NCBI RefSeq assembly: GCF_003334255.1
Contig: NZ_QOWU01000013.1
Source: Escherichia coli
GTDB lineage: Bacteria > Pseudomonadota > Gammaproteobacteria > Enterobacterales > Enterobacteriaceae
Strand: one strand, 5' to 3'
DNA length: 64,000 nucleotides
In this document: positions 1-64,000 of the stretch, one piece after another
Position numbering within the stretch: position 1 is the stretch's first letter
Layout: every line of letters begins with the position of its first letter
Position numbers and translations under genes: made by a program
The notes under the pieces: model-generated
Told to the model about the DNA's origin: nothing
Database searches by the model: none
Seen by the model: the letters and a program-made list of their open reading frames with translations, nothing else

Positions 1-109
<109 letters not shown>

Positions 110-139
110 TCAAATTTAAATGATCAGATCAGTATACCG

Positions 140-1462
140 TTATTCGCTGATACGGCGATAGACAGTTGGTGTGCTTTCCGGTGCTTTATCGGCAAGTTTA
201 ATTGCCGCTTTCACCGCTTTCGCCGCTTCCTGCCAGTTGTTTTCGTCTTTCGCGTGGATAACCGCCAGCGGACGCTGACCGTCTACCTGGTCGCCCAGAC
301 GCGCCATATCAGTAAAGCCGACGCTGTAATCGATGGTGTCAGATGCCTGACGGCGTCCGCCGCCCATTGCAACCACTGCCATCCCCAGCGCGCGGGTATC
401 CATTTCACTGACAAAACCTTCGGTATCAGCATAGACTGCTTTCGTCAGCATCGCTGTCGGCAGATACTTCGCGTAGTTCTCAACGAAGTCGGTCGGGCCT
501 TTTTGTGCCGCTACCATACGACCAAAGACTTCTGCCGCTTTACCGTTGTCCAGCACCGCCTGCAATTTCGCGCGCGCTTCGGCGTCATCTTTCGCCAGTT
601 TGCCGGAGATCAGCATCTCCACGCACAGCGCCATCGTGACATCAAACAGACGCGGGTTACGATATTCACCCGTCAGGAACTGCACCGCTTCACGAACTTC
701 AACCGCGTTACCTGCACTGGAGGCCAGTACCTGATTCATGTCGGTGAGCAGCGCGGTGGTGCGCACGCCAGCGCCGTTAGCCACGCCAACAATCGCTTCG
801 GCAAGGGCTTCAGAGAGTTCGTAGGTCGGCATAAACGCGCCGCTACCCACTTTCACGTCCATCACCAGCGCGTCCAGACCTTCCGCAAGTTTCTTCGCCA
901 GAATAGAGGCGGTGATCAGCGGGATGGAGTCCACGGTTGCGGTAATATCACGGGTCGCGTAGAAACGTTTATCAGCCGGAGCCAGTGAACTGGTCTGACC
1001 GATAATCGCCACGCCGACGTCTTTAATAATTTCGCGGAAACGGTTGTCATCCGGGAAAATGTCGAAGCCAGGGATGGATTCCAGTTTGTCGAGCGTACCG
1101 CCAGTATGACCGAGGCCGCGACCAGAGATCATCGGAATATAGCCGCCGCAGGCTGCGACCATCGGCCCCAACATCAGCGAAGTCACATCGCCGACGCCAC
1201 CGGTGGAGTGTTTATCAACAATCGGGCCATTCAGATGCAGGCTTTTCCAGTCGAGAACGGTTCCTGAATCTCGCATCGCCATGGTCAGCGAGACACGCTC
1301 AGGCATTGTCATATCGTGGAAGAAAATGGTCATCGCGAGGGCGGCAATCTGCCCTTCGGAGATAGTGTTGTCGCGAATACCGTTGATAAAGAAACGAATT
1401 TCTTCATCGCTCAGCGCATGACCATCACGTTTTTTACGAATAATTTCTTGTGCGAGAAACAA
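140..1462 (-). CDS. deoA: Thymidine phosphorylase
   Basis: 440-aa ORF; start [29 protein letters not shown] and length match E. coli DeoA as recalled; operon context deoC-deoA-deoB. Confidence 0.95.
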
Positions 1463-1499
1463 GGTAACCTCCCGAGGAAAAGAGTATGAGGCGGCTTTT

Positions 1500-1574
1500 G
1501 CCGGATGCGTCTACGCCTTATCCGGCCTACGGGTAGATACGTCTCGTAGGCCTGATAAGCGCAGCGCATCAGGC
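1500..1574. repeat. REP (repetitive extragenic palindrome) pair between deoA and deoC
   Basis: gccggatgcgtctacgccttatccggcctac followed by inverted gtaggcctgataagcgcagcgcatcaggc; canonical E. coli REP sequences. Confidence 0.6.
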
Positions 1575-1588
1575 GTAAAGCATCTTAC

Positions 1589-2368
1589 TTAGTAGCTGCT
1601 GGCGCTCTTACCGTCGCCGTGACCCAGCGCTTTCAGCAGGCTTGCCAGCAGGCTGGAAGCGCCAAAGCGGTAGTGACGCGCATCTGCCCAGTCAGCACCG
1701 AACAGTTCATCTGCAATGGCGAGATATTTCTGCGCATCTTCCGCAGTACGCACGCCGCCCGCCGGTTTGAAACCAACGGTTTTTTCTACGCCCATATCAC
1801 GGATCACTTCCATCATGATGCGCGCGCTTTCCGGCGTCGCGTTCACAGCCACTTTACCGGTAGAGGTTTTGATGAAGTCCGCACCCGCTTTGATGGAGAT
1901 TTCAGACGCTTTACGGATCAGCGCTTCGTCTTTCAGTTCGCCGGTTTCGATGATCACTTTCAGCAGTACATTCGCTGCCGCGCAAGCCTCTTTACAGGCT
2001 TTCACCAGGTCAAAACCAACCTGCTCGTTACCCGCCATCAGCGCGCGGTACGGGAACACAACGTCAACTTCATCAGCACCGTAGGCGATTGCCGCACGGG
2101 TTTCTGCCAGCGCGATGTCGATGTCGTCGTTACCGTGTGGGAAGTTGGTTACCGTAGCGATACGGATTTCCGGGGTGCCCTGCTCTTTCAGAGTTTTGCG
2201 AGCAATCGGGATAAAGCGAGGATAGATACAGATAGCGGCGGTATTGCCGACCGGAGTTTTGGCCTGATGACACAGGGCGATCACTTTCTCGTCGGTGTCG
2301 TCGTCATTCAGGGTGGTCAGGTCCATCAATTTCAGTGCACGCAGGCTGCTTGCTTTCAGATCAGTCAT
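1589..2368 (-). CDS. deoC: Deoxyribose-phosphate aldolase
   Basis: ORF track 1589..2392; start trimmed to the internal ATG at 2368 ([20 protein letters not shown]), giving 259 aa; AGGAGAA ribosome-binding site upstream. Confidence 0.95.
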
Positions 2369-2412
2369 TTCATTCTCCTGGCTTGTCGCCAATAAAATTC
2401 ACCTTGCGAGTT

Positions 2413-2428
2413 TGTTAGTATTCTAACA
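2413..2428 (-). promoter_or_regulatory. DeoR operator O2 (overlaps deo P2 promoter)
   Basis: tgttagtattctaaca, a 16-bp palindrome close to the DeoR operator consensus TGTTAGAA-TTCTAACA; 45 bp upstream of the deoC start. Confidence 0.7.
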
Positions 2429-2442
2429 TCTACTCCGCAACA

Positions 2443-2464
2443 CACTTCGATACACATCACAATT
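2443..2464 (-). promoter_or_regulatory. CRP site (CytR/CRP-regulated deo P2 region)
   Basis: Minus strand reads AATTGTGATGTGTATCGAAGTG; TGTGA-N6-TCGAA resembles the CRP consensus TGTGA-N6-TCACA; position fits deo P2. Confidence 0.55.
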
Positions 2465-2625
2465 AAGGAAATCTACTTACAAGTTTGCATCACTGTAATG
2501 CGATCTGGTTCAAATAATTCACTTTCAAATGAATGCGTCAGTGGTGGCAAACGCATCAGGATCAAAGTGAACATCACGAAACTTCTTACAATGGCGCATC
2601 ACCTTCGGCATAAAAGGAAAAGAAG

Positions 2626-4176
2626 ATGCCCACTTCTCATGAAAATGCACTGCAACAACGTTGCCAGCAAATTGTCACCAGCCCAGTGCTTAGCCCGGAG
2701 CAGAAGCGCCATTTTCTGGCACTGGAAGCAGAAAACAATCTGCCTTACCCACAGCTTCCTGCCGAAGCCCGCCGCGCGCTGGATGAAGGTGTAATCTGCG
2801 ATATGTTTGAAGGTCATGCGCCGTACAAACCGCGCTATGTCTTACCCGATTACGCCCGTTTTCTGGCGAACGGTTCCGAATGGCTGGAGCTGGAAGGCGC
2901 GAAAGATCTTGATGACGCACTCTCTCTGCTGACCATTCTTTACCACCACGTACCGTCGGTCACATCGATGCCGGTCTACCTGGGGCAACTGGATGCGTTG
3001 TTGCAACCGTATGTTAGAATTCTAACACAAGACGAGATCGATGTTCGAATAAAACGTTTCTGGCGTTACCTCGACAGAACCCTGCCAGACGCCTTTATGC
3101 ACGCCAATATCGGCCCGTCTGATTCGCCCATTACCCGCGCGATCTTACGTGCAGATGCAGAGTTGAAGCAGGTTTCACCGAACCTGACCTTTATCTACGA
3201 TCCTGAAATCACCCCTGATGACCTGCTGCTGGAAGTGGCGAAGAACATCTGTGAATGTAGCAAACCGCACATCGCCAACGGTCCGGTGCATGATAAAATT
3301 TTCACAAAAGGGGGCTACGGGATTGTGAGCTGTTACAACTCACTGCCGCTGGCGGGTGGTGGCAGCACGCTGGTACGCCTTAACCTGAAAGCCATTGCCG
3401 AGCGCAGCGAATCGCTGGATGACTTCTTTACGCGCACTCTACCGCACTACTGCCAGCAGCAGATCGCCATCATCGATGCGCGGTGTGAATTCCTCTATCA
3501 ACAATCACACTTCTTTGAGAATAGCTTCCTGGTGAAAGAAGGGCTGATTAACCCTGAACGTTTTGTGCCAATGTTTGGCATGTATGGGCTGGCGGAAGCG
3601 GTTAACTTGCTGTGTGAAAAAGAAGGGATTGCCGCGCGCTACGGTAAAGAAGCCGCCGCAAATGAAGTAGGTTATCGCATCAGCGCGCAACTGGCGGAGT
3701 TTGTCGCCAATACCCCCGTGAAATATGGCTGGCAAAAACGCGCCATGTTACACGCACAGTCGGGGATCAGTTCCGATATCGGCACCACGCCGGGCGCGCG
3801 TTTGCCGTATGGCGATGAGCCAGATCCGATCACCCATCTGCAAACTGTCGCCCCGCATCATGCTTATTATTATTCCGGCATCAGCGACATTCTGACGCTC
3901 GACGAAACCATCAAACGTAACCCGCAGGCACTGGTACAGCTTTGCCTCGGTGCCTTTAAAGCCGGAATGCGTGAATTTACCGCCAATGTCAGCGGTAACG
4001 ATCTGGTTCGCGTTACCGGTTATATGGTGCGTTTGTCGGATTTAGAAAAATATCGCGCCGAAGGTTCACGCACCAACACCACCTGGCTGGGCGAAGAAGC
4101 CGCACGCAACACTCGTATTCTGGAACGCCAGCCGCGCGTGATAAGCCATGAACAGCAGATGCGCTTTAGTCAGTAA
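2626..4176 (+). CDS. yjjI: Glycyl-radical enzyme family protein, function unknown
   Basis: 516-aa ORF with a C-terminal glycyl-radical-like motif ([12 protein letters not shown]); AAGGAAAAG ribosome-binding site before the ATG; followed by the activase gene yjjW. Confidence 0.85.
3012..3027 (-). promoter_or_regulatory. DeoR operator O1 (deo P1 promoter), inside the yjjI coding sequence
   Basis: Perfect 16-bp palindrome tgttagaattctaaca exactly 599 bp from O2, the canonical O1-O2 spacing. Confidence 0.7.
3291..3306 (-). promoter_or_regulatory. Candidate DeoR upstream operator OE
   Basis: tgataaaattttcaca, a degenerate operator-like palindrome (about 12/16 match) 279 bp beyond O1, fitting the reported roughly 278-bp OE position. 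Confidence 0.4.
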
Positions 4177-5011
4177 GATTATCCCCTTCTCCTGCGTTGA
4201 CGGGCCAGGCAGTCGTCTGGCTCTGTTTTTGCAGGGCTGCAATCTGCGCTGCAAAAACTGTCACAATCCGTGGACGATGGGACGTTGCAATGACTGTGGG
4301 GAGTGCGTGCCACAGTGTCCGCATCAGGCGTTGCAGATTGTTGACGGCAAAGTGGTGTGGAACGCTGTGGTTTGCGAGCAGTGTGATACCTGCCTGAAGA
4401 GGTGTCCGCAACATGCCACGCCCATGGCGCAATCCATGAGCGTGGACGAAGTGCTTAGCCATGTCCGCAAAGCAGTGCTGTTTATCGAAGGGATAACGGT
4501 GAGTGGCGGTGAAGCCACGACCCAGCTGCCGTTTGTGGTGGCGCTGTTTACTGCTATCAAAAACGATCCGCAACTGCGCCATCTCACCTGTCTGGTGGAC
4601 AGTAACGGCATGTTGAGCGAAACCGGCTGGGAAAAATTGCTCCCGGTGTGCGACGGCGCAATGCTCGATCTCAAAGCGTGGGGGAGCGAATGTCATCAAC
4701 AACTCACCGGACGCGATAATCAGCAGATTAAGCGCAGCATCTATTTGCTGGCAGAGCGCGGCAAGCTGGCGGAACTGCGTTTGCTGGTGATCCCTGGCCA
4801 GGTGGATTATTTGCAACACATCGAAGAACTGGCGGCGTTTATCAAGGGACTCGGCGATGTTCCGGTACGCCTGAACGCGTTTCATGCCCACGGCGTGTAT
4901 GGCGAGGCGCAAAGCTGGGCGAGCGCCACGCCGGAAGACGTTGAGCCGTTGGCTGATGCGTTAAAGGTGCGCGGGGTGAGCCGGTTGATATTTCCGGCGC
5001 TCTATTTGTGA
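4148..5011 (+). CDS. yjjW: Glycyl-radical enzyme activating protein (radical SAM, with extra ferredoxin-like Cys clusters)
   Basis: 287 aa; radical SAM motif CNLRCKNC near the N-terminus plus [12 protein letters not shown] and [12 protein letters not shown] clusters; start overlaps the yjjI 3' end by 29 nt. Confidence 0.85.
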
Positions 5012-5012
5012 C

Positions 5013-5436
5013 ATGCCGGATACGGCCTACGGTTCGGCACAGACTTGTAGGCCTGATAAGACGCGTCAAGCGTCGCATCAGGCATTGTGCGCCAACTGCC
5101 GGATGCGGCGCGAACGCCTTATCCGGCCTACGGTTCGGCACAAACCTGTAGGCATGATAAGACGCGACAAGCGTCGCATCAGGCATTATGCGCCGACTGC
5201 CGGATGCGGCGTGAACGCCTTATCCGGCCTACGGTTCGGCACAGACTTGTAGGCATGATAAGACGCGACAAGCGTCGCATCAGGCATTGTGCGCCAACTG
5301 CCGGATGCGGCGTGAACGCCTTATCCGGCCTACGGTTCGGCACAAACCTGTAGGCATGATAAGACGCGTTAAGCGTCGCATCAGGCATTGTGCGCCAACT
5401 GCCGGATGCGGCGTGAACGCCTTATCCGGCCTACGG
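5013..5436. repeat. BIME/REP tandem array, about 101-bp unit x 4 plus a partial unit
   Basis: gccggatgcggcg recurs at 5098, 5199, 5300 and 5401 (period 101 bp); each unit holds two inverted REP copies; ORFs predicted here on both strands are repeat artefacts. Confidence 0.8.
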
Positions 5437-6210
5437 CACGTTAAACAACGTATACGTGTTATTAAGCAACGCTTGCGCAATCTCATCCGCCGGTTCCCGG
5501 CGCAACTCGCAAAGCACGGCAAACACACGGGCAGCCTGCTCCGGGCGGTTAGGCTGCCCCTGAAAACCGTTGAGCGGCATATCCGGCGCGTCGGTTTCCA
5601 GCAATAACGATGCCAGCGGTAATTTTGCGATGACATCGCGGGTTTTACTGGCGCGTGGATAGGTGATAGTACCGCCTACGCCAATTTTGTAGCCCAGCTG
5701 TACAAACCGTTCGGCCTGTTGCAGGCTGCCGGAAAAACCGTGAACCACGCCAGTGCGCGGTAAATCGTGGCGTTTAAGATGCATCGCCAGTTTGTCGTGC
5801 GTGCGCCGTGAATGCAGGATCACCGGCAGATCGTAGCGTTTCGCCAGTTTCAGTTGTTCGTCGAGTAACCACTGCTGCCTCTCAAATTGCGGATCGTCGC
5901 CAAAGAGATCCAGACCGATCTCCCCCACCGCCACCACCTTCGCCGGACGCCTTTCCAGCGCCTGCTGTAGCTGCTCAAGAGACACATCGCTATGTTTTTC
6001 CAACATACCAGGATGCAAGCCCAATGCGGCATACAGCGGTTGATAATTTTCCGCTAATGCCAACACACGGGCAAAATTTTCCGCCTCTGTTGCCGGAACA
6101 ATGATCTTGCCTACGCCCGCTTGTGCCGCGCGTTGCAGGCTGGCCTCTTCATCGCCACTAAACGGCGGGAAATCAAAATGGCAGTGGGTGTCGATAAAAC
6201 GGCAAATCAA
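5431..6210 (-). CDS. yjjV: TatD-family metal-dependent DNase
   Basis: 259 aa; N-terminus MICRFIDTHCHFDFPPF carries the TatD-type HxH metal-binding motif; K-12 synteny. Confidence 0.85.
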   Translation of the reverse strand: MICRFIDTHCHFDFPPFSGDEEASLQRAAQAGVGKIIVPATEAENFARVLALAENYQPLYAALGLHPGMLEKHSDVSLEQLQQALERRPAKVVAVGEIGLDLFGDDPQFERQQWLLDEQLKLAKRYDLPVILHSRRTHDKLAMHLKRHDLPRTGVVHGFSGSLQQAERFVQLGYKIGVGGTITYPRASKTRDVIAKLPLASLLLETDAPDMPLNGFQGQPNRPEQAARVFAVLCELRREPADEIAQALLNNTYTLFNVP

Positions 6211-7280
6211 GCCAGATCCTCATTGTTAAATGTCGGGTCGTTCGCCTGCGGAGCGTCGCTCACTTCGGCAACCAGCGTATCGTTGGCGACTGGCGCAGGC
6301 GGAATGACAATCGATTCCGGCGTCACCACTGGCACCAGATGGCGGGTAAGCGGCGCTTTTTCAGTTAATAGCTTGCCAACCGTGGCGAGGAAATAACGAC
6401 CGCATAAACGCCCAAGTTTATAGTCTTCACGCAGCGCCGGAATCCGACTGCCAAGCGCGATACTATGTAATGGCTTCGGCGGATAAATTTCGAATATCCG
6501 CAGCTTGCCCGGTGGTTTCTCAATAAATTGCTGAATGTCACGATAGCTGGTTTCATGATGCTGCACCAGATTGACCAGCGGCTGCAGGCTACTGTCACCC
6601 AGCCAGCGTTCCATGCGTTTGAACCACTGCGGCGTGTAGTACATTTGTGACGGCACAGTGCGAATGACGACCAACGTTTTAGCGCCCTGCCTTGCCGCCT
6701 CTTTAACCGGAATCGCATCACTGATCCCGCCATCCAGGTAGTTAATGCCTTCCAGCGACACTCCGCTACGATAAAAGCCAGGTATCGCACTGGAGGCGCG
6801 AATCACATCCAGCCAGTTTTGTTTGGTTGGTAAAAAGTAATTCGGCGCGTAGTCATCCTGACGACAGGCGCACATATAAAACGATTTGCCGCTGTCAAAC
6901 AACCGCGCGGCGGTATCCATTTGCAACGGCATCTGGCTTGCAGTGGCCTCCACCAGCCAGTCGAGATCGATAAGATTTCCTCCACGGACAAAGCGCAATG
7001 GATCGAAAAATTCGCGTTTTGTGGTATAGCGCATGATGACTTTGCGCGCGTAACCGGGCTGATTGCAGATAAACGCCGAGAGGTTCTGCGCCCCGGCAGA
7101 TGTGCCGAGATAAAGATCGAAAGGATTAAACTGCGCGCGCATAAACTCATCCAGCACGCCAGCCGTGAAAATTCCACGCTGTCCGCCGCCTTCGCACACC
7201 AGAGCTATTCGTCCAGGCTGGAACGGCCTTAGCGACAACGGCGCAATATTACCAAGCGTTACAGGTATTCGCTGCCCCAC
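6207..7280 (-). CDS. yjjU: Patatin-like phospholipase family protein
   Basis: ORF track 6207..7316; start set to the GTG at 7280 (MGQRIPVTL..., 357 aa) after an AGGAAGG ribosome-binding site; GGGQRG and GTSAG patatin motifs present. Confidence 0.8.
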   Translation of the reverse strand: MGQRIPVTLGNIAPLSLRPFQPGRIALVCEGGGQRGIFTAGVLDEFMRAQFNPFDLYLGTSAGAQNLSAFICNQPGYARKVIMRYTTKREFFDPLRFVRGGNLIDLDWLVEATASQMPLQMDTAARLFDSGKSFYMCACRQDDYAPNYFLPTKQNWLDVIRASSAIPGFYRSGVSLEGINYLDGGISDAIPVKEAARQGAKTLVVIRTVPSQMYYTPQWFKRMERWLGDSSLQPLVNLVQHHETSYRDIQQFIEKPPGKLRIFEIYPPKPLHSIALGSRIPALREDYKLGRLCGRYFLATVGKLLTEKAPLTRHLVPVVTPESIVIPPAPVANDTLVAEVSDAPQANDPTFNNEDLA

Positions 7281-7340
7281 CTCTGCCTTCCTGTTTTTGT
7301 TGTGAAAGAATGACAAAGTAACGCAATTTATTATTCGCTA

Positions 7341-7370
7341 AAACCGCAAAAGCCAGTCCGCTGGACTGGC
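7341..7370 (-). terminator. Rho-independent terminator downstream of ytjA
   Basis: 8-bp stem gccagtcc/ggactggc (7352..7370); on the minus-strand transcript it is followed by a U-rich tract (UUUUGCGGUUUU). Confidence 0.55.
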
Positions 7371-7401
7371 TTTGGATAAAATTTTCTTAATGGTCTGAAA
7401 T

Positions 7402-7563
7402 CTAGGGTCGTTTTCGGCCCATGAACAAACTCACCAGGAACAGAATAATCCCGACGACAAAGACAATTTTAGCTGCGCCTGCAGCGGTACCGGCCAGACC
7501 ACCAAACCCAAGTGCGGCGGCGATTAACGCGATAACCAGAAATATGATGCCCCAACGAAACAT
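7402..7563 (-). CDS. ytjA: Small DUF1328-type membrane protein
   Basis: 53 aa from the ATG at 7563 ([20 protein letters not shown]...) with AAGGAG ribosome-binding site; the longer ORF-track start lacks one. Confidence 0.8.
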
Positions 7564-7689
7564 AAGCGTCTCCTTTACCATAGTTAATGTCACCGCTTGA
7601 TATGAGCGTGAAAATCACTCAATGCGATATTTTTAGTGTGGTGCACATCGCGCCTCCCGACAAAGTTCGGGAGGACGAATTACGACGAA

Positions 7690-8295
7690 TTACTTAGTTT
7701 TCAGATCATTTTTAACGCTTTTCACACCATCTACCGCTTTGGCGATACTTTCAGCACGGTCACTTTGTGCCTGAGAATCGACGGTACCGGAGAGCTGAAC
7801 CACGCCGTCGGTGGTTTCAACTTTCACATGACGGGAAGGGACGATATCGTCCGCCAGCAGTTTGGCTTTGATTTCACTGGTGGTGGCGGTGTCACCCGCG
7901 TAGCCCTTCACCGAGCCTTCTTTAGCGTCGCGAACGTGCAGTTTGTCGCTGACAGAGGTCACCCCTTCAACGCCTTTCGCCACTTTCACTGCCTCTTCGG
8001 CCTGGGCCTGGCTTTCAACGAAACCGCTCAGGGTCACGACTTTTTGATCGGTTTTTACAGAGATATCGGTGCTCTTGATGTTGTCATGATCCACCAGGGC
8101 CGCCTTCACTTTCGCGGTGATGGCGCTGTCATCCATGAAATTACCGACTTTATTCATAGAGCTATCGACTTTTTGCCCTGCGCTTTCATTGGTAGTCTGC
8201 GCGTTGTTTTCCGCGTAGGCAGAGCCGGTCGCGACGGCAGAGGTCAACATTACAGCCAGCAGAGTTTTCGAAATCTTCAGTCTTGTCATAGTCAT
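7690..8295 (-). CDS. osmY: Periplasmic osmotically inducible protein OsmY (two BON domains)
   Basis: 201 aa from the ATG at 8295 ([28 protein letters not shown] signal peptide); sequence recognised as OsmY. Confidence 0.9.
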
Positions 8296-8687
8296 CGATT
8301 TATTCCTGTATGTTTGCTCGTAATTTGAGCCTGGCAACACGAGGTTGCATTGCTGAATAGGGAGAGACTTCACCCTCTACAGAAGTCAATGGTCGCCATC
8401 ACAAAAGCGATGAGTGATGAATAACGACCATTACAGCCTCTGAATCAGTTATTAATATCGGTAGAATGACAATCGACGGCTTTAGATACTGATATCTACG
8501 CATTGAACGGTATTTAACGCCGTCAGAAATGTCATCACTTTGTTAAATATAGATCACAATTTTGAAACCGCTCGGGATATCAGCGAAAACATAAGCAAAA
8601 GTGAATGTTTTAAGAACATTCCGTAAGCGGCTAATAAGGAAGGGAAATTGACAGGGCGCAGCGGCTACCGCGCCCTGGAGGCAAGAA
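8296..8687 (-). promoter_or_regulatory. osmY promoter/leader region
   Basis: 390-bp non-coding interval between the prfC 3' end and osmY; osmY is known to be stationary-phase/osmotically regulated; individual sites not resolved here. Confidence 0.4.
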
Positions 8688-10277
8688 TTAATGCTCGCGG
8701 GTCTGGTGGAACTGAACGTCCGGATAACGTTCCTGTGCCAGGCGCAGGTTGACCATGCTGGTAGCGATGTAAGCGAGGTTATCGCCGCCATCAAGCGCCA
8801 GTTGGCTTTCGTTCTTACGCTTGAACTCTTCGAATTTCTTCGCGTCTGCACATTCTACCCAGCGGGCAGTGGCAACGTTGACTGACTCATACACTGCTTC
8901 AACGTTGTATTCGCTCTTCAGGCGCGCTACCACCACATCAAACTGCAGCACACCAACTGCACCAACGATCAGATCGTTGTTGGAGATTGGACGGAACACC
9001 TGCACCGCGCCCTCTTCGGAAAGCTGTACCAGCCCTTTGAGCAGCTGTTTTTGCTTCAGCGGATCTTTCAGGCGGATACGACGGAACAGTTCTGGTGCGA
9101 AGTTCGGAATACCGGTGAACTTCATCATCTCACCCTGGGTAAAGGTGTCGCCGATCTGAATGGTGCCGTGGTTGTGCAGGCCGAGGATATCGCCCGGATA
9201 CGCTTCTTCAACGTGCGAACGGTCACCCGCCATAAAGGTCAGCGCGTCGGAGATCACCACATCTTTCGCAGTGCGCACCTGGCGCAGTTTCATGCCTTTT
9301 TCATATTTACCGGACACCACACGCATAAACGCCACGCGGTCGCGGTGTTTCGGGTCCATGTTGGCCTGAATTTTAAATACGAAGCCGGTAAATTTATCTT
9401 CGCTCGCTTCTACGGTACGGGTATCAGTCTGACGCGGCATCGGCGCAGGTGCCCACTCCACCAGGCCATCCAACATATGATCGACGCCGAAGTTACCCAG
9501 CGCAGTACCGAAGAATACCGGAGTGATTTCGCCCGCAAGGAACAGCTCTTTGTCGAACTCGTTAGACGCGCCTTTCACCAGTTCCAGTTCGTCACGCAGC
9601 TGCTGTGCCAGATCTTCACCAACCGCAGCATCGAGATCCGGGTTATTCAGCCCTTTAACAATGCGGACTTCCTGAATGGTGTGGCCTTTACCGCTCTGAT
9701 AGAGATAGGTTTCGTCTTTATAAAGGTGGTAAACGCCTTTAAACAGCTTGCCGCAGCCAATCGGCCAGGTGATCGGCGCACAGCCGATTTTCAGCTCGTT
9801 CTCAACTTCATCGAGCAGCTCCATCGGGTCGCGGATATCACGGTCAAGTTTGTTCATAAAGGTGAGGATCGGCGTGTCGCGCAGACGGGTAACTTCCATC
9901 AGCTTACGGGTACGATCTTCAACACCTTTTGCGGCGTCGATAACCATCAGGCAGCAGTCCACCGCCGTCAGGGTACGATAGGTATCTTCCGAGAAGTCTT
10001 CGTGCCCCGGGGTGTCGAGCAGGTTAACCAGGCAATCGTGATACGGAAACTGCATCACAGACGTAGTAATGGAGATCCCACGCTGCTTTTCCATCTCCAT
10101 CCAGTCCGACTTAGCGTGCTGGTTGGAACCACGGCCTTTTACTGTACCGGCGGTCTGAATGGCCTGTCCGAACAGCAGCACCTTCTCGGTGATGGTAGTC
10201 TTACCGGCGTCCGGGTGAGAAATAATGGCAAAAGTGCGGCGCTTCGCCACCTCTTGCAAATAAGGAGACAACGTCAT
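8688..10277 (-). CDS. prfC: Peptide chain release factor 3 (GTPase)
   Basis: 529 aa from the ATG at 10277 ([29 protein letters not shown]1 motif). Confidence 0.95.
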
Positions 10278-10367
10278 AATTCTTTCTTCTTGAGTAAGCG
10301 GCATCGCGCCGCGCTTGTTGAAAACGAAAAATTGCGGCTATTTTACCCATCAACGGGGGGGAGGCAA

Positions 10368-11045
10368 TCAGTGTTTACACAGGAGCTGCTCCAGTTCGTG
10401 CAACGAAGAAACGGTCCAGGTGGGCGCGATGCCTTCTGGTTGCTCGCGATGGTGTGCATTCAGCCAGCAGGTCGCAAGCCCGGCGTTGATGCCACCGAGA
10501 ATATCGGACTCGGCAGTGTCGCCAACCATCAGCACGCGTGAACGGTCAGGATTGCCCGCCTGTTCCAGCGCATAATCGAAAATTTTCTTATTCGGTTTGG
10601 CAACGCCAACTTCTTCGGAAATCACCAGCAAATCGAAGTAATCACGCAGGCCCGTGCGTTCCAGACGTACCTGTTGCAAGGCACTAAAGCCGTTGGTGAT
10701 GATGCCGATTTTGGCGTTGCCACGAATGGCGTTAAGCAGAGAAACCGCGCCCGGCAGCGGCGTGCAGATTTCCGCCATCGCATTAATAAAGGCTTCGTTG
10801 AGTTTACCTGGCTCGACGTTCAGCCGTTCGGCCCAGCTCTCAAACCGCCCGTGCTGAAGCTGTAATGAAGTGATCGCGCCGTTTTGATAATCCACCCACA
10901 GTGGCTTGTTAACGGCCTGATAGTCCTGAAAATCTTCAGCGGTAAAGGTGACGCTGTAATCAAGAAACATCCGCTGCAGGCCGGTGAATGAGTCAAAGGT
11001 AAACAGCGTTTCATCGGCATCAAAGAAAATCCAGTCCCACTTCAT
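10368..11045 (-). CDS. yjjG: HAD-family pyrimidine 5'-nucleotidase
   Basis: 225 aa; N-terminal [11 protein letters not shown] motif I (DxD); K-12 synteny next to rimI. Confidence 0.9.
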
Positions 11046-11059
11046 TATTCCACCTTGTA

Positions 11060-11506
11060 TTACATACTGATTGGCAACGCCATGATGATGGCGTCTTCGC
11101 GACCGTCCGTGGTGGGGTAGTAATTGCGGCGAATCGTCGCCTCGTTAAAGCCTAAACTTTCGTACAGGGCAATGGCGGCAGCGTTTGAAGCACGGACTTC
11201 CAGCCATAGTGTCGCCACGCCGCGTTTTTCCAGTTCGTCGATCAGATGTTCCAGCAGCGCCCTTCCCAATCCCTGACGCTGATAGTCAGGATCGACCGCA
11301 ATATTGAACAATGTAGCTTCATCCAGCACCACTTGCGTAATCGCAAACGCCGCCATTTTGCCGTTTTGCGTTAACTGAAAGTTGAGATAACGCTCGCCCT
11401 GGTTGCTGGCAAACGTTTTTTCACTCCACGGAAAGGCGTGGGCGCGTTGTTCAATGTGGTAAGCCGCCGGTAAATCAGTCGTTTCGAGGGAAGAAATCGT
11501 GTTCAT
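11060..11506 (-). CDS. rimI: Ribosomal protein S18 alanine N-acetyltransferase
   Basis: 148 aa GNAT acetyltransferase with [10 protein letters not shown] acetyl-CoA motif; overlaps the holD 3' end. Confidence 0.9.
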
Positions 11507-11888
11507 ATGTGCAAATTTGTTGCCATAACGCGGCGCGTGCCGTTGGGTTTGCCCGTAAATCGGTGAGCGCCGGTGATGCCACCTGAGCGCCTTCCAGTGA
11601 TAGCGGTTCGTCAGTACCCAACCGCCAACTGTTGCAGTGACTGCCTTGCGGCAGCATCGCGATTTTTTCTGGCGTCAGTTGCAGCACCTGGTCGGGGCTG
11701 ACGGTTAATGCGCGCAGAACATCGCTCACTAAAGGATCAGTCAGGGCGGGAAGATCGTTTGCCACCATCACCAGACGGACGTGTGCCGGGATCGCAATGG
11801 CAATCTCCCCCTGCAACGCGCCAGGGCGACGCAGCGACCACTGGGTAATGCCCAGTTGCTGTAACTGCCAGTCTCGTCGGGATGTCAT
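11475..11888 (-). CDS. holD: DNA polymerase III psi subunit
   Basis: 137 aa (MTSRRDWQLQQLGITQWSLRRPGALQGEIAIAIP...); classic holD-rimI overlap. Confidence 0.9.
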   Translation of the reverse strand: MTSRRDWQLQQLGITQWSLRRPGALQGEIAIAIPAHVRLVMVANDLPALTDPLVSDVLRALTVSPDQVLQLTPEKIAMLPQGSHCNSWRLGTDEPLSLEGAQVASPALTDLRANPTARAALWQQICTYEHDFFPRND

Positions 11889-11990
11889 AGCGAATCGCTC
11901 CTGTTGTCAGGGGCGCAAATATAGCAAATTCGTCGATACCGCGCCAACATATGGCTATAATCGCCGCCAGTATCAATTGAGGAGCATTCC

Positions 11991-13022
11991 ATGTCTGCAT
12001 TTACCCCGGCAAGTGAAGTCTTGCTGCGTCACAGTGATGATTTCGAACAAAGCCGTATTCTGTTTGCCGGAGACTTACAGGATGACCTGCCCGCGCGTTT
12101 AGATACCGCGGCCAGCCGTGCTCATACCCAGCAATTCCACCACTGGCAGGTATTAAGCCGCCAGATGGGGGATAACGCCCGTTTCAGTCTGGTCGCCACG
12201 GCGGATGACGTCGCAGATTGCGATACGCTGATTTACTACTGGCCGAAGAACAAACCGGAAGCCCAGTTCCAGTTGATGAATTTACTTTCTCTGCTGCCAG
12301 TGGGGACAGATATTTTTGTCGTTGGCGAGAACCGCAGCGGCGTGCGCAGCGCCGAGCAGATGCTGGCAGATTATGCGCCGTTGAATAAAGTCGACAGCGC
12401 TCGTCGCTGTGGCCTCTATTTTGGTCGTCTGGAAAAACAGCCGGTATTTGATGCGGAGAAATTCTGGGGCGAATACAGCGTCGATGGCCTGACGGTCAAA
12501 ACGCTGCCTGGCGTGTTTAGCCGCGACGGTCTGGATGTCGGTAGCCAGTTGCTGCTCTCGACGTTAACTCCGCACACGAAAGGTAAAGTGCTGGATGTCG
12601 GCTGTGGCGCGGGCGTGCTTTCAGTTGCCTTTGCGCGCCATTCGCCGAAAATTCGTCTCACCTTGTGCGATGTCTCTGCCCCGGCGGTAGAAGCCAGCCG
12701 CGCAACACTTGCGGCCAACGGTGTTGAAGGTGAAGTCTTTGCCAGCAACGTCTTTTCCGAGGTGAAAGGTCGTTTTGATATGATCATCTCCAACCCGCCG
12801 TTCCACGATGGGATGCAAACCAGCCTGGATGCGGCGCAAACGCTGATTCGCGGTGCGGTGCGTCATCTTAATAGCGGCGGCGAGCTGCGAATTGTAGCGA
12901 ACGCCTTCCTGCCTTATCCGGACGTGCTGGATGAGACATTTGGCTTCCACGAAGTGATCGCGCAAACAGGGCGCTTCAAGGTGTATCGCGCCATTATGAC
13001 CCGCCAGGCGAAGAAAGGTTAA
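11991..13022 (+). CDS. rsmC: 16S rRNA m2G1207 methyltransferase
   Basis: 343 aa; SAM-binding [12 protein letters not shown] and catalytic IISNPPFH motifs. Confidence 0.9.
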
Positions 13023-13040
13023 TTATCTCGCCGAATACCG

Positions 13041-13133
<93 letters not shown>

Positions 13134-13220
13134 ATCTGCCCCCGCATGCATACCAAACCTGCACGCTAGTTTCCTGATGGACATTTTTCCAGCAATTACA
13201 CCTCTGTCGATAATTAACTA

Positions 13221-13248
13221 TTGACGAAAAGCTGAAAACCACTAGAAT
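13221..13248 (+). promoter_or_regulatory. Sigma-70 promoter for the leucine tRNA gene
   Basis: -35 TTGACG (13221-26), 16-bp spacer, -10 TAGAAT (13243-48), GC-rich GCGCC discriminator, AT-rich upstream; about 40 bp before the tRNA. Confidence 0.6.
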
Positions 13249-13289
13249 GCGCCTCCGTGGTAGCAATTCTTTTTAAGAATTGATGGTAT

Positions 13290-13376
13290 GCGAAGGTGGC
13301 GGAATTGGTAGACGCGCTAGCTTCAGGTGTTAGTGTCCTTACGGACGTGGGGGTTCAAGTCCCCCCCCTCGCACCA
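13290..13376 (+). tRNA. leuV: tRNA-Leu (anticodon CAG), single copy
   Basis: 87-nt sequence GCGAAGGTGGCGGAATTGGTAGACGCGCTAGCTTCAGGTG...CCTCGCACCA with CAG anticodon, long variable arm and encoded CCA. Confidence 0.95.
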
Positions 13377-13414
13377 ATTATCTTTACTTCCTTTCTTGTT
13401 TCTTCCTTGATTTT

Positions 13415-13651
13415 TCATCCCTGATTCAAATTCATTATCATCAGCATGATGCCAGCAATAAGTGCCAGGCACGATGGTAGCAAAATGTAATGCCGCAACT
13501 GTTTGTGATACAGCATCATCGGCGTCAATACTAATCCCATCAGAATGACAATCCGCCACTGATCTGACGATAAATCCGCATACATCAGCCCTGCAATCAG
13601 CAATCCCGGCAGCAACACTCCCCAGCCACTGCCCAGCGTACGTTGCAACAT
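13415..13651 (-). CDS. yjjZ: Small membrane protein
   Basis: 78 aa from the ATG at 13651 (MLQRTLGSGWGVLLPGLLIAGLMY...); ORF track gives a longer 115-aa frame; divergent from fhuF. Confidence 0.7.
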   Translation of the reverse strand: MLQRTLGSGWGVLLPGLLIAGLMYADLSSDQWRIVILMGLVLTPMMLYHKQLRHYILLPSCLALIAGIMLMIMNLNQG

Positions 13652-13668
13652 GATTTCATCTCTTTCAT

Positions 13669-13776
13669 TGATAATGATAACCAATATCATATGATAATTT
13701 TTATCATTTGCAAGCCAGATAAATCCCTTGCTATCGGGTAAACCTATCGCTAGGATTAGCAATCATTATCATTTAG
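13669..13776. promoter_or_regulatory. Fur boxes in the fhuF promoter region
   Basis: tgataatgataaccaatatcat, atgataatttttatcatt and gcaatcattatcatttag resemble the Fur consensus GATAATGATAATCATTATC; directly upstream of fhuF. Confidence 0.55.
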
Positions 13777-13791
13777 ATTACTATCCCGATT

Positions 13792-14580
13792 ATGGCCTAT
13801 CGTTCCGCACCGCTCTATGAAGATGTCATCTGGCGAACGCATCTCCAGCCGCAGGATCCCACGCTTGCGCAAGCCGTGCGGGCGACGATCGCAAAACATC
13901 GTGAACATTTGCTGGAGTTTATCCGCCTGGATGAACCTGCCCCACTTAACGCCATGACGCTGGCGCAATGGTCATCACCGAATGTGCTAAGTTCTCTGCT
14001 GGCGGTCTATTCCGATCATATCTATCGCAACCAACCGATGATGATCCGCGAGAACAAACCGCTGATCTCACTATGGGCACAATGGTATATCGGCCTGATG
14101 GTGCCACCATTAATGCTGGCGCTACTGACGCAGGAAAAGGCATTAGATGTGTCGCCGGAACATTTCCATGCTGAGTTTCACGAAACCGGACGCGTCGCCT
14201 GTTTCTGGGTCGATGTGTGTGAAGATAAAAACGCAACACCACATTCGCCGCAGCATCGAATGGAAACGTTAATCAGCCAGGCGCTGGTTCCGGTTGTGCA
14301 AGCACTAGAAGCGACCGGAGAGATCAACGGCAAACTTATCTGGAGTAATACCGGTTATTTGATCAACTGGTATCTCACTGAGATGAAGCAACTGCTCGGC
14401 GAGGCTACTGTTGAATCGCTGCGCCATGCCCTCTTTTTTGAGAAAACGCTCACGAACGGTGAAGATAATCCACTCTGGCGTACCGTGGTACTGCGCGACG
14501 GCCTGCTGGTGCGCCGCACTTGCTGCCAGCGTTATCGCTTACCGGATGTGCAGCAATGTGGCGATTGTACGCTGAAATGA
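13792..14580 (+). CDS. fhuF: Ferric-siderophore reductase (2Fe-2S)
   Basis: 262 aa; C-terminal cysteine cluster CCQRYRLPDVQQCGDC; preceded by Fur boxes. Confidence 0.9.
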   Translation: MAYRSAPLYEDVIWRTHLQPQDPTLAQAVRATIAKHREHLLEFIRLDEPAPLNAMTLAQWSSPNVLSSLLAVYSDHIYRNQPMMIRENKPLISLWAQWYIGLMVPPLMLALLTQEKALDVSPEHFHAEFHETGRVACFWVDVCEDKNATPHSPQHRMETLISQALVPVVQALEATGEINGKLIWSNTGYLINWYLTEMKQLLGEATVESLRHALFFEKTLTNGEDNPLWRTVVLRDGLLVRRTCCQRYRLPDVQQCGDCTLK

Positions 14581-14617
14581 AAGCACTGCCGGGGAAGTAA
14601 ACCCGGCATCATGCGGA

Positions 14618-15295
14618 TTAATAGGGATGCAACACATTACTTGTTTCGCAATGCCGCATACATAACAGAATATCTGCGGCCTCCAACAACCCTGCGTCAG
14701 AACTGACGCCCAGTTTCGACATCACATTAAATTTATGTGCACGGATCGTTTTGATATTGCGTTTAAGCTGCTCGGCAATTTGTGTCATTGAGTAGCCACG
14801 CGACATAAAGCGCAATATTTCTCTCTCCGTCGGGCTTAACGTCCGGCTTTGGTTAATGTACCACTGATTGTTCAGTCGGTCGGTCGCCTGACGTACACCA
14901 TTTAATGACAAAAAGAGTTCCTGATGAAAAATCTCCAGCGTTGACGCTTTACTTAATACACCGTCCAGCGGTGATGGCGACAATGAACCAATCAGCCGAG
15001 CTTCAATATCATCATCCGCAATAACTAAACGCCGGGTACGCGGAAACTTAATCGCCAGTTCAGTCAGGCAAGATAATCCCTCTCTGCGCTCACTTCTCAT
15101 GGCAGAAAAAGAAAAAATGACCGCCGCAAACGAGATCCGCGACATGGCATCCTGAAATGACTCCTGACTGGTATAGGTATGGAGCTTATAAGGGTTACCC
15201 GCAAACTTTCTGAATAAACTCTCAATACCGATACTACTCATGACGCATTTTTCTATGAGTGCGACATTTCTCTTCTTAATTCGGCTGTGTTCCAT
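14618..15295 (-). CDS. bglJ: LuxR-family transcriptional activator
   Basis: 225 aa with C-terminal LuxR-type HTH ([20 protein letters not shown]); overlaps the yjjQ 3' end. Confidence 0.9.
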
Positions 15296-15978
15296 TCTGC
15301 GGCATCTCCATAAACAGAAGGCAAGTTAAGTTCTCTTGCACCCTGCGCGCTATTTATCCATGCATACATTTCAGCGTTGCTGTGAATTGCCAGTCGACGC
15401 ATCGCACTGTTTTTTTGGGCGCTGATAGTTTTATTACTTTTCTTAAGCAATGAAGCTATCTGGTTGATGCCCCATCCTTTACCTAATAGCCGCAGTACCT
15501 TGCGCTCTGAAAGAGTGAGAATGACGGAGCGATAGCTAAAATCATGAGTTTCAGTCATTGCCGGGGAGGTCAGCATGGCGCTGATACGCTCTGCGTGCGT
15601 ATTGCCGGAACGTACGGTCTTGACCAGATTCTCAATGGGTTCAACATCAGACAATAACGTCGCCGTAGGGCACATGAGCAGTTCTACTGCCTGGGAATAC
15701 CAGGAGCGTGACACCATGAAAACCCAGTGAATTTCCCGATATTGTGAGATTAAAGAATAATAATGTTCACAAACAGAACGTGGATCTTCACTTTCACCGG
15801 CTAAATCAGCAATGACTAATCCGGAACGACGTAATTGTAATAAGGTAAGGTCCTCCGCAGAGGCGCTGGATATTATTTCATATTCAGGGAAGTGAGTCCT
15901 CATGACCTCTTTTAACCCTGCTTGCATAACAGGTATTTTACTGATAACAATTCCATTTTTGCAGCATCCTGGCAACAT
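15253..15978 (-). CDS. yjjQ: LuxR-family transcriptional regulator
   Basis: 241 aa with C-terminal LuxR HTH ([20 protein letters not shown]); first gene of the yjjQ-bglJ operon. Confidence 0.9.
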
Positions 15979-16596
15979 ATTTCCTCCACATCCACTGTCT
16001 AAAAATTATGATGGTTTATTCAGGATATTCATTCCTTAAATGTTTCCAGCAAATTAATAGATTAAGCGAATAAATTATCCTTAGCATTCACTTTCATATC
16101 AGCATACTCCTGCTGCACAACAACTCCACTGCATGTGTCAGAAGGTTAGCATCAAATGATAACCTGGTGAAATAGCCTGGAGACATTTAAAATATCTACA
16201 TTAAGTTGTTAGGAATACTTAATGAAAAACAGAAATCACATTCATTTAATTTATAATTAAATGATATCCCTTCCCGCAGAATGCAAAATCACACAACCAA
16301 TATTTATTCAATGAAATCTGATGGTTTTAGCTTGTTAACATTAAAAAACGTGCCCGGTTATCTATTATCCTGATTCGTAAAGGCCAAACAATAAATTCAT
16401 TATGATGATAATATTCATGTGATAGTTTGTTTGCGGCGAGAGATAATTCGCTTTTTATCACCGAGCTTCTCCCGATAACCAGGATTAATCAGCGCAATTT
16501 TGATCTTAACCTACCGCAAAACAACCGTGCTTCATGATACAAATGGATTCTCATTATCTGAACAATACGCAGCACGTCTATGACAAAGGGCGAGTT
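15979..16596. promoter_or_regulatory. AT-rich divergent control region (yjjQ-bglJ / yjjP), probable H-NS-silenced
   Basis: About 600 bp, strongly AT-rich with long A/T tracts; yjjQ-bglJ is known to be H-NS-repressed and LeuO-activated. Confidence 0.5.
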
Positions 16597-17367
16597 ATGC
16601 AAACTGAGCAACAGCGAGCCGTAACACGGCTTTGTATCCAGTGTGGATTATTTCTTTTGCAACATGGTGCGGAAAGCGCGTTGGTTGATGAGCTTTCCTC
16701 ACGACTGGGTCGGGCACTGGGAATGGACAGCGTCGAAAGTTCTATCTCTTCGAACGCCATAGTGCTGACAACTATTAAAGATGGGCAATGCCTGACATCG
16801 ACACGTAAAAATCACGATCGCGGCATTAATATGCATGTGGTGACTGAAGTCCAGCACATTGTGATTCTTGCGGAGCATCATCTGCTGGATTACAAAGGCG
16901 TAGAGAAACGATTTAGCCAAATTCAGCCATTACGTTACCCAAGATGGCTGGTAGCCTTAATGGTTGGCCTTTCTTGCGCCTGTTTCTGTAAACTCAATAA
17001 CGGTGGCTGGGATGGTGCCGTCATCACCTTCTTTGCCAGTACGACCGCGATGTATATCCGCCAGCTGCTGGCACAACGTCATCTTCATCCACAGATCAAC
17101 TTTTGCCTTACCGCTTTCGCCGCCACCACCATTTCCGGATTGCTTTTGCAACTCCCCACTTTCAGCAATACCCCCACCATTGCGATGGCCGCCAGCGTTC
17201 TGCTGCTAGTGCCGGGCTTTCCGTTGATTAATGCCGTCGCCGATATGTTTAAAGGCCACATCAATACCGGACTGGCACGCTGGGCGATCGCCAGTCTGCT
17301 GACACTGGCTACCTGCGTCGGCGTAGTGATGGCACTGACGATTTGGGGGCTACGCGGATGGGTGTGA
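16597..17367 (+). CDS. yjjP: Inner membrane protein, ThrE-type exporter family
   Basis: ORF track 16534..17367; start set to the ATG at 16597 ([21 protein letters not shown], 256 aa). Confidence 0.85.
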
Positions 17368-17831
17368 TCGAATTTCTGTTAGCGTTGGCGCAGGATATGA
17401 TCCTCGCCGCCATTCCTGCGGTCGGCTTTGCGATGGTGTTCAACGTTCCCGTGCGGGCGTTACGCTGGTGTGCGCTGCTTGGCTCGATAGGTCATGGTTC
17501 CCGAATGATCTTGATGACCAGCGGGTTGAATATTGAGTGGTCAACCTTTATGGCTTCTATGCTGGTCGGTACCATTGGTATTCAATGGTCGCGCTGGTAT
17601 CTGGCGCATCCGAAAGTGTTTACCGTGGCGGCCGTTATCCCTATGTTCCCGGGCATATCGGCTTATACCGCAATGATTTCGGCGGTAAAAATCAGCCAGT
17701 TAGGTTACAGCGAACCGTTGATGATTACCCTGTTAACCAACTTTCTTACAGCTTCATCGATTGTTGGTGCGTTATCCATCGGTCTTTCCATTCCTGGATT
17801 ATGGTTGTACCGCAAGCGCCCTCGCGTATAA
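17358..17831 (+). CDS. yjjB: Inner membrane protein (partner of YjjP)
   Basis: 157 aa from the ATG at 17358 ([28 protein letters not shown]); overlaps the yjjP 3' end. Confidence 0.85.
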
Positions 17832-17937
17832 AATTGCCTCGCTTAAGCACACGGATGAGAGACAGCCTCCTCTCCTCCGTGTGTTACTATAAAAGTTATC
17901 TCCCTTCTCGTTCATCGTTCCATATTTGAGAAACAGT

Positions 17938-18477
17938 ATGTCTTCCAGAGTTTTGACCCCGGACGTCGTTGGTATTGACGCCCTGGTACACGATCACCAA
18001 ACCGTTCTGGCAAAAGCTGAAGGCGGTGTGGTTGCCGTATTTGCTAACAATGCCCCGGCGTTTTATGCCGTCACGCCTGCACGCCTGGCTGAACTGCTGG
18101 CGCTGGAAGAAAAGCTGGCGCGTCCGGGAAGCGATGTCGCTCTGGACGATCAACTCTATCAGGAACCGCAAGCCGCTCCCGTTGCTGTACCCATGGGGAA
18201 ATTCGCCATGTATCCGGACTGGCAACCCGATGCCGATTTTATCCGCCTGGCGGCGCTATGGGGCGTGGCGCTAAGAGAGCCGGTGACCACCGAAGAACTG
18301 GCCTCATTCATTGCCTACTGGCAGGCGGAAGGTAAAGTCTTTCACCATGTGCAGTGGCAACAAAAACTGGCGCGCAGCCTGCAAATCGGTCGTGCCAGCA
18401 ACGGCGGACTGCCGAAACGAGATGTGAATACGGTCAGCGAACCTGACAGCCAAATTCCACCAGGATTCAGAGGGTAA
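17938..18477 (+). CDS. dnaT: Primosomal protein DnaT
   Basis: 179 aa from the ATG at 17938 ([30 protein letters not shown]). Confidence 0.9.
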
Positions 18478-18479
18478 CG

Positions 18480-19217
18480 ATGAAAAACGTTGGCGACCTG
18501 ATGCAACGCCTGCAAAAAATGATGCCTGCCCATATCAAACCCGCATTCAAAACGGGTGAAGAACTACTGGCCTGGCAAAAAGAACAAGGAGCGATCCGCT
18601 CCGCCGCTCTCGAACGTGAAAATCGGGCGATGAAAATGCAGCGCACCTTTAACCGCTCCGGTATTCGTCCACTGCATCAGAACTGTTCCTTTGAGAACTA
18701 TCGCGTTGAGTGTGAAGGGCAGATGAATGCGTTAAGCAAAGCGCGCCAGTATGTCGAAGAGTTTGACGGCAACATCGCCAGCTTCATCTTTTCTGGTAAG
18801 CCAGGAACCGGCAAAAACCATCTGGCGGCGGCAATCTGCAACGAGCTGCTGCTACGCGGTAAATCCGTATTGATCATCACCGTGGCCGATATTATGTCGG
18901 CGATGAAAGATACCTTCAGGAATAGCGGTACCAGCGAAGAACAACTGCTTAACGATCTGAGCAACGTTGATCTGCTGGTGATCGATGAGATCGGCGTGCA
19001 GACCGAATCGAAATACGAAAAAGTGATCATCAACCAGATCGTCGATCGCCGCTCTTCTTCCAAACGCCCAACCGGGATGCTGACCAACAGTAATATGGAA
19101 GAGATGACCAAGTTGCTGGGCGAACGCGTGATGGACCGTATGCGCCTGGGTAACAGTTTGTGGGTGATCTTCAACTGGGATAGCTACCGTAGCCGGGTAA
19201 CAGGTAAAGAGTATTAA
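18480..19217 (+). CDS. dnaC: Helicase loader DnaC (AAA+ ATPase)
   Basis: 245 aa; Walker A GKPGTGKNHLAAAI; starts 3 nt after the dnaT stop. Confidence 0.95.
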   Translation: MKNVGDLMQRLQKMMPAHIKPAFKTGEELLAWQKEQGAIRSAALERENRAMKMQRTFNRSGIRPLHQNCSFENYRVECEGQMNALSKARQYVEEFDGNIASFIFSGKPGTGKNHLAAAICNELLLRGKSVLIITVADIMSAMKDTFRNSGTSEEQLLNDLSNVDLLVIDEIGVQTESKYEKVIINQIVDRRSSSKRPTGMLTNSNMEEMTKLLGERVMDRMRLGNSLWVIFNWDSYRSRVTGKEY

Positions 19218-19262
19218 TCCCCGTTTCTGGCGGTATACTGCGACACAATTCCACCTTGAGTA

Positions 19263-19760
19263 ATGATGATGAAAACTGTTAAACATCTTCTGTGCTGTGC
19301 CATTGCCGCCAGCGCATTAATTTCCACCGGGGTGCATGCTGCGTCCTGGAAAGATGCGCTCTCCAGCGCCGCCAGCGAACTTGGCAACCAAAACAGCACG
19401 ACACAGGAAGGCGGTTGGTCGCTCGCGTCATTAACTAACTTGCTTAGCAGCGGAAACCAGGCCTTAAGCGCAGATAACATGAACAATGCCGCAGGCATTC
19501 TGCAATACTGCGCGAAGCAAAAGCTGGCGTCGGTAACCGATGCCGAAAACATCAAGAACCAGGTGCTGGAAAAGCTGGGCCTGAACAGTGAAGAGCAAAA
19601 AGAAGACACCAACTATCTGGACGGCATTCAGGGTTTGCTGAAAACCAAAGATGGTCAGCAACTCAATCTGGATAACATCGGAACAACTCCGCTGGCAGAA
19701 AAGGTGAAAACCAAAGCCTGCGATCTGGTGTTAAAACAGGGGCTGAACTTCATTTCCTGA
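19263..19760 (+). CDS. yjjA: Periplasmic DUF2501-type protein
   Basis: About 164 aa with signal peptide (MMKTVKHLLCCAIAASALISTGVHA); start could be 19263 or 19266. Confidence 0.8.
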   Translation: MMMKTVKHLLCCAIAASALISTGVHAASWKDALSSAASELGNQNSTTQEGGWSLASLTNLLSSGNQALSADNMNNAAGILQYCAKQKLASVTDAENIKNQVLEKLGLNSEEQKEDTNYLDGIQGLLKTKDGQQLNLDNIGTTPLAEKVKTKACDLVLKQGLNFIS

Positions 19761-20013
19761 ACCGCGAAACGCCGCGTTTTAGCTGTTACCCGGCTGACGC
19801 GGCTCTCTCCTGCCCTTTTCCCTGCTCCTGGACGGTTTTACCCCTGTTACACGGGAAGTGACCGTAATCAAAAAAGTCTGTTTATAAACTAATTCCTAAC
19901 AACATCGCATTTTTTTGACACTAGAATTGCAGCAATATGGCGACGCCATTACATTGTGCTTCTCAAAAAGCTTAAACGTTGGCTAAACGGCCCGGTTTAG
20001 TGAGGATCGCCCG

Positions 20014-22305
20014 TTGTCAGAACTACTCTCTTTCGCCCTTTTTCTCGCCTCTGTGCTGATTTACGCATGGAAAGCGGGACGTAACACCTGGTGGTTTGCA
20101 GCCACGTTAACGGTGCTGGGGCTATTTGTCGTTTTAAATATCACCCTGTTTGCCAGCGACTATTTTACTGGCGATGGTATTAACGACGCGGTTCTCTATA
20201 CCTTAACCAACAGCCTGACCGGTGCTGGCGTCAGCAAATACATTTTGCCGGGTATCGGCATTGTGCTGGGGCTGACAGCGGTGTTCGGTGCGCTGGGCTG
20301 GATCCTGCGCCGTCGTCGCCATCATCCGCACCATTTTGGTTACAGCCTGCTGGCGCTCTTACTGGCGCTGGGTTCGGTGGACGCCAGCCCGGCATTTCGT
20401 CAGATAACGGAACTGGTGAAATCCCAGTCACGCGACGGCGACCCGGACTTTGCGGCTTATTATAAAGAGCCGTCGAAAACTATCCCTGACCCGAAACTCA
20501 ACCTGGTTTATATCTACGGCGAAAGTCTCGAGCGGACCTATTTTGATAACGAGGCTTTCCCGGATCTCACGCCTGAACTGGGCGCGTTGAAAAATGAAGG
20601 CCTGGATTTCAGCCACACGCAGCAGCTGCCGGGAACAGATTACACGATTGCGGGCATGGTGGCTTCTCAGTGCGGCATACCGCTGTTTGCCCCCTTTGAA
20701 GGCAACGCCTCCGCCTCTGTCTCCAGCTTCTTCCCGCAGAACATCTGTCTGGGAGATATCCTGAAAAACTCGGGTTATCAGAACTATTTCGTGCAGGGCG
20801 CGAATCTGCGTTTTGCCGGTAAAGATGTGTTCCTGAAGTCGCATGGCTTCGACCACTTATACGGCTCAGAAGAGCTGAAAAGCGTGGTAGCCGACCCGCA
20901 CTATCGCAACGACTGGGGATTCTACGACGATACCGTTCTCGATGAAGCGTGGAAAAAGTTTGAAGAGCTTTCCCGCTCAGGTCAGCGATTCTCACTGTTT
21001 ACCCTGACAGTCGATACCCATCACCCGGATGGTTTTATCTCTCGTACCTGTAACCGCAAAAAATATGATTTTGACGGTAAACCGAATCAGTCATTCAGCG
21101 CGGTAAGTTGCAGCCAGGAGAACATCGCGACGTTTATCAACAAAATCAAAGCGTCACCGTGGTTTAAAGATACCGTCATCGTCGTCTCTTCTGACCATTT
21201 AGCGATGAACAACACGGCGTGGAAATACCTCAATAAGCAGGATCGCAATAACCTGTTTTTTGTCATTCGTGGCGACAAGCCGCAGCAAGAGACGCTGGCA
21301 GTGAAGCGTAACACGATGGATAACGGCGCGACGGTGCTGGACATTCTCGGTGGCGATAACTATCTCGGACTTGGTCGTAGCAGTTTATCCGGGCAGTCGA
21401 TGTCGGAAATCTTCCTCAATATCAAAGAGAAAACATTGGCGTGGAAGCCAGATATCATCCGCCTGTGGAAATTCCCTAAAGAGATGAAAGAGTTCACCAT
21501 CGACCAGCAGAAAAACATGATTGCCTTCTCGGGTAGCCATTTCCGTTTGCCGCTGCTGTTGCGGGTTTCAGACAAACGCGTGGAACCGCTGCCGGAAAGC
21601 GAATACTCAGCACCGCTGCGTTTCCAGCTGGCCGATTTCGCTCCACGCGACAATTTCGTCTGGGTTGACCGTTGCTACAAGATGGCACAACTCTGGGCTC
21701 CGGAACTGGCACTTTCCACCGACTGGTGTGTCTCGCAAGGGCAGCTTGGCGGTCAGCAAATTGTTCAGCATGTTGACAAAACAACATGGCAGGGCAAAAC
21801 GGCATTTAAAGATACGGTCATCGACATGGCGCGTTACAAAGGCAATGTCGATACGCTGAAGATTGTTGATAACGATATTCGCTACAAAGCCGACAGTTTC
21901 ATCTTTAACGTCGCCGGTGCGCCAGAAGAGGTGAAACAGTTTAGCGGGATTTCCCGTCCGGAGTCGTGGGGCCGCTGGTCCAACGCGCAGCTGGGCGATG
22001 AAGTAAAAATCGAGTACAAGCATCCGCTGCCGAAGAAATTTGACCTGGTGATTACCGCCAAAGCATACGGCAATAACGCCAGCCGTCCTATTCCGGTACG
22101 CGTAGGCAATGAAGAACAAACTCTTGTGCTGGGCAATGAAGTGACCACCACCACACTGCATTTCGATAACCCAACCGATGCCGACACACTGGTAATTGTG
22201 CCGCCGGAACCTGTCTCAACCAACGAAGGGAATATCCTCGGACACTCGCCGCGTAAGCTCGGGATCGGCATGGTGGAAATTAAAGTGGTAGAACGTGAAG
22301 GGTAA
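20014..22305 (+). CDS. opgB: Phosphoglycerol transferase I (OPG biosynthesis)
   Basis: 763 aa; TTG start codon at 20014 preceded by a GAGGA ribosome-binding site; N-terminal membrane segments plus sulfatase-like domain. Confidence 0.9.
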
Positions 22306-22380
22306 TTCCTGACTGATGTGTAGGTCGCATAGGGTGCGACCTACACGCCTTCTACGGCTTACAACACATTATTAAGAAAC

Positions 22381-22416
22381 AAAAAAAACAGCGCCCAACA
22401 CTTCCCCGGACGCTGC
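22381..22416 (-). terminator. Rho-independent terminator downstream of lgoD
   Basis: Minus-strand transcript reads CAGCGUCC-loop-GGGCGCUG followed by UUUUUUUU (plus-strand A8 run at 22381-22388). Confidence 0.6.
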
Positions 22417-22442
22417 ATGGCAACTTTAATAATCTCGCCTTA

Positions 22443-23465
22443 TCAGAAAGTAATTACGCCTTTAATTAACTCACGATTGTTAATCACATCGCGCTCGTAG
22501 GTTTCTGCCAGCGTGGCGAACGGATAGCGATGGGTTAACATCATGTCAGCAGTGATTTTTCCTTCCGCCATCAGTCGACCGACTTTAGCAAAATCTTCCG
22601 GCGTGGCGTTGCGGCTGCCCATCATCGTCGTTTCTTTTTTATGGAATTCCGGATCGGAGAACTGCAACTCACCTTTAAACAGGCCGACAAATACCACCGT
22701 GCCGCCGTGACGAATCAAATTCACGGTGTTATTCATCGCATGTTGATTACCTGTCGCGTCGATCACTTTCTGCGCCAGCGAACCACCAAACTGCGCCCGT
22801 AGCTGCGCGTCAAAATCTTCGGCTGACGGGTCCAGTAAAGGTAATTCCAGACGCGTTGCCACATGTTCACGGCGCGCCGGACTGGTATCCGCCACCACCA
22901 CCTGTGCGCCATCGGCTTTAGCGATTGCCGCCGCGCCCAGACCGATTGGCCCCGCCCCGACCACCAGCACCTGCTCGCCGGGAGCAATGGCTGCGCGACG
23001 CACCGCATGAGCGCTAATAGCGAAAGGTTCAATCAATGCTGCCGCCTGCGGGTCAATACCGTCTGCGGGCAAAATGTTCGCCACCGGCACGCTCAAATAC
23101 TCACTAAAACCGCCATCCTGATGCACGCCAATGACTGAAATTTTTTCACAGCAATTGGTACGCCCGCTTTTACACGCCGGGCATTGCTGACAGGCAACAT
23201 AAGGGATCACAGCAACTTGCTGACCATTTTTAAGATCAGCAATATTTTTACCCAGCCCAACAATCTCCCCACATATTTCATGGCCTAAAACACGTGGATA
23301 ACTAAAAAATGGTTGATTTCCACCCCAGGCATGAATATCGGTACCGCAAATCCCGACAGACTTAATTTTTATTAATGCTTCATTGTCACCCGGAATAGGT
23401 ATCTCGCGTTGTTTCCAGACTAATTCTTTCGGCTGCTGGCAAATTAAAACATTCATCGTAGACAT
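22443..23465 (-). CDS. lgoD: L-galactonate 5-dehydrogenase (Zn-dependent alcohol dehydrogenase family)
   Basis: 340 aa from the ATG at 23465 (MSTMNVLICQQPKELVWKQ); GHEICGEIV zinc motif and GAGPIGLG Rossmann motif. Confidence 0.9.
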   Translation of the reverse strand: MSTMNVLICQQPKELVWKQREIPIPGDNEALIKIKSVGICGTDIHAWGGNQPFFSYPRVLGHEICGEIVGLGKNIADLKNGQQVAVIPYVACQQCPACKSGRTNCCEKISVIGVHQDGGFSEYLSVPVANILPADGIDPQAAALIEPFAISAHAVRRAAIAPGEQVLVVGAGPIGLGAAAIAKADGAQVVVADTSPARREHVATRLELPLLDPSAEDFDAQLRAQFGGSLAQKVIDATGNQHAMNNTVNLIRHGGTVVFVGLFKGELQFSDPEFHKKETTMMGSRNATPEDFAKVGRLMAEGKITADMMLTHRYPFATLAETYERDVINNRELIKGVITF

Positions 23466-23603
23466 GATTCGGCTCTCCACTTTTTGTTGCCTTAGATATC
23501 AATGAAAATGAAAAATGGCAGCGGAACGGAAAATCTTTTTTGTGAAAACACACGCATAAAAATGTTTTAAATCGGGTTTTAATGGACTCACAAGGAGGAA
23601 AAT

Positions 23604-24518
23604 ATGAGTCGTTCACAAAATTTACGCCACAATGTGATTAACCAGGTCATTGATGATATGGCGCGGGGTCATATCCCTTCCCCACTTCCATCGCAAAGTG
23701 CGCTGGCGGAAATGTACAACATCAGCCGCACCACAGTGCGTCATATTCTCAGCCACTTACGCGAATGCGGCGTCTTGACGCAGGTTGGAAACGACTATGT
23801 TATTGCGCGTAAACCTGACCATGATGACGGTTTCGCCTGTACTACCGCTTCAATGAGTGAACAAAACAAAGTGTTTGAGCAGGCTTTTTTCACGATGATA
23901 AACCAGCGCCAGTTACGCCCAGGGGAAACGTTTTCTGAACTGCAACTGGCTCGGGCCGCGGGTGTCAGCCCGGTTGTAGTAAGAGAATATCTTTTAAAAT
24001 TCGGCCGTTATAATCTTATTCACAGCGAAAAGCGCGGCCAGTGGAGCATGAAGCAATTCGATCAATCCTACGCCGAGCAGCTGTTTGAGCTACGCGAAAT
24101 GCTCGAAACACATTCACTTCAGCACTTTCTCAACCTGCCTGATCATGATCCCCGCTGGCTGCAGGCGAAAACCATGCTCGAACGTCATCGGCTACTGCGT
24201 GACAACATCGGCAATAGCTTTCGCATGTTCTCGCAACTTGACAGAGATTTTCACTCCTTACTGCTTTCAGCTGCCGACAATATCTTTTTTGATCAATCGC
24301 TTGAGATCATCTCAGTCATCTTTCATTTTCACTATCAATGGGACGAAAGCGATCTTAAACAGCGCAATATCATTGCCGTCGATGAGCATATGACCATTCT
24401 CAGCGCTCTGATTTGCCGCAGTGACCTTGATGCCACCCTTGCGCTCCGTAACCATTTGAATTCAGCTAAACAATCAATGATTCGATCCATTAATGAGAAC
24501 ACGCGTTATGCTCATTAA
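23604..24518 (+). CDS. lgoR: GntR/FadR-family transcriptional regulator
   Basis: 304 aa; N-terminal GntR-type HTH (SQSALAEMYNISRTTVRHIL). Confidence 0.9.
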   Translation: MSRSQNLRHNVINQVIDDMARGHIPSPLPSQSALAEMYNISRTTVRHILSHLRECGVLTQVGNDYVIARKPDHDDGFACTTASMSEQNKVFEQAFFTMINQRQLRPGETFSELQLARAAGVSPVVVREYLLKFGRYNLIHSEKRGQWSMKQFDQSYAEQLFELREMLETHSLQHFLNLPDHDPRWLQAKTMLERHRLLRDNIGNSFRMFSQLDRDFHSLLLSAADNIFFDQSLEIISVIFHFHYQWDESDLKQRNIIAVDEHMTILSALICRSDLDATLALRNHLNSAKQSMIRSINENTRYAH

Positions 24519-24732
24519 GTACGGATTAAAAACAGCAAACTATTAGCGGGTGCACGGTTTTATCAAAAGATAAATACCGGGAAATTCCCGCTTACCTATG
24601 CTCACAATCAGTCGACTAAAAATGTTTTTGTGAGCGGTAGTAAAGTCCTAAAACTTTAACCTGCCGTTAATGTCAACCTTGCGTAATGCACAATTACGTA
24701 AACAATTAAAATTATAAATACAGGAGTCCGGC

Positions 24733-26094
24733 GTGGAAAAAGAAAATATCACCATCGATCCGCGTTCTTCATTTACTCCATCTTCGTCGGCAGATATTCC
24801 CGTGCCACCAGATGGATTAGTTCAACGCAGTACCCGAATTAAACGCATTCAAACCACCGCCATGTTGTTATTATTTTTTGCGGCGGTAATCAATTATCTC
24901 GACCGCAGTTCGCTGTCGGTAGCAAATTTAACGATTCGTGAAGAATTGGGATTAAGTGCCACCGAAATCGGCGCTTTGCTCTCCGTGTTTTCACTCGCTT
25001 ACGGGATTGCGCAACTTCCTTGCGGCCCACTATTGGATCGTAAAGGCCCACGCCTGATGCTGGGACTGGGGATGTTCTTCTGGTCACTGTTCCAGGCAAT
25101 GTCTGGCATGGTGCACAACTTTACGCAGTTCGTGTTGGTGCGTATCGGTATGGGGATTGGTGAAGCGCCGATGAACCCATGCGGTGTAAAAGTCATTAAC
25201 GACTGGTTCAACATCAAAGAGCGCGGACGCCCGATGGGCTTCTTCAACGCAGCTTCTACCATTGGCGTTGCCGTAAGCCCACCGATTCTGGCGGCGATGA
25301 TGCTGGTGATGGGCTGGCGCGGGATGTTTATTACCATTGGTGTACTGGGGATTTTTCTCGCCATCGGCTGGTATATGCTCTATCGCAACCGCGAGCACGT
25401 AGAACTGACTGCCGTTGAGCAAGCTTATCTCAATGCAGGTAGCGTCAATGCCCGCCGAGATCCGCTCAGTTTTGCCGAATGGCGCAGCCTGTTCCGTAAC
25501 CGTACAATGTGGGGAATGATGCTCGGATTCAGTGGCATCAACTACACTGCGTGGCTGTATCTGGCCTGGCTTCCTGGTTACCTGCAAACAGCCTATAACC
25601 TGGATTTAAAAAGCACAGGGTTGATGGCGGCTATCCCTTTCCTGTTTGGGGCTGCCGGGATGCTGGTCAACGGTTACGTTACCGACTGGCTGGTCAAAGG
25701 GGGAATGGCTCCGATTAAAAGCCGTAAGATCTGCATTATTGCCGGGATGTTCTGTTCTGCCGCCTTTACGCTGATAGTACCACAAGCGACAACATCCATG
25801 ACGGCGGTTCTGCTGATTGGCATGGCACTGTTCTGTATTCACTTTGCCGGAACATCCTGCTGGGGCTTGATCCACGTCGCAGTTGCTTCTCGCATGACTG
25901 CGTCGGTGGGCAGTATCCAGAACTTTGCCAGCTTCATCTGCGCCTCTTTTGCGCCGATCATTACTGGTTTTATTGTTGATACCACCCACTCATTCCGTCT
26001 GGCACTAATCATCTGCGGTTGCGTCACCGCAGCGGGGGCACTGGCGTACATCTTCCTGGTTCGTCAGCCGATCAACGACCCACGTAAAGATTAA
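24733..26094 (+). CDS. lgoT: MFS transporter (L-galactonate:H+ symporter)
   Basis: 453 aa; GTG start with CAGGAG ribosome-binding site; multiple transmembrane segments. Confidence 0.9.
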   Translation: MEKENITIDPRSSFTPSSSADIPVPPDGLVQRSTRIKRIQTTAMLLLFFAAVINYLDRSSLSVANLTIREELGLSATEIGALLSVFSLAYGIAQLPCGPLLDRKGPRLMLGLGMFFWSLFQAMSGMVHNFTQFVLVRIGMGIGEAPMNPCGVKVINDWFNIKERGRPMGFFNAASTIGVAVSPPILAAMMLVMGWRGMFITIGVLGIFLAIGWYMLYRNREHVELTAVEQAYLNAGSVNARRDPLSFAEWRSLFRNRTMWGMMLGFSGINYTAWLYLAWLPGYLQTAYNLDLKSTGLMAAIPFLFGAAGMLVNGYVTDWLVKGGMAPIKSRKICIIAGMFCSAAFTLIVPQATTSMTAVLLIGMALFCIHFAGTSCWGLIHVAVASRMTASVGSIQNFASFICASFAPIITGFIVDTTHSFRLALIICGCVTAAGALAYIFLVRQPINDPRKD

Positions 26095-26103
26095 TCTCCT
26101 TAT

Positions 26104-26137
26104 GCCCGATAACATTTTGCTTATCGGGCATTTTCAT
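26104..26137 (+). terminator. Rho-independent terminator after lgoT
   Basis: gcccgataa-cattttgc-ttatcgggc hairpin (9-bp stem) followed by ATTTTCAT. Confidence 0.6.
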
Positions 26138-26142
26138 GGCGA

Positions 26143-27798
26143 TTAAAATGTTTCCCAGTTCTCCTCGCTATCTGCCACGGCCATTTTACGCGGCGCAGCT
26201 GGCGTCACGGTTTTTACCACAGCCGATGTTTCACGCTGCTGTTGCTGAATCCGGAACACTGCCACTGCTTCGGTCAGGCGACTGGCCTGCTCTTCCAGCG
26301 CGGCGGCGGCAGCGGCAGACTCTTCCACCAGCGCGGCGTTCTGTTGAGTTACCCGGTCCATCTCAGCAACCGCTAAGCCAACCTGATCGATACCACGGCT
26401 CTGCTCATCAGAAGCAGAAGCAATTTCGCCCATAATGTCCGTCACGCGGGTCACGGCGCTGACAATCTCCGCCATTGTTTCCCCGGCGCTTTCGACCAGC
26501 GTAGAGCCAACATCCACTTTCCCCACCGAGTCTTCAATCAGGCTTTTAATTTCACGAGCCGCCTGGGCGCTGCGCTGGGCCAGATTACGCACTTCTCCCG
26601 CGACCACCGCAAAACCGCGCCCTTGCTCACCCGCACGCGCAGCCTCAACCGCCGCGTTCAAAGCCAGAATATTGGTCTGGAAGGCAATGCCGTCAATTAC
26701 GCTGATAATATCGGCGATTTTCTGCGAACTGGTGGAGATATCGCGCATAGTCTGCACCACGTTATCTACCACTTTACCGCCGCGTTGCGCCGTTTCAGAA
26801 GCACTTAACGCCAGATGGCTGGCCTGGCGCGCATTTTCGGCGTTCTGCTTCACCGTTGCGGTCAGTTGCTCCATGCTGGCTGCCGTCTCTTCCAGCGAAG
26901 CGGCCTGTTGCTCGGTGCGCGAAGAGAGATCGTTATTGCCGGTGGCGATTTCGCTGGCACCGCTATAGATGGCATTGGCCCCGTTGCGCACATCACCGAC
27001 GGTACGCATCAGCTCTCCCTGCATATGGCGCAAACTCTCTGCCAGTTGCCCCATCTCATTAGAGCCATCCACCTCAATCGGTTTCACCAGATCGCCGCCT
27101 GCAATATGACGAATGCTGTCAATCAGGCGATTCATTGGCGCTACCAGCGAGGCTTTAATACCGAACCAGACGGCGAAGATGACCGCCAGTACGACGATCA
27201 TCACGCCCACCAGAATCCACATCGCCTGGCTGTAGGAGGCATTGTTATCGCTGACGGCGATATCATGGAGCCGATCGTTTTGCTCCATGTAAGCCACATA
27301 CTGCTTCTCGAAACCGTCCTGATATCCCTGGGTCGGCTGATCAAAGAACTCGTTGATTTTGCCTGCACCTAACAGTTGGATCAGCTCCGCCAGCGCATTG
27401 TGATAAATATCGTAATTACGTTTGATCTCTGCCGCTGCGGCGGTGCTCTGACGCGGGTCACGCGGCAACGCTTCGTAATCCGCCCAGTTTTTTTCCGCCT
27501 GTTTCAGCGAAATACTGGCACTCTCCATCAGCTCAGCAACGGTTGAACCGCTACCAATATTATTCTGATCCATCATGTAGCGGATACCCGCGCGGTTGAG
27601 GGTGTTACGCGTCTGCAACAACGCGACCCAGCTGCCATTCAGCGTGGATTGCTGCTGGCGAATGGTTTGTAAAACAGTGAAATTTTCTTTGTCATTCTTT
27701 AAGGCATTAAAGAACAGACCGCCTGATGTCAGTTGTAAAAGGCCAAAAACGGCCAAAACCAGCAGTAAGCTGGTCACAATTTTGATACGTTTTAACAT
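26143..27798 (-). CDS. tsr: Methyl-accepting chemotaxis protein I (serine receptor)
   Basis: 551 aa; N-terminal TM-periplasmic-TM-HAMP organisation, C-terminal MCP signalling domain ending in the NWETF pentapeptide. Confidence 0.95.
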
Positions 27799-27828
27799 GG
27801 TTTCTCTTTCCTGTGGACCGATGCAAGA

Positions 27829-27855
27829 TTTTCGGCCTGGAAAGGAAAAACTTTA
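27829..27855 (-). promoter_or_regulatory. Sigma-28 (FliA) promoter of tsr
   Basis: Minus strand reads TAAAGTTT-N11-GCCGAAAA against the sigma-28 consensus TAAAGTTT-N11-GCCGATAA; about 30 bp upstream of the tsr start. Confidence 0.6.
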
Positions 27856-28011
27856 TGAATATCCCGCGGAGATTACGCCGAGTGAATTTTATTCACACTC
27901 TGAATTTAAAAAGCCATTATTTACATAAATTATTCACAATATAAATATGTGATATGAATCACATATTTATCGTCACTTAAACGACGCCTTTGCCGCTCAA
28001 CCGCAAAACTG

Positions 28012-28040
28012 ACCGCTTACATCCCTAAAATAACCACTCA
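28012..28040 (+). promoter_or_regulatory. BtsR (YehT) binding site in the btsT promoter
   Basis: Direct repeat ACCGCTTA-N13-ACCACTCA, matching the reported ACC(G/A)CT(C/T)A-N13 direct-repeat motif upstream of yjiY/btsT. Confidence 0.6.
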
Positions 28041-28175
28041 GTTATTTACCTTACTTTACGCGCGCGTAACTCTGGCAACATCACTACAGGATAGCGGTCA
28101 ATTTACCTCCTCAAACGCAACGCAAACCTAGAACGGCTTCGGCCAACTATTAATCAATACATGCCAGGTTTTACT

Positions 28176-30326
28176 ATGGATACTAAAAAGATATTCAAGC
28201 ACATACCCTGGGTGATTCTCGGAATCATCGGTGCATTCTGCCTCGCGGTAGTTGCATTACGTCGGGGGGAGCACATCAGCGCCCTGTGGATCGTGGTCGC
28301 CTCTGTATCGGTGTATCTGGTGGCGTATCGCTACTACAGTCTGTACATCGCCCAGAAGGTGATGAAACTCGACCCCACGCGCGCGACGCCTGCGGTTATT
28401 AACAACGACGGTCTGAACTACGTTCCGACCAACCGTTACGTGTTGTTTGGTCACCACTTCGCCGCTATCGCCGGTGCTGGTCCGCTGGTGGGTCCGGTTC
28501 TCGCCGCGCAGATGGGCTACCTGCCTGGCACGCTGTGGCTGCTGGCGGGGGTCGTGCTGGCCGGTGCGGTTCAGGACTTTATGGTGCTGTTTATCTCCTC
28601 TCGCCGTAATGGCGCATCTCTTGGTGAGATGATCAAAGAAGAGATGGGACCAGTACCGGGGACTATCGCGCTGTTTGGCTGTTTCTTAATCATGATCATC
28701 ATCCTCGCCGTCCTGGCGCTGATTGTGGTTAAAGCCCTGGCCGAAAGTCCGTGGGGTGTCTTCACCGTTTGCTCAACCGTACCGATTGCGCTGTTTATGG
28801 GTATCTACATGCGCTTTATTCGTCCGGGGCGTGTGGGTGAAGTCTCTGTCATTGGTATCGTGCTGCTGGTTGCCTCTATCTACTTCGGTGGCGTGATTGC
28901 TCACGATCCGTACTGGGGTCCGGCACTGACCTTTAAAGACACCACCATTACCTTCGCGCTGATTGGCTATGCGTTTGTTTCCGCACTGCTGCCAGTGTGG
29001 CTGATCCTCGCACCGCGCGACTATCTGGCAACCTTCCTGAAAATCGGCGTTATCGTCGGCCTGGCGCTGGGTATCGTGGTGCTGAACCCGGAACTGAAAA
29101 TGCCTGCCATGACCCAGTACATTGACGGTACTGGCCCGCTGTGGAAAGGCGCTCTGTTCCCGTTCCTGTTCATCACCATCGCCTGTGGTGCGGTATCTGG
29201 CTTCCACGCGCTGATCTCTTCCGGTACGACGCCAAAACTGCTGGCTAATGAAACCGACGCGCGTTTCATCGGCTACGGCGCAATGCTGATGGAGTCCTTC
29301 GTGGCGATTATGGCGCTGGTTGCTGCGTCCATCATCGAACCGGGTCTTTACTTCGCGATGAACACCCCGCCTGCTGGCCTTGGCATCACCATGCCTAACC
29401 TGCATGAAATGGGTGGCGAGAACGCGCCGATCATCATGGCGCAGCTGAAAGACGTTACCGCACACGCGGCAGCGACCGTCAGCTCCTGGGGCTTCGTGAT
29501 TTCGCCAGGGCAGATCCTGCAAACCGCGAAAGACATTGGTGAGCCTTCTGTCCTGAACCGTGCAGGTGGCGCGCCGACGCTGGCGGTAGGTATCGCGCAC
29601 GTGTTCCACAAAGTGCTGCCGATGGCTGACATGGGCTTCTGGTATCACTTCGGTATTCTGTTCGAAGCCCTGTTCATCCTGACCGCGCTGGATGCGGGTA
29701 CCCGTTCTGGCCGCTTTATGCTGCAAGACCTGCTGGGTAACTTTATCCCGTTCCTGAAAAAAACCGACTCTCTGGTTGCCGGTATCATTGGTACTGCGGG
29801 CTGTGTGGGTCTGTGGGGCTACCTGCTGTATCAGGGCGTGGTCGATCCGCTGGGCGGCGTTAAGAGCCTGTGGCCGCTGTTCGGTATCTCCAACCAGATG
29901 CTGGCAGCCGTAGCGCTGGTACTGGGCACCGTTGTGCTGATTAAGATGAAGCGCACCCAATACATCTGGGTAACTGTTGTTCCGGCTGTATGGCTGCTTA
30001 TCTGCACCACCTGGGCGCTGGGCCTGAAACTGTTCAGCACCAACCCGCAGATGGAAGGCTTCTTCTACATGGCAAGCCAGTACAAAGAGAAGATTGCTAA
30101 CGGTACTGACCTGACGGCGCAGCAGATTGCCAATATGAACCACATCGTTGTGAACAACTACACCAACGCAGGTCTGAGTATTCTGTTCCTGATTGTGGTG
30201 TACAGCATCATCTTCTACGGTTTCAAAACCTGGCTTGCGGTGCGTAACAGCGACAAACGTACTGACAAAGAAACACCGTACGTTCCAATCCCGGAAGGCG
30301 GCGTGAAGATCTCTTCGCACCACTAA
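28176..30326 (+). CDS. btsT: Pyruvate/H+ symporter (CstA family)
   Basis: 716 aa from the ATG at 28176 (MDTKKIFKHIPWVILGIIGAF); polytopic membrane protein. Confidence 0.9.
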   Translation: MDTKKIFKHIPWVILGIIGAFCLAVVALRRGEHISALWIVVASVSVYLVAYRYYSLYIAQKVMKLDPTRATPAVINNDGLNYVPTNRYVLFGHHFAAIAGAGPLVGPVLAAQMGYLPGTLWLLAGVVLAGAVQDFMVLFISSRRNGASLGEMIKEEMGPVPGTIALFGCFLIMIIILAVLALIVVKALAESPWGVFTVCSTVPIALFMGIYMRFIRPGRVGEVSVIGIVLLVASIYFGGVIAHDPYWGPALTFKDTTITFALIGYAFVSALLPVWLILAPRDYLATFLKIGVIVGLALGIVVLNPELKMPAMTQYIDGTGPLWKGALFPFLFITIACGAVSGFHALISSGTTPKLLANETDARFIGYGAMLMESFVAIMALVAASIIEPGLYFAMNTPPAGLGITMPNLHEMGGENAPIIMAQLKDVTAHAAATVSSWGFVISPGQILQTAKDIGEPSVLNRAGGAPTLAVGIAHVFHKVLPMADMGFWYHFGILFEALFILTALDAGTRSGRFMLQDLLGNFIPFLKKTDSLVAGIIGTAGCVGLWGYLLYQGVVDPLGGVKSLWPLFGISNQMLAAVALVLGTVVLIKMKRTQYIWVTVVPAVWLLICTTWALGLKLFSTNPQMEGFFYMASQYKEKIANGTDLTAQQIANMNHIVVNNYTNAGLSILFLIVVYSIIFYGFKTWLAVRNSDKRTDKETPYVPIPEGGVKISSHH

Positions 30327-30334
30327 CCGTGTTT

Positions 30335-30362
30335 AGCCCCGCTTCGGCGGGGCTTTGTTCTT
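30335..30362 (+). terminator. Hairpin/terminator between btsT and yjiX
   Basis: agccccgc-ttcg-gcggggct hairpin followed by TTGTTCTT. Confidence 0.5.
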
Positions 30363-30375
30363 ATCAGAGTGAACT

Positions 30376-30579
30376 ATGTTTGGTAACTTAGGACAGGCAA
30401 AAAAATATCTCGGCCAGGCGGCGAAGATGTTGATTGGCATTCCAGACTACGACAACTACGTCGAGCATATGAAGACCAACCATCCCGACAAGCCGTACAT
30501 GAGCTATGAAGAATTCTTCCGCGAACGCCAGAACGCGCGCTACGGCGGCGATGGTAAAGGCGGTATGCGCTGTTGTTAA
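30376..30579 (+). CDS. yjiX: Small DUF466-family protein associated with btsT
   Basis: 67 aa ([33 protein letters not shown]...). Confidence 0.85.
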
Positions 30580-30589
30580 TGGAGAGAGC

Positions 30590-31546
30590 ATGAACCCGAT
30601 TGCAGTTACCCTACTCACCGGTTTTTTAGGCGCAGGAAAAACCACCCTGCTGCGCCATATTCTTAACGAACAGCACGGCTACAAGATTGCCGTGATTGAA
30701 AACGAATTCGGCGAAGTCTCTGTTGATGATCAACTGATTGGCGACCGCGCCACGCAGATCAAAACGCTGACCAACGGCTGCATCTGCTGTTCGCGCTCCA
30801 ACGAGCTGGAGGACGCGCTACTCGACCTGCTGGACAATCTCGACAAGGGCAATATTCAGTTCGACCGTCTGGTCATTGAATGCACCGGTATGGCCGATCC
30901 CGGCCCGATTATTCAGACCTTTTTCTCCCATGAGATTTTATGCCAGCGCTACCTGCTGGATGGCGTGATTGCGCTGGTGGATGCGGTACATGCCGATGAG
31001 CAGATGAACCAGTTCACCATCGCCCAGTCCCAGGTGGGCTACGCTGACCGTATTCTGCTGACTAAAACCGACGTCGCAGGCGAAGTAGAGAAACTGCGTG
31101 AACGCCTGGCGCGCATCAACGCCCGCGCACCGGTCTACACCGTCACCCACGGTGACATCGACCTGGGCCTGTTGTTCAACACCAACGGTTTTATGCTGGA
31201 AGAAAACGTCGTCAGCACCAAACCGCGTTTCCACTTTATCGCGGATAAACAAAACGATATTTCGTCGATTGTGGTGGAACTGGATTACCCGGTAGATATC
31301 AGCGAAGTTTCCCGCGTGATGGAAAACCTGCTGCTGGAATCGGCAGATAAACTGCTGCGTTACAAAGGGATGCTGTGGATTGACGGCGAACCTAACCGCC
31401 TGCTGTTCCAGGGCGTCCAGCGCCTCTACAGCGCCGACTGGGACAGGCCATGGGGCGATGAAAAACCGCATAGCACCATGGTGTTTATCGGGATTCAGCT
31501 GCCGGAGGATAAGATTCGGGCGGCGTTTGCTGGGTTGAGGAAGTAA
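30590..31546 (+). CDS. yjiA: CobW/P47K-family GTPase
   Basis: 318 aa from the ATG at 30590 (MNPIAVTLLTGFLGAGKTTLL, P-loop) with CICC metal motif; ORF track extends upstream in the same frame. Confidence 0.9.
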   Translation: MNPIAVTLLTGFLGAGKTTLLRHILNEQHGYKIAVIENEFGEVSVDDQLIGDRATQIKTLTNGCICCSRSNELEDALLDLLDNLDKGNIQFDRLVIECTGMADPGPIIQTFFSHEILCQRYLLDGVIALVDAVHADEQMNQFTIAQSQVGYADRILLTKTDVAGEVEKLRERLARINARAPVYTVTHGDIDLGLLFNTNGFMLEENVVSTKPRFHFIADKQNDISSIVVELDYPVDISEVSRVMENLLLESADKLLRYKGMLWIDGEPNRLLFQGVQRLYSADWDRPWGDEKPHSTMVFIGIQLPEDKIRAAFAGLRK

Positions 31547-31564
31547 TTTTGGATGATGGATGAT

Positions 31565-31597
31565 GGCCGCCATGTGGCGGCCTGAATTATTTTTTGT
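31565..31597 (+). terminator. Hairpin/terminator after yjiA (convergent with brnA)
   Basis: ggccgcc-atgt-ggcggcc hairpin followed by TGAATTATTTTTTG. Confidence 0.5.
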
Positions 31598-31889
31598 TCT
31601 GATCGCGCAGCATCGCTTCACGTAAAATTGCGTTCAGGCGAGTTTGATAGCCTTTACCAGGTCGCTTCAGCCATTCCATCACATCAGCATCAATACGCAC
31701 CGAAGCCTGGGTTTTCAATGGCCGATAAAACTTACCGCGTTCTGCGTTAGACCATTGCTCATCGCTGGAAGGTGGGATATCGCTGTAATCAATCTCTTCG
31801 TCGGATTTATTCGCCAGCGCCTTCAATTCGGCCTCATGCTGCACATCGAGTGTAGAGGAGGTCCCTCGTTTATGTTTAACCATGCTCAT
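31587..31889 (-). CDS. BrnA-like antitoxin (type II TA)
   Basis: About 100 aa from the ATG at 31889 (MSMVKHKRGTSSTLDVQHEAELKALANKSDEEIDYSDIPP...), GGAG ribosome-binding site 5 nt upstream; overlaps the toxin 3' end by 14 nt. Family assigned by resemblance, not alignment. Confidence 0.65.
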   Translation of the reverse strand: MSMVKHKRGTSSTLDVQHEAELKALANKSDEEIDYSDIPPSSDEQWSNAERGKFYRPLKTQASVRIDADVMEWLKRPGKGYQTRLNAILREAMLRDQNKK

Positions 31890-32163
31890 AGCGACTCCTC
31901 TCTTTACGATCTGCTTTTCGTGCACTGATGATTCGAATAATTTCATTTCCGCTTTCGAAACGGATGGTATGCGCAACCAGAATAACCACGATACCGTGAA
32001 CCACGCCGATAGTCTGCCAGCGATACTCACCGTTTTCTATGCGATCTTGCTGTGACAAATGTTGTGGATCATCAAACACCAACACCGCATCTTCAAAGCG
32101 GATGCCATGTTTCACCCGATTACTTTTGGCCTTGTTTGCATCCCATTCAAACTCCATTGGCAT
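31876..32163 (-). CDS. BrnT-like toxin (DUF497 ribonuclease family, type II TA)
   Basis: About 95 aa from the ATG at 32163 (MPMEFEWDANKAKSNRVKHGIRFEDAVLVFDDP...); toxin-first order with overlapping antitoxin, as in BrnT/BrnA modules. Confidence 0.65.
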   Translation of the reverse strand: MPMEFEWDANKAKSNRVKHGIRFEDAVLVFDDPQHLSQQDRIENGEYRWQTIGVVHGIVVILVAHTIRFESGNEIIRIISARKADRKERSRYEHG

Positions 32164-32178
32164 AGTTGCCATCCCTAA

Positions 32179-32190
32179 TTGTATATACAA
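32179..32190. promoter_or_regulatory. Perfect 12-bp palindrome upstream of brnT (candidate autoregulatory operator)
   Basis: ttgtatatacaa, 16 nt upstream of the brnT start codon within an AT-rich region. Confidence 0.35.
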
Positions 32191-32359
32191 AAATGTATCT
32201 ACAATTATTCTGCAATTATAGCGTTGATGTTGGAAATAGCATCACGTTTTGGATAATCAACCATGAAATTGACAATGAGTAAGTTGGACTTGATTCATCC
32301 AATAGAATTTCTCGCCTGACATGGCACACTAAACACCTCGCTGTCGTTAAGGGATTACC

Positions 32360-33526
32360 GTGAAAAACTATAAAGTTATTACCCCGCTTTTTCCTACCTA
32401 TGCACAGGTTAAAGCTATGATGAAAGCCGTCTCAGGCTATTCCCTGAAAGCGGTACGCAATATGATTACCGCCATTCACGAGCAAACCGGTACGCCGCAA
32501 AAACCCGTTGACTGGTCGGAACCCGACCTGTGGATCAGCGAGCGCTTAACGGGTGAAGATGCCGACATCGCCCGTCGTATTTGGGATACCGATAATCACA
32601 TCTTGAACCCGCGCCACAGCTACGGCTGCTACTTATTCCTCAACTATCCCCAGTTTGATCTGATGGAAAGCACACCAGATGATACCTGGCAGCCCACCTC
32701 GCACGGGCAAAAATTCCTGCAAGATGACGAAAAAACGCTGCGTTCACTGGACGATCAGGAAGGCATTCTGCAACTTCTTGAACTATTAGCTGGCCGCGAA
32801 ATGTCGCGCCGCGCCGATTTATTGCCGGAATGGCAGGCCTTTTTGCATCAGCATTCGAAATTCGCGTCTGCAAGTTCAGTGAAAAGCACGCTCTACTCCC
32901 GTCTCTATAACCTTATCGACCGTGACATGGTTAACCGTGAAGGCATGAGCTATCGCATCACCGATACCGGGCGCGCCTGACTTGGAAAAGCGTTACCTGC
33001 ACGAAAAAGCGATCCGCGTAAAGAGCTGTTGGAAGCGGTAAAACGCTATAACGAACAGCAAAAAGAGCTGCTGCGCGAACAAATCAGCACGATGAACCCG
33101 TACAAATTTGAACAACTGGTCGGTCAATTACTGGAAGCAATGGGCTACGAGCAGGTCGAAGTGACCAAAGCCTCTGGCGATAAAGGCGTGGACGTGATTG
33201 GTCAGGTGCAGGTCGGCATCACCACCATTACAGAAGTGGTGCAGGTCAAAAGAATGCAGAACACTATCACTCGCCCGTATATCGACCAGTTGCGCGGGGC
33301 GTTGCCTTACCACAAAGCCATTCGCGGTACGCTCATCACCACCGGGAAATTTGCGGCGAAATGTGCAGAAGCGGCGCTCTTTCCGGGTGCCGCGCCCATT
33401 ACGCTTATCGACGGCGATCGTTTACTGGAACTGTTAATCGAAAATAACGTCGGCATTCGCCGCAGCAATGCAGTGGAATTGCTGGATGTAGATTTGCAGT
33501 TGTTTGATGAGCTGGAGATGGATTAA
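32360..33526 (+). pseudogene. Mrr-family restriction endonuclease gene interrupted by an in-frame TGA
   Basis: One reading frame from the GTG at 32360 to 33526, broken only by TGA at 32978-32980; the C-terminal part (...GDKGVDVIGQVQ...VQVKRMQNTITRPYIDQL...TTGKF...) is a typical Mrr catalytic domain, and translation across the stop reads as a continuous linker. Confidence 0.65.
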
Positions 33527-33589
33527 AGGGCGAAATCCGCCGCCTCAACCATTACAATAGCGACCCAATTTATCTGAACAGAGTTCATC

Positions 33590-35198
<1,609 letters not shown>

Positions 35199-35209
<11 letters not shown>

Positions 35210-36590
35210 TGGCTTCAAGTTACCTCTAGGATGGAATTGTAAAAAACTGGTTGATTGTACAAAGGAGGGAAATATCTCTTATGGTATTGTTCAACCAGGT
35301 CAGCATCAAGAAGATGGCATTGGTATTATTCGTGTAAATAATATACAAAATGGAAATATTTACATAGACGATGTTCTGAAGGTTTCTCATGAAATAGAAA
35401 GTAAATTTGCCAAAACTAGGTTAGAAGGAGGAGAAGTACTTTTAACACTAGTGGGTTCCACTGGAATTAGCGCCATTACAACTAAAGCACTACAGGGATG
35501 GAATGTTGCTCGTGCCGTAGCCGTAATTAAGCCATGCGATGAAATAAGTGCAGAGTGGATACATATTTGCCTCCAATCACCTTTTACAAAATATTTTTTG
35601 GATTCCAGAGCTAATACTACTGTTCAGAAAACTCTCAATCTCAAAGACGTGAAAGAAATTCCATTACCAATTCCTCCACATGAGGAAAGAGTAAGTCTTG
35701 AGAAAATTTACTTCAATTTTGAGAATAGAATAAACTTAAATATAAAAATTAATAAAATCCTAGAAGAAATGTCACAAAACCTGTTCAAATCCTGGTTTGT
35801 AGATTTTGATCCGGTGGTTGATAACGCTCTGGATGCAGGAAACCCAATTCCGGAAGCCCTGCAATCTCGCGCCGAATTGCGTCAAAAAGTACGTAATAGT
35901 GCAGATTTTAAACCGCTTCCGGCGGAAATCCGCTCGCTTTTCCCAAGTGAATTTGAAGAAACGGAGTTGGGTTGGATGCCAAAGGGATGGCAAATTAAAT
36001 CATTAGATCATATTGCTAATTTCCAGAATGGTTTGGCTTTACAAAAATTTAGGCCGAAGAATATGGAGGATGATTATTTACCTGTATTAAAAATAGCAGA
36101 TCTCCGAGCAGGACAAATAACTAATGACGAACGAGCAAGAACTGATATTTCTGATAGTTGTAAGGTGTATGACGGCGATATGATTTTCTCATGGTCGGGG
36201 ACTTTGATGATCGATATTTGGACTGGTGGGAATGCTGCATTAAATCAGCATTTATATAAGGTCACATCAAAAAAATACCCACAATCTTTTTATTTTATGT
36301 GGACAATACAGCATCTTTCAAGATTTCAACATATTGCAGAGGCAAAAGCGGTAACAATGGGGCACATCAAAAAAGGAGATTTAAGTAACTCTTTCTGTCT
36401 AATTCCTACTTCATCGTTGATTACTAAATATGATAATATCGTTGGAGGATATTTAGCGAAGATTAAAAATCAAAGATTGTTAAATAACCAAATGACCGCC
36501 CTACGCGACACCCTGCTCCCGAAACTCATCTCCGGCGAGCTATCCCTGGACGATATTCCGGATCTCAACACCGATACAGAAGCTGCATAA
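35199..36590 (+). CDS. hsdS: Type I restriction-modification specificity subunit HsdS
   Basis: 463 aa; ATG overlaps the hsdM stop by 11 nt (GGAGGGG ribosome-binding site); two AT-rich variable regions separated by GC-richer conserved central and C-terminal segments. Confidence 0.85.
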
Positions 36591-36684
36591 CGCATTTTGC
36601 CCCTGTAAAATCAGGGGCTTTCTGGTAAGGTTTTCTACTGATACGGGAATGCTTACCAGAAATTAGCCAGGGTTGGAGCGCGAT

Positions 36685-39600
36685 ATGAGTCTCTCTTTCA
36701 GTGAAGCAAAATTAGAACAAGCGATCATTGAACTGTTACAGGATCAGGGATATCAACACCTGATCGGCGATAATGTCCCACGTTCGACTCTCGATCAGGT
36801 CATTATCGAAGACGATCTCCGTCATTATTTAGCGGCACGCTACCAGCCTGATGGCATTACTGAAGAAGAGATTCAGCGACTGATCAAACAGTTCACCACG
36901 CTTCCGGCCTCCGATCTTTATGAAAGCAACAAAACATTTTGTCGCTGGCTGGCAAATGGTTTTCTGTTCAAACGCGACGATCGGCAAAAAAAAGATCTCT
37001 ATATTGAATTGCTCGACACCCGGCATCTACCTGCCGCACTGCGCCAGATATTTGACGCTGAAGATGTCCCGTTGCAACAGGCGGCGGAACTCCCGCCCTC
37101 CTATATTAATCCGCCGCTTAACCGGATTAAGATTGTTAACCAGCTTAAAATCTCCGGTAAAGATAATCAGACTCGTATTCCTGACGGCATTCTCTATATC
37201 AACGGTCTGCCACTGGTCGTCTTTGAATTTAAAAGCGCGGTGCGCGAGCAGGAAGCCAATATAGGCGATGCCTGGAAGCAGCTCTGCAAACGCTATCGCC
37301 GGGATATTCCGCAACTGTTTATCTACAACGCGCTCTGCATTATTAGCGATGGTGTAAATAACCGGATGGGCAACCTGTTTGCGCCCTATGAATACTTTTA
37401 CTCATGGCGCAAAGTCACCGGTAATGAAAACCGTGAACAGGACGGAATTCCATCATTGCACTCAATGATTCAGGGACTGTTTCATCCGGTACGTCTGTTG
37501 GATGTGATTAAAAACTTTATCTGCTTCCCGGATAAAGCCAAGCACGAAGTAAAAATTTGCTGCCGATATCCGCAGTACTATGCCGCCCGCAAACTCTATT
37601 ACAGCATCAAGCAAGCGCGTAAACCTTTCGGTAGCGGTAAAGGCGGTACCTACTTTGGCGCAACGGGCTGCGGAAAAAGCTACACCATGCAATTTTTAAC
37701 CCGCCTGTTAATGAAAAGCGTGGAGTTTGCCAGCCCGACCATTGTTTTGATCACCGACCGTACCGATCTGGACGATCAGCTTTCTGCGCAAATGTGCAAC
37801 GCCAAAAATTACATTGGCGATGACACCATCGTTCCCGTTACCAGCCGTGAAGATTTGCGTAATCAACTGGCGGGACGCAATAGTGGCGGTGTATTCCTGA
37901 CAACGATCCATAAATTCACCGAAGACACCGAACTCCTTTCTGAACGCAGCAATATCATTTGCATCTCGGACGAAGCACATCGCAGTCAGGTTAACCTCGA
38001 CCAGAAAGTCATCGTCGATAAAGAAAGCGGAAAAGTGCGCAAAACTTATGGCTTTGCGAAATACCTGCACGATTCACTGCCAAACGCCACCTATGTTGGC
38101 TTTACCGGAACTCCGATTGACGCAACACTCGATGTCTTCGGTGAGGTGATCGACAGTTACACCATGACCGAATCCGTTCAGGATGAAATCACTGTACGCA
38201 TCGTGTACGAAGGCCGTGCGGCTAAAGTGATCCTGGACTCCAGCAAACTGGAAGAAGTCGAAAAGTATTACGAAGAGTGCGCAAACGCAGGCACCAATGA
38301 GTGGCAAATCGACGAAAGCAAAAAAGCCACCGCAACCATGAATGCGGTACTGGGTGATGAAGATCGGTTAAAAGCCCTCGCGGAAGATTTTGCCAAACAT
38401 TATGAAAAACGCGTAGCCGAAGGTTCCACCGTAAAAGGCAAAGCCATGTTTGTTTGTGCCAGCCGTGAAATTGCCTGGGATTTCTACCGCCAGCTTAAAG
38501 TTATTCGCCCTGCCTGGTTTGAAGTGAAGCAAGCCCCCGATGGCGTCGTCCTGACGGAACAGGAGCAGAAAGAGTTACCGCCTTCTGAAATGGTGAAGAT
38601 GGTCATGACGCGCGGTAAAGATGACGACGAGGCGCTTTATGATTTACTGGGCACAAAAGAATATCGCAAAGAGCTGGATAAGCAGTTCAAAAACGCTAAA
38701 TCGAATTTCAAAATTGCCATTGTTGTTGATATGTGGCTGACCGGTTTTGATGTTCCTGAACTGGATACCATCTATATTGATAAGCCCTTACAAAAACATA
38801 ACCTTATCCAGACTATTTCTCGCGTTAACCGTAAACTGGAAGGCAAAAGCAAAGGGTTAGTAGTGGACTACATCGGCATTAAGAGTCAGATGAACCAGGC
38901 ACTGGCAATGTATTCCCGCATTGATGCCACCAACTTTGAAGATATTCAGCAATCGGTAATAGAAGTTAAAAACCATCTCGATTTGTTGGGGCAAGTATTT
39001 TATGAATTCGACAGTCGGGATTATTTTAGTGGTGAGCCACAAGCGCAATTATCCTGCCTCAACCGCGCGGCGGAATTTGTTCTGCGCACTCAGAAAGTTG
39101 AACGTCGTTTTATGGGACTGGTTAAACGCATGAAAGCCGCCTACGACGTCTGCTGCGGCAGTGAAGCACTATCACAGACAGAACGTGATCATATTCACTA
39201 TTATCTTGCTGTTCGTTCAATTGTTTTCAAACTGACGAAAGGTGACGCACCGGATGTCACCCAGATGAATGCACGCGTTCGTGAAATGATTGCAGAAGCG
39301 CTAAAAGCTGATGGCGTAGAAGAAATTTATTTTCTTGGCGATAAAAAAGCGGAATCCATCGATATTTTTGACGAAGATTATCTGGCGCGAATTAACAAGA
39401 TCAAACTTCCGGCAACGAAGATCCAGTTATTACAAAAATTACTGGAAAAAGCGATCAGCGACTTCAAGAAAGTGAACCAGTTGCAAGGGATTAACTTCAC
39501 CCGCCGCTTCCAGGCGATTATAGATCGTTATAATGAGCGGCGAGAAGATGATGTACTCAACGGTGAAGAATTCGATACATTCAGTCAGGAAATGACCGAT

Positions 39601-39948
39601 ATTATCTATGATATTAAAACCGAAATGGGCACATGGGCCGATTTAGGTATTGATATTGAAGAAAAAGCGTTTTTCGACATTCTTGCTCATATGCGCGATA
39701 AATATCAGTTCACCTATGACGATGAAAAAATGCTGTCACTGGCAAAAGAGATGAAAAGCGTGGTTGACAACACATCGAAATATCCTGACTGGAGTAAACG
39801 CGATGATATTAAAGCGAAACTGAAAGTTGAACTTATTCTGCTTCTACACAAGCATAAGTTCCCGCCAGTAGCAAATGATGATGTTTATATGGGTGTGCTG
39901 GCACAGGCAGAGAATTTTAAAGAACATCATATGAGTGCTTTAAATTAA
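36685..39948 (+). CDS. hsdR: Type I restriction endonuclease subunit HsdR (helicase-nuclease)
   Basis: About 1087 aa from the ATG at 36685 (GGAG ribosome-binding site; ORF track starts at TTG 36673); Walker A GATGCGKS and DEAH box ISDEAHRSQ. Confidence 0.9.
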   Translation: MSLSFSEAKLEQAIIELLQDQGYQHLIGDNVPRSTLDQVIIEDDLRHYLAARYQPDGITEEEIQRLIKQFTTLPASDLYESNKTFCRWLANGFLFKRDDRQKKDLYIELLDTRHLPAALRQIFDAEDVPLQQAAELPPSYINPPLNRIKIVNQLKISGKDNQTRIPDGILYINGLPLVVFEFKSAVREQEANIGDAWKQLCKRYRRDIPQLFIYNALCIISDGVNNRMGNLFAPYEYFYSWRKVTGNENREQDGIPSLHSMIQGLFHPVRLLDVIKNFICFPDKAKHEVKICCRYPQYYAARKLYYSIKQARKPFGSGKGGTYFGATGCGKSYTMQFLTRLLMKSVEFASPTIVLITDRTDLDDQLSAQMCNAKNYIGDDTIVPVTSREDLRNQLAGRNSGGVFLTTIHKFTEDTELLSERSNIICISDEAHRSQVNLDQKVIVDKESGKVRKTYGFAKYLHDSLPNATYVGFTGTPIDATLDVFGEVIDSYTMTESVQDEITVRIVYEGRAAKVILDSSKLEEVEKYYEECANAGTNEWQIDESKKATATMNAVLGDEDRLKALAEDFAKHYEKRVAEGSTVKGKAMFVCASREIAWDFYRQLKVIRPAWFEVKQAPDGVVLTEQEQKELPPSEMVKMVMTRGKDDDEALYDLLGTKEYRKELDKQFKNAKSNFKIAIVVDMWLTGFDVPELDTIYIDKPLQKHNLIQTISRVNRKLEGKSKGLVVDYIGIKSQMNQALAMYSRIDATNFEDIQQSVIEVKNHLDLLGQVFYEFDSRDYFSGEPQAQLSCLNRAAEFVLRTQKVERRFMGLVKRMKAAYDVCCGSEALSQTERDHIHYYLAVRSIVFKLTKGDAPDVTQMNARVREMIAEALKADGVEEIYFLGDKKAESIDIFDEDYLARINKIKLPATKIQLLQKLLEKAISDFKKVNQLQGINFTRRFQAIIDRYNERREDDVLNGEEFDTFSQEMTDIIYDIKTEMGTWADLGIDIEEKAFFDILAHMRDKYQFTYDDEKMLSLAKEMKSVVDNTSKYPDWSKRDDIKAKLKVELILLLHKHKFPPVANDDVYMGVLAQAENFKEHHMSALN

Positions 39949-40070
39949 TTATGAAGGCCGGATACACTTTGTTATCCGGCCATTCTGAATTAACGTTAAT
40001 TTCTCTTCCAGATCTTTCCAGTAACGCTTTTATTATTTTCTATTTTTAGCTGGACTTCCCCCCATATTTA

Positions 40071-40086
40071 CTGATGATATATCCAG
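40071..40086 (+). promoter_or_regulatory. LexA box upstream of symE
   Basis: CTGATGATATATCCAG, i.e. CTG-N10-CAG with an AT-rich centre, close to the LexA consensus CTGT-N8-ACAG; about 80 bp upstream of symE. Confidence 0.55.
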
Positions 40087-40109
40087 GTATTTAGCGCGGT
40101 GCGGATGTG

Positions 40110-40190
40110 CGCCAACACACCCGCACCGCTCATCACAATCACTATTTATGGAGAATAGTAATCATGACTGACACGCATTCTATTGCACAA
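40110..40190 (-). ncRNA. symR: Candidate SymR antisense sRNA (coordinates approximate)
   Basis: Placed by established knowledge that a roughly 77-nt antisense RNA overlaps the symE 5' UTR and start; an inverted repeat gcggtgcgg...ccgcaccgc (40095-40129) lies at the predicted 3' end. Not independently detectable from sequence alone. Confidence 0.3.
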
Positions 40191-40502
40191 CCGTTCGAAC
40201 CAGAAGTCTCTCCTGCAAATAACCGTCAATTAACCGTGAGCTATGCGAGCCGCTACCCGGATTACAGCCGTATTCCCGCCATCACCCTGAAAGGTCAGTG
40301 GCTGGAAGCCGCCGGTTTTGCCACCGGCACTGTGGTAGATGTCAAAGTGATGGAAGGCTGTATTGTCCTCACCGCCCAACCACCCGCCGCCGAAGAGGGC
40401 GAACTGATGCAGTCGCTGCGCCAGGTGTGCAAACTGTCGGCGCGTAAACAAAGGCAGGTGCAGGATTTTATTGGGGTGATTAGTAGCAAAACGCCACGCT
40501 AA
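40164..40502 (+). CDS. symE: SOS-induced toxin-like protein SymE
   Basis: 112 aa from the ATG at 40164 ([52 protein letters not shown]...); LexA box upstream. Confidence 0.85.
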
Positions 40503-40543
40503 GTTTCTCTCCCCTTCCCCATACGGGAAGGGAAATTGCCCCC

Positions 40544-40708
40544 TCACTCCACATCCTCCCTGCGTAACCCGATATCCCTCAACCGCTCATCACTCATCTG
40601 CTGTAACACCCGCCGGGCCTGCATTTGCCGCCGCCAACGCCTCACCGCCTGCCAGAGTTGCACGAAGCCGATAAACGGCGCGTTGGCTTTGTTTTCGTGA
40701 AATTCCAT
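40544..40708 (-). CDS. yjiS: Small DUF1127-family protein
   Basis: 54-aa ORF absent from the ORF track (below its length cutoff): MEFHENKANAPFIGFVQLWQAVRRWRRQMQARRVLQQMSDERLRDIGLRREDVE, with GAGGAGG ribosome-binding site 6 nt upstream; divergent from yjiR. Confidence 0.75.
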   Translation of the reverse strand: MEFHENKANAPFIGFVQLWQAVRRWRRQMQARRVLQQMSDERLRDIGLRREDVE

Positions 40709-40884
40709 CTGCTGCCTCCTCATCTTTCAGAGGCTTCATCATCCGCCTTCTGGCAGTTCACAATACAGATGCAAATATTAGTTTTATTTAACATACAGAC
40801 AGGTTAAAACAGCATCTGCATCCGGTTTTTTAGCCTCATCTGTACCGGTTTTTCTCTCTGTATGGTCCAAATAAGGAATACAGC

Positions 40885-42297
40885 ATGACGCGTTATCAAC
40901 ATCTGGCAACTCTGCTTGCCGAGCGGATTGAGCAAGGGCTGTATCGTCACGGGGAGAAATTGCCGTCGGTGCGCAGCTTAAGTCAGGAGCACGGCGTCAG
41001 CATCAGCACCGTGCAGCAGGCGTATCAGACGCTGGAGACGATGAAGCTCATCACTCCGCAGCCGCGTTCGGGGTATTTTGTCGCACAACGTAAAGCCCAG
41101 CCGCCAGTGCCGCCGATGACGCGTCCGGTGCAGCGCCCGGTGGAAATTACCCAGTGGGATCAGGTGCTGGATATGCTGGAGGCGCATAGCGACAGTTCCA
41201 TTGTTCCGTTAAGCAAAAGCACGCCGGATGTCGAAACGCCCAGCCTGAAACCGCTCTGGCGGGAGCTAAGCCGGGTGGTGCAGCATAATCTGCAAACCGT
41301 TCTCGGTTATGACTTGTTAGCCGGTCAGCGAGTGTTGCGGGAGCAGATTGCCCGCCTGATGCTCGACAGTGGCTCGGTGGTCACCGCCGATGACATCATC
41401 ATCACCAGCGGCTGCCATAACTCGATGTCGCTGGCGTTAATGGCGGTGTGTAAACCGGGCGATATTGTCGCGGTCGAATCCCCCTGTTATTACGGTTCGA
41501 TGCAGATGCTGCGTGGCATGGGCGTGAAAGTGATTGAAATCCCAACCGATCCAGAAACAGGCATCAGCGTTGAAGCGCTGGAACTGGCGCTGGAACAGTG
41601 GCCGATTAAAGGCATCATTCTGGTGCCAAACTGTAATAATCCGCTGGGATTTATTATGCCGGACGCGCGCAAACGGGCCGTTCTCTCTCTCGCTCAGCGT
41701 CATGATATTGTGATTTTTGAAGATGATGTCTACGGCGAACTGGCAACGGAGTATCCGCGCCCGCGGACCATTCATTCCTGGGATATCGACGGGCGAGTGC
41801 TGTTGTGCAGCTCGTTCAGTAAAAGCATTGCACCTGGCCTGCGCGTGGGTTGGGTCGCACCGGGGCGTTATCACGATAAACTGATGCATATGAAATACGC
41901 CATCAGCAGCTTTAATGTGCCGTCCACGCAAATGGCGGCGGCAACGTTTGTGCTGGAAGGTCACTATCATCGCCATATCCGGCGGATGCGGCAGACTTAT
42001 CAGCGCAATCTGGCACTTTATACCTGCTGGATACGGGAATATTTTCCCTGCGAAATCTGTATTACGCGCCCGAAAGGCGGATTTTTACTGTGGATAGAAT
42101 TGCCTGAACAGGTCGATATGGTCTGCGTCGCGCGGCAGCTGTGCCGCATGAAAATCCAGGTGGCGGCAGGCTCGATTTTCTCGGCTTCCGGCAAATACCG
42201 TAATTGTCTGCGCATCAACTGCGCTTTGCCGCTCAGCGAAACCTATCGCGAAGCACTGAAGCAAATTGGCGAAGCCGTGTATCGGGCAATGGAATGA
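40885..42297 (+). CDS. yjiR: MocR/GntR-family regulator with aminotransferase-like (PLP) domain
   Basis: 470 aa; N-terminal GntR HTH (LPSVRSLSQEHGVSISTVQQAYQTLE) followed by a large aminotransferase-like domain; AAGGAA ribosome-binding site. Confidence 0.9.
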   Translation: MTRYQHLATLLAERIEQGLYRHGEKLPSVRSLSQEHGVSISTVQQAYQTLETMKLITPQPRSGYFVAQRKAQPPVPPMTRPVQRPVEITQWDQVLDMLEAHSDSSIVPLSKSTPDVETPSLKPLWRELSRVVQHNLQTVLGYDLLAGQRVLREQIARLMLDSGSVVTADDIIITSGCHNSMSLALMAVCKPGDIVAVESPCYYGSMQMLRGMGVKVIEIPTDPETGISVEALELALEQWPIKGIILVPNCNNPLGFIMPDARKRAVLSLAQRHDIVIFEDDVYGELATEYPRPRTIHSWDIDGRVLLCSSFSKSIAPGLRVGWVAPGRYHDKLMHMKYAISSFNVPSTQMAAATFVLEGHYHRHIRRMRQTYQRNLALYTCWIREYFPCEICITRPKGGFLLWIELPEQVDMVCVARQLCRMKIQVAAGSIFSASGKYRNCLRINCALPLSETYREALKQIGEAVYRAME

Positions 42298-42414
42298 ATT
42301 CGAAATAGTGGCGAGCCCCCTGATTTCCTCTCACGAATAGCGTGTGACTCGTTTTATCTTTGCAGGGTCATCTCCACGTTCCAGCATGGCTTAGGCAAAA
42401 TGCGCTTTGTTCAT

Positions 42415-42512
42415 GCCGGATGCCATGTGAACGCCTTACCAAGTCTACAAAATCTTTAAAGTTCAATATAGTGAATGGGTTATGTAGACCTGATAAGCGT
42501 AGCACATCAGGC
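42415..42512. repeat. REP-like palindromic elements downstream of yjiR
   Basis: gccggatgccatgtgaacgccttaccaagtctac and inverted tgtagacctgataagcgtagcacatcaggc. Confidence 0.5.
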
Positions 42513-42539
42513 TGCTTTGCGTTTGTCATCAGTCTCTGA

Positions 42540-43484
42540 TTAGTACTCGATCCATGGATCGCGCTTGCTTTCAGGCAAGGGTTGCTCTAATGCCTGCATT
42601 TGCTCTGCCGAAAGTCCGGTAATCTTTTGTATCCATTCAGGATCTGCCCCATTCTGCAACAACAATCGGAGGAGGTGCTGTTCCCCTTCTTCTTTCCCTT
42701 TTTCCATCCCCAACAGCCATCCATCATTATAAATTCGCTCTGCAATCGTCATTATTCGCTCCCTGTGTTGTGGCATTCGACGGGTAAGTTCGCTGATAAA
42801 CTTCTTAAAACGCGCTTCATCGCCAGTCAGTAAAATGTAATTTAACAGCGCGGTTATCTGGCTGTCATTAGCACACTCTGTAACCAGTAATAGTACCAGT
42901 TGATCGATAAGCCCCATCAGATCGCGCTGGCGAATATGCTTTTGGATCAACTCCAACAGGGCGACTCTGCGATGCTGCACAATCTCGTCGTCTGGCACGA
43001 CAGTGACATCCACCAGCGGGAACGCTGCGGTATAAAGCTTCCGTGCGGTGGTCGGGTCAGCAAATTCGTCCAGCCAGCACAGGGACCAGGGATAAGGACT
43101 ACGGCTACCGTGATAAAACAGCATCGGGATGACCAGCGGTAGCGGCCGGCGTTTATCATGCTCGATATGGCGCTGCATCACCGCCATGGAATATCGCATC
43201 AGGCGAAAGGCCATATGGATATCCTCGCGGCTCTGATGTTCAATCACCACATAAATATAGCCATCGCCTTCGCGGGTCTTTACCGACCACAGAATATCGG
43301 AATGTAGCGCCCGCAATTTTTCATCGACAAAGCTGGCGGATTCCAGTTTTAAGCTGTCGAGATCGCACAGTTCACGTAAATCTTTGGGTAAGTGGATCTC
43401 CATAAAATCCCGCGCGGTGTCAGGGTGCGTGAGAAAGGATTTAAATAATGCGTCATGCGGCGTGCTGGTTGTGAAGTTTGTCAT
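42540..43484 (-). CDS. rpnD: Rpn-family recombination-promoting nuclease (transposase_31-like), intact
   Basis: 314 aa ([36 protein letters not shown]...) typical of Rpn/YhgA-like proteins; corresponds to the locus recalled as split into yjiP/yjiQ in K-12. Confidence 0.8.
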
Positions 43485-43950
43485 GGCGATCCGTCACCTG
43501 TAGATAAGATGGCCCGACTGTAGCGACTAACAAAACCATTCTCACCCGGCAATTTCCCATTCCCCGAGGTGCTTTCCAGGCTATTTTTGTTCCTCTGCAA
43601 ACGATACATTTTTCCGGAAACAGGCTCGCGTTTTACATTTCCTGTACCCGGCAGATATTCCCCTTTCCACCGCACTCTTTTGATTAACCGCAAATTTTAA
43701 TTACACTTAAGGTGTATATTTTCTATGCAACCCATCAATTCAAGAGGTGTAATGTGCTGATGACTATTTGTAATCGTTATACATTCTGACCTGGAGTCAG
43801 AAGGTATTTCTCTGTCTGTGTGTTCACAGGCAGTGTGGTTGATTACATGAAATTCAGTACATTTGTCCTTCTCGCCTGCCTTTCGTCATTACCGACGGTA
43901 TTGAATTTCGTTTTCCCCATTGGGGTTCTCCGGACAAGGAGTTGTTTGTT

Positions 43951-64000: not shown

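Follow-up and report, generated by a model that had tools for sequence, protein, structure and literature searches.

The hsdS gene of the 64,000-nt stretch of Escherichia coli DNA analysed here (hereafter the window) is very probably the specificity gene of a chromosomal system of the StySBLI/EcoMII family (type ID), whose modular target recognition domains (TRDs) reassort as cassettes and whose GC mosaic maps onto this architecture. A mosaic hsdS and TRD reassortment are textbook, well-understood biology, here in a well-studied E. coli defence island. The allele itself is already known: it is in RefSeq as WP_000535334.1, and the type strain of E. coli and some 30 further complete genomes carry it. 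There is thus little new in the case as such.

The features of the locus are as follows, all on the + strand.

32360..33526, +, Mrr-like restriction endonuclease pseudogene adjoining hsdM, with a TGG to TGA change at codon 207
33590..35209, +, hsdM, N6-adenine methyltransferase subunit, 539 aa (TIGR00497 hsdM, E = 2.4e-51)
35199..36590, +, hsdS, specificity subunit, 463 aa, identical to WP_000535334.1, with two Pfam Methylase_S domains
35211..35750, +, variable block 1 of hsdS, i.e. TRD1 and the initial, variable part of the first long helix (aa 5-184; GC ~0.35, GC3 ~0.24)
35751..35990, +, central conserved region of hsdS (aa 185-264), near-invariant across alleles (GC ~0.47-0.49)
35991..36500, +, variable block 2 of hsdS, i.e. 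TRD2 and the initial, variable part of the second long helix (aa 265-434; GC 0.34, GC3 0.29)
36501..36590, +, C-terminal conserved region of hsdS (aa 435-463, LRDTLLPKLISGEL...) and stop codon (GC 0.54, GC3 0.60)
36599..36618, +, GC-rich hairpin followed by TTTCT between hsdS and hsdR, a terminator-like consensus match only, in a region where the count of such sites was not above shuffled expectation
36685..39948, +, hsdR, restriction/translocase subunit, 1087 aa (TIGR00348 hsdR, 465 bits, over the curated cut-off)

E. coli ATCC 11775, S88 and others matched the window at 100 %, in chromosomal DNA. The hsd genes occupy the immigration control region, with yjiA on one side and symE on the other; more broadly, this region lies between yjiA and yjiN, and types IA, IB and ID are listed there (PMC12707154). 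Gene order was btsT-yjiX-yjiA-brnTA-mrr-like-hsdM-hsdS-hsdR-symE-yjiS-yjiR; yjiA lies upstream of the hsd genes and symE, yjiS, yjiR, rpn, mdtM and yjiN downstream. In the window hsdM, hsdS and hsdR are all intact. HsdM carries an NPPF motif at aa 288 and its closest PDB structure was 3khk (E = 7e-135). The hsdM stop and the hsdS start share an 11-nt overlap, and hsdR begins 95 nt downstream of hsdS at ATG 36685, a start preceded by GGAG at 36675 and in agreement with the ATCC 11775 annotation; its product contains GCGKS at aa 328 and DEAH at aa 429. The Mrr-like gene matched PADLOC PDC-S02 (E = 9.5e-100), and no PADLOC match was obtained for the other low-GC genes of the window. It is annotated as ‘internal stop’ in ATCC 11775 and is 97.9 % identical to the intact EC958 copy, a comparison that places the stop at codon 207. 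IS1 insertions were found within hsdS in several strains and, together with the Mrr-like pseudogene, they indicate that the locus can decay.

The closest known system is EcoMII of E. coli ST131 (EC958_0076-0078), which shares with the window its chromosomal locus, its neighbours and the order hsdM-hsdS-hsdR, and whose HsdM and HsdR are 99.3 % identical at the amino acid level to those of the window. The central and C-terminal frames of the two HsdS are identical or nearly so, whereas both TRDs differ (40 % overall HsdS identity), so that the recognition sequence must differ as well; the two loci also differ in the Mrr-like gene, intact beside EcoMII. The EcoMII recognition sequence, A(m6)AC(N4)CTTT, was assigned by knockout, and its HsdR is reported to be 92 % identical to that of StySBLI (Forde et al. 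2015, PMC4659465). By way of these two identities, i.e. window to EcoMII and EcoMII to StySBLI, protein sequence comparison indirectly assigns the window system to type ID (StySBLI family). The founders StySBLI, EcoR9I and KpnAI, compared through the literature, are likewise enterobacterial and allelic at the immigration control region, with two variable TRDs.

Types IA and IC were considered and set aside. EcoKI (type IA) and EcoR124I (type IC) belong to the same class and follow the same subunit logic (M2S1 methylase, R2M2S1 nuclease), but they are only distantly related to the window system. Type IA was rejected on an EcoKI HsdM match of 69 bits (E = 3e-18), on the lack of EcoKI HsdR among the PDB matches, and on gene order (hsdR-hsdM-hsdS in type IA, M-S-R in the window). 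Type IC was rejected on low similarity to EcoR124, i.e. 136 bits for HsdM (E = 1e-38) and 87 bits for a partial HsdR match covering aa 148-515 only (E = 8e-24), and on the lack of any meaningful tandem repeat in hsdS, type IC being marked by short repeats in the HsdS central region whose number determines spacer length.

The hsdS product, annotated in ATCC 11775 as restriction endonuclease subunit S and shared with S88, NCTC9008 and MS7163, has the organisation of an HsdS, with two Methylase_S domains (PF01420; aa 41-189, E = 1.7e-7, and aa 261-397, E = 3e-6), adjoining hsdM and hsdR, and TRDs alternating with conserved regions. Conserved and variable blocks were mapped in two ways. An alignment of 11 alleles gave invariant columns at aa 185-264 and aa 435-463, with a central region of constant length, and variable block 1 could not be aligned with other alleles. 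A megablast search of 5,426 E. coli genomes gave conserved stretches at ORF nt ~535/565-792/800 and ~1302-1392, the central region being matched by ~800 genomes at 90-95 % nucleotide identity. A preliminary description, made from the letters of the DNA, had proposed two variable TRDs embedded in a conserved frame, and the Pfam domains and block mapping bear this out. The AlphaFold model built from the 11-allele alignment had a pLDDT of 52, so that domain and helix boundaries are approximate, and only its secondary structure was used; within it, a globular domain is predicted at aa 6-158 (pLDDT 70-82). The two TRDs showed no relationship to each other (E = 0.51), on which ground an internal TRD duplication was rejected and the target should be asymmetric.

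The same description had reported an alternation of AT-rich and GC-rich segments along hsdS, and measurement agreed: two blocks had a GC of 0.34-0.35 and two of 0.47-0.54. Over the segments as originally drawn, GC was 0.345 at 35199-35789 (GC3 0.25), 0.488 at 35790-35990 (GC3 0.40), 0.339 at 35991-36479 (GC3 0.28) and 0.514 at 36480-36590 (GC3 0.60), against 0.500 for the window, 0.515 for hsdM and 0.455 for hsdR; the true boundaries fall within about 40 nt of those drawn, and the AT-rich string cited as an example lies at about 35232-35268. The sliding-window profile that had been suggested as a check was not uniform but alternated (100-nt windows): GC fell to 0.24 at 35700-35799 and peaked at 35850-35949 (0.52) and at 36500-36599 (0.54). 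When blocks were defined by homology, GC was 0.344 in the TRDs (1068 nt) and 0.494 in the conserved regions (312 nt). Within-gene GC standard deviation was higher in hsdS than in any other of the 25 long ORFs of the window, and only 3.2 % of 500-nt windows across the 64 kb fell below a GC of 0.36.

That this alternation might be a chance fluctuation, or an effect of amino acid composition alone devoid of evolutionary meaning, finds some support in the 150-nt GC range, in which hsdS (0.213) stands narrowly above the next genes (0.207). Composition does contribute, as the TRDs are poorer in GC at codon positions 1+2 as well (0.37-0.40 vs 0.50). Yet none of 20,000 codon shuffles of hsdS reached the contrast between TRDs and conserved regions (chi-square p = 2e-6), and this contrast was strongest at third codon positions, where GC3 was 0.24-0.29 in the TRDs vs 0.60 in hsdM and the C-terminal frame. 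Furthermore, the composition boundaries agree with the conservation boundaries mapped independently by megablast and the 11-allele alignment, and they are met again in every allele and in 85 of the 87 species surveyed (see below). The shuffles and the cross-species replication thus rule out this origin, which we consider to have practically no chance of being correct.

The exchange of TRDs, also proposed in the preliminary description, could be followed among natural E. coli alleles. The frame was matched by 868 of the 5,426 genomes, only 31 of which matched at least 80 % of hsdS (megablast). TRD1 was present in 36 of the 5,426 genomes (all at an identity of at least 99 %) and TRD2 in 41 (at least 98.5 %), both variable blocks occurring together in about 32; three genomes paired TRD1 with another TRD2, and in nine TRD2 stood beside a different TRD1. 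With the window hsdS denoted A+a (TRD1 ‘A’, TRD2 ‘a’), the natural combinations comprised A+b (L002, L003), B+a (L005-7), G+a (L008), B+x (EcoMII) and C+b (L016), so that ‘a’ is combined with three TRD1 types. The B+a alleles join the TRD1 of EcoMII to the TRD2 of the window and occur in strains 13E0767, EC-107 and O111:H8 7-58 72A; A+b is carried by FDAARGOS_1284 and 82.0311. Compared with the A+b allele L002, the window allele had no mismatch over ORF nt 1-699, identity extending up to position 35897 of the window; compared with the B+a allele L005, it had none over ORF nt 779-1349, identity starting from position 35977. Crossovers between alleles therefore fall inside the central conserved block, and whole-TRD reassortment at the hsdS locus by recombination in this block is directly demonstrated. 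Near-identical hsdM and hsdR (96-99.8 % nucleotide identity) were found beside many different hsdS alleles, which is consistent with subunit interchange within type ID.

This crossover pattern is exactly that of the type IA hybrid StySQ, in which a crossover between StySB and StySP in the central region linked the N-terminal TRD of one to the C-terminal TRD of the other and gave a hybrid specificity (Fuller-Pace/Nagaraja/Gann/Murray, as reviewed in PMC3874165). StySQ belongs to another complementation family, and the recombinants of the window allele are natural isolates known from genome comparison. Since the conserved blocks are common to all alleles of the family (90-95 % nucleotide identity), they act as homology patches for recombination, whole TRDs being reassorted as cassettes. 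The genome comparison directly shows the window allele A+a to be one combination among several natural reassortants.

Reassortment could also be programmed, as many hsdS loci in other bacteria switch phase-variably (PMC7672463), either by site-specific inversion of cassettes or by a change in central repeat length, as in the type IC systems EcoR124I/II. At the present locus this is very improbable. An inverton or shufflon was rejected, as the annotation contains a single hsdS and no recombinase, and no well-matched inverted repeat longer than 30 nt was found (those present do not exceed 79 % complementarity). The repeat-number variation of EcoR124I/II is likewise absent from the window hsdS, whose sole tandem repeat is an 11-nt unit in 1.9 copies (score 35) and whose central region is equal in length across all alleles.

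The preliminary description had further concluded that the specificity domains came from a source of lower GC, and this part of it stood only partially. On such an account, both AT-rich TRDs would be recent imports from a lower-GC donor, still unameliorated, in native frames. The gap in GC3 between the TRDs and both hsdM and the C-terminal frame speaks for it, as do the spread of TRD homologues over many phyla, low-GC Pasteurellaceae, Vibrio and Lactobacillales among them, and a published departure of hsd gene GC from that of the host, which fits horizontal transfer (PMC12255300). The search for a donor, made with each TRD protein and by tblastn against plasmids, found no near-identical copy outside Escherichia. 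The best relatives there reached at most 60 % (TRD1) and 63-70 % (TRD2) protein identity and came from taxonomically scattered hosts, so that a donor is not identifiable; TRD2 also shares ~65 % amino acid identity with its counterpart in L017, a distant type I system. Moreover, the TRD alleles among 14 sampled E. coli alleles of the family were all equally AT-rich (GC 0.29-0.37), and in this respect the window allele is nothing special.

The same scaffold was then surveyed in 87 species with a host-flank GC of 36-67 %, block boundaries being set at fixed offsets from one motif. TRD GC was lower than that of the flanks in 84 of the 87 species and lower than that of the central frame in 85, and it followed host GC with a slope of 0.95; the central frame was slightly above the flanks (+2.6 points). 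As the mosaic was present even in hosts of 36-42 % GC, it cannot be read as a general sign of a lower-GC donor, and this result warns against taking low-GC TRDs as proof of one. What remains in favour of import is the size of the offset from the flanks in E. coli, -16 points against a mean of -7.2 +/- 4.3 elsewhere, i.e. about twice the typical value and ~2 sd beyond the mean. Against it stands an orthologous TRD1 from a higher-GC enterobacterium, even more AT-rich: its GC3 is 0.18, although it differs at 41 % of third positions, and the adjacent hsdM has meanwhile moved to a GC3 of 0.74, tracking the host. This is contrary to a slowly ameliorating import. Overall, we regard recent import of both TRDs as unlikely.

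A steady state has nearly an even chance of being the correct account. TRDs, too divergent for internal recombination, would move only as whole cassettes under the universal AT-biased mutation pressure and weak codon selection, with K/N/I-rich products. The frames, in which homologous exchange takes place, would be prevented from falling below host GC by GC-biased gene conversion or by selection. It agrees with the near-universal offset and its slope, with the slight GC excess of the central frame and with the location of crossovers within this GC-richer block; orthologous TRD1 copies staying AT-rich despite near-saturated third positions, and the lower GC of TRDs at codon positions 1+2, point the same way. 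However, its mechanism is putative, and the pattern would look no different if TRDs had been drawn repeatedly and independently from a shared AT-rich mobile pool. In addition, the survey placed its block boundaries at fixed offsets from one motif, and the steady state does not account for the extra offset in enterobacteria. The stronger statement that the mosaic is a universal steady state of this HsdS family and not a foreign scar, with recombination and GC-biased conversion or selection confined to frames and TRDs drifting AT-ward, is put forward only tentatively and is rather doubtful. As judged from the sequence comparisons, the AT-richness of the cassettes nevertheless appears to be general among TRDs of this HsdS family and to be maintained, and not to be the footprint of one recent import.

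By analogy with established type I enzymology, each TRD would read one half of an asymmetric bipartite target, and the long helices that follow the TRDs would pair, thereby setting the spacing of the half-sites and docking two HsdM subunits. The resulting M2S1 enzyme would methylate one adenine per strand and, with two HsdR, would become an ATP-driven translocating nuclease cutting unmethylated DNA. The window allele would in this way define the restriction barrier of ATCC 11775, S88 and Symbioflor G strains. Its recognition sequence may still be uncharacterised: no motif for the WP_000535334.1 allele was found in the searchable methylome literature on DSM 30083, ST95, ST131 and ST101 (PMC4659465, PMC4825418, PMC8287963, PMC12255300 and an ST101 preprint), and the PDB relatives of the TRDs (E = 1e-7 to 1e-9) are too distant for the half-sites to be predicted.

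The geometry of the target is more amenable to prediction. In PMC12707154 and PMC3874165, methylated adenines 6 bp apart are given as the hallmark of type ID (Titheradge et al. 2001), and the targets of StySBLI, EcoR9I and KpnAI as CGA(N6)TACC, AGCA(N6)TGA and GGCA(N6)TTC, respectively. Because the length of the central region is invariant among alleles, the same 6-bp separation as in StySBLI is predicted for the window allele. EcoMII, AAC(N4)CTTT, would fit this separation provided that the methylated A lies opposite the first T in CTTT. The reassortants A+b, B+a and G+a form, with EcoMII (B+x), a ready panel for assigning half-sites to TRDs.

The hsdS ORF (35199..36590, + strand) encodes a protein of 463 aa. 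The alternation of AT-rich and GC-richer segments noticed along this gene in the preliminary description was reproduced by a 100-nt GC profile and by block statistics, and the block boundaries proposed there were correct to a few tens of nucleotides (the AT-rich string quoted was located at ~35232-35268).

Composition of hsdS by block (+ strand)
35199-35789, variable block with the first target-recognition domain (TRD1): GC 0.345, GC3 0.25
35790-35990, central conserved block (frame): GC 0.488, GC3 0.40
35991-36479, variable block with the second domain (TRD2): GC 0.339, GC3 0.28
36480-36590, C-terminal conserved block (frame): GC 0.514, GC3 0.60

For comparison, GC was 0.500 for the whole window, 0.515 for hsdM and 0.455 for hsdR. 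Variable blocks (0.344) differed from conserved ones (0.494) with a chi-square p of 2e-6; when the codons of hsdS were shuffled 20,000 times, no shuffle reached this contrast. Within-gene GC standard deviation was the highest of 25 long ORFs in the window; the 150-nt GC range was only slightly above that of the next genes.

The window belongs to the E. coli chromosome, and 7.5 kb around hsdS were 100 % identical to the type strain ATCC 11775 (= DSM 30083), and also to S88, MS7163, Symbioflor G1/2, G6/7, G8 and others. The order annotated in ATCC 11775 (tsr - btsT - yjiX - yjiA - brnA/brnT - restriction endonuclease pseudogene - hsdM - hsdS - hsdR - symE - yjiS - yjiR - rpn - mdtM - yjiN) is that of the classical immigration control region (ICR; PMC12707154). 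All three hsd genes are intact in the window: hsdM (type I methyltransferase subunit, TIGR00497) carries the catalytic motif NPPF, hsdS two Pfam Methylase_S domains, and hsdR (TIGR00348, above the curated cut-off) a DEAH box and a Walker A-like GCGKS. The hsdM stop and hsdS start overlap by 11 nt, and hsdR starts at ATG 36685, with GGAG ahead.

Features around the hsd genes
31587..32190 (-), brnA/brnT
32360..33526 (+), Mrr-like restriction endonuclease gene (PADLOC PDC-S02), a pseudogene directly upstream of hsdM
36599-36618 (+), GC-rich hairpin followed by TTTCT, in the 95-nt hsdS-hsdR spacer (consensus match only)
~36622-36659 (+), second inverted repeat of this spacer, seen by eye: CTGGTAAG...CTTACCAG
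40096-40129, inverted repeat just upstream of symE (14 nt, 93 % complementary, 6-nt loop)
40163..40501 (+), symE
42540..43484 (-), Rpn-family nuclease gene

The spacer hairpins hint at a possible expression of hsdR apart from hsdMS; the number of terminator-like sites around the spacer was not above shuffled expectation. The Mrr-like gene is interrupted by a TGG-to-TGA change at codon 207, leaving ORFs of 206 and 165 aa; it is intact in EC958 and most other loci fetched, and the same internal stop was found in ATCC 11775 and EC21Z-063. The three flanking toxin-antitoxin or toxin-like modules (i.e. brnA/brnT, symE and the Rpn-family gene) are of the same kind as those described at the ICR (PMC12707154).

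Membership in type IA was ruled out, as EcoKI HsdM scored 69 bits only, and so was type IC (EcoR124 HsdM, 136 bits; EcoR124 HsdR, 87 bits, with only a portion of the protein aligned). The proteins encoded at the same locus by EC958 (ST131) are identical to those of strain MNCRE44. The EC958 system is EcoMII of Forde et al., in which hsdM-hsdS-hsdR lie beside Mrr, HsdR is 92 % identical to that of StySBLI, the type ID founder, and knockout gave the motif A(m6)AC(N4)CTTT (PMC4659465). Between EcoMII and the window system, amino acid identity was 99.3 % for HsdM and for HsdR, versus 40 % for HsdS; therefore, as judged from protein identities, the window's hsdS is a specificity allele of the EcoMII/type ID system, its tie to StySBLI being transitive, via EcoMII.

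A megablast search with hsdS against 5,426 complete E. coli genomes matched 868, with at least 80 % of the gene covered in only 31. For about 800 genomes the match was confined to ORF nt ~535/565-800 and ~1302-1392 (90-95 % identity), i.e. the GC-richer blocks. Invariant columns in an 11-allele protein alignment were near-continuous over aa 185-264 and 435-463, with essentially none elsewhere. Both patterns bear out the reading of the mosaic as variable TRDs in a conserved frame.

Each TRD was also searched separately in the E. coli genomes (TRD1, 35210-35730; TRD2, 36000-36485). TRD1 was found in 36 genomes (each at least 99 % identity), TRD2 in 41 (at least 98.5 %) and both in 32. Four genomes carried TRD1 but lacked the window's TRD2, three encoding an intact 482-aa HsdS (L002 and L003 were retrieved) and one truncated by IS1 (L004). 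TRD2 occurred without the window's TRD1 in nine, including three with a 433-aa HsdS and the TRD1 of EcoMII (L005-L007), one with a third TRD1 type (L008) and one with an IS1-disrupted hsdS (L009). A 14-allele alignment revealed that cassettes reassort across the whole family.

Cassette combinations by locus (TRD1 types A-G; TRD2 types a, b, c, w-z)
Window: A + a
L002, L003: A + b
L005-L007: B + a
L008: G + a
EcoMII (L010): B + x
L016: C + b
L011: C + y
L013: D + z
L015: D + w
L012: E + c
L014: F + c

The window allele showed 0 mismatches to L002 over ORF nt 1-699 and was effectively unalignable from nt 776 to ~1305; against L005 it was unalignable to ~nt 585, then differed at 12 scattered positions over nt 603-778 and at none over nt 779-1349. 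This places the crossovers at window ~35783-35976, inside the conserved block in the middle of the gene; the classical experiments with StySB and StySP gave the same picture (review: PMC3874165). These natural recombinants, whose hsdM and hsdR are 96-99.8 % identical to the window's, directly demonstrate the TRD exchange that had been proposed from composition. Since the features of programmed switching were absent from the locus (long and closely matching inverted repeats, a recombinase gene, spare cassettes of hsdS, tandem repeats of any significance), programmed phase variation was ruled out in favour of population-level homologous recombination.

A second, distant type I system occurs elsewhere in some E. 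coli (NZ_CP020835.1 60690-65875; HsdM 47 % identical; order hsdM - hsdS - DUF4268 gene - hsdR), with matches also in G3/10 and LR536430. Its HsdS bears the frame motif FKSWFV(D/E)F(D/E)P, and its TRD2, ~65 % aa identical to that of the window, represents, by this resemblance, one and the same TRD type set in another frame.

The further proposal that the TRDs were acquired from a lower-GC source fails as stated, on four lines of evidence. Firstly, TRDs were AT-rich in all 14 E. coli alleles sampled (GC 0.29-0.37, GC3 0.20-0.30), with frames at 0.44-0.50 and 0.52-0.57. Secondly, no donor was identifiable among relatives of TRD1 and TRD2, plasmids included. Outside the allele, the best TRD1 relative was an 84 %-identical fragment in a related enterobacterium (P0002/L019), followed at 60 % or less by Thiomicrospira, Thiodiazotropha and cyanobacteria and, on plasmids, by Zymomonas (46 %); TRD2 was 99 % identical in E. 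marmotae, with further relatives in Vibrio and Aeromonas (63-70 %), Klebsiella plasmids (54 %) and Haemophilus, Lactobacillales and cyanobacteria (~50 %).

Thirdly, when degenerate DNA encoding the frame motif FKSWFVDFDP was matched exactly to representative genomes of bacterial and archaeal species, at least 120 of them contained it; hosts among the matches listed ranged over Burkholderiales, Planctomycetota, Prevotella, Haemophilus and Methanosarcinaceae. In the 87 genomes with a complete hsdS among the matches listed, TRD GC was lower than flank GC in 84 (mean difference -7.2 points, sd 4.3) and lower than that of the central frame in 85 (mean difference -9.8 points), and followed flank GC with a slope of 0.95 (r = 0.87, flank range 36-67 %). 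A foreign, lower-GC donor as the cause of TRD AT-richness is a weak explanation: the E. coli offset of -16 points lies ~2 sd beyond typical, and hsd genes as whole genes differ in GC from their host genomes (PMC12255300), but the mosaic is seen even in hosts of 36-42 % GC and therefore cannot generally mean such a donor. Fourthly, L019, a related higher-GC enterobacterium, is collinear with the window over hsdM and TRD1. Its hsdM has moved to GC3 0.74 versus 0.61 in E. coli (83 AT-to-GC versus 39 GC-to-AT third-position differences), whereas its TRD1 is at GC3 0.18 versus 0.24, with only 59 % of third positions identical; TRD1 AT-richness is therefore maintained, not merely un-ameliorated. We rather infer that TRD cassettes stay AT-rich as a steady state and that the frames, the site of exchange, have a GC like that of the host or higher. 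Cassettes that do not recombine internally would become AT-biased through the AT bias of mutation and through a composition rich in K, N and I; at codon positions 1 and 2, GC was 0.37-0.40 in TRDs versus 0.50.

From established type I enzymology, each TRD would read one half-site, and the long helices following the TRDs (predicted at ~aa 161-201 and ~405-444 in a model poor overall, pLDDT 52) would pair, set the spacing and hold two HsdM. M2S1 would methylate one adenine per strand, and R2M2S1 would translocate DNA and cut where the site is unmethylated. TRD1 and TRD2 are unrelated (E = 0.51), which implies an asymmetric target. As the central region is of invariant length among alleles, the target is predicted to follow the type ID pattern, in which 6 bp separate the methylated adenines (Table 1, PMC12707154).

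It is established that HsdS is modular, that TRDs reassort via the central conserved region, that the ICR houses type I families as alleles and that ExPEC carry type ID systems (PMC3874165, PMC12707154, PMC4659465). For the window's hsdS the observation and its main reading were correct, and little is new. The allele is RefSeq WP_000535334.1, carried by ~32 of the 5,426 complete genomes, the type strain among them. The HsdS frame is present in 16 % of E. coli genomes, which agrees with a reported 12 % for type ID at the ICR in Enterobacteriaceae. The allele's recognition sequence was not found in the searchable literature; it may well be in REBASE, because several carrier strains were PacBio-sequenced.

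IS1 (and IS3) insertions break hsdS or hsdR in several strains with window-type TRDs (L004, CP101263; L009, CP074005; G5, CP060065; C10, CP195940), and in EC21Z-063 IS1 cuts hsdS off after 789 nt, with a deletion up to mdtM. This suggests recurrent inactivation of the hsd system. IS1 favours AT-rich targets, and one may speculate that AT-rich TRDs are exposed to it through this preference.

Two further genes were noted in the window:
49123..51216 (+), 697-aa pentapeptide-repeat protein
53772..59012 (+), after yjiJ, 1746-aa inverse autotransporter (intimin/invasin-like)

The former lies in the lowest-GC stretch of the window (48900..51300; 500-nt windows down to 0.30), gave weak HetL, PipB2 and SopA-like matches, all under cut-offs, and, judged by annotation, is apparently missing from EC958 in the syntenic interval between yjiL and yjiK. 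The latter matched an N-terminal IatC-type model with 1126 bits, below its cut-off; at the matching place the EC958 annotation has no autotransporter gene of this kind, yjiJ being followed by kptA.

Follow-up and report, generated by a model that had tools for sequence, protein, structure and literature searches.

The interval between positions 40071 and 40708 of the window, the term used here for the whole 64,000-nucleotide stretch of Escherichia coli DNA that was analyzed, almost certainly comprises two known and independent E. coli genes: symE, which together with the antisense RNA SymR forms a type I toxin-antitoxin-like module, and the convergently oriented yjiS. All of the elements named in this interval by a first-pass annotation are present, and they lie within two or three bases of where they had been placed. 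The window is a part of the E. coli chromosome that carries the immigration control region. A 1-kb query taken at the locus matches E. coli G1/2 with 100% identity and the type strain ATCC 11775, S88, and others with 99.9% identity; in these near-identical genomes, RefSeq annotates symE and yjiS just as they are found here, in the order type I restriction subunit R, symE, yjiS, yjiR. The locus is already known in every component. Its discovery value is accordingly small, as it is a textbook locus and both genes and the small RNA are present in public annotation and in family libraries.

The symE gene (40164..40502, plus strand) encodes a protein of 112 amino acids with a SymE/AbrB-MazE-like fold. 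The name proposed in the first-pass annotation is borne out by the NCBIfam equivalog NF010128 (219 bits vs. a cutoff of 132), by Pfam PF08845 (SymE_toxin, E = 4.5e-21), by the RefSeq annotation, and by 91% identity to the SymE protein of K-12, in which symE and symR (b4347 and b4625) were described as a type I toxin-antitoxin-like module (Kawano, Aravind and Storz, 2007). The start codon is the ATG at 40164, with a GGAGAA Shine-Dalgarno sequence at 40150-40155. A longer version of 131 amino acids, beginning at a GTG at 40107, is a mechanical ORF start and was rejected: it would run through symR, and both RefSeq and K-12 start at the ATG that is equipped with the Shine-Dalgarno sequence. At the other end of the protein, the last eight or so codons differ between the two strains, ISSKTPR closing a protein of 112 amino acids here vs. 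IAGKQKVA and 113 amino acids in K-12, because the homology to K-12 ends near 40478.

On the opposite strand, symR (40093..40169, minus strand) specifies a 77-nt cis-antisense RNA. The first-pass annotation had offered it only as a candidate, and alignment settles the matter: Rfam RF01809 is matched over all 77 model positions (95.3 bits vs. a gathering score of 61, E = 6e-19), which is the top gathering-level match across the whole window, and 70 of the 77 bases are identical to K-12 SymR, which has the same length and the same two hairpins. The RNA folds into two 15-bp hairpins (-43.7 kcal/mol, z = -7.7 vs. shuffles). The inverted repeat that had been pointed out at 40095..40129, where symR would be expected to terminate, is the second, terminal hairpin at the 3′ end of SymR; its 14-nt arms, GCGGTGCGGATGTG (40096-40109) and CACACCCGCACCGC (40116-40129), are 93% complementary, and the RNA extends 3 nt past the hairpin. 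The 5′ end of SymR, at 40169, falls six bases inside symE, and the RNA lies antisense to essentially the entire 5′ leader of symE, its Shine-Dalgarno sequence, its ATG (40164-40166), and its first 6 coding nucleotides. The order and spacing of the LexA box, SymR, and symE are as in K-12, with one extra C in the promoter spacer here. Rfam also returned C/D-box snoRNA families at 40706-40747, IS128 at 40007-40138, and a symR hairpin on the plus strand; all of these score far below gathering and were rejected.

Conservation of the module was assessed in a set of eight alleles, composed of the window, K-12, and six symE alleles fetched from genomes that sample the range of identities; overall divergence of the module across this set is 5-7%. 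Both SymR stems are conserved, 29 pairs being kept in the eight alleles, and the changes that occur are one-sided and wobble-compatible. No double compensatory change was found in the stems of these eight alleles; thus, covariation adds nothing beyond conservation. The promoter of symR is predicted to lie within the first codons of symE, with the -10 hexamer TAGAAT at 40177..40182 (minus strand); this places it 7 nt before the SymR 5′ end and within symE codons 5-7. This placement was taken from a published mutation, not from a sigma-70 scan: in K-12, changing CATTCT to CACTCC abolished SymR (Kawano et al., PMC1891008). The hexamer is the same here, and CATTCT (40176-40181, plus strand) is invariant in the eight alleles. 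As a separate observation, the allele of strain 463 (positions 453-529 of its locus) carries an exact reverse complement of the 12-nt apex of the SymR 3′ hairpin, GTGCGCCAACAC vs. GTGTTGGCGCAC in the window, where it corresponds to 40105-40116; the flanking stem is unchanged and the fold is preserved.

Upstream of symE, the LexA (SOS) box TACTGATGATATATCCAGGT occupies 40069..40088 and is orthologous to the box of K-12; the position 40071 from which the first-pass annotation had counted it is the C of its CTG. The box had been described as near-consensus, and its presence holds while that description does not. It keeps the CTG-N10-CAG frame and an A/T-rich spacer, and it matches the consensus TACTG(TA)5CAGTA at 14 of 20 positions, which makes it mid-to-weak; the K-12 symE box, with a published heterology index of 7.9, is itself mid-range (PMC11228462). 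The present box and the K-12 operator TACTGATGATATATACAGGT differ by the single base at 40083, an A in K-12 and a C here (ACAG to CCAG). For a quantitative comparison, all CTG-N10-CAG 20-mers upstream of 17 SOS genes were extracted from 16 K-12 loci, and a matrix for heterology indices of the Lewis type was built from the 18 of them that are established SOS operators. Scored in its best orientation, the present box has an index of 9.8 and the K-12 symE box, under the same matrix, 7.3; by leave-one-out scoring, the 18 operators themselves range from 0.3 to 12.4, so that the present box falls inside their range and scores better than the operators of ruvA and polB. It is also the best-scoring 20-mer on either strand of the 64-kb window. 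When the whole window was shuffled 200 times with its dinucleotide composition kept, 14% of the shuffles contained a site at least as good, and the chance expectation scaled to a 200-bp promoter region is about 5e-4, a value that uses position as prior knowledge. On sequence alone, therefore, the box is only suggestive, and what makes it credible is where it lies and that it is the orthologue of the K-12 box, rather than its score alone. LexA binding and SOS induction of symE have been reported for K-12 only, in work cited in PMC1891008; in K-12, symE showed no significant induction by AZT, yet its expression was LexA-dependent (PMC11228462). Among complete genomes, exact matches number 1977 for the CCAG allele and 440 for the ACAG allele of K-12, as counted with 41-nt probes centred on the variant base, for which megablast reports a match only if that base is identical. 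A literature search with the exact LexA-box strings matched only an unrelated paper, and a search on SOS or symE expression in B2/UPEC strains returned nothing useful.

Because the C at 40083 breaks up the second ACAG quartet and the index rises from 7.3 to 9.8, LexA repression of symE may be weaker here than in K-12. Carried to its extreme, this argument would mean that the CCAG allele no longer binds LexA usefully, and that in this lineage symE stands outside the SOS regulon and is checked only by SymR and Lon. The loss of the fourth conserved base from both half-sites (CTGA...CCAG) speaks for such a reading, as do the higher index and a score that is not rare by chance over 64 kb. However, a C at position 15 is shared with 7 of the 18 verified operators of K-12, among them uvrB, uvrD, recN, dinI, dinB, ruvA, and lexA2; the score still beats those of ruvA and polB; the CTG and CAG triplets are invariant in all eight alleles of a module that otherwise diverges by 5-7%; and CCAG is the commoner allele in the species. 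An operator that has ceased to function is quite improbable on this evidence, and we prefer a LexA-controlled symE with possibly relaxed repression. A similar question concerns the activity of the protein. In the original model, SymE is an mRNA-cleaving endoribonuclease toxin; RNA levels fell when SymE was overproduced, and it co-purified with ribosomes (PMC1891008), and the name “endoribonuclease SymE” persists in NCBIfam and in the PGAP/RefSeq annotation of the near-identical genomes. By contrast, later work (Thompson 2022, as summarised in PMC11894785) found that SymE binds DNA non-specifically and condenses the nucleoid, and according to that summary found no RNA cleavage. Furthermore, the RefSeq name in K-12 is now “nucleoid-associated protein SymE,” and the fold is that of a DNA-binding AbrB/MazE domain. 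The nuclease model is therefore unlikely, and the RefSeq product name that still carries it lags behind the current functional view.

By analogy with K-12, LexA bound at 40069-40088 would keep symE transcription off until DNA damage occurs, and SymR would be transcribed from its own promoter inside the first symE codons. Since SymR can pair without mismatch with the leader, ribosome-binding site, and start codon of symE, it would block translation and lower the level of the mRNA. The overlap with the ribosome-binding site and the start codon is a direct observation in this sequence; the effect on translation is one shown in K-12, where LexA repression, the block of translation by SymR together with reduced mRNA (independent of Hfq and RNase III), degradation by Lon, and toxicity on overproduction have been described (PMC1891008). 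As in K-12, SymE would be degraded by Lon, and any SymE that accumulated would probably be toxic by condensing the nucleoid through sequence-non-specific DNA binding, rather than by RNA cleavage. The tisB-istR pair is an SOS-controlled type I module of E. coli as well. There, too, a toxic protein is repressed by LexA and its translation is blocked by a constitutive small RNA; however, IstR is encoded beside its target and not opposite to it, unlike SymR, and TisB is a 29-amino-acid membrane peptide that is unrelated to SymE.

The second gene, yjiS (40544..40708, minus strand), encodes an arginine-rich protein of 54 amino acids. Pfam assigns residues 18-54 to PF06568 (DUF1127) with the whole model covered (E = 3.3e-12), and the sequence includes RRWRRQMQARRVLQQMSDERLRDIGLRREDVE and the C-terminal DIGLRREDVE with its DIGL motif. 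The K-12 protein has the same length, and 49 of the 54 residues are identical (91%), leaving five substitutions. A GAGGAGG ribosome-binding site is located at 40715-40721 (minus strand), 6 nt before the ATG at 40708. The first-pass annotation had recognized a 54-amino-acid DUF1127 ORF with a strong ribosome-binding site, convergent with symE; the family match, the identity to K-12, and the RefSeq annotation all agree with it. It had also called the gene missed by the ORF track, from which yjiS dropped out through the length cutoff only (the mechanical ORF, 40544-40723, is 59 amino acids long and the cutoff is 60); yjiS is a named, annotated, and experimentally studied gene. It encodes the single DUF1127 small protein of E. 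coli, which would be associated with the inner membrane and act by binding sensor kinases, namely PhoR in E. coli, where it would damp genes for phosphate uptake, and SsrA in Salmonella. The E. coli protein has been found to bind PhoR, and when it is lost pstS expression increases and phosphate is taken up faster (PMC12501420); the Salmonella protein associates with the membrane, interacts with SsrA, and delays the escape of the bacteria from macrophages (PMC11707872). The label “unknown function” no longer applies to YjiS. As in K-12, yjiS is divergent from yjiR, and the intergenic region (40709..40884) is almost identical in the two strains. This region contains short repeats: CCGGTTTTT occurs twice in direct orientation, at 40822 and 40845 (a spacing of 23 nt), and ATACAGATGC/GCATCTGCAT form an inverted repeat at 40763-40772 and 40812-40821. 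These repeats are candidate operators for the MocR/GntR-type regulator YjiR, which would suggest that YjiR controls yjiS.

Two further readings of open frames in the interval were considered. The frame of yjiS is open in the present strain from an upstream ATG at 40723, and initiation there would yield a protein of 59 amino acids. This ATG, however, coincides in part with GAGGAGG and lacks a ribosome-binding site of its own, and the protein is given as 54 amino acids in RefSeq and in the literature (PMC11707872, PMC12501420). In K-12, an in-frame TAG lies between the two ATGs; hence, the start at 40708 is the conserved one, and the longer product is very improbable. The other frame is a 105-amino-acid ORF with a GTG start, antisense to symE (40230..40547, minus strand), which the first-pass annotation had already suspected of being spurious. 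Its 105 open codons and its start codon are what could make it pass for a real overlapping gene, but it matches no NCBIfam family, and its start codon lies in strain-specific sequence that is absent from K-12. Moreover, the 16 differences from K-12 comprise 14 nonsynonymous and only 2 synonymous changes, mostly at the first positions of its codons, which coincide with third positions in symE, and one of them creates an in-frame stop that closes the frame in K-12. An overlapping gene is scarcely credible on these grounds, and the suspicion was well founded: the ORF is a spurious by-product of the symE frame. These two cases illustrate that a cutoff of 60 amino acids hides real small genes such as yjiS and still lists spurious antisense ORFs.

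The present strain differs from K-12 in the genes that surround the module. The wider order is yjiA, brnTA, an mrr-like pseudogene, hsdM-hsdS-hsdR, symE, yjiS, yjiR, rpn, and mdtM. In K-12, yjiT, yjiV, and mcrCB lie between yjiS and symE, so that the 3′ neighbour of symE is mcrB and that of yjiS is yjiT; this block is absent here, and, as a result, symE and yjiS converge with their ends 41 bp apart, each being the 3′ neighbour of the other. Upstream, symE follows EcoKI hsdS in K-12 and, in the present strain, the hsdR of an M-S-R ordered system; in both strains the module is directly downstream of a type I hsd operon. Several features of the neighbourhood may be recorded in their own right. 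The type I system has the order hsdM-hsdS-hsdR vs. R-M-S in K-12, and the mechanical ORF of hsdR starts at a TTG at 36673 where RefSeq starts at 36685. A brnT-brnA toxin-antitoxin pair lies within the part of the immigration control region at 31587-39948. The mrr-like restriction endonuclease gene (32360-33526) is a RefSeq pseudogene with an internal stop, whereas the rpn gene after yjiR is intact here and rpnD is a pseudogene in K-12. A 2025 review already names symE-symR, brnAT, and rpn as the toxin-antitoxin companions of type I systems in the region (PMC12707154).

Homology to K-12 begins near 40040, about 30 bp upstream of the LexA box, and ends near 40478, within the last eight symE codons, which defines a conserved symER cassette of about 440 bp. 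The cassette occurs in 2873 of 5426 complete E. coli genomes, and at all of the loci fetched its immediate upstream neighbour is a type I hsd operon and it is followed by mcrB, a gmrSD gene, or yjiS. The junction of symE with yjiS is found in about 920 of the 5426 genomes (approximately 17%), including the ST131 strain EC958. For E. coli, the cassette (40040-40478) is unusually polymorphic: 1975 of the 2873 genomes are 90-95% identical to the present allele and only 33 are at least 99% identical, which fits the reputation of the region as a variation hotspot. Just after the hsdR stop, at 39956..39981 (plus strand), the sequence GGCCGGATA-N8-TATCCGGCC forms a hairpin with 9-nt arms that are 100% complementary (-21.7 kcal/mol, z = -5.8). 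No T-run follows it and the terminator scan made no call there; the hairpin is an upstream boundary element outside the symER module. Elsewhere in the window, tRNA-Leu(CAG) is encoded by a single gene (13290-13376) vs. three tandem copies in the near-identical G1/2, and the window is shorter by exactly 236 bp, equal to two copies; the tandem array could have collapsed either by recombination or in the assembly. Between yjjW and yjjV (5050-5431, minus strand), four tandem repeat units of about 101 bp each match the Rfam family naRNA4 (nucleoid-associated ncRNA 4, a REP-type element) with 75-80 bits.

The short gap between the two convergent genes may bear on their transcription. A sigma-70 consensus scan of 39850-40950 called no promoter for symE, symR, or yjiS, and a scan of the same interval for intrinsic terminators called none for SymR, symE, or yjiS. 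Between the two stop codons there is a hairpin at 40509..40535, with 8 bp on the plus-strand RNA and 11 bp on the minus-strand RNA, whose z values of -2.4 and -2.1 are marginal and which lacks a U-tract on either strand; it is conserved in other genomes with the symE-yjiS arrangement. Read-through between symE and yjiS is conceivable because the 41-bp gap contains only this modest hairpin and because no promoter or terminator was called around it.

For the species, the counts of the two operator alleles mean that the LexA operator of K-12 symE, the one used in all experiments, is the minority allele. It is also tempting to speculate, although we give the idea only a slender chance, that in the roughly 17% of genomes that lack mcrBC or gmrSD, including ST131 and the present strain, antisense read-through of SOS-induced symE transcription into yjiS, or in the opposite direction, could couple the DNA-damage response to the YjiS/PhoR phosphate circuit, and that, separately, the CCAG operator may give leakier SOS control of symE than the K-12 allele.
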